Source: Candidatus Thorarchaeota archaeon (GTDB taxonomy: Archaea; Asgardarchaeota; Thorarchaeia; Thorarchaeales; Thorarchaeaceae). From it: a stretch of DNA of 33,293 nt. A model generated the notes under the pieces. That model was not told the origin of the DNA, did no database searches, and was given only the letters and a program-made list of their open reading frames with translations. The stretch covers positions 1-33,293 of the forward strand of contig JAEOUG010000052.1 of NCBI GenBank assembly GCA_016839445.1. Reading direction: 5' to 3'. This document shows positions 1 through 33,293 of this stretch, piece by piece. The translations under genes and the position numbers were made by a program. Numbering within the stretch: position 1 is the stretch's first letter; each line of letters begins with the position of its first letter.

Positions 1-1081
1 TCATGCTGTACCTCTTGCCAGTTATAACATTCAGCGTGGCCTGAGTACCTACAATCTGGCTGGACGGTGTGACGAGTGGAGGATAGCCCAGTTCAGCTCT
101 GACTCGAGGGACTTCTTCTAGAACCTCGTCATAGCGGTCAAGGGCGCCCTGCTCGCGTAACTGATTATCGAGATTGGATAGCATGCCACCGGGGATTTGA
201 AATTGAAGGACCTGAGGGTTCACGCCCTGTAGGCTTCCTTCAAACTGAACGTATCTTCTACGTATCTTTCTGAAGTAGTCAGCAATCTGGGATAGAAGAG
301 TGATGCTGAGGCCGGTATCTCGTTCAGTGCCCTTCAGCGCTTCAACGATGGACTCAGTCGCAGGTTGTGATGTCGCCATTGAGAGTGCAGAGATTGCACA
401 ATCGACAACGTCCACTCCAACTTCGGACGCCTTCAGATACGCCATAGCAGCCATCCCGCTGGTGTAGTGGGAGTGGAGCTGGACGGGGATATCCACCTCG
501 TCCTTCAGGCGCTTCACAAGATCGTGAGCCGCTTCAGGAGAGATCAGCCCGGCCATATCCTTGATACAGATGGAGTCAGCCTCTTTGGCAGCCAGCTCCT
601 TTGCCATCTCTACAAACTTCTCGTTTGTGTGAAATGGACTCAGTGTGTAGCAGATACTGGCCTGAACATGACCGCCCTCTCGCCTCACATACTTCATGGC
701 TGCTTCCATGTTTCTGACATCGTTCAGGGCGTCAAAGATACGGAATATGTCGATCCCGACCTTCACGGCCTCTGTCACGAAAGCCTCCAGAACGTCATCA
801 GCATACTGACGGTAGGCGACAACATTCGAGCCACGAAGGAGCATCTGAAACTTGGTCTTAGGCATTGCTTCCTTCAGTAGTTCTACTCGTTCCCACGGAT
901 CCTCGTCCAGGAAACGCATCATGCTGTCAAACGTTGCCCCACCCCACATTTCCAGAGAGTGGTAGCCCACCTTGTCGATCAATTCGCAGACAGGTAGCAT
1001 GTCCTCTGTCCGCATGCGTGTAGCAATCAGTGACTGATGTGCATCCCTGAGGGTTGTATCAGTGATCAGAAGCTTCGCCAT
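1..1081 (-). CDS. Pyruvate/oxaloacetate carboxyltransferase (PycB / OadA / transcarboxylase 5S family), 3' end outside the window
   Basis: Absent from the ORF track; translated by hand from ATG at 1081: MAKLLITDTTLRDAHQSLIATRMRTEDMLPV...SLEMWGGATFDSMMRFLDEDPWER. RDAHQS and WGGATFD are family signatures. The frame continues to the window edge (HQIPGGM and GYPPLVTP are visible near 70-200). Confidence 0.93.
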   Translation of the reverse strand, partial: MAKLLITDTTLRDAHQSLIATRMRTEDMLPVCELIDKVGYHSLEMWGGATFDSMMRFLDEDPWERVELLKEAMPKTKFQMLLRGSNVVAYRQYADDVLEAFVTEAVKVGIDIFRIFDALNDVRNMEAAMKYVRREGGHVQASICYTLSPFHTNEKFVEMAKELAAKEADSICIKDMAGLISPEAAHDLVKRLKDEVDIPVQLHSHYTSGMAAMAYLKASEVGVDVVDCAISALSMATSQPATESIVEALKGTERDTGLSITLLSQIADYFRKIRRRYVQFEGSLQGVNPQVLQFQIPGGMLSNLDNQLREQGALDRYDEVLEEVPRVRAELGYPPLVTPSSQIVGTQATLNVITGKRYSM

Positions 1082-1168
1082 CGTTGAACAGGACAGGAGC
1101 TGCCGTGCTGTATTTAGTCGTTTGGTTGGTGTTCTTAGAACACATGTTCCAAGGTTTCCAGGAGGACA

Positions 1169-2311
1169 TCATATGAAGCGCCGTTTCATCTGGGCTACAA
1201 TCTCATCGATGTTCTCAGCAGAGACGTTGTGCTCGTCCATGGCCTTCTTGATACGGCGTGCTTTGCTGGTGTCCGACATGTCGTGAATGCTGTTGAAGGC
1301 ACCTAGTCGCCTTCCGAATACGTAGAGGACCTGTTGGTCTTCGGCAAGACTAAGGAATCTATCTACTACTCCAAGAAGCCTATCGTGGTCCTCAGGAAGT
1401 TGCCCGTTGAGGTCTCCAAGCAAGTTCAGGACGTGATCACTGACAACTTGACTAGAGATACCCTCTAGACTCTCGATGAATAGCCGGGTCTCAACTGCGA
1501 CTTCAACCTCAGTCAAAGGTTCGAAGGTGCCAGATTCAATGAGTTTGAAGAGAGGTGCACGCAGCGGGACTGCAAGGGGCCTAAGCCTGATGAAGTCAGG
1601 GTCAATCTTGTTCAATGCATCGGCGGATTCCAGCGCATGCTCTCGTGACAACCTCCTCCCGCCTAGCCCAGGCATCACGTACTCCGACAGCTCCATACCA
1701 GATGCCTTCACCTTCAGGCCGGCTGCAATGTGTATCTTCTTGGATGCGCCCTTCTTCACGAGTTTCAGAACGTTGTCCGAGCCAGACTCCATGCCCACAT
1801 GAATTCGGCTCAGCCCTGCGTCGCAGAGTTTCGATAGCTCCTCAGCACTCATCTTGTTGATGGTGCTTGATCGTGAGTAGGAGGTTATTCGCTCGGCGCT
1901 TGGGAACCGCGACCTCAGATGAATGAGAATGTTCGACAGCGCATCAACCCCTACGACGAGCGAGTCTGCATCCTGAAGGAAGACCGACTTCATTCCGCTG
2001 AGATACCAGCGGCGAGCCATATCGAAGGCCATGGCCTCGCCAGGCACAACTTGTGCTGTGTGAGTGGTGACTGCCGGAGCCGGATCTCCGCGGAACTGCA
2101 GTATGTACTTGTGAACGAGGTCGATATCGCGTTTCACGTGCTCTACAGAACGAGCAGAGAACTCAGACTCCTTGTAGACTGGACAGAAGAGACAACGATT
2201 CCATGCGCAGTTGCGCATGACTCTGACAAGAAGACTGTAGGCCTCACTCGGAGGCCTAATTGGTCCAATCTCAAACCCGTAGGGTTCATCCATGGGGTCT
2301 TCGTTAGCCAT
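1169..2311 (-). CDS. Radical SAM protein, uncharacterised subfamily
   Basis: IRPPSEAYSLLVRV followed by CAWNRCLFC cluster motif (Cx4Cx2C); VFLQDAD, GMESGSD and MPGLGG TIM-barrel motifs. Confidence 0.88.
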   Translation of the reverse strand: MANEDPMDEPYGFEIGPIRPPSEAYSLLVRVMRNCAWNRCLFCPVYKESEFSARSVEHVKRDIDLVHKYILQFRGDPAPAVTTHTAQVVPGEAMAFDMARRWYLSGMKSVFLQDADSLVVGVDALSNILIHLRSRFPSAERITSYSRSSTINKMSAEELSKLCDAGLSRIHVGMESGSDNVLKLVKKGASKKIHIAAGLKVKASGMELSEYVMPGLGGRRLSREHALESADALNKIDPDFIRLRPLAVPLRAPLFKLIESGTFEPLTEVEVAVETRLFIESLEGISSQVVSDHVLNLLGDLNGQLPEDHDRLLGVVDRFLSLAEDQQVLYVFGRRLGAFNSIHDMSDTSKARRIKKAMDEHNVSAENIDEIVAQMKRRFI

Positions 2312-2325
2312 AGCGGAAAGGGCAC

Positions 2326-2363
2326 CGGATAGAGAGAAGAAGTTTCTCCTATTACTCTATCCG
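2326..2363. promoter_or_regulatory. 9-bp perfect inverted repeat (CGGATAGAG-N20-CTCTATCCG) upstream of the radical SAM gene
   Basis: Read directly; lies 15-52 bp upstream of the ATG at 2311. Function is inferred only. Confidence 0.35.
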
Positions 2364-2617
2364 ATGCAGGTTGACATGCTGGTGCGCGTCTACCTATCAA
2401 ATCGCTGACGATAGCTAACGGCCCTGCCGGATCGATCCCCACTTGGGAGAGACTTTGTTCGCAGTCTGTGGGTATTCTTCTCGACGGCCATTTTCTCGCA
2501 CCTAGGAATACTACCCGGAGTCTCAATATGACTTCACGGCCAGTGGCAGGTGTGAGAACCGGAATTGGCAGCCAGTTTTGCTACCGGAAACCAAAGCGGG
2601 AAGCTGGGAAAGCGGAA

Positions 2618-3532
2618 TCAGAGCCCCGCGTCGTCTATCATGTCGTCTAGCAGAGTCTGTGCGTAGTAAGGATACTTCTTGTTGGAGTAGGAGACCAATG
2701 TTGCGGTCGAGAATACGAAGTCTTGGCTGCGAATCCCTCGAGCGATTCTCTCAGCCTCATGCAAGTCACTCACAACGAACTCCGCAAAGAATACAGGTGC
2801 AGTCACAGACGGTGTGGGGTCCCAGAGTTCAAGAGAGTACTCCTTCGATAGCCAATCGTACACATCCTCACGTGAGGCCTTCTGTTCATCAAACTCAAAC
2901 CGGACATAGAAGTTCACGAGGTGCCCTGCCGCCATGTCAGGCCTCGCAGAGAAGACGATACCTCCGTTCTCCACAATCTCTCGAATAGCTCTCCTTACCG
3001 TTTTCGGAGAGAGCCCAAGTGCCCTAGCAATGTCGCTGATCTGCATTCTCGGATCGTTTCGGAGCGCTGAAAGAACGCGAAGGTGGAGGTTTGCCAGCTC
3101 TGATTTCTGCCCTTGTCTTCCAAGCACCGTGTGGAGTTCAACACTGGTGACATCCTCAAGTGATGCAAGAAACTCCCTGATCTCCATCAACATCTGCGAG
3201 CCGAGGTACTCACCCCAGACAAGGTAGGCACCACCTCCAGCGCTTGCTAGCAGACTGATGTGACCGACAGCAGGGTGGCTACCCAACGTGTCCAGGAATC
3301 CATCTATATCCTCACGACCATCTGTCTTGACGACTGCTAGGAAGAATTCCCCATTGATCATTGCCGCCTCAAGAGCAACGTGGAACATGGAGATGGTCCC
3401 ACTGTCAAGGAGTGCATTGACACGATTCTTGACCGCGCTCGAGCTCAACCCTGTCTTGCGTGCAAGACTCTCATAGCTCACTCTGCAATTGTGGCAGATC
3501 TCGAGGATGATTGTCTTGTCGACTGGATCCAT
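2618..3532 (-). CDS. Lrp/AsnC-family regulator with two HTH plus RAM-like units in tandem
   Basis: MDPVDKTIILEI...SYESLARKTGLSSSAVKNRVNAL, then a second HTH DPRMQISDIARALGLSPKTVRRAI. Confidence 0.88.
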   Translation of the reverse strand: MDPVDKTIILEICHNCRVSYESLARKTGLSSSAVKNRVNALLDSGTISMFHVALEAAMINGEFFLAVVKTDGREDIDGFLDTLGSHPAVGHISLLASAGGGAYLVWGEYLGSQMLMEIREFLASLEDVTSVELHTVLGRQGQKSELANLHLRVLSALRNDPRMQISDIARALGLSPKTVRRAIREIVENGGIVFSARPDMAAGHLVNFYVRFEFDEQKASREDVYDWLSKEYSLELWDPTPSVTAPVFFAEFVVSDLHEAERIARGIRSQDFVFSTATLVSYSNKKYPYYAQTLLDDMIDDAGL

Positions 3533-3631
3533 AGCTACGACAACCCAGAACCGTGATGAGTCGGCCTTCGTTTGAATCTGTTGATTACATCAAATACGAA
3601 GAGTCCCCACCGTGAAAACGCAGAGGAGGAC

Positions 3632-4183
3632 CTATCTAACGTTCTTGAGCCACTTCAGAGTTTCCTCCGCCTCCTCGTCTGATTGGAGGAGGCCGATACT
3701 TCTACACACCTCAACAGCAAACTCCGCATAGGCTTGTCCTCTAGCAGTGATGATGCCTTCCTCAATCACGACATCATCGTCGGTGATGATACTTCCCTCG
3801 AACACTCGTGGTGCATCTTCCTCGGAGTATCCATGGGCTACTCGAAGACCCTTTAGTAGGCCCACATGAGCCAAGAACCCTGGACCACCGCAGATTGCCG
3901 CAATGAGCTTTCCATTCTCTCGAACTCCGTGCAGCAGTCTGTGTAGGTGTTCATTCTCTAGGTATGCTGTCGGATCTCCTCCAGGGATGATTAGTACATC
4001 AATCGCCTCAGGATCAACTCTCTCAATAGTCTTGTCAACCATGAAGCGGAGTTGCTCTTCGCTCCTCTGAGGCTCTGCATCAAAGGAAACCGTGACAACG
4101 TTGGCGCTGTTTCGCATTAGTAGTAGGAGTGGCGCAATCTCAAAGGCGGCAAATCCTTCGTACAGCAACACGTAGACATTCAT
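3632..4183 (-). CDS. DJ-1/PfpI family protein
   Basis: LLYEGFAAFE, VLIIPGG, AAICGGP (nucleophile-elbow Cys) and IITARG. Confidence 0.92.
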   Translation of the reverse strand: MNVYVLLYEGFAAFEIAPLLLLMRNSANVVTVSFDAEPQRSEEQLRFMVDKTIERVDPEAIDVLIIPGGDPTAYLENEHLHRLLHGVRENGKLIAAICGGPGFLAHVGLLKGLRVAHGYSEEDAPRVFEGSIITDDDVVIEEGIITARGQAYAEFAVEVCRSIGLLQSDEEAEETLKWLKNVR

Positions 4184-4263
4184 GCAATCCAGCCAGTCGT
4201 ACCGGATTATATGGCATTCTCACTGCGCAAGATGCCGCTGACCAGAATGCACAGAACTGAAGC

Positions 4264-4509
4264 CTAGGCGGGTACGTAAATCCATTGCCTCATATCTTGA
4301 AGGCAGGGGACTCGCTTGATTAGCTGCTTCTTCAAGAGTTTCCTTAGAGCGTAACGAACAGTCCGAGGAGCAAAACTCACTTTGTCAAGCAGCTGCTTCG
4401 GCGTGACACCGCTGCCGCCGCTCTCCCTTAGAAGTGAGAGGACTATCATCTGGCTCTTCGTGAGGTTGGTGGACTCTGTTATTGTTTCCAATTCCTCTTC
4501 ACTCATCAT
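4264..4509 (-). CDS. Small winged-HTH DNA-binding protein (archaeal MarR/ArsR-like)
   Basis: 81 aa with PRTVRYALRKL recognition helix and QDMRQWIY wing; GGTGA RBS just upstream. Confidence 0.82.
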   Translation of the reverse strand: MMSEEELETITESTNLTKSQMIVLSLLRESGGSGVTPKQLLDKVSFAPRTVRYALRKLLKKQLIKRVPCLQDMRQWIYVPA

Positions 4510-4536
4510 CTAAATCACCAACTGTATAGTTAAGAG

Positions 4537-4568
4537 ATTTCAGAACTTGAATTTAAACATTTCGAACT
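4537..4568. promoter_or_regulatory. TATA-like TTTAAA (4552-4557) flanked by near-identical direct repeats ATTTCAGAACT and ATTTCGAACT
   Basis: Read directly in the AT-rich divergent intergenic region; the repeats start 22 bp apart. Confidence 0.45.
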
Positions 4569-4685
4569 AAAATAATTCGCTAATTTGAAAACGGACGACC
4601 GGATTCAGTTACATTCCGTGAACGTCCATGTTAGAAAGGTACAATTGGCAACTGCTGAACGTGAACCTGTGTGATCAGAGTGGAG

Positions 4686-5003
4686 ATGCCTGAGTGGCTT
4701 GCGGAGTGGATTTCCAAAGACAGACTTGTCGGCAGCAAGTTCAGGATAAGCAAGAGATACTTGAGGCAGTCAAAGAGAATTCAACAGATCAGCGTTGAGG
4801 AGTCAGAGGATGGCAGTCTGATTGCATCTCACTATGTTGTGCATTCGCCAAAGTATGGGAGATACAACGTCAGATTCGACAATGGAGTATACATATGCAA
4901 CTGCCCTTTCTTCAAGCACCGCAGAATCTGCAGTCACATTCTTGGTGTTAGTCAGAAGACGGGCGTCTGGCCGACCAAGGAGTCCATCTTCGACGAGTCC
5001 TAA
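4686..5003 (+). CDS. SWIM zinc-finger protein
   Basis: YNVRF...YICNCPFFKHRRICSHILGV matches CxC-x8-CxH. ATG at 4686 preferred; the ORF track starts at 4671. Confidence 0.88.
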   Translation: MPEWLAEWISKDRLVGSKFRISKRYLRQSKRIQQISVEESEDGSLIASHYVVHSPKYGRYNVRFDNGVYICNCPFFKHRRICSHILGVSQKTGVWPTKESIFDES

Positions 5004-5055
5004 GGCTAATATGTCCGCGTAACCTAGAGTCACCCTCGTCGAGCTGGTGAAGACT

Positions 5056-7026
5056 ATGGGACTCAAGGAGTCAATCGTTGATTACTTCGACCGCCATCCG
5101 AGGGCCAAGAAGGCACTCGGAGTGGCAACAGCCGTTGCTACAAACTTCGCCATGATTGGCTCTGGATCTGCAGTGCTTGCGGTCGCGGCGGGTTCCATTA
5201 CAAAGGCTCACGAAGACAATCAGAGAGTGAGACCCGACCAGTTGATGGACTTCTTCAAGGAGGCCATTCAAGACCCCGCAGTCCGAGACTCCATCAAAGA
5301 GGCTGTCAAAGAAGGCGGTTCTGAGGTGGCGGCACACGTATCGACTGCAATGAATCAGCTTGGGGCCTCCGAGCCACAGTCGGGCCAGTTCGTTGACACC
5401 ATGAAGTCAGACCTAGCCATTGTGATGCAGGATTTGGGCATCCTTCACGAAATGCTCTCCTACTACGAGGTCCCCGACTCAGCAGAACGCATCCGAAACG
5501 TGTGGAGGCTTCCACCATACCTTGACGACGTGCTTGTGATTGATGACGAGAGGCAGAGGTTCATTGACGCGGCTGTAGAGCATGCCAAGGGTGGAGAGAA
5601 CGTCGTTGTGCTTGGAGCACCAGGCTCAGGCAAGACGACCGCTATGTATGCAATACTCAGAGCTCTAGACCAAGACAACGACACCGGGCTGATATGGGAC
5701 ACGAAGGATGTTGCTAGAACTCACGAGAAGAACGGGATGATCCTCTTCTGCGACGACATCCCTGAATCAAGACAGCTCGCCAAAGCCATTGTAGAGAAGG
5801 ACATCAGGGGTGTCGTTTCGACCGCCAGAGAGCAGGACTGGTCTAGACTTCCTCTGGATCTTCGTCGGAAATTCTATGCACTGAACCTCCCTGCGATTCC
5901 GGACAATGTCATGACTGAGATATGTGAAAGACACCTCAAGAACTACGGTATCAAGTACGAGCAGGCAGTTCTTCCAATAATCGTGAAGAACGCTCAGGGG
6001 AGTCCCATCTACGTAAGGTACATGGCCGAAGAGCTTAGCTCCGAAGTGAAGGGGGGCAATCTCAAGAAACTTACTGCCAAAAGGGCGGAGGTCTCTCCCA
6101 GAGGGATGACAGATTACATCGCAGGAATCCTGGCGAGGATTCTCTTTGAGATGGATGGAACCGTATACACGCCGAGAGAGGGAGCACTCCCCGCGATCAA
6201 GGCGCTTCTGTGCCTGGCGGACAGGCCCAACTACGAAACACATGAAGTTCACTTGAACCAGATCTTCTTCGCGCTGAAGACTCCGTCAGATGGACCCGGC
6301 CCCTTCAATGCATTCAAGCAGTACCTCTCGAGGGACCCTCGGTACTCGTCATTCCGGTTCATGCATGACACCCTTGCAGATGTCCTCAGAGGTAAAGTGG
6401 ACCATCCTATCGTCGGGGACATCCGCATGATTGCTCAAGAGATGGGTGTTACAGGTAGGCGGGACGTACAGATCTCTGCGCTTGAACAGGGATGGGAGCA
6501 CGTGAAGGAGGAGTACGAACTCAACGAAGCCGGTGGATTAGACCTCGTCCTATCCTACGGCTACTTCGCTGTCAAGAACTTCGGTGCCGAACATGGTGAC
6601 ACCCTAGCCGTCGGACTTGCCAATCAACACCTTGAGAACCCTCTGAGCCAGGCTCTTCTCGCTGTCACTGGTCCTATGAAGGAGGGCGAGATGGAAGCGG
6701 CAAAGACTGCCACCAGGAAGAGAAGCAGGGGTACCACACGTGAAGTGAAGATGGGAAACGAAGGCAAGGCTACTGCACTGAACATAGGAGCGCTAATACA
6801 GGAGAAACTGGGCTCTGTCCTAGGGGAGAAGTTCGCCAAGGACATTCAGGAGGGGGTGAAGGACATCACAGGGAGTCTTGAAGGGGTCGAAGGAGTCCCC
6901 AACATTGATGAAGTGCTCAAGAACGCATTGAAGAGCGGAGACCTCAAGGACCTGAAAGAACTCAAGAAGCTCAATGAACTCCGCAAGATGCAGAAGAGAG
7001 AGAGGAAGAAGCCCAAGAAGGATTGA
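5056..7026 (+). CDS. STAND-class (NLR-like) P-loop NTPase
   Basis: Walker A GAPGSGKT (5614), Walker B ILFCDD (about 5750), sensor-1 VVSTAR, GxP motif GSPIYV (5998) and winged-helix FRFMHDTL (6361). ATG at 5056 follows a GGTGA RBS. Confidence 0.75.
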   Translation: MGLKESIVDYFDRHPRAKKALGVATAVATNFAMIGSGSAVLAVAAGSITKAHEDNQRVRPDQLMDFFKEAIQDPAVRDSIKEAVKEGGSEVAAHVSTAMNQLGASEPQSGQFVDTMKSDLAIVMQDLGILHEMLSYYEVPDSAERIRNVWRLPPYLDDVLVIDDERQRFIDAAVEHAKGGENVVVLGAPGSGKTTAMYAILRALDQDNDTGLIWDTKDVARTHEKNGMILFCDDIPESRQLAKAIVEKDIRGVVSTAREQDWSRLPLDLRRKFYALNLPAIPDNVMTEICERHLKNYGIKYEQAVLPIIVKNAQGSPIYVRYMAEELSSEVKGGNLKKLTAKRAEVSPRGMTDYIAGILARILFEMDGTVYTPREGALPAIKALLCLADRPNYETHEVHLNQIFFALKTPSDGPGPFNAFKQYLSRDPRYSSFRFMHDTLADVLRGKVDHPIVGDIRMIAQEMGVTGRRDVQISALEQGWEHVKEEYELNEAGGLDLVLSYGYFAVKNFGAEHGDTLAVGLANQHLENPLSQALLAVTGPMKEGEMEAAKTATRKRSRGTTREVKMGNEGKATALNIGALIQEKLGSVLGEKFAKDIQEGVKDITGSLEGVEGVPNIDEVLKNALKSGDLKDLKELKKLNELRKMQKRERKKPKKD

Positions 7027-7091
7027 CCACACCGACCCTTGAGTCACGCAGTTTCAACGAGCCTCACGGGCCACCACAGAAGTGCCAAGAG

Positions 7092-7098
7092 TTTATAT
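7092..7098 (+). promoter_or_regulatory. TATA box (TTTATAT) for the microprotein transcript
   Basis: Consensus-like archaeal TATA preceded by purine-rich AAGAG, about 90 bp upstream of the TTG at 7188. Confidence 0.5.
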
Positions 7099-7187
7099 CA
7101 CTTCAAGAGTTCGCGGCCGTAGTGATTCCTGTGGATTGGGGAGGATAGCGATGCTGCCCACTGGGCCATCGCAGGTTGAATCAGGTA

Positions 7188-7382
7188 TTGCCACACAAGA
7201 AAGGCCGTGGCGGCCAGAAGAAGATTCGAGTTCGTGAAGACGGAACCAGGATCTATCCTCGCAGGATGGTTCGCTGCACCGTGGGCATTGCTCCCAACTG
7301 CAAGGGTTGGGTCAACGCAAACACCATGCCCGTTCCCGGCATCTGCCGTCGTTGCTGGCAGGCCAAGAACTCACATGTGTAG
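7188..7382 (+). CDS. 64-aa very basic Cys4 (putative zinc-binding) microprotein
   Basis: MPHKKGRGGQKKIRVR...C-x7-C-x14-C-x2-C. Has its own TATA, AGGT before the TTG and a hairpin after the stop. Confidence 0.62.
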   Translation: MPHKKGRGGQKKIRVREDGTRIYPRRMVRCTVGIAPNCKGWVNANTMPVPGICRRCWQAKNSHV

Positions 7383-7384
7383 AC

Positions 7385-7414
7385 GGGGGTCACAGACCCC
7401 CATGCATCCTTTTT
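7385..7414 (+). terminator. Hairpin GGGGGTC-ACA-GACCCCC followed by a T5 tract
   Basis: Perfect 7-bp stem starting 3 nt after the TAG at 7382; CCTTTTT follows. Confidence 0.5.
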
Positions 7415-7612
7415 GGGTCCGTCATCATCCAGTATTCCGTCGCCCATCTTGAGGCCCAGTCCGTCTATTCCATGCAAGCAAGTCCAATCCTGCGCATCAG
7501 CGTGAGGGAGCCCTTGGAGGGCCAAGAGAGAGTTTTTTAGTCAACTCACCATAGTATCTACGTTTGGCACTAGCGCAGAACCGAGAGCTTGCTTCATGAA
7601 GGAGGATTCATA

Positions 7613-9067
7613 ATGAAGAAGAAAGACCGCAAGTCTACTACAACTGATGCTGGAATCCCTGTATCCAGCGATGAGTTTTCTCTCACCGTCGGACCTGACG
7701 GCCCGATTCTACTGCAAGATGTCTACCTGATTGAGCAGATGGCAAACTTCAACCGGGAGAGGATTCCTGAGCGGCAGCCCCACGCGAAGGGTTCAGGAGC
7801 CTTCGGTTATTTCGAGGTGACCAAAGATGTCAGCGCCTACACCAAGGCGGCAGTGTTCCAGCCGGGCACGAAGACAGACGTCTTGGCCCGTTTCTCTACC
7901 GTAGCAGGTGAGCGAGGCAGCCCAGATACTTGGCGAGATGTGCGCGGCTTTGCTCTGAAATTCTACACCAGCGAGGGCAACTATGACATGGTGGGTAACA
8001 ATACACCCGTGTTCTTCCTTCGCGATCCCATGAAGTTCCAGCACTTCATCCGCTCCCAGAAGCGAAGAGCTGAAAACGGACTACGAGATAACGACATGCA
8101 GTGGGACTTCTGGACCCTATCGCCTGAGTCGGCCCATCAGGTCACAATTCTGTTTGGCGACCGAGGAATTCCTAAGACCTACCGGCACATGAACGGCTAT
8201 TCGAGCCACACCTACATGTGGGTCAACGCGAAGGGCGAGCGGTTCTGGGTGAAGTATCACTTCAAGACGAACCAAGGCATTGAATTCCTCACTCAGGAGG
8301 AGGCAGACAGAATTGCAGGCAAAGATGCCGAGTTCCACCGACGTGACCTGTTTGAGGCGATCAAGCGAGGTGACTTCCCCAGCTGGACTCTGAGAGTGCA
8401 GATAATGCCATTCAAAGAAGCTGAAAACTACCGATTCAATCCATTTGACCTCACAAAGGTGTGGCCGCACCGCGACTACCCACTACACGAGGTGGGTCGA
8501 CTGACACTCAATCGCAACCCAACCGACTTCCACACCGAGATTGAGCAGGCGGCCTTCGGACCGCACAACCTCGTGCGCGGTATCGGTCCCAGTCCAGACA
8601 AGATGCTGCTGGCGCGCCTCTTCTCATACGCCGATGCACACCGAGCCCGGCTAGGTGTCAATTACCATCTGATACCAGTCAACAGACCAAGAAGCCCCGT
8701 GCACAGCTACAGCAAGGACGGAGCGATGCGAGTTGAGAACGTGTCCGACCCCGTGTATGCGCCGAACTCAAAGGGAGGACCGATGGCGGATGGAGAGCGC
8801 TATCCCCAGGTCGAGGTGTGGCAGGCCAGCGGGGAGTTCGTTCGTGCAGCGTATACTCTGCGGAAAGACGACGATGACTGGGGGCAGGCCGGTACCTTGG
8901 TGCGTGAGGTCATGGATGAAGCGGCCCGTGGCCGTCTTGTTGCCAATGTCGTCGGAGCCCTCAAAGGAGGCGTATCGAAGCCCGTGCTAGAGCGAGCAAT
9001 CGAGTATTGGCGCAACATAGACAAAGACGTAGGAGACCGAATCGCCAAAGGCGTGACCGGCGGCTAG
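7613..9067 (+). CDS. katA: Monofunctional small-subunit heme catalase
   Basis: [15 protein letters not shown] (distal His), [17 protein letters not shown] (Asn) and RLFSYADAH (proximal Tyr). GGAGG RBS before ATG 7613. Confidence 0.97.
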
Positions 9068-9102
9068 TCTCGCCGGTTTTGCGCCCAGCTATCCGATTGA
9101 GG

Positions 9103-10650
9103 CTAGAGCGGGATGTTCCCATGCTTCTTGGGCGGCCTGCTCTGTCTCTTGCTGGCCAGTAAGTCAAGACCCTTGCAGATCAGTGGACGAGTCTCACGGG
9201 GGAAGATGACCTTGTCAATGTACCCTAGGCCGGCCGCGATGTAGGGATTTGCGAACTGCTCCCTGTATTCCTTCACTAGCTGAGCTCGTTTCTTCTCTTT
9301 GTCTTTGGCCTTGGCAATCTCCTTGCGGAAGATGATGTTGATGGCCCCATCAGGTCCCATCACGGCAACCTCAGCGGTCGGCCAGGCATAGACCAAGTCG
9401 GCTCCGATGTGCTTGGAACTCATGACATCGTATGCCCCTCCGTAGGCCTTTCGAGTGATGATAGTGATGAGAGGGACCGTGGCCTCAGCGTAGGCATAGA
9501 GAATCTTCGCCCCGTGTCTGATGATACCTCCCCACTCCTGCGCCGTTCCCGGTAAGTATCCTGGCACGTCCATGAAAGTGATGACAGGCAAGTTGAACGC
9601 ATCGCAGAATCGCACAAACCGAGCGCACTTGTCAGATGCATTGATATCGATAGTTCCCGCTAGGTGAGCGGGGTTGTTGCCCACAACACCCACTGACCTA
9701 CCGTCGAAGCGTGCAAAGCCCGTGATCATGTTCTGAGCCCAGTGCTGGAAGACCTCGAAGAACTCGCCGTTGTCAGCCAGTTTCATGACAACATCGCGCA
9801 TGTCGTATGGCTTGTTGGGGTCATCTGGAATGATTTCGTCGATCGACTCATCAATATCCTCTGGAGCATGACCAGTGTCCACTCGCGGAGGCTCTGACAG
9901 GTTGTTACTTGGAATGTAGCTAAGAAGCGCCCGTATCTGGTGGAAGCAGTCATCCTCATCCTCGCTGGCAAAGGCCGCCACACCGCTCGTGGTGTTGTGC
10001 TTCATCGCACCACCCAGGTCTTCAAAGGTGACCTCTTCTCCAGTGACCGTCTTGATTACCTCAGGTCCAGTGATGAACATGTGGCTAGTTCCCTTCACCA
10101 TAAGCGTGAAGTCAGTCACAGCCGGACTGTACACCGCACCGCCTGCGCAAGGACCCATAATGGCGGAGATCTGCGGCACTACACCGCTTGCATGAGTGTT
10201 CCGTCTGAATATCCAGCAGTAACTTGCAAGGGACTTCACACCTTCCTGTATTCTCGCGCCTCCAGAGTCATTGATACCTATCACTGGAGCGCCGGTTTCA
10301 ACAGCCATGTCCATGATCTTGCATATCTTGAGGCCGTACATCTCTGCCAGAGAGCCGCCCCAGACAGTGAAGTCCTGACTGAAGATGAACACCTTGCGGC
10401 CGTCTATTGTGCCGTAGCCTGTTATCACACCGTCGCCAAGTATCTTCTGTTCGTCCATTCCAAAGGCAGACTCTCGATGTACGACGAATTCGTCAATCTC
10501 GACGAATGAGCCGGGATCAAGGAGCTTCTCGATGCGCTCCCTTGCAGTATACTTCCCAGCATCATGCTGCTTCTTGATGCGCTCTGGGCCCCCTGCTTCC
10601 TGGGCTTTCTTTCTCATCGCCTCAAGGCGTTCGAACTTCTCCTTCGACAT
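9103..10650 (-). CDS. Acyl-CoA carboxyltransferase (PccB / MmdA / transcarboxylase 12S family)
   Basis: [44 protein letters not shown] and C-terminal KKHGNIPL. Confidence 0.96.
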
Positions 10651-10798
10651 GGGAAAGACCTCTTGACGGTTCTCAGGGACACGAGAGCTTCGGTGTATTG
10701 AATGTTATGCCGGATGATGAATGTCCGCTCCGCGCTGAACCGGAACAGCAGGACTCAGGGCCATGGAAACTATAAGGGGGATTTCAGATAAGCGGAGC

Positions 10799-11059
10799 AT
10801 GGGAAGGAAGACGTACACTGACTGCCGTGGTTACCTCAGGTTCAAGGACTCAGGGAAGCTAGTCCACAGGTGGAAGGCAGAGAAGAAGCTCGGGCGGAAG
10901 CTTCTCCCAGGGGAGGTCGTGCACCACAAGAACAAGAGAAAGCTCGACAACCGACACTGCAACCTCGAGGTCTTTCCATCCAAGAAGGCACACTGGGCAA
11001 GACATGCGAATGACTCATGGTGGAAGACGAAGAAGCACAGAACTCGAAAGAAGTGGTAG
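10799..11059 (+). CDS. Free-standing small HNH endonuclease (HNH_3-like)
   Basis: GY...VHRWKAEKKLGR...VVHHKNKRKLDNRHCNL...H...H. TATAAG at 10771 fits a leaderless start at ATG 10799. Confidence 0.85.
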   Translation: MGRKTYTDCRGYLRFKDSGKLVHRWKAEKKLGRKLLPGEVVHHKNKRKLDNRHCNLEVFPSKKAHWARHANDSWWKTKKHRTRKKW

Positions 11060-11065
11060 TATAGG

Positions 11066-11938
11066 CTATCTCTTTGAGCGCATAGTATCAAGGTACTGAG
11101 TCTTCGTGATCTCTGACCGGTCTTTTCGTTTGTCTGCTTCGAGCGGACTCAGCTCGCGAAGGTCCACCCCCAACTTCCTGGACTCCCTGTCTATCCATCT
11201 CTCGCGAGCTTCTCTGGCAATGATACTTGCTGCGGCAACGGCGGTCTCATCCTCTGCTCGTGGGCGCTGAACCAGCTCGATTGACTCCAAGTCAAGCACT
11301 CGGGCGAGACGCCACTCCGTCTTGATCCGGGAGAACTCATCAATGACCACTCTCAAACCCTCAGTGTCGACCTTCTTCAAGCGTGAGTGTACATCTGAGA
11401 TGGCCTTTGCGTGGCCCCAAGCGAGGAGGTCATTGAGTGACTTACCTTCCTTGTGGAGATCGGCGAACATGTCATTGAACCGTCTGGGCGTAATCAGGAT
11501 AGTCGAGTGCTCAAGACTGCCACGTTCGATGTCAATGGATAGGTCGGAGATCTTGGCCAGAGAGAGCCCCTTGCTGTCTGCTACGCCGATGCTCTGCAGC
11601 TCAAGAGCCTGCCGGGGAGTCAAGGCGACGGCTGAAACGACAAGAGGACCAAGCCACTCGCCCTTCCCAGTCTCATCAGATCCTATGGTGATCGTACCAC
11701 CTTCCATCTTCGGTGCACTATCCAGCAGAGCCTTTCTAACGGCGGCTGCAGCATGAGGTCCACTAGACACCACTCTACCAGTCTTGTAGCCCACGATGGT
11801 CTCAGAAGAGAACTGAATTCTGAAAGACTCGTGTTCGCTCTTCGTGGCAACGCGTGAGCTGTGCCGGTCCTTCAGTACGGTCTTCTCTAGGTCCTTCAGT
11901 TGGCTGGGTTTGATTTTGACAACCGTTTGAGCCATCAT
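11066..11938 (-). CDS. rnhC: Ribonuclease HIII
   Basis: N-terminal extension with GYKTGRVV, then GSDETGKGEWLGPLVV, DSK, IDEF and RAE...VAAASIIAR. The N-terminal domain and Glu at the fourth acidic position favour HIII over HII. Confidence 0.82.
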   Translation of the reverse strand: MMAQTVVKIKPSQLKDLEKTVLKDRHSSRVATKSEHESFRIQFSSETIVGYKTGRVVSSGPHAAAAVRKALLDSAPKMEGGTITIGSDETGKGEWLGPLVVSAVALTPRQALELQSIGVADSKGLSLAKISDLSIDIERGSLEHSTILITPRRFNDMFADLHKEGKSLNDLLAWGHAKAISDVHSRLKKVDTEGLRVVIDEFSRIKTEWRLARVLDLESIELVQRPRAEDETAVAAASIIAREARERWIDRESRKLGVDLRELSPLEADKRKDRSEITKTQYLDTMRSKR

Positions 11939-11996
11939 AATTCCGCCAGATGGCATTCGGTGAACTGCGCTATTAAGCAACTCGCAGTATGAGCTC

Positions 11997-12785
11997 TCAT
12001 TGGTGCCTTAGATGTGCAAGGTCTCCTGCAACGACTCGCCTTGTCCCATCACTTGTTTCTACAAGCAGGGCACCGTCCGATGCAAGATCCGTCGCCAATC
12101 CCTCGAAGACCTCCCCGCCCTCCTCAGCACGAACACGTTCCCCCAGCGTGCAACTCAAGCTCCTCCACTCATCTAGAACTACGTCAAACGAGGACGAGGA
12201 CTCTACCTGGAGCAGGAGCCTATCAATGGCGTTCACGATGCCGCACAGAAGTTCACCGAGAGAGGTCTCGTGGCCCAGCTGGTCAAACACAGATGTCACT
12301 GGCCATTCGAGATAAGTGGGCAAATCCGCCCCAGAGAGGTTCTGATTAACGCCGATGCCTACTAGGACTGCAAGAGCCTCTACTCCGATTGTGACAGACT
12401 CCGAGAGAATGCCGGAGATCTTCATGCCTTCGACAAGGACATCATTAGGCCATTTGACGGCTGCTTTTGACACTCCAAGTTCTCTGAGGCCGGAAGCCAC
12501 TGCACATGCAGATAGGAGTCCGAGCAAAGGCGTCTTCTCGTTGCTCAATCGGGGATTCAGGATGACTGTGAAGTACAGCCCTCCTTCCGGAGAGAGCCAC
12601 TTCCTCCCGGCCCTTCCTCGTCCTGCACTCTGCTTCCCAGCAATGACGATAGTACCCTCAGGGCTACCCTCTTCCAGAAGATCTCGAGCCAATCTGTTAG
12701 TGGAGTCGACTTCATCAACCCACACGACCTTGGGCGTGATGACTCTGGTCTGGAAGCAGTCTAGATTGAGCATTGAAACTCGCAC
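11997..12785 (-). CDS. birA: Biotin-protein ligase (no N-terminal HTH)
   Basis: DSTN, QSAGRGRAGRKW, KWPND, KISGIL and GIGVN. True start may be ATG 12773. Confidence 0.95.
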   Translation of the reverse strand: MRVSMLNLDCFQTRVITPKVVWVDEVDSTNRLARDLLEEGSPEGTIVIAGKQSAGRGRAGRKWLSPEGGLYFTVILNPRLSNEKTPLLGLLSACAVASGLRELGVSKAAVKWPNDVLVEGMKISGILSESVTIGVEALAVLVGIGVNQNLSGADLPTYLEWPVTSVFDQLGHETSLGELLCGIVNAIDRLLLQVESSSSFDVVLDEWRSLSCTLGERVRAEEGGEVFEGLATDLASDGALLVETSDGTRRVVAGDLAHLRHQ

Positions 12786-12869
12786 TCCCGCATGTCTGAC
12801 GAAGCCAGGATAAACCTACAGTGATTACTTATATTCAGTGTGGACTAAGCGCCTTCAGAAGTGAGACAC

Positions 12870-13667
12870 ATGGCGAGCATTGCAGGTGCCGTTATCCTTC
12901 CTGACCCCAACCGTACGTTTCTCTTCAAGAACAGGGACCTGACCTCAGAGTCCCACGAAGACGTTGTCGTCTACGATCCCGACTTCTTCGGAGTACGAGG
13001 GTTTGATGGCGGAATTGCGATTGGAGTGAACCGTCATGGACTGGCTGTAGCAAACACCCATGTCAAGGCAACGGCGGACCCTTCATATCACGGTCTCACT
13101 GAACAGCTACTCCTCTTCGCAAAAGATGCAGAAGACGCGCTAAGCATGACCGCAGACCACTTGAAGAGCGGCCGTGTCTACCAATGGTCGAATTTGATAC
13201 TGGCCGACAAGGACAGCATGCTGGTTATCGAGCTAGCAGGCAGTGAACACAACATCGAGTGGTCTGAGAGAAAGGTTCTGAGAACCAGCCACCATATCAT
13301 GCTCGACACAGAGGATGATGTCAGGCAGGCCATTGGTGATGCATATGAGCATTCAATCCAGCGCCTGGATCGCGGCTACGAACTGATGAGGCAGGCATCC
13401 CGCCCGGAGCATGTCTTCTCACTACTCAAAGACCATGGAGGGACTCCTGGCCAGTCAAGCCTCTGCAGGCATGGCTCTGGCGGAGAGTACTCCACAGTAA
13501 TGGGGTATGTTGTAGAAGTCGACTTCAACACTGAGTCGGGACGTCCGAAGACTGTAATTCACGTGGCCAAGGGGAACCCATGTCAAGCCTCCTTCACCGC
13601 CATTCCACTGATCTTCCCCGCAGATGACGAGATCGTCAAGCGCGCAATCTCCATGTATCCGAAGTGA
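12870..13667 (+). CDS. Ntn-hydrolase-like protein (peptidase C45 / acyltransferase-like)
   Basis: FLFKNRD, GVNRHGLAVAN, NLILAD, IE, RTSH and SLCRHG pattern. The usual N-terminal Cys is absent. Confidence 0.6.
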   Translation: MASIAGAVILPDPNRTFLFKNRDLTSESHEDVVVYDPDFFGVRGFDGGIAIGVNRHGLAVANTHVKATADPSYHGLTEQLLLFAKDAEDALSMTADHLKSGRVYQWSNLILADKDSMLVIELAGSEHNIEWSERKVLRTSHHIMLDTEDDVRQAIGDAYEHSIQRLDRGYELMRQASRPEHVFSLLKDHGGTPGQSSLCRHGSGGEYSTVMGYVVEVDFNTESGRPKTVIHVAKGNPCQASFTAIPLIFPADDEIVKRAISMYPK

Positions 13668-13686
13668 GATTGGCGCAAAGAGCGTG

Positions 13687-14979
13687 TTATGTAGCGTCGG
13701 GGACTCGTTCCTCTTCAGCCTCAACCACTAGCTCAGCTTTCTTCAGCAGCTGCATCTCAGCCTCTTTCTGCTTGAAGAAGGCATAGAAGAACATGATAGA
13801 GAGGATGTAGAGCCCAGAGACCAAGATATAGGGCAAGCGATAGTAGCCAGCCGCTAGGAGCCAGCCACCTATATTCGCAGCAATGCCTCGGACCAGAGAA
13901 TCCCCGGTCCTGACCACCCCAACGGCCGTCGCTCTCTCTTCCTTTGCCAGCCCCTCCATGAAGAACGCGTTTGAAACGGGTCCAGCCATATTCATCAAGA
14001 CGGTGCGAGTGACATAACCGAGGACAGCGAGCTGGATTGTAGGGGCGCTGTAGATCAGTAGTAGGAAGGGAACAGAGAGAGCCTCAGTAATCACAACCGT
14101 TCGTACCTTGCCGATTCGATCTGCCATGGCGGGGGCGAGGAAATTGCCTGCAGACAGAACAACGGTGTTGATTGCGAAGATGATTCCAACAAGCTCAGCA
14201 TCAGCAGCGAACTCGTTGGCAAAGAACAGGTTGAAGAACATCACAATCATGCCTGCACCCAGGCCAACAATTGAAACCGTTATCGCATACTTCCCGATGA
14301 AGCCCCAGTTCTTCACGTTCCCTAGGGCAACCCGAACCTTAGAGTCGCTCGGTGTGTCACGACTCATAGGCACGACAAGGAGGATGGAAATCGCGTTGGG
14401 GATTAGACTCAGCCATAGGGCGAACCGGTAGGGGATGACCAATGAGCCCTCTGGACCAATTGACAGCAGATTGGCGAAGAGATTAGGCAGAAACCCTCCC
14501 AGAAGGTTCCCAGCAAGAACCGCAAGAAGGGAGAGACCGCTAGCGAAACCGAAGAGATGGGCACGTTCTCTATCGGTGGACAGCTCGGTGATGTACGGAG
14601 ACCATGACACCTGTGTGAAGGCACCTGTGAGACCTATGAATACCTGCGAGAGAATGAGGCTTGTCTGATCCAGAACTGTGTACTGAATGGCCACCGCTAT
14701 GAATGCAATCGCATTTGCTCGAAGAATCGTCTTCTTCCTGCTCATTCTATCAGAGACCGACCCAGCGACGAATGCTATTGCGGCCGTCGCAAACATGGAG
14801 ATTGAAAGAAAGAAGCCAATGAAGTCCTCTGGGAGACCTGCATCCTGCAGATAGAGATTGAAGATGACGCTGCTAATGCCATAGGAGAGTGAGCCGATGG
14901 AAGATGCTGCGATGTAGAGCCGAGCGTCTCGCTTGAACAATCGAATCTTGCCCAAATAGCCAAGTCGCTCTTCGCTCAA
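13687..14979 (-). CDS. MFS transporter
   Basis: About 12 hydrophobic segments; motif A as GSVSDRMSRK and PAMADRIGK. Confidence 0.93.
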   Translation of the reverse strand: MSEERLGYLGKIRLFKRDARLYIAASSIGSLSYGISSVIFNLYLQDAGLPEDFIGFFLSISMFATAAIAFVAGSVSDRMSRKKTILRANAIAFIAVAIQYTVLDQTSLILSQVFIGLTGAFTQVSWSPYITELSTDRERAHLFGFASGLSLLAVLAGNLLGGFLPNLFANLLSIGPEGSLVIPYRFALWLSLIPNAISILLVVPMSRDTPSDSKVRVALGNVKNWGFIGKYAITVSIVGLGAGMIVMFFNLFFANEFAADAELVGIIFAINTVVLSAGNFLAPAMADRIGKVRTVVITEALSVPFLLLIYSAPTIQLAVLGYVTRTVLMNMAGPVSNAFFMEGLAKEERATAVGVVRTGDSLVRGIAANIGGWLLAAGYYRLPYILVSGLYILSIMFFYAFFKQKEAEMQLLKKAELVVEAEEERVPDAT

Positions 14980-15097
14980 GAGAATCCAGACTCCGCAGAA
15001 ATGCCAAGACTTCTGCGGAATGCGTTTGGCCTTTATGCATTCCTACTTGGGCACGAACAGTAACGCTAAAACGCAGGCATGGAAGTCACCATATGCA

Positions 15098-16141
15098 ATG
15101 AAGACCATTGATCTTCGGAGTGACACTGTCACCCTGCCTACCGATGAGATGATTGAGGCAATCGTGAGTGCACACAAGAGCGGACGCCTCGGTGATGATG
15201 TGATAGGCGAGGATGACGTAGTGCATGAACTGCAAGAGAAGACAGCACGAATTCTCGGAAAGGAGGCAGCCCTTCTTGTTACATCAGGAACTCAGGGAAA
15301 TGTAATCTCTCTCCTATCACAGGCCTCGCGCGGCGACGAGATAGTCGTCGAGGAGATGTCACACACGTTTCTGTTTGAAGGTGGATCAATGGCCTCGCTC
15401 GGCGGGATATTCCCCAAACCAGTGAAGGGCATTCGTGGATACATCACACCTGAAGTTCTTGAAGCCGCCATAAGCCCGGACGACGCCCACTATGCCGAGA
15501 CCGCGATGGTCGTAATCGAGAACACGCATAACTACGCAGGGGGAGTAATCGTCAGGCCAGAACAAGTGAAGGCTCTCGCAGACACTGCACATCAGCATGG
15601 CCTTAGAGTTCACTGCGATGGAGCCAGACTATTCAACGCGGCAGTGGCTCTTGATGTTCCTGCAAAGGTTCTCGTAGAGGATGTCGATTCCGTTCAGATC
15701 TGCTTGAGCAAGGGCCTCTCCGCACCAGTGGGATCGCTTATAGCGGGCACAGAGGAGTTCATCCATGAGGCACATAGATGGCGCAAGAAACTTGGCGGAG
15801 GGATGCGCCAGGCAGGAATAATCGCAGCTCCTGGGATCGTGGCGATTGAGAAGATGGTTGACCGCCTTAGAGACGACCATGCTAACGCAAGATACCTCTA
15901 TGAGCGACTCAAAGACACAGAGGGCTTGGTCATCGAGAAGCCGGAAACTAACATCCTTTTTCTCGGCCTGCAGAATCTCAATATCGATGCGGCTGGCATT
16001 GCCCGCGAGCTCGGCAAACACAGCATCTTGGTCTACGGGGACTACGGCAACAGGACTAGGTTGGTGCTGAACCGCATGGTGGACAGGCACGACACCGAGC
16101 GGGTGGCGGATGTCCTTTGCAGTCTACTCACATCACTCTGA
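15098..16141 (+). CDS. ltaE: Low-specificity L-threonine aldolase (PLP)
   Basis: IDLRSDTVT, GDDV, SGTQGN, ENTHN, HCDGARLFNA, CLSKGLSAPVGS (PLP Lys) and GGGMRQAG. Start at ATG 15098. Confidence 0.95.
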   Translation: MKTIDLRSDTVTLPTDEMIEAIVSAHKSGRLGDDVIGEDDVVHELQEKTARILGKEAALLVTSGTQGNVISLLSQASRGDEIVVEEMSHTFLFEGGSMASLGGIFPKPVKGIRGYITPEVLEAAISPDDAHYAETAMVVIENTHNYAGGVIVRPEQVKALADTAHQHGLRVHCDGARLFNAAVALDVPAKVLVEDVDSVQICLSKGLSAPVGSLIAGTEEFIHEAHRWRKKLGGGMRQAGIIAAPGIVAIEKMVDRLRDDHANARYLYERLKDTEGLVIEKPETNILFLGLQNLNIDAAGIARELGKHSILVYGDYGNRTRLVLNRMVDRHDTERVADVLCSLLTSL

Positions 16142-16149
16142 GACTAACT

Positions 16150-16422
16150 TCACTTCATGGCAGAGGAATCAAGGATGGGACGAACATGTTTCTCCCAGCT
16201 GGGTTTGAGTGCGAGAACCCTTTCCGCGCAGCAGATTGCCTCTTCATGCTGGTTTAGCCTGTGATGGAGCCGGCCCTTGTAGAACCATGCATCAGCATAG
16301 TCGCTTGACTTCTCTATTGCCTCGGCGTACGCCTTGAGGGCCTCCTCGTAACGGCCATGGGCCTCATGGCTTCTAGCCGTCCGGTAGAGGTCATAGTGAG
16401 ACTTCGGACCTTCGTCTGACAC
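16150..16422 (-). CDS. Small TPR protein
   Basis: YEEALKAYAEAI...ADAWFYKG...EEAICCAERVLALKP. GGAGGTG RBS places the start near 16422-16428. Confidence 0.82.
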   Translation of the reverse strand: MSDEGPKSHYDLYRTARSHEAHGRYEEALKAYAEAIEKSSDYADAWFYKGRLHHRLNQHEEAICCAERVLALKPSWEKHVRPILDSSAMK

Positions 16423-16494
16423 CAACAACACACCTCCGAGCGGCATACTATACGCATCTTTTGCAGATAAGGTTAACACGAATCCAGGAATGGC

Positions 16495-16902
16495 CTATGG
16501 TGGCTTCTGGCACAGTTCTACAAGAACGCCGCCTGTAGCCTTGGGATGGATGAAAGCAATCTTCATCCCGTGAGCCCCAATTCGGGCCTGATCGTCAATG
16601 AGGCGGGCTCCAGCTACACGATGAGCCTCTAGAGATGCATCGATGTCTTCGACGCTCAGAGCAATGTGGTGAATACCTCCACCTCGCTTGACGAGAAATC
16701 CTGCAACAGGGCTGTCGTCTGATGTTGGTTCTAGGAGCTCGATTCTACTCTCACCTATAGTGAGGAATGCCACACGGACCTTCTGCTCCTCCACTACTTC
16801 TGCTCCAGTGTAGTCCAACCCCAGAACGTCCCTGTAGTACTCGATCCACTGCTCAATGCTCTCGACAGCTATTCCGATATGATCTACTTTCTTCACGTTC
16901 AT
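16495..16902 (-). CDS. mce: Methylmalonyl-CoA epimerase
   Basis: DHIGIAV, IELLEP, GIHHIA, FIHPKATGGVLVEL; adjacent to the mutase. Confidence 0.96.
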   Translation of the reverse strand: MNVKKVDHIGIAVESIEQWIEYYRDVLGLDYTGAEVVEEQKVRVAFLTIGESRIELLEPTSDDSPVAGFLVKRGGGIHHIALSVEDIDASLEAHRVAGARLIDDQARIGAHGMKIAFIHPKATGGVLVELCQKPP

Positions 16903-16914
16903 GTCGCCAACACC

Positions 16915-18585
16915 TCATAGGTCAGCTGCTCTATACTCTCCGAAGACTCCTCTCAGGACGTCGCAGACCTCACCAATCGTGGCATACGCTTTCACAGCAT
17001 CTAGAATCAATGGCACAAGGTTTGAGTCACCTTCCGCGCCTTGCCGCAGGGCTTCAAGGGCACTCTGGACCTGCATTGCATCCCGTCCGGCCTTCATTGA
17101 TGCAACCCTTTCCTTCTGCTCCCTCTCAGCGTCTGGGTTCACCTTCAGGTAATCGAAAGACTGCTCCTCTTCAACGGTGAACCGGTTTACTCCTACTACA
17201 ACACGTTTCCCTGCATCAACATCCCGTTGGAACTGATAGGCGGAGTCATGAATCTCTCTCTGTACATAGCCCAGCTCAATCGCCTTCGCAGCGCCTCCCA
17301 TCTCGTCTATCTTCTGAATGTATTTCATCGCCGCTTCCTCCAATTGATTGGTGAGGTGCTCTATGTAATAGGATCCAGCAAGAGCGTCTATTGTATCACC
17401 CACACCTGACTCGTATGCGATTATCTGCTGTGTTCGGAGTGCAATCTGAACAGACTGCTCTGTCGGGAGGGAGAGCGCCTCATCGCGGGAGTTTGTGTGC
17501 AGAGACTGCGTGCCTCCGAGGACAGCTTGAAGAGCTTGAAGAGTGACGCGCACAACATTGTTGTCGGGTTGCTGTGCTGTGAGTGTGCAGCCTGCCGTCT
17601 GCGTATGGAACCTCATCTTGCATGAGTTGTCTTCCTTGGCGCCGAAGCGATCTCGCATGATTCTCGCCCAGAGGCGCCTTGCCGCTCTGAACTTGCAGAT
17701 CTCCTCAAGGAAGTCGCTGTGTGATCCAAAGAAGAATGACAGTCTTGACGCGAAGTCATCCACATCGAGACCCGCTCTGGTGGCGGCCTCTACGTAAGCG
17801 ATTCCGTTTGCCAGGGTGAAGGCAACCTCCTGTATTGCAGTGGAACCAGCCTCTCGAATGTGATAGCCACTGATGGAGATTGTGTTCCATAGAGGCATGT
17901 TCTCACTGCAGAACTCAAAGGTGTCAGTGATGAGCCGCATTGACGGCCCGGGAGGAAAAATGTAGGTTCCTCTGGCAACATACTCCTTCAAGATATCATT
18001 TTGGATTGTGCCTCGTAGCTTGTCCATTGAAACTCCCTGCTTCTCGGCGACTGCGATATACATCGCGAGAAGTACCGCGGCAGGGGCATTGATTGTCATC
18101 GACGTTGACACCTTGTCGAGAGGGATTCCAGAGAAGAGAACCTCCATGTCGGCAAGAGAGGTTACTGCCACTCCGACTTTGCCCACCTCTCCCTCAGCGA
18201 GTGGATGGTCCGAATCATAGCCAATCTGAGTAGGAAGATCGAAGGCCACTGAGAGACCTGTCTGGCCCTGTTCTAGGAGGAACTTGAAGCGTTCATTTGA
18301 CTCGCGGGCTGTTGCGAACCCGCTATACTGACGCATGGTCCAGAACCGTCCACGGTATCCTGTTGCCTGAACACCACGAGTGAACGGGAATTGCCCAGGG
18401 AAGCCTAGCTCCGTGATGTATTCATGACCTTCAAGGTCGAGCGGTGTATACAAGCGGTTCACAGGAATGCCAGAGATGGTGCAGAACGCCTTTTCTCGTT
18501 CAGGGTACTTCACCAAGGTCTTCTCAACAAGATCGCGCTTCCAACGCTCATGCTCACTGGAGAGATTCTTCTCAGAGCCCATCAT
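16915..18585 (-). CDS. Methylmalonyl-CoA mutase, substrate-binding subunit
   Basis: [49 protein letters not shown] and QSLHTN. Tyr in QYSGF plus Arg in VARG point to a carboxylated substrate rather than isobutyryl-CoA. Confidence 0.96.
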
Positions 18586-18588
18586 AAC

Positions 18589-19548
18589 TCACCTACTCTC
18601 TTTGAACAAGAATTCAGCAATCAGCCGTTCTGCCACTGAGTACGGGTCCTCTTCACGGCTGGCGATTCGTTCTATTGCCTTCTCGTACTCAGGCCTGCCC
18701 TGCAGTTTCTGCAGCAGCTCCTGTGTAAGCTTGAACTTCATGAGTTCCCGTAGTTCGTCCTTGCTCTTCTGGAGACCTCGCTTCTTCATTTCGCCACTAT
18801 CCACCAGATGCTGGTGGTGCTTCAGAATCGTATCAGCGAGCTCCGGTATGCCTTCACCGGACCGGGAGTTTGTAAGGAGGACGGGAGGTCGCCAAGTACG
18901 TTCCCGAGTATCGAGGTCGAGCATTGTGGTGATCTCTGTGGCTTTCTTCTCGGCCCCCGGAAGGTCCTTCTTGTTGACCACGAAGATGTCGGCAATCTCC
19001 ATGATGCCGGCCTTTATCGCCTGAATGTCGTCCCCACTTCCGGGAACGTCGGTGACGACAACTGTGTGAGCGATGTCGATGACCTCAACCTCGGACTGCC
19101 CGGCGCCGACGGTCTCAACGAAGATGATATCCTTGCCGAAGGCATCGATGGCGCGCACGGCATCAGAGGTCGCTCGGGCCAGTCCTCCGAGATGGCCCCT
19201 TGTTCCCATGCTTCTCACAAAGACCTCATCGTCAAGACTGTGCTCCTGCATCCGAATGCGATCGCCAAGCAGGGCGCCGCCAGTGAATGGACTCGAAGGG
19301 TCCACACAGACCACTCCGATAGTCTTCTCTCGACTCCTGAACTCAGCAGTCAGTCTTGTCACGAGGGAGGATTTCCCCGATCCCGGAGGACCGGTTACTC
19401 CTACAATATGAGCCCTCCCAGTGTGCTTGTAGAGTCTGCTCAACACATCGAGAGCTGACGACTCCTCATCTTCAATGAGGGAGATGAGTCGAGCCAAGTC
19501 GCGCCTTCTGCGATTGAGGACACCCTCAACCAAGTCGTCAACTGACAA
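18589..19548 (-). CDS. meaB: Mutase-associated GTPase MeaB/ArgK
   Basis: GPPGSGKS, DPSSPFTGGALLGDRIRM, ETVGAGQSE, IKAGIMEIAD and NKKD. Confidence 0.97.
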   Translation of the reverse strand: MSVDDLVEGVLNRRRRDLARLISLIEDEESSALDVLSRLYKHTGRAHIVGVTGPPGSGKSSLVTRLTAEFRSREKTIGVVCVDPSSPFTGGALLGDRIRMQEHSLDDEVFVRSMGTRGHLGGLARATSDAVRAIDAFGKDIIFVETVGAGQSEVEVIDIAHTVVVTDVPGSGDDIQAIKAGIMEIADIFVVNKKDLPGAEKKATEITTMLDLDTRERTWRPPVLLTNSRSGEGIPELADTILKHHQHLVDSGEMKKRGLQKSKDELRELMKFKLTQELLQKLQGRPEYEKAIERIASREEDPYSVAERLIAEFLFKESR

Positions 19549-19569
19549 GGTATCAACCTCATGGAGAAG

Positions 19570-19977
19570 CTAGACCTTCGCGTGACTCTGAATGAACGTT
19601 ACAATCTCCTCAAGGGGCGTGCCTGGACCGAAGACCTCAGAGATCCCGGCTTTCTTCAAATCCGGAATATCATCCTCCGGTATGATACCGCCACCTACGA
19701 CCAAGATGTCATCAGCCCCTTCCTTTCTCAGCAACTCCATTATCTTGGGAAAGAGGGCATTGTGAGCTCCACTCAGGATGCTCAGACCAATCACGTGCAC
19801 ATTCTCGTCAAGAGCTGCCCTGACTATCATCTCGGGGGTCTGGCGAAGACCAGTGTATATCACTTCCATGCCAGCATCTCGCAGGGCACGAGCCACGACT
19901 TTGGCGCCACGGTCATGTCCATCAAGGCCCGGTTTCGCCACAAGCACTCGTATCTTCTTGGAAGAACTCAAGAGCAC
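19570..19977 (-). CDS. Methylmalonyl-CoA mutase, cobalamin-binding subunit
   Basis: [12 protein letters not shown] (DxHxxG), [14 protein letters not shown] and FGPGT. Start may be TTG 19971. Confidence 0.96.
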
Positions 19978-20044
19978 ACCTCAGGTAGTTATAGCGGTGC
20001 TTCTGAACTGGGCGCCGATATAAAGCCTTTCGATGTAGAGGAAT

Positions 20045-21058
20045 CTACTCCTCCATGATGTGGACTATGTTCTCTCGTCCCTCACGGAATCGTCTCACGA
20101 GGCCTCGCTCTTCCAGGTTGTTAAGAAGCAGACTGACCTTCGCCTGGGACATTTCCGTCCCCGTGTAGAGATCCTTCTGTGAGCATGAGCCGCCCTTCTC
20201 GCGAATCAAGTCGAGTATCTCTTCTTCCTCGTTCGTGACTCCAACGAAACGGACCTTGCCAATCTTCTTGAATCGACGAATAATGGACGGTCCGAAGAAC
20301 ACAGAGGCCGCTCCAACCGCGAGTCCAATCAGTATGCCGCCAAGGAGCCAAAGAGGGGAAGCTACCACCGCATTGCCACCAGGGCACAGCAGCTGGTATT
20401 TGATGATGTATACTCGCTCCTGTCCAGGCTGGAGAAGAGGAGTGAACCAGACAAACGACAGAGTGCGACCGTCTGTGAAGTTGAGCTCATTGTCTGGGAA
20501 GATGGGCACGACAGACTCATCGGAAAGCAGAGAATCTTCGGGTAGTGTTGCAGTGAATGTGAAGTTGTGATAGGCATCCATTGGCCGAACATAGAAGATG
20601 AAGTCTGAGAGCTGAATCCCTGTCTCTGATCCCGAATAGGGGTCCGATTGAAGGTCCAGTGCCCTGACTCGAATCGTGAGCCATACGCATTCGCCTGACG
20701 CAACTGCCAATGGCAACGAAACAACGATTACCGTGTAGCGGTCCAGAAGGGTGGCATAGGCCCCAGTGGAAGTCCCGTTTACTACTGCCGAGAGGACATT
20801 GGCCTCCAGCGAATCAACCCGGAGCGAGAACTCGGTAACGTCGGATGGGCCTTGGTTGGTCATAAGTGCGTTGAAGGTGAGTATCGTGACTCCCTGCGCG
20901 GACATGACTGCGGTAATCTCCACGGGATCAAGAAGAATGTCATCGGTCTGAGCGACGACAGTCTGAGCAGTTGTGAACGGAATCATGGCAACTAGAGAGA
21001 GCAAGATGATAGTGCAGGCCACGCTTCTTCTCAAGTAGTGTTCACATCCAGTCTTCAT
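20045..21058 (-). CDS. Membrane-anchored protein with ectodomain and C-terminal winged HTH (COG2512-like)
   Basis: Signal-like N-terminus, beta-rich middle, one TM (LWLLGGILIGLAVGAASVFFG), then SQKDL...SQAKVSLLLNNLEERGLVRRFREGRENIV. Confidence 0.78.
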   Translation of the reverse strand: MKTGCEHYLRRSVACTIILLSLVAMIPFTTAQTVVAQTDDILLDPVEITAVMSAQGVTILTFNALMTNQGPSDVTEFSLRVDSLEANVLSAVVNGTSTGAYATLLDRYTVIVVSLPLAVASGECVWLTIRVRALDLQSDPYSGSETGIQLSDFIFYVRPMDAYHNFTFTATLPEDSLLSDESVVPIFPDNELNFTDGRTLSFVWFTPLLQPGQERVYIIKYQLLCPGGNAVVASPLWLLGGILIGLAVGAASVFFGPSIIRRFKKIGKVRFVGVTNEEEEILDLIREKGGSCSQKDLYTGTEMSQAKVSLLLNNLEERGLVRRFREGRENIVHIMEE

Positions 21059-21127
21059 GGTTCCATCGAAGTTGTCTGGTTAGATGCTGCAGTTCTCTGA
21101 TAAGGGTTCTTTTAGTGATAGCGGGTT

Positions 21128-21152
21128 GGGAGGCGGAGAGAGGCCGCCTCCC
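21128..21152. terminator. GC-rich hairpin GGGAGGCGG-N7-CCGCCTCCC
   Basis: Perfect 9-bp stem about 24 bp downstream of the stop at 21176. Confidence 0.5.
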
Positions 21153-21175
21153 GTTTGATACGTGCGCCAGAGGTT

Positions 21176-22336
21176 CTATTTCCTTCGAACCAACACAATG
21201 AGTACTGCCAGGATTACAACTCCACCTATTCCTAGTGCAAGGAGGGTGTCAGTATCTAGTCCCATTGATGGAGCGGCGTCTGCATAGAGCCCAATCGACG
21301 GGTCATGCAGAATACTCCCACCATCGAAGTTGGGATAAGATAGATAGACAGCAATACCAGCCCCAGTTGGTACGTATGAAGCGTTGACGTAGACGAGTTC
21401 TTGCTCGCCGCCGGGCCACGTTATCAGGGCCTGATCAACCCAGCTAAAGAAGCCTTGAGGAACTGCACTGGCGGCATCAATGAAGTCCATGCATTGCGTG
21501 TCAGTTCCATTCATCCTCTCGAATTGGGTCTCGTTGCCACCTATTGTGGTCCAGTTCATCGATGAGTCGATTGTGTTGTTGTGGGTTCGTTCACGGGTCC
21601 TAACTCTGTGTCGATTCTGCTGTGGGTCGCCCGAATCAAGGTCCTCCTTTTGGAGGGTCTGGAGTGCAACCGATGAAGTCTCACTACTGAAGGGGAAGTT
21701 GCCAATCTCGATGTCCATCTTCAGTTCCGATCTCCCCTCAACAAGGTAGCTTACGTTTGCCCCTCTGTCATCTGTAACGAGGCCTTGGTAGTCGTTCAGG
21801 TAGATATGAGCCCAGATCTGAAGAGTGACATCTTCGAATCGAGCTACTGATCCTGAGCCCTCAAGGGCTGCCGGCTCAGAAGTGAGCGGCACTGGACCAG
21901 CGCGAACTCCGCTCTTGGTGTACTTGAGCCAGACTTCTGTCGTTATACCATCTTCTACGACACTGCCAGTCGTCAAGGACCATTCGTAGGCGGCCAAGGG
22001 AGCGAAGTGGAGAGCCTCACCGCTCTGATAGGCACCGTCCTCATTCAGGTCCTCGAATTCAACAATCATGACATATGAGGTCTGGAACTTGGCGTGCTCA
22101 GCGTGCTCATCCACGGCAAACCAGAAGTGTAGTTGGGGAATCTCGCTGTCCGCCATTATGGATATGATGTCAGTCTTCACCCAGACCGATCCGTCGGCAG
22201 TTCGGGTCTGCTCGGGAGGAGAGCCAGAACCCTGACCACCAGGACCTCCCTCTTGCGCACTCACACTAAGAGTTGAAGTGGCAAGAAGCGTGCCCACTAG
22301 GAGTAGTCCGAGTAGTACTTTGTGGCTATTCTTCAG
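21176..22336 (-). CDS. Secreted, C-terminally membrane-anchored cell-surface protein; probable CTG start
   Basis: The frame extends 13 codons past the GTG at 22297 to CTG 22336, giving (M)KNSHKVLLGLLLVGTLLATSTLSVSA-Q. C-terminal TM plus RRK; several N-x-S/T sequons. Confidence 0.78.
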   Translation of the reverse strand: MKNSHKVLLGLLLVGTLLATSTLSVSAQEGGPGGQGSGSPPEQTRTADGSVWVKTDIISIMADSEIPQLHFWFAVDEHAEHAKFQTSYVMIVEFEDLNEDGAYQSGEALHFAPLAAYEWSLTTGSVVEDGITTEVWLKYTKSGVRAGPVPLTSEPAALEGSGSVARFEDVTLQIWAHIYLNDYQGLVTDDRGANVSYLVEGRSELKMDIEIGNFPFSSETSSVALQTLQKEDLDSGDPQQNRHRVRTRERTHNNTIDSSMNWTTIGGNETQFERMNGTDTQCMDFIDAASAVPQGFFSWVDQALITWPGGEQELVYVNASYVPTGAGIAVYLSYPNFDGGSILHDPSIGLYADAAPSMGLDTDTLLALGIGGVVILAVLIVLVRRK

Positions 22337-22368
22337 TGGTTGTCACCTAGGTTCTTCGCTGCCCGTAG

Positions 22369-22376
22369 TTATATAA
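22369..22376 (-). promoter_or_regulatory. TATA box TTATATAA
   Basis: Palindromic consensus TATA 33 bp upstream of CTG 22336. Confidence 0.55.
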
Positions 22377-22587
22377 TGTCTATTTCATGTACTCCTACTG
22401 CCGGACGCAAATGCGCTCTATAGGGGTCTAGAACTAGCCTCAAGGCTTTATACATCCTTAGAATTTTCATGAGGGGCATCATATTACCTCTTGTTGTCTA
22501 GGCGTCGTCACATTGGAACTGCAAGATGATTCTGGGAATGCCTCAGAGTTATTAGGGTACACTCGAAAGGTTACGCGGGATAGGATA

Positions 22588-22854
22588 ATGGCTGCAGAGA
22601 TTGATGAACGCACACAGTACGATTGGTTCTCAGTAGGCAAGATGCATGAAACAAGGAATGAATACAAGGAAGCAATTCAGGCATACGAGGAAGCTATCAA
22701 GCTGGATCCCAAGTTCGCCAAGGCATGGTTCTACAAATCCAGAGCCCATCACGCTCTCAAACAGAAGAAAGAAGCAAGGGAGTGCGCCGTGAAAGCCCTC
22801 CAGCTTGAGCCCACATGGGAGAAGCACATCAAGAAGTTCATACCGGACATCTAG
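22588..22854 (+). CDS. Small TPR protein, paralog of 16150-16422
   Basis: YKEAIQAYEEAIKLDPKFAKAWFYKS...CAVKALQLEPTWEKH. ATG 22588 preferred. Confidence 0.85.
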   Translation: MAAEIDERTQYDWFSVGKMHETRNEYKEAIQAYEEAIKLDPKFAKAWFYKSRAHHALKQKKEARECAVKALQLEPTWEKHIKKFIPDI

Positions 22855-22856
22855 TC

Positions 22857-23303
22857 CTAGATGAACGCAGAGGAGCTGTCTGGGTACAAGAGCACGAAGA
22901 CAGCCTGATTGAGAGTCAGTATTTGCCGGTCAACCCACTGCATCACGAGATCAACATTCTCCTTAGTTGATACCTGACTCAGGGCCGCGAGAGTCGGGTC
23001 CTTAGAACCAGGGAGCTTCAGGAGCTCCTCGATAGTCTGCACCAAGATTGTCTGACGAACGTCTGGAGCCGTTTCGGTAAGATAGTACAAGACGCCGTCC
23101 CTTGTGGCATCATCGATATTGGAGTGGGATGCTGACTCGGAGATTGCGTTTGATATGTTTGACACGACCCTGCTATCCTTCAGATCCCGAAGCTCATTCT
23201 CAATTATCGTGACAATCGCTTTGGTGATCTCAGGGTCCGCACTCAGAATACTGACTAGGTCAGAGCGAGCCTGCATTGGGTCAAGTCCGTCGTCTTTGCT
23301 CAA
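22857..23303 (-). CDS. Hypothetical protein, predicted alpha-helical
   Basis: 148-aa ORF filling the gap with protein-like composition; no motif recognised. Confidence 0.7.
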   Translation of the reverse strand: MSKDDGLDPMQARSDLVSILSADPEITKAIVTIIENELRDLKDSRVVSNISNAISESASHSNIDDATRDGVLYYLTETAPDVRQTILVQTIEELLKLPGSKDPTLAALSQVSTKENVDLVMQWVDRQILTLNQAVFVLLYPDSSSAFI

Positions 23304-23399
23304 GGTTCTCAGTACCCCTAGACTGGGTTTACGTGCACCTAGACTAAATCGCCTTAGTCCGTTTTTATGTCTGTTTCGTGCGTACTTGAGATGTACTAC

Positions 23400-24161
23400 T
23401 CACCTATCGGGTATCAAGTCAGCCATTTCTGCCACCGAACTCAGGACATACTCGGGAGAAGTTTCCGCCCCGTGCTTAGCCACAAGGTCCTCTAGCGAGA
23501 GGCTTCTGTTGTTGATCCAGACGGTAGCCATTCCGATAGACTTCGCCCCCACAATGTCTGCGTAGTATTCGTCACCCACATAGAGGGACTCCTCCGGTAC
23601 TGCTCCTAGAACCTTAAGAACCTCCAAGAACGGCTCGGGCATGGGCTTGAAGGCCTTGACAACGCCTCCGTCAACAACAGCATCGAAGTAGTGCCGAAGG
23701 CCGAGCTTCTGTAGAATGATCTCGGAATGACCTTCGAAGCTGTTAGACAAAACTGCCATGGGAATCCCCTTTGAACGCACGCGCGCGAGAGCGTTTTCAA
23801 CCCCGGGGTAGACCGTAGAGAGCTCGACATGAAGCTGCTTGAAGATTCGCGTGGCCTCTTCCACGACGACGGGGTCGTTTGGCTGACCGATATCCTCAAG
23901 ACTCATGCCCATCGCACGCCGAACAATCTCAAAGGGAGGCCTGTAGGGAGCGCCCTGTGCTATCTCTTCAATGGCCATCCGATACCGAGCCACTAGACTG
24001 CGGATGTAATCAGCCGATGTTTCCTCGGATTCCACACCACATTGGCCAAGGAGCCAGAGACTTGCCTGAAGGGGGTATCTGTGAGTGTCAGTGAGCGTTG
24101 AATCAAGATCGAAGACCACGCTCCTGAATCTCTGTATGTCGAAGGAACTCACGGAGACCAT
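23400..24161 (-). CDS. HAD-superfamily hydrolase (phosphoglycolate-phosphatase-like)
   Basis: VVFDLDSTL (motif I), VLSN, KP.P and YVGDEYYADIVGAK. Confidence 0.93.
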   Translation of the reverse strand: MVSVSSFDIQRFRSVVFDLDSTLTDTHRYPLQASLWLLGQCGVESEETSADYIRSLVARYRMAIEEIAQGAPYRPPFEIVRRAMGMSLEDIGQPNDPVVVEEATRIFKQLHVELSTVYPGVENALARVRSKGIPMAVLSNSFEGHSEIILQKLGLRHYFDAVVDGGVVKAFKPMPEPFLEVLKVLGAVPEESLYVGDEYYADIVGAKSIGMATVWINNRSLSLEDLVAKHGAETSPEYVLSSVAEMADLIPDR

Positions 24162-24173
24162 TTCTCCACGCCA

Positions 24174-24944
24174 CTAGCTACCTTTTCCCAGGTATACACC
24201 GTGTGGGTCAAGCTTGTGCATTATTGCTATCTGCTCTTCGGTCGGTTCTTCTGTCGTTGGTACGTCATCGGGAATGATGAGGTCGAACATCACATTCTCC
24301 TTGATATCCTCCACCGTGAAGCCAGGATGCACTGAGAGCAGCCGTATCTTGAGGGTTTCTGGATCAAAGTCCATCTGGCATAGATCAGTGATGACTACCT
24401 CAGGGCCGTTGCCAACAAGTGACCACTTTTCACGAGATCCAGGCCCCTCTAGATGACCAGGTGAGGTCATGTAGTCAAGTTCCTTCACGAACTTGCGCTT
24501 ATCGTGAGACATCATGATGATCAGTCTGTTGGCGGAAGAGGCTATGTCATTACCACCGCCACTGCCGGGTAGCTTCACCTTGGGGCTTTCGTACGGGCCG
24601 ATGTAGCTCGTGTTCAGATTGCCGTATTCGTCTATCTGAGCTGCGCCAAGAAAACCGACGTCTATGCGTCCACCTTGGAGGAGAAAACCCAGTGTCTCAA
24701 TGAGCCCGATTGAGGCTGAGCACCCGTAGTAGTACCGGCTGTCTGCAACCGACAGTGGAACCTGTACAGGTCGTGCATCGATGTAGCCAGCTTCTGAGAT
24801 GAGATTCATCCGTGGAGCATGGGTCTCCTTTGCCAGTAGAGCTGCGAGCAGAGGCATCCCTGTCCCGCCAAAGACATTCTCGCCGTCCCTGACATGTCGA
24901 GATGCGCAAGCAATGAGAAACTCAGTCTTTGTATATTCAACCAT
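24174..24944 (-). CDS. Family I CoA-transferase beta subunit (glutaconate CoA-transferase-like)
   Basis: GTGMP, LISEAG (catalytic Glu position), FLGAAQIDEYGNLN and LPGSGGGNDIAS. ATG 24944 lies just after the alpha-subunit stop. Confidence 0.9.
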   Translation of the reverse strand: MVEYTKTEFLIACASRHVRDGENVFGGTGMPLLAALLAKETHAPRMNLISEAGYIDARPVQVPLSVADSRYYYGCSASIGLIETLGFLLQGGRIDVGFLGAAQIDEYGNLNTSYIGPYESPKVKLPGSGGGNDIASSANRLIIMMSHDKRKFVKELDYMTSPGHLEGPGSREKWSLVGNGPEVVITDLCQMDFDPETLKIRLLSVHPGFTVEDIKENVMFDLIIPDDVPTTEEPTEEQIAIMHKLDPHGVYLGKGS

Positions 24945-24946
24945 GT

Positions 24947-25861
24947 CTAGTACCCCCAAGGCTTCTTCGCGCGGAGTTCCATCAGACGCTCCCAGCCTAC
25001 TAGGTTGAGGTATCCGAAGTGGTCATCCACTCCAAGGATGTAGTTCTCGAGATACTCCTGCCAGCCTTCTTCTGTCTGGCTCATCTTGTGGAACATCATC
25101 AGGTGCTCGAGGTCATAATCGTAGTAGTCGTGGCACATCATCGGGTGTGCAACGTATGGGAGAACAACCACGTAATCCACGTACATCGCTGGAATCTCTG
25201 TCTGGTCGGGGCTCTTCTTCACTTCTTCCTCGTCAATGAGTTCCTCAGCGAGTACGATAAGCTTCTTGCCACACCTTGAGCCCTCTATGTCCTCGCCCAG
25301 AATCCCATCAATCTGAGCGTTTCCCTTCATGTCAACCCGTTGCACGTGGACTATGCTGAAGTCTGGCTGGACTGAAGGGACAAGGCAGATCTTCTCACCA
25401 GTGAAGGGGCAATCCATCACCTCCAGCTTCTTGTCTCCGAGATAGCGGTGTAGACGAACCATGTCTGTACCCATCATGCTGCGGATGGGCATGAATGGAA
25501 CATTCAACGCACCTCCGAGGAACCTCATTGCCATGGCAAGGTTTGAGAAGTCCTCAACAGCAAGGGCTCCCTCTGAGACTCGACGACGAATGTTGTAGGA
25601 GAGCCCGAGGGCCTCAATGGCGGAGAATGCAATCTCATACCGATTCGCAACATGAGCCCCAGCCATGATCTCTAGGTCTACTTCAGAACCACATGTGTAC
25701 ACAGTGAGGTTGCGTTTCTTCTGACGCACGAGTTCGTGCGCAAATGCGATGGGAGGCCGCTGATAACCAAAGCCGCCCCAGAACAACCCGTCGCCGTCCC
25801 TGACCTTCTTTGCAGCTTCGACGAGGGTTATTCGTTTGTCTTCCACTTCTGCTTCTGTCAT
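24947..25861 (-). CDS. Family I CoA-transferase alpha subunit
   Basis: VRDGD...GGF...P, GGALNVPFMP, GTD, CPFTGE and HVQRVDMKGNAQ. Confidence 0.9.
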   Translation of the reverse strand: MTEAEVEDKRITLVEAAKKVRDGDGLFWGGFGYQRPPIAFAHELVRQKKRNLTVYTCGSEVDLEIMAGAHVANRYEIAFSAIEALGLSYNIRRRVSEGALAVEDFSNLAMAMRFLGGALNVPFMPIRSMMGTDMVRLHRYLGDKKLEVMDCPFTGEKICLVPSVQPDFSIVHVQRVDMKGNAQIDGILGEDIEGSRCGKKLIVLAEELIDEEEVKKSPDQTEIPAMYVDYVVVLPYVAHPMMCHDYYDYDLEHLMMFHKMSQTEEGWQEYLENYILGVDDHFGYLNLVGWERLMELRAKKPWGY

Positions 25862-25949
25862 CGGGTATCACCAGAGCACAAGATAACCGGGTGTAGGTCT
25901 TCCGGCTCAGAAGCAGCATGCCTTTTATCTTTCACTCCAAGGAGACTCG

Positions 25950-26282
25950 CTAACCGAATAGGATGGTCAGCACAGACACTACGAGGGGAAGGATGATGAT
26001 GAGAACAAGGCAACAAAGGAGACCTGATAGATAGGCCAAGCGTCTGCTCTTGGAAGCTCTCCTAGCAGCCTCAGGCCTCAATGTGACACGTGGACCTAAG
26101 GGCCCGTGAGATAGATGCACTGCAAGGTCCTCTTCGTACGGAAAGGAACCCTCGCCCGGAATGTACACGTATCGACGTCCACAGACCTCGCAGGTCATTG
26201 CCGCATTCTCTGCGCTGGAAGGATGTGCAGGCGTATGTACGCTGTCGCAGAATGGGCAAACAGGACCGCTCAGAACCACCAC
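25950..26282 (-). CDS. Zinc-ribbon protein with C-terminal Cys-Cys-containing TM anchor
   Basis: CPFC...CEVC, ending YLSGLLCCLVLIIILPLVVSVLTILFG. Start is probably GTG 26282/26279 or CTG 26273 overlapping the upstream TGA, not 26372. Confidence 0.68.
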   Translation of the reverse strand: MVVLSGPVCPFCDSVHTPAHPSSAENAAMTCEVCGRRYVYIPGEGSFPYEEDLAVHLSHGPLGPRVTLRPEAARRASKSRRLAYLSGLLCCLVLIIILPLVVSVLTILFG

Positions 26283-26671
26283 CAGAACCAGAACGGCCCA
26301 CCAATCACGATCCAGAGGATGATTCCAATCAGGAAGTTCATGAATATGCAGAAGCAACACACACCGCAGCATGTGTTGCAGCCGCTGGAGGGTTCCTCAG
26401 GTGTCTGTATGGTCCACTGCGAATCCTCACGCCAGCCCTCGTCTTCGTATCGAGACCTGTCCATATAGCTCGGGTACGATCCTTCGAACCTGACCCTCTC
26501 ACGCCGTGCGTGTGGTTCTCCGCCCGGTATTGTAAAGGCTCCGAAGCCTCCAAGATGTTCAAAGGTGCCACCACAATGGGGACACCGCACTCTTGCCTTT
26601 GAATCATAGTCGAACTGCCCCCTCATCTGGACAGGTTGTCCGCAATATGGGCATTCAGTCTCATCTGACAT
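26270..26671 (-). CDS. Zinc-ribbon protein with Cys-rich C-terminal TM anchor
   Basis: CPYC...CPHC, ending GCNTCCGVCCFCIFMNFLIGIILWIVIGGPFWFWWWF; GAGG RBS. Confidence 0.75.
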   Translation of the reverse strand: MSDETECPYCGQPVQMRGQFDYDSKARVRCPHCGGTFEHLGGFGAFTIPGGEPHARRERVRFEGSYPSYMDRSRYEDEGWREDSQWTIQTPEEPSSGCNTCCGVCCFCIFMNFLIGIILWIVIGGPFWFWWWF

Positions 26672-26790
26672 CAGTGGTCCTCTCGCTATACTCTGTGACG
26701 AAGTCTGCCCGAGGCGTTTTAAACTTCATTGGCGTTCGGCCAGCAAGCCTATAACCGGGATGGCACCTACAGACAATCCAAGGTGACAAC

Positions 26791-27429
26791 ATGACAGAGA
26801 TGACTCGTGAGACGAAGTTGGGCTTCCTCGGGCCACTCATAGCGATAAGTACCATCATAGTAGCGATTCTCCTCTCACCAGGATTCACCTGGCCGGGAAA
26901 CGCACTAAGTGATCTCGGTCACTACACCAGAACCGACCTAGGGCCATACAAACTGATAGGAGCGGTCATCTTCAATAGCGGGCTCATTCTGACCGGACTG
27001 GTGATGCTATACTTCGTCTACAGGCTAAGCAAGCGGACTGCTGACCTGCCAACGAAGATTGCTCTCTACCCACTCATGGTTTCTCTGTTGTTCCTCGTGA
27101 GCATTGGTATCTTCTCAGAGAACTTCTCTGACTTCTACAACATTCACTTCGTCGTCAGCGTGGGATTCTTCTTCTCGTTTCCCTTCGCGATGTGGATAGT
27201 GGGAGGATCCTGGCTGAGATTCAAACACCTTCGGTTGTTTGCAGTGATATCGCTCCTTCTGCCCTTCCTCTCGGTCTATGTATGGTACCTTCACTTCGTC
27301 GGAAACCCATACTGGACTGGAGCGGCAATTCCCGAAATAATCACGGCGGCCTCAGCGATATTCTGGGCGTGGACAATCAACTACATGCAGTACAAGGGGG
27401 CTCTTGCTGACATCATATCGCCCGAGTGA
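26791..27429 (+). CDS. DUF998-like multi-pass membrane protein
   Basis: NALSDLG, FNSGLI, GIFSE...HFVVS and AIPE; AGGTGA RBS. Confidence 0.8.
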   Translation: MTEMTRETKLGFLGPLIAISTIIVAILLSPGFTWPGNALSDLGHYTRTDLGPYKLIGAVIFNSGLILTGLVMLYFVYRLSKRTADLPTKIALYPLMVSLLFLVSIGIFSENFSDFYNIHFVVSVGFFFSFPFAMWIVGGSWLRFKHLRLFAVISLLLPFLSVYVWYLHFVGNPYWTGAAIPEIITAASAIFWAWTINYMQYKGALADIISPE

Positions 27430-27495
27430 GCGAATCGTGCATCGGGGGTCCAGCAAGAATTAATACCGGCCTGCGCAGGACGGTATCTGAGGAAG

Positions 27496-28239
27496 ATGGG
27501 AGTCGCGTACGACAGTCTTGTGCAGGTACTAACGGTAGCGGGCACAGTAGCCATAGTGCTTGCGATCCTGTGTCTCGTGAGTAGACATAGGACACCAGCG
27601 AAGGAGAGAGGGCCCTTGAAGAGGATGCCGCTGTTGCTGCCGGCTTTCGCTTTCGTCTTTGCCATTCTAGTATCATATCAAATCCTGCCTCTGCCAATCT
27701 CAGCATACCGGGGAGGAAACGAGGTCCAGTTTCTATTCCCAAACGAAAGGTCTGTGGAGCTTGAGGTCATAGATGCGGGCGAGATCTACTTCAACCGTAT
27801 CGAGGCATATGCAGGGATGCAGCTTGGTCCGGATGAGTCGCTTCGTGTCGATCTGGAGATATATGACGGCTCTACCTTGGTGGACATGATGACGCTGAAT
27901 CTCTACCCCCCACCAACTTGGATGTATGTGGAGGATGAAGACTCATCCTCAATGTCGCCAGGTCTCTACAACATCTCTGTAGCATGTACATTCCTTGAGG
28001 ATGGAATCCCTCAGGTGGAGGAACCCTATGTCGCAATTCGGCTGTCTCAACCAACGAGACCCGAGATGATTCAGGAATTGGTGAACTGGAGTTCATACCA
28101 GTTCTTCCTGAACATAGCTTCTGTTGCGTTTGTGATGCTTGGGCTGTGCCTTGGAAGCGAAGAGAAGACCAGAAGGAGGGCCACAGCCTATGACGAGGAA
28201 CCACCCCGCGAAGGAGAGGTCTACGGAAGGAAGTACTGA
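27496..28239 (+). CDS. Hypothetical 3-TM protein with beta-rich loop domain (paralog 1)
   Basis: Two N-terminal TMs, a soluble domain and a C-terminal TM; shares motifs with 29295-30026. Confidence 0.78.
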   Translation: MGVAYDSLVQVLTVAGTVAIVLAILCLVSRHRTPAKERGPLKRMPLLLPAFAFVFAILVSYQILPLPISAYRGGNEVQFLFPNERSVELEVIDAGEIYFNRIEAYAGMQLGPDESLRVDLEIYDGSTLVDMMTLNLYPPPTWMYVEDEDSSSMSPGLYNISVACTFLEDGIPQVEEPYVAIRLSQPTRPEMIQELVNWSSYQFFLNIASVAFVMLGLCLGSEEKTRRRATAYDEEPPREGEVYGRKY

Positions 28240-28273
28240 CGATACCAGTCTAATCATGCTTGCTTCGAAACCA

Positions 28274-29137
28274 CTACTCGAGCCTTGGTACTCGCTTCTT
28301 GGCGAGATACTCAGCCTCAACCTTGCGGAATCCTGATGCATACAGATGGTCAATGATGTCTTCGTGCTTGTCTTGCACCCAGAAGATAGCCTTCTCGGTG
28401 CTCACTTCTCTCAGCGCGCAGTCCACGACTGCCTGTCCGTACCCCTTCAGATAGGAGAAGGATATGACAGTGGAGTCAGCTTGGTCATTGTCAAACTCAT
28501 ATCGAACAAACCCCACAATGGAGTTGGTCGAGGAGTCCGTAAGGGAATAGCAATTGCCGCCACGGATGGAGTACTCCAGAGTCCGGGGATCACTCGGGCC
28601 CCAGTAGTTGTCTGTAGTCAAGTGTAGCACAACGGGTATGTCTTCGAGGCGAGCCATGTGCAGCTCGAGAGGGGGTTCGGAAGCAGATCGCGTCGCCCGT
28701 CCGTCCAATCGTAGCACAAGGCCCTGAATACCGTACCCAAGCCGTTCAACGAAGGGCAGTGAGCGACTGTTGTGTACCTTCACACCGATAGAGAAGTGGG
28801 TCAGCCGAGGATTCCTCTGTAGGAGAGCCTGTTCGGATTCTTGGACCAATCGAGTGCCAATCCCGGTATTCCTCCACTCTGGCGATACAGCAAGTTCCCA
28901 TATGCTGCCCCAGCTCAGGCTGTCTAGAACGGCGTTGATAGCTACTCCAACGATTCTGTCGTCAACAGTAGCAACCCTCCAGAGAGTGGACAGGTCGCCC
29001 ATGATTCGGCTTCGGTTCCACCATCTTGAGAATCCATCAAAGGTCAGTGAGTCGACCTGCGGAATCCCTGTTTCGTACACCTCGAAGAACGCTTTCTGTT
29101 CCTCAACTCGTGGGGGGCGGACTACTGTCTCTATCAC
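28274..29137 (-). CDS. GNAT N-acetyltransferase, probably tandem domain
   Basis: LAVSPEWRNTGIGTRLV (motif A) and HNSRSLPFVERLGY; degenerate second domain KGYGQ...LYASGF. Start probably GTG 29137. Confidence 0.87.
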   Translation of the reverse strand: MIETVVRPPRVEEQKAFFEVYETGIPQVDSLTFDGFSRWWNRSRIMGDLSTLWRVATVDDRIVGVAINAVLDSLSWGSIWELAVSPEWRNTGIGTRLVQESEQALLQRNPRLTHFSIGVKVHNSRSLPFVERLGYGIQGLVLRLDGRATRSASEPPLELHMARLEDIPVVLHLTTDNYWGPSDPRTLEYSIRGGNCYSLTDSSTNSIVGFVRYEFDNDQADSTVISFSYLKGYGQAVVDCALREVSTEKAIFWVQDKHEDIIDHLYASGFRKVEAEYLAKKRVPRLE

Positions 29138-29294
29138 TTGTGCTTCAGCTCCTAGAATGGAAGAGGACCAGCAAGGTGCACTGCCAGGTCCAGACAACGT
29201 GAGTGCTATGTCACGATTGCCAGATAAAGATACGCAAGCGTACTACATGAGAGATAGTTCATAAGCCCTCGAAGTCAGGTACACATGTGGTACA

Positions 29295-30026
29295 ATGGGA
29301 GCAGCGGCTGAATCCCTTCTGGTTGTCCTGCAGTACTCAGTCATAGCGGCGGTCGTGCCTGCGATCCTGATAGGATATTGGCGTTACAGGACAGAGCGTA
29401 ACAAGAGGAATCTTATCCAGAGATTCCCTCTACTGGTGCCAGCGATCCTGTTCATAATAACCGCCAACCTTGTTGTTACGTTTCTTCCGGTGCCAATCGC
29501 GGACTATAGCGGCGTCAACACAAGAGCGCTAGATTCCGTGAGTGACTTCAACGTCACGTTCACCGTTCGGGAACCCGGAATCGCCTATCAGAGCGCGATA
29601 ACTGTGATCGCATCAGACTACATGTCACCCGATGAGAGGTTCGACATTGAGATCCAGTTCTACAGAGATAGCGCCCTGAATAGAACGGAGACCCTGAACC
29701 TTGAAGCGGGAGCGACGGCGGACTTTGTGGAATCCAGCCTGAGTATTAGTGCAGATGTGGGAAGCTACCGTCTGGTTGTGAACTCGACCTTCTATATCGG
29801 CCCTACTCCCCAGCCTGATAACGCCCTAGATTTCGAAGTAGTCCAGCGCCTCCGGGCTGGGTTTGTCGACGAACTGAGGAACTGGAGCAACTACCAACTG
29901 ACGCTCAATCTGACGGTCATTGTCTTGGTCTTCGCAGGATTCTGCATCAACCAGACGCCAGTCTTTAGACCGAAATATGGAAAGCCCCTCTATCCAGAGG
30001 GGACTGAATCAGAAAAAGCGGAGTAG
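29295..30026 (+). CDS. Hypothetical 3-TM protein with beta-rich loop domain (paralog 2)
   Basis: Same layout as 27496-28239; several N-x-S/T sequons in the loop. Confidence 0.78.
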   Translation: MGAAAESLLVVLQYSVIAAVVPAILIGYWRYRTERNKRNLIQRFPLLVPAILFIITANLVVTFLPVPIADYSGVNTRALDSVSDFNVTFTVREPGIAYQSAITVIASDYMSPDERFDIEIQFYRDSALNRTETLNLEAGATADFVESSLSISADVGSYRLVVNSTFYIGPTPQPDNALDFEVVQRLRAGFVDELRNWSNYQLTLNLTVIVLVFAGFCINQTPVFRPKYGKPLYPEGTESEKAE

Positions 30027-30049
30027 TGCCACCGCCGGGGCAGTGGCAC
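30026..30049. terminator. Hairpin GTGCCAC...GTGGCAC between convergent genes
   Basis: 7-bp perfect outer stem in the 30-bp gap between two stops. Confidence 0.4.
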
Positions 30050-30056
30050 ATCTTCT

Positions 30057-31376
30057 CTACTCAAGTAGCTCGTCGAGCACTTCCAGAAGCTCGACAACCT
30101 TCAGCTTAGACCCGACTCCAGAGTTGTCAACGCCGGACTCCTCTTCCTCCTTCTGTAGGGCCTTGATACCATCGTTGAAGTTCGTGATGCAGAAGGGACA
30201 CGAGGTCATGAGAATGTCTGCACCTGTGGATGCGGCCTCCTTGAGCCGCTCCTTCGAGGTCGAGAGTGCCATGTCAGGGAATTGGGCCTTCACACCTCCA
30301 CCGGCACCACAACAGAATGAGTCACCTTTGATCCTGTACATCTCATGCAACTCCACTCCAGGGATTGCCTTGAGGACCTCACGAGGAATCTCATAGTGCT
30401 CCATCTTGGCCTTCTCGGCCTTCCGGCTGTCAAGAAGCCAGTTCTCAGACCCCTTCAGAATCTCCTTCTCAATGGCGATACCGACGTGGCGGACGCTGTG
30501 GCAAGGGTCGTGCCAGGTGATCTTCTTGGAATACTCCTTGTCAATCTTCAGCTTGCCCTCACGAAGAAGATCATACACATACTCCACTGTGTGGCGAGCC
30601 TCGAACTTCAGGGGCTTGCCGCTGAGCCTCGGGTAGTCATTCCGGATGGTCTTGTAGCAACCGGCACATGAGAACAGCAGCAGGTCGAAGTCGTTGAAGA
30701 GCTCGAGGTTCTTCTCCATGACATCGTGGAACACGGCCTTCTGGCCAGTTCTTAGAATGGGGCTTCCGCAGCACACCTCATCTGAGAGGATGGTGAAGTC
30801 CACGCCCAGTTTCTTGAGAATGGATGCGGTGTGGTCAGCCACATGCTGTTGCCGGTATGCACCCGTGCAGCCCACGAAGTATGCGATCTTGACATCCTTG
30901 TCAATCTGTTCAGCATGCTTCTCTTGGGCCCACTTAGTACGGTCGCTGCGGGCCTCCTTGTATGGATTCCGCAGTTCCTTGTCAGAGACCATCTCGCCGA
31001 ACTTCTTGTGTTTGGACAGGGGCTCGACACCAGCCTCGATGATGGCTGCTCGAAGCTCCTCAGTCACGTGCACAGTGTCTATGTAGTTGGGGCACTGGGT
31101 CTCGCACATGCCGCAGGTGGTGCATGCCTCTGCAACCTCAAGCATCTCCTGACTCGGCTCAATCTCGCCGTTCAGGAAGGCTCTGGCAATCCATTGCTTG
31201 CCCGAATTGAAGTAACCTTCCCAGCCATAATAGAGGCCGGCCGGACAACCCTGAAGCATACCGGTATACTCCTCGGTCTCTCCTTCCTTGTCGGGTTCAC
31301 CGGAGTAGGCGTACTGGCAAGCACGGCAGTGGATGCAGCGTGCATTGATCTTTCGAAGGTCTTCCAGACTTGTCAT
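30057..31376 (-). CDS. Fe-S oxidoreductase with two CCG domains (HdrD/GlcF/GlpC-like)
   Basis: CIHCRAC...CP, CTTCGMCETQCP, YFVGC, VCCG, SCAGC, WHDPCH, FCCGAGGG and TSCPFC. Confidence 0.93.
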   Translation of the reverse strand: MTSLEDLRKINARCIHCRACQYAYSGEPDKEGETEEYTGMLQGCPAGLYYGWEGYFNSGKQWIARAFLNGEIEPSQEMLEVAEACTTCGMCETQCPNYIDTVHVTEELRAAIIEAGVEPLSKHKKFGEMVSDKELRNPYKEARSDRTKWAQEKHAEQIDKDVKIAYFVGCTGAYRQQHVADHTASILKKLGVDFTILSDEVCCGSPILRTGQKAVFHDVMEKNLELFNDFDLLLFSCAGCYKTIRNDYPRLSGKPLKFEARHTVEYVYDLLREGKLKIDKEYSKKITWHDPCHSVRHVGIAIEKEILKGSENWLLDSRKAEKAKMEHYEIPREVLKAIPGVELHEMYRIKGDSFCCGAGGGVKAQFPDMALSTSKERLKEAASTGADILMTSCPFCITNFNDGIKALQKEEEESGVDNSGVGSKLKVVELLEVLDELLE

Positions 31377-31448
31377 CTCAATCTTTCCTCCCTTTCGTTG
31401 TAGTCATTAAAGAGTTACGCATTGTAACCATCTCTACCGTCCCCGGTT

Positions 31449-32966
31449 TCACTCCTTACAGGGATTCGGAAGGTCCGTTACGCTCTCCCATGGGATTGCG
31501 AGACGACCTGGGTGCAGTATCTTGTTCGGGTCAAGGACCTCTCGGAACTTGACCAGCATCCTGTAGTACTCCTTGGCCTTGCTGAAGGTCTCCGGAGCAT
31601 GGACGAAGGGATCGGGTCGGTAGTTGATCCACCCCTTCTTCAAGAAGCTCCGTGTGGTCTCAAGATTGAACTCCCGGATCTTGTCATAGATGCCCGGCTC
31701 GGTGCTGTCAAAGCACAGAATGGGCATGACAATCGCTTGCCGTGCGTGGTCAATTGAGGCCACCCACATAGTGGGCGGGAAGCCATAGTTCTCCATCGCG
31801 GCGCAGTACTCGTCCATCATCTCGCCGGACTCCAGCCATGGGCAGTACCACGTGATGAATAGGAAGCCAGCCTGCCAGAGGGAGTACGGGATGGCAATCT
31901 TGTTTGGCTTCTTGAGCCGAGATGCCACCTGCTTCGGATGGAGGTCCTGCTTCGGAGTGGACCGCTTCTCGCGGACCTCGTAGTCCTTGTAGACCTCGTC
32001 GATCTTCTTTAGGGTGAAGTCGAGCTCCTCCTGACTCCAAGCCCAGCACTCGTAATTCATCCACTTCCTGTCTACGCCAATCTTCTTGTAGAACTCGTAG
32101 TCGACAGGGACATTTGTCTTTGGCCAGCGGGTCATGACCAGCTCATAGTTACCACCTTGGACCATGACCGTCCGTTCGCCAACACCCATCTCGTGCTTGG
32201 ATATCTCCCAAGCAGGCTTGATGATGTCGTCCCAAGTATCGCCTCCGTAGGCCACCACCGTCTTGTAGTGCGGATGTGGAACCATCTTGATAGCACACTT
32301 AGTGATGATACCCATGGAGCCCTGAGAGCCGAGGAACAGCCCGTCCGGGTTGGGGCCGACACCCCAGCGATAGAAGGGCTTGGCTCCAGGTAGTGCCCAT
32401 GAACCGGTGTGGAATATCTCACCAGTGGGGAGTACAACCTCCATGCCCATGATCATGTCTGCCTGCGGGCCGTAAACACCTGTGACCAGAGAGAAGCCTC
32501 GTTCGATGGCATCGCCCAGCACAGTTGCCGCGGGCGGAGCTCCATCAGGTATGGGGGGCGCCCAATCAGGGTACTTCGTCTTGAAAATCCTCCAGGCATC
32601 CCCTGATTTGACACCAGGCTCTACGATCATGACTCTGTTCTCAGTATCGACTTCCATTTTGTCCATGCGAGTCATGTCCATGTAGATACCGCCGGGCTCA
32701 ATGGCGGGAAGCGCGAAGCCTCCGCTGAGGCCGCCGGCAGCTGGTGTGACAGGGCTTAGGTTCTCGTTTGCCACAATGAGAATCTTGGAGACCTCTTCGG
32801 CGTTAGCCGGTCTCACAATGACCTCTGGCAAGACCGCTTCGAGCCCCATAATGCCTTTAGCCATGTAACTATGACGAAGTGGTTCGCTTGTAGTTACGTA
32901 CTTCTCACCGCAGATATTGGTGAGTTTAGCCACCACCTCATCAGTGACCTTGTTGTATTCTGCCAA
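31449..32966 (-). CDS. FAD-binding oxidoreductase (VAO / GlcD / D-lactate dehydrogenase-like)
   Basis: VRPANAEEV, AGGLSGG, VEPGV, GMEVVLPTGE, FLGSQGSMGIIT and LDPNKILHPG; GGAGG RBS. Confidence 0.92.
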   Translation of the reverse strand: MAEYNKVTDEVVAKLTNICGEKYVTTSEPLRHSYMAKGIMGLEAVLPEVIVRPANAEEVSKILIVANENLSPVTPAAGGLSGGFALPAIEPGGIYMDMTRMDKMEVDTENRVMIVEPGVKSGDAWRIFKTKYPDWAPPIPDGAPPAATVLGDAIERGFSLVTGVYGPQADMIMGMEVVLPTGEIFHTGSWALPGAKPFYRWGVGPNPDGLFLGSQGSMGIITKCAIKMVPHPHYKTVVAYGGDTWDDIIKPAWEISKHEMGVGERTVMVQGGNYELVMTRWPKTNVPVDYEFYKKIGVDRKWMNYECWAWSQEELDFTLKKIDEVYKDYEVREKRSTPKQDLHPKQVASRLKKPNKIAIPYSLWQAGFLFITWYCPWLESGEMMDEYCAAMENYGFPPTMWVASIDHARQAIVMPILCFDSTEPGIYDKIREFNLETTRSFLKKGWINYRPDPFVHAPETFSKAKEYYRMLVKFREVLDPNKILHPGRLAIPWESVTDLPNPCKE

Positions 32967-33130
32967 GTGAATGATCCTCCACTATCGGTCAGGGACCGAA
33001 TCGTGATTCGTCGAACGCAGGCTGTCGCTGGAAAAATCGGGCATAAATAGGATTCGGATGCAAAACCTACGTAGAACGGACAAGTTATGTGGGACCCCAA
33101 GCCAAGCTCAGGTCAAAGGAGGAGAGACCC

Positions 33131-33293
33131 TTGAAGGTTGGAATCCAGATTGAGCCTCAGATGGGGTACAGGTATGAGGAGATTGTAACCCTTGCGAAGG
33201 CTGCTGAAGATGCAGGCTTCTACAGCTTCACGGTCTCAGACCACTTCTTTGGCAATCCTGAGAGCGTAGAGAAGCATGCGCATGATGCGTGGA
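33131..33293 (+). CDS. LLM-class (probably F420-dependent) oxidoreductase, 5' part only
   Basis: Hand translation from TTG 33131 after GGAGG: MKVGIQIEPQMGYRYEEIVTLAKAAEDAGFYSFTVSDHFF...DAW, matching the AE..GF.....SDH motif. Confidence 0.85.
   Translation, partial: MKVGIQIEPQMGYRYEEIVTLAKAAEDAGFYSFTVSDHFFGNPESVEKHAHDAW

Follow-up and report, generated by a model that had tools for sequence, protein, structure and literature searches.

An NLR/Apaf-1-type STAND switch ATPase of Asgard archaea and its probably independent SWIM and wHTH neighbours

The window considered here is the whole analysed stretch of 33,293 nucleotides from Candidatus Thorarchaeota archaeon (GenBank assembly GCA_016839445.1), and its features of interest are collected in Table 1. 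A sequence-only reading of this DNA had described a small wHTH gene on the reverse strand, a spacer, and then a SWIM zinc-finger gene followed after a 52-bp gap by an NTPase gene, both on the forward strand; the open reading frames confirm these coordinates. The spacer is indeed AT-rich, with a GC content of 36.6% versus 53.2% in the whole window, and 0.2% of all 161-base windows are equally AT-rich. The two forward genes can be counted from more than one start codon: from its first GTG the SWIM frame spans 4671-5003 (110 aa), and from a GTG the NTPase frame spans 5047-7026 (659 aa). In relatives of the SWIM protein, however, the start residues correspond to the codons at 4680 or 4686, and NTPase orthologues open with (M/L)GLK, which matches the ATG at 5056. 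Because the orthologue starts match that ATG, the NTPase is given here as 656 aa and the gap between the two genes as 52 bases (5004-5055).

Table 1. Features of the locus, in window coordinates
Feature	Position	Strand	Details
wHTH gene, MarR-type	4264-4509	-	81 aa ORF; Pfam MarR PF01047 match
AT-rich divergent spacer, wHTH/SWIM	4510-4670		161 bp; from base composition
SWIM gene	4680-5003	+	about 105-107 aa; ORF opens at GTG 4671; PF04434 match
Promoter-like box of NTPase gene, AAGGCTAATATGTC	5002-5015	+	begins inside SWIM stop codon
NTPase gene	5056-7026	+	656 aa from ATG 5056
N-terminal all-helical domain	5056-5460	+	residues 1-135; presumed output domain
Gly/Ala-rich hydrophobic hairpin			residues 22-51, within NTPase N-terminal domain
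STAND core: NBD, helical domain 1, winged helix, helical domain 2	5470-6735	+	residues 139-560
Walker A, GAPGSGKT	5614-5637	+	residues 187-194; G187, G190, G192, K193, T194 invariant
Walker B, ILFCDD	5740-5757	+	residues 229-234; D233 invariant, D234 in at least 90%
TAR motif, sensor-1 arginine	5821-5829	+	residues 256-258; R258 invariant, T256 in at least 90%
GxP motif, GSP	5998-6006	+	residues 315-317; P317 invariant, G315 in at least 90%
MHD motif	6361-6369	+	residues 436-438; H437 invariant, D438 in at least 90%
Charged C-terminal tail and stop codon	6736-7026	+	Lys/Arg-rich end; pLDDT 41-74

The gene order around the NTPase is genuine and not an assembly artefact. A Logan contig from run X1, possibly the sample behind the window's own assembly, bridges the SWIM/NTPase junction (1604 bases, window 4313-5915), and so does a second one from another study (run X4; 420 bases, 4947-5366, 0 differences). 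Further Logan contigs bridge the NTPase/catalase, catalase/carboxyltransferase and carboxyltransferase/HNH junctions. The promoter-like box sits about 47-55 bases before the NTPase start codon, and the pattern AA(A/C)(G/C)CTA(A/T)TTAG recurs at a matching distance in 11 of the 13 other upstream regions listed; it may act as an archaeal BRE/TATA element.

The NTPase motifs that had been picked out earlier (Walker A/B, sensor-1, GxP and FMHD) are present, with key residues invariant in a 66-sequence alignment from which the NTPase conservation values are taken (residues are numbered from the ATG at 5056). In the predicted model (pLDDT 87.3), R258 is the last residue of a strand in the core (253-258); we take its TAR motif to be the counterpart, in name and role, of the TTR-like sensor-1 arginine motif of the STAND class. 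The GSP lies within helical domain 1 (helical segment 283-346), and the MHD, part of the FMHD at 435-438, is placed between a strand (432-434) and a helix (438-444) in a mixed helix/strand region, residues 351-447, that forms the winged-helix domain.

These features bear on whether the protein is a STAND switch, as had been proposed, or an ordinary AAA+ motor of the RuvB, Clp or clamp-loader kind with no such switch. Searches by structure and sequence speak for the motor: Foldseek, which had been suggested as a check, ranks RuvB first (E 2.9e-7; EfAvs5, 9jap, is also among the matches), a profile of the NTPase family against PDB sequences likewise returns RuvB first (E 3.5e-8), and RuvB too is built from an NBD, a lid and a winged-helix domain. 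While the Foldseek ranking does not favour a STAND protein, fold comparison of the model with VIA-align does, placing Apaf-1 on top (Z 16.6) with the longest alignment, 337 residues. That alignment takes in helical domain 2 as well as the winged helix, and the MHD region aligns with the Apaf-1 winged helix; AAA+ matches span two domains and about 185-208 residues (model 131-348). Family membership points the same way. At E <= 0.001, nSTAND3 is matched by 57 of the 66 family members (best 2.5e-10) and NB-ARC by 4, and nSTAND5 is matched by 28 of 66 against 7 of 66 for RuvB_N. The invariant proline of GxP and the invariant MHD histidine also speak against a motor, as do the STAND-type fusions to repeat domains in the family: distant relatives are joined to TPR, WD40/beta-propeller, HEAT, FGE-sulfatase, FHA and PKD/LVIVD domains. 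Because motifs, fold and family are all those of a STAND switch ATPase, with helical and winged-helix domains in the model, an ordinary AAA+ protein lacking STAND domains can be set aside, and a motor is extremely improbable. The NTPase is a genuine NLR/Apaf-1-type STAND switch ATPase, one of a small family in Asgard archaea.

Within the STAND class, it belongs to an nSTAND3-like clade known mainly from Asgard archaea. Its own score against nSTAND3 (PF20720) is 24.4 bits (E 2.6e-5), below the gathering cut-off of 27.2, so it is termed nSTAND3-like and not filed as a member; nSTAND5 scores 26 against a Pfam cut-off of 34, NACHT reaches 13.3 bits where 26.7 are required, and NB-ARC is absent from its Pfam matches. 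The Avs5 preprint gives nSTAND3 as the NTPase of Avs5 (AVAST type 5; SIR2-nSTAND3-helical repeats), and by the Pfam matches of 57/66 relatives the window protein carries the same NTPase type. Like Avs5 it is a single-gene STAND protein with an N-terminal output part, a central switch and a helical C-terminal part. There are multiple differences, however: SIR2, any other known effector and TPR/Sel1 repeats are all missing from it, and it scores too low for PF20720, draws no significant match from the PADLOC and NCBIfam Avs models, and comes from a clade with archaeal (Asgard) source names in a fixed housekeeping neighbourhood with no defence island. Sequence identity to Apaf-1 and plant NB-ARC proteins (PDB 3shf, 3sfz, 1z6t, 8bv0) is 12-14%, and unlike them the NTPase has no CARD, CC, TIR, WD40 or LRR and leaves Pfam NB-ARC unmatched. 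It also differs from the archaeal STAND-TPR type of PH0952 (PDB 6mfv) in having no TPR and a distinct N-terminal helical domain.

The earlier reading had gone further and joined the NTPase to its neighbours: with the SWIM protein, serving as its adaptor or trigger, it would form a sensor/switch or defence unit of two genes, regulated by the divergent wHTH gene. At the locus itself the arrangement is suggestive: the two genes share a strand, 52 bases apart, and contigs from two studies confirm their junction. Distribution gives a different picture. Among all 86 genomes of the window organism's taxonomic family, the NTPase occurs in 24 and the SWIM gene in 12, and both occur in 3 versus 3.3 expected by chance, with adjacency in the window genome only; in one of the others (G167) they lie on different contigs and in the second (G203) they are 608 kb apart and the SWIM frame is split. 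A survey of gene neighbourhoods, proposed earlier as the way to look for linkage, found no SWIM gene at 19/19 other NTPase genome loci (at least 1 kb upstream) or at 9/9 metagenome loci with upstream sequence, and no NTPase at 32/32 other SWIM-matching loci (29 with the whole gene; 207 NTPase-family queries). The NTPase also retains its own promoter-like box directly past the SWIM stop codon. No paper listed in a literature search describes a SWIM-STAND two-gene system. A predicted complex of the two proteins scored 0.00 in both runs, but the controls did not fold, so the score speaks neither for nor against the pair.

Some evidence still leans towards a link. Within the genus, two genomes have SWIM followed by HNH, at least 8 have NTPase followed by HNH, and the window has SWIM followed by NTPase, arrangements that could possibly fit an ancestral SWIM-NTPase-HNH order. 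The window's clade, moreover, has a short form of the NTPase. Short forms are 650-677 aa long, versus about 950-1000 aa for most orthologues, which have some 300 more C-terminal residues; a quick tree gives this form two or more separate origins, so the C-terminal domain appears to have been lost in two independent events, one of them in the window's clade, and no remnant of it is found in the window (best E 0.17, elsewhere in the window). After such a loss, sensing could fall to a partner in trans. Metagenome clusters hint at co-occurrence in another short-form clade, as the longest contig is 11,912 bases in both SWIM cluster P0225 and NTPase cluster P0005 and 6,195 bases in both P0226 and P0029, and each pair may therefore share one contig. 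Six short-form NTPase loci (L051, L052, L054, L059-L061), however, show no SWIM adjacency, nor does any other locus read.

The SWIM protein has a distribution of its own. It passes the Pfam cut-off for PF04434 (20.3 bits against 19.6), its relatives form 69 clusters of 83-145 aa in which every source name is Asgard, from several lineages, and in 41 sequences the CxCx8CxH signature is invariant (C73, C75, C84, H86) with a mean column identity of 55%. The gene is found in 33/400 genomes of the phylum, among them 10/31 genomes of one family (f5) and 10/12 of another (f27), in whose sampled genomes no NTPase was found. It is far wider spread and more conserved than the NTPase orthologues, and its neighbours differ from family to family, none being shared across families. 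Fused, longer SWIM forms were sought among 31 candidates and none was found at E <= 0.001, which is weak evidence against a unit. By these measures the SWIM protein is a separately distributed, highly conserved Asgard small-protein family, and the two-gene unit appears largely refuted by distribution; it is now quite unlikely. Its proposed regulator fares no better. The wHTH protein does pass the MarR cut-off (PF01047; E 8.4e-8, 32.4 bits against 24.6), and in three metagenome loci it has homologues 2-3 kb from the NTPase with other genes between: in L053 (72% identity), where the homologue lies beyond the carboxyltransferase gene, and in L052 and L054 (44-45%); no homologue occurs in any SWIM locus read. 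It has no conserved relation to SWIM or NTPase and seems to be a neighbour by chance, the grouping of these genes being seen in this organism alone.

The reading that best accommodates these results, at a probability of roughly 60%, is that the NTPase is a self-contained STAND switch, with SWIM and wHTH as independent neighbours that would have been brought beside it by local rearrangement in the window's lineage. The proposed SWIM-STAND system thus falls away, and follow-up effort on the pair is spared. An HNH_3 gene was considered as an NTPase partner as well and rejected: it is present in 40/86 genomes, including genus members without the NTPase, and beyond the genus most genomes with the NTPase have it at a different place.

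What such a self-contained switch serves is a separate question. A role in conflict or defence falls slightly short of even odds. PADLOC, whose use on the locus had been suggested earlier, gave no significant match in the window, its only one for the NTPase being Avs1b (E 0.0037 over 65 residues); the NCBIfam Avs1b model, whose cut-off is 1500 bits, gives 17.5, and PADLOC, NCBIfam and PHROGs together give the NTPase weak P-loop-level matches only. The defence reading is weakened by this, and because the neighbours are housekeeping genes: the NTPase holds a fixed syntenic position among genes for a carboxyltransferase, a biotin ligase, an RNase HII-like protein and an arsenite pump. A non-immune, non-killing STAND regulator in stress or metabolic signalling (MalT/AfsR-type, or housekeeping of an Apaf-like kind) would suit that place. 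It would also suit a gene that is single-copy and under purifying selection (19 synonymous versus 5 non-synonymous strain differences), whose identity to orthologues, 58-73%, exceeds the 47-53% of the RNase HII-like gene at the same loci, and which has no known effector domain. A housekeeping regulator sits less easily, however, with a gene found in 24/86 family genomes and missing from several that are 95-99% complete. According to the Avs5 preprint, those proteins of this NTPase type that have been characterised are the antiphage Avs5; distant relatives occur in several copies per genome and have exchanged their sensor domains; and the NTPase has no DNA-binding output domain. A non-immune regulator is accordingly the less favoured role and rather unlikely. 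Around the nearest distant paralogue (L037), Pfam identifies a further nSTAND3-like gene and an FG-GAP protein but no informative partner.

By analogy with established STAND proteins, the resting NTPase would hold ADP, its winged helix locked by the MHD histidine. This lock would open once the C-terminal part senses a trigger, ATP binding would lead to oligomerisation, and the clustered N-terminal domains would produce the output. Pfam and related scans recognised no known effector or sensor domain in the window NTPase, nor any of the repeat-sensor or effector fusions common among its distant relatives, and its N-terminal domain has no recognisable relative (an ESM Atlas search with the 135 residues gave no usable match), so any output mechanism is guesswork. 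The Gly/Ala-rich hydrophobic hairpin suggests that it might be membrane association or damage. That the activated NTPase oligomerises and inserts its conserved N-terminal hairpin into the membrane, in the manner of plant CC-NLRs and fungal HeLo-NLRs, is unlikely. Combining such an Asgard "resistosome" with a SWIM protein recruited as trans sensor or adaptor in the lineages with C-terminal loss would explain the adjacency in the window and why two metagenome contigs of the other short-form clade may carry both genes; the combination is nonetheless a long shot.

The analysis thus leaves a well-defined clade of NLR/Apaf-1-like switches, as yet uncharacterised, from the archaea that are nearest to eukaryotes, with a family-specific N-terminal domain and two apparently independent losses of the C-terminal domain. 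If its output did prove to be membrane attack, the clade would bear on the age of NLR-type cell-death machinery. The SWIM family, whose members of about 108 aa are 50-80% identical between several Asgard lineages, is an unexplained conserved gene in its own right. It shares the CxCx8CxH signature with other stand-alone SWIM-domain proteins but has no helicase or other partner linked across families and an N-terminal half of its own, which is family-specific and nearly invariant (PxW..W..KD.L..K). PHROGs returned no match for the protein, and it probably binds nucleic acid or protein. Its nearest look-alikes in the ESM Atlas are small SWIM proteins (93-110 aa; score 0.93-0.94) of bacterial and tailed-phage origin, which serve as a lead only.

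Three reading frames underlie the module proposed from the sequence alone, in which a wHTH regulator faces away from a SWIM zinc-finger gene and an NLR-like STAND NTPase, and all three were found, the wHTH and SWIM products passing their Pfam cut-offs. Comparison with relatives places the likely SWIM start at 4680 or 4686. NTPase orthologues begin with (M/L)GLK, which corresponds to the window's ATG at 5056, so that the NTPase has 656 aa and follows SWIM after a 52-base gap, in agreement with the earlier description (the start codon is apparently TTG in most orthologues, against ATG in the window). The divergent spacer is AT-rich as claimed: the window as a whole has 53.2% GC, and only 0.2% of 161-base windows are equally AT-rich. 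Between the wHTH and HNH genes, all junctions are spanned by contigs of public sequencing runs from different studies, with the SWIM/NTPase junction spanned in runs X1 (possibly the window's own assembly sample) and X4; the gene order is therefore real in this population. Between the NTPase and catalase genes, a gap of 562 bases holds a Cys-rich candidate ORF with a zinc-ribbon-like pattern (Cx7C ... Cx2C), for which no match was found in Pfam or PHROGs and no homologue in the loci read.

Features of the NTPase locus and its neighbours in the window
Feature	Position	Strand	Details
wHTH, MarR-type	4264-4509	-	81 aa; Pfam MarR 32.4 bits (cut-off 24.6)
Spacer wHTH/SWIM	4510-4670		GC 36.6%
SWIM ORF	4671-5003	+	PF04434 20.3 bits (cut-off 19.6)
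NTPase ORF	opens GTG 5047; likely start ATG 5056; ends 7026	+	start from orthologues
Cys-rich candidate ORF	7176-7382	+	68 aa
HNH_3 endonuclease-like gene	10763-11059	+	98 aa; PF13392, 35.1 bits

The SWIM gene is not the NTPase's partner, and a survey of Asgard loci gives no support to a new SWIM-STAND module. Among the 86 genomes of the organism's family, SWIM occurs in 12, the NTPase in 24 and both in three, where 3.3 would be expected if they were independent (a plain count, in which related genomes are not independent samples). The two are adjacent in the window genome; in G167 a SWIM fragment lies on a separate contig from the NTPase, and in G203 608 kb lie between them and the SWIM frame is split. 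SWIM was found at none of the 19 other genome NTPase loci with at least 1 kb upstream (four of 23 orthologue loci, L008, L066, L070 and L072, were excluded for too little upstream sequence) and at none of nine metagenome NTPase loci, at least four of which duplicate a genome locus. In the reverse search, 32 SWIM-matching loci of four families were compared with 207 NTPase-family queries, and no match lay within about 1.5 kb. The SWIM family is tightly conserved (about 108 aa, 50-80% identity, 21 invariant columns), has source names from Thor-, Hermod-, Hod- and Heimdallarchaeota, and occurs in 33 of 400 genomes of the phylum; its neighbours are common to close kin only. It is present in 10 of 31 genomes of family f5 and 10 of 12 of family f27, and the NTPase was not found in the genomes sampled from either.

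An ancestral SWIM-NTPase-HNH order, followed by many losses, is possible given that G200 and G222, both of the genus, have SWIM directly before HNH, that at least eight other genomes have the NTPase there, and that in the window SWIM precedes an NTPase separated from HNH by catalase and carboxyltransferase genes. The longest metagenome contig also has the same length for SWIM cluster P0225 and short-form NTPase cluster P0005 (11,912 bases) and for P0226 and P0029 (6,195 bases), so each pair may be on a common contig, although SWIM is absent at six loci of the short-form clade that includes P0005 and P0029. HNH_3 was itself considered as an NTPase partner and rejected by the distribution test; it occurs in 40 of the 86 family genomes, and several copies carry in-frame stops.

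The NTPase orthologues have a common promoter-like box, CCAAAGCTAATTAGTC, about 47-55 bases ahead of the start codon. The window version, AAGGCTAATATGTC, begins inside the SWIM stop codon and is kept at the same distance from the NTPase start, which makes a separate promoter for the NTPase the most likely reading of the sequence. Upstream of the orthologues at L003-L006, L050-L055 and L060 the consensus reads CCAAA(G/C)CTA(A/T)TTAGTC. The wHTH gene, taken by the sequence-only reading as the module's regulator, is a syntenic neighbour that was moved next to SWIM by rearrangement: homologues are separated from the NTPase by other genes (72% identity, past the carboxyltransferase gene, in L053; 44-45% identity, 2-3 kb away, in L052 and L054), and none was found in the SWIM loci. 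The carboxyltransferase gene lies upstream of and divergent from the NTPase in relatives (L050, L053, L012); in this part of the window (7589-10650) it is downstream and convergent and is preceded by a catalase gene absent from the related loci read, so the locus was rearranged in the window lineage. The rearranged order is seen in contigs of several runs.

What is left without the SWIM module is a single-gene STAND NTPase, a further member of a known protein class. Motifs and predicted fold together identify it as a STAND protein, as had been proposed. In an alignment of 66 relatives, Walker A (G187, G190, G192, K193, T194), Walker B D233, R258 of the TAR motif, P317 of GxP and H437 of MHD are invariant. 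The AlphaFold2 model from this alignment (pLDDT 87.3) gave RuvB as top Foldseek match, with SAMD9, Avs5, NRC3 and NLRP2 lower, and RuvB was again top in a profile search of PDB sequences. In structural comparison (VIA-align Z, aligned residues), Apaf-1 3shf aligns with model residues 139-559 (16.6, 337), and alignments were also obtained with Apaf-1 3sfz (15.6, 345), the NRC1 NB-ARC 8bv0 (14.0, 269) and the STAND protein 6mfv (13.5, 297), whereas the AAA+ proteins Clp and RFC cover residues 131-348 (Z up to 14.8, about 185-208 residues), which makes the winged-helix and second helical domains STAND-like. A search of 1.84 billion representatives returned only 121 clusters at E <= 0.001, with residues 136-520 as common core; matches with source names come from Thorarchaeota, Promethearchaeota or Hodarchaeota. 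The window NTPase scores below the Pfam nSTAND3 cut-off (24.4 vs 27.2), and nSTAND3 matches at E <= 0.001 were obtained for 57 of the 66 relatives. One preprint assigns nSTAND3 as the NTPase of antiphage Avs5 proteins.

In the model, residues 1-135 form six helices, including a highly conserved Gly/Ala-rich hydrophobic hairpin (residues 22-51; mean hydropathy 1.2-1.6); the STAND core spans 139-560, and the tail (residues 561-656) is charged, is modelled with low confidence and closes with a Lys/Arg-rich run. The majority of orthologues reach about 950-1000 aa, with some 300 extra helical residues, no remnant of which was found downstream of the NTPase in the window. A quick tree gives the short form at least two origins, the window's clade (P0001-P0003, support 100) and an eight-member clade nested within long forms.

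STAND proteins rest locked with ADP, are released by a signal, oligomerise with ATP and act through clustered N-terminal domains. By analogy, the NTPase would be held in an ADP-locked state by the MHD histidine, be released by a signal sensed via its C-terminal part, oligomerise with ATP and give its output via clustered N-terminal domains. A membrane target might be guessed from the hydrophobic hairpin, with low probability. Of the two roles considered, neither of which is clearly favoured, defence (probability about 0.45) is somewhat more probable than cellular signalling. By sequence family the NTPase comes nearest to Avs5/nSTAND3 among known proteins, and by fold to Apaf-1/NB-ARC; it differs from both in its N-terminal domain and is without a known effector or repeat sensor.

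The NTPase is single-copy in the window genome. Its presence is patchy, and several family genomes of 95-99% completeness yielded no copy. Fusions seen in distant relatives include TPR, WD40, other beta-propellers, HEAT, FGE-sulfatase, FHA and PKD/LVIVD domains. At about 30-35% identity, distant relatives number three to six per genome in six genomes (G021, G051, G059, G078, G090, G100) of f17 and f20, two other families of the phylum. Their N- and C-terminal domains vary, a few carry in-frame stops, and some lie side by side (two on G059:C236; two nSTAND3-like genes in L037). Within the genus the NTPase sits among syntenic housekeeping genes (carboxyltransferase, HNH_3 small protein, arsenite pump, RNase HII-like, biotin ligase), and its identity to orthologues (58-73%) falls between those of the carboxyltransferase (81-90%) and the RNase HII-like protein (47-53%). 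The NTPase is under purifying selection, with 19 synonymous and 5 non-synonymous strain differences (24 in total) in runs X1 and X3. All 24 lie within a 520-base part of the gene (5818-6339, residues 255-428), and the flanking contigs show no difference from the window.
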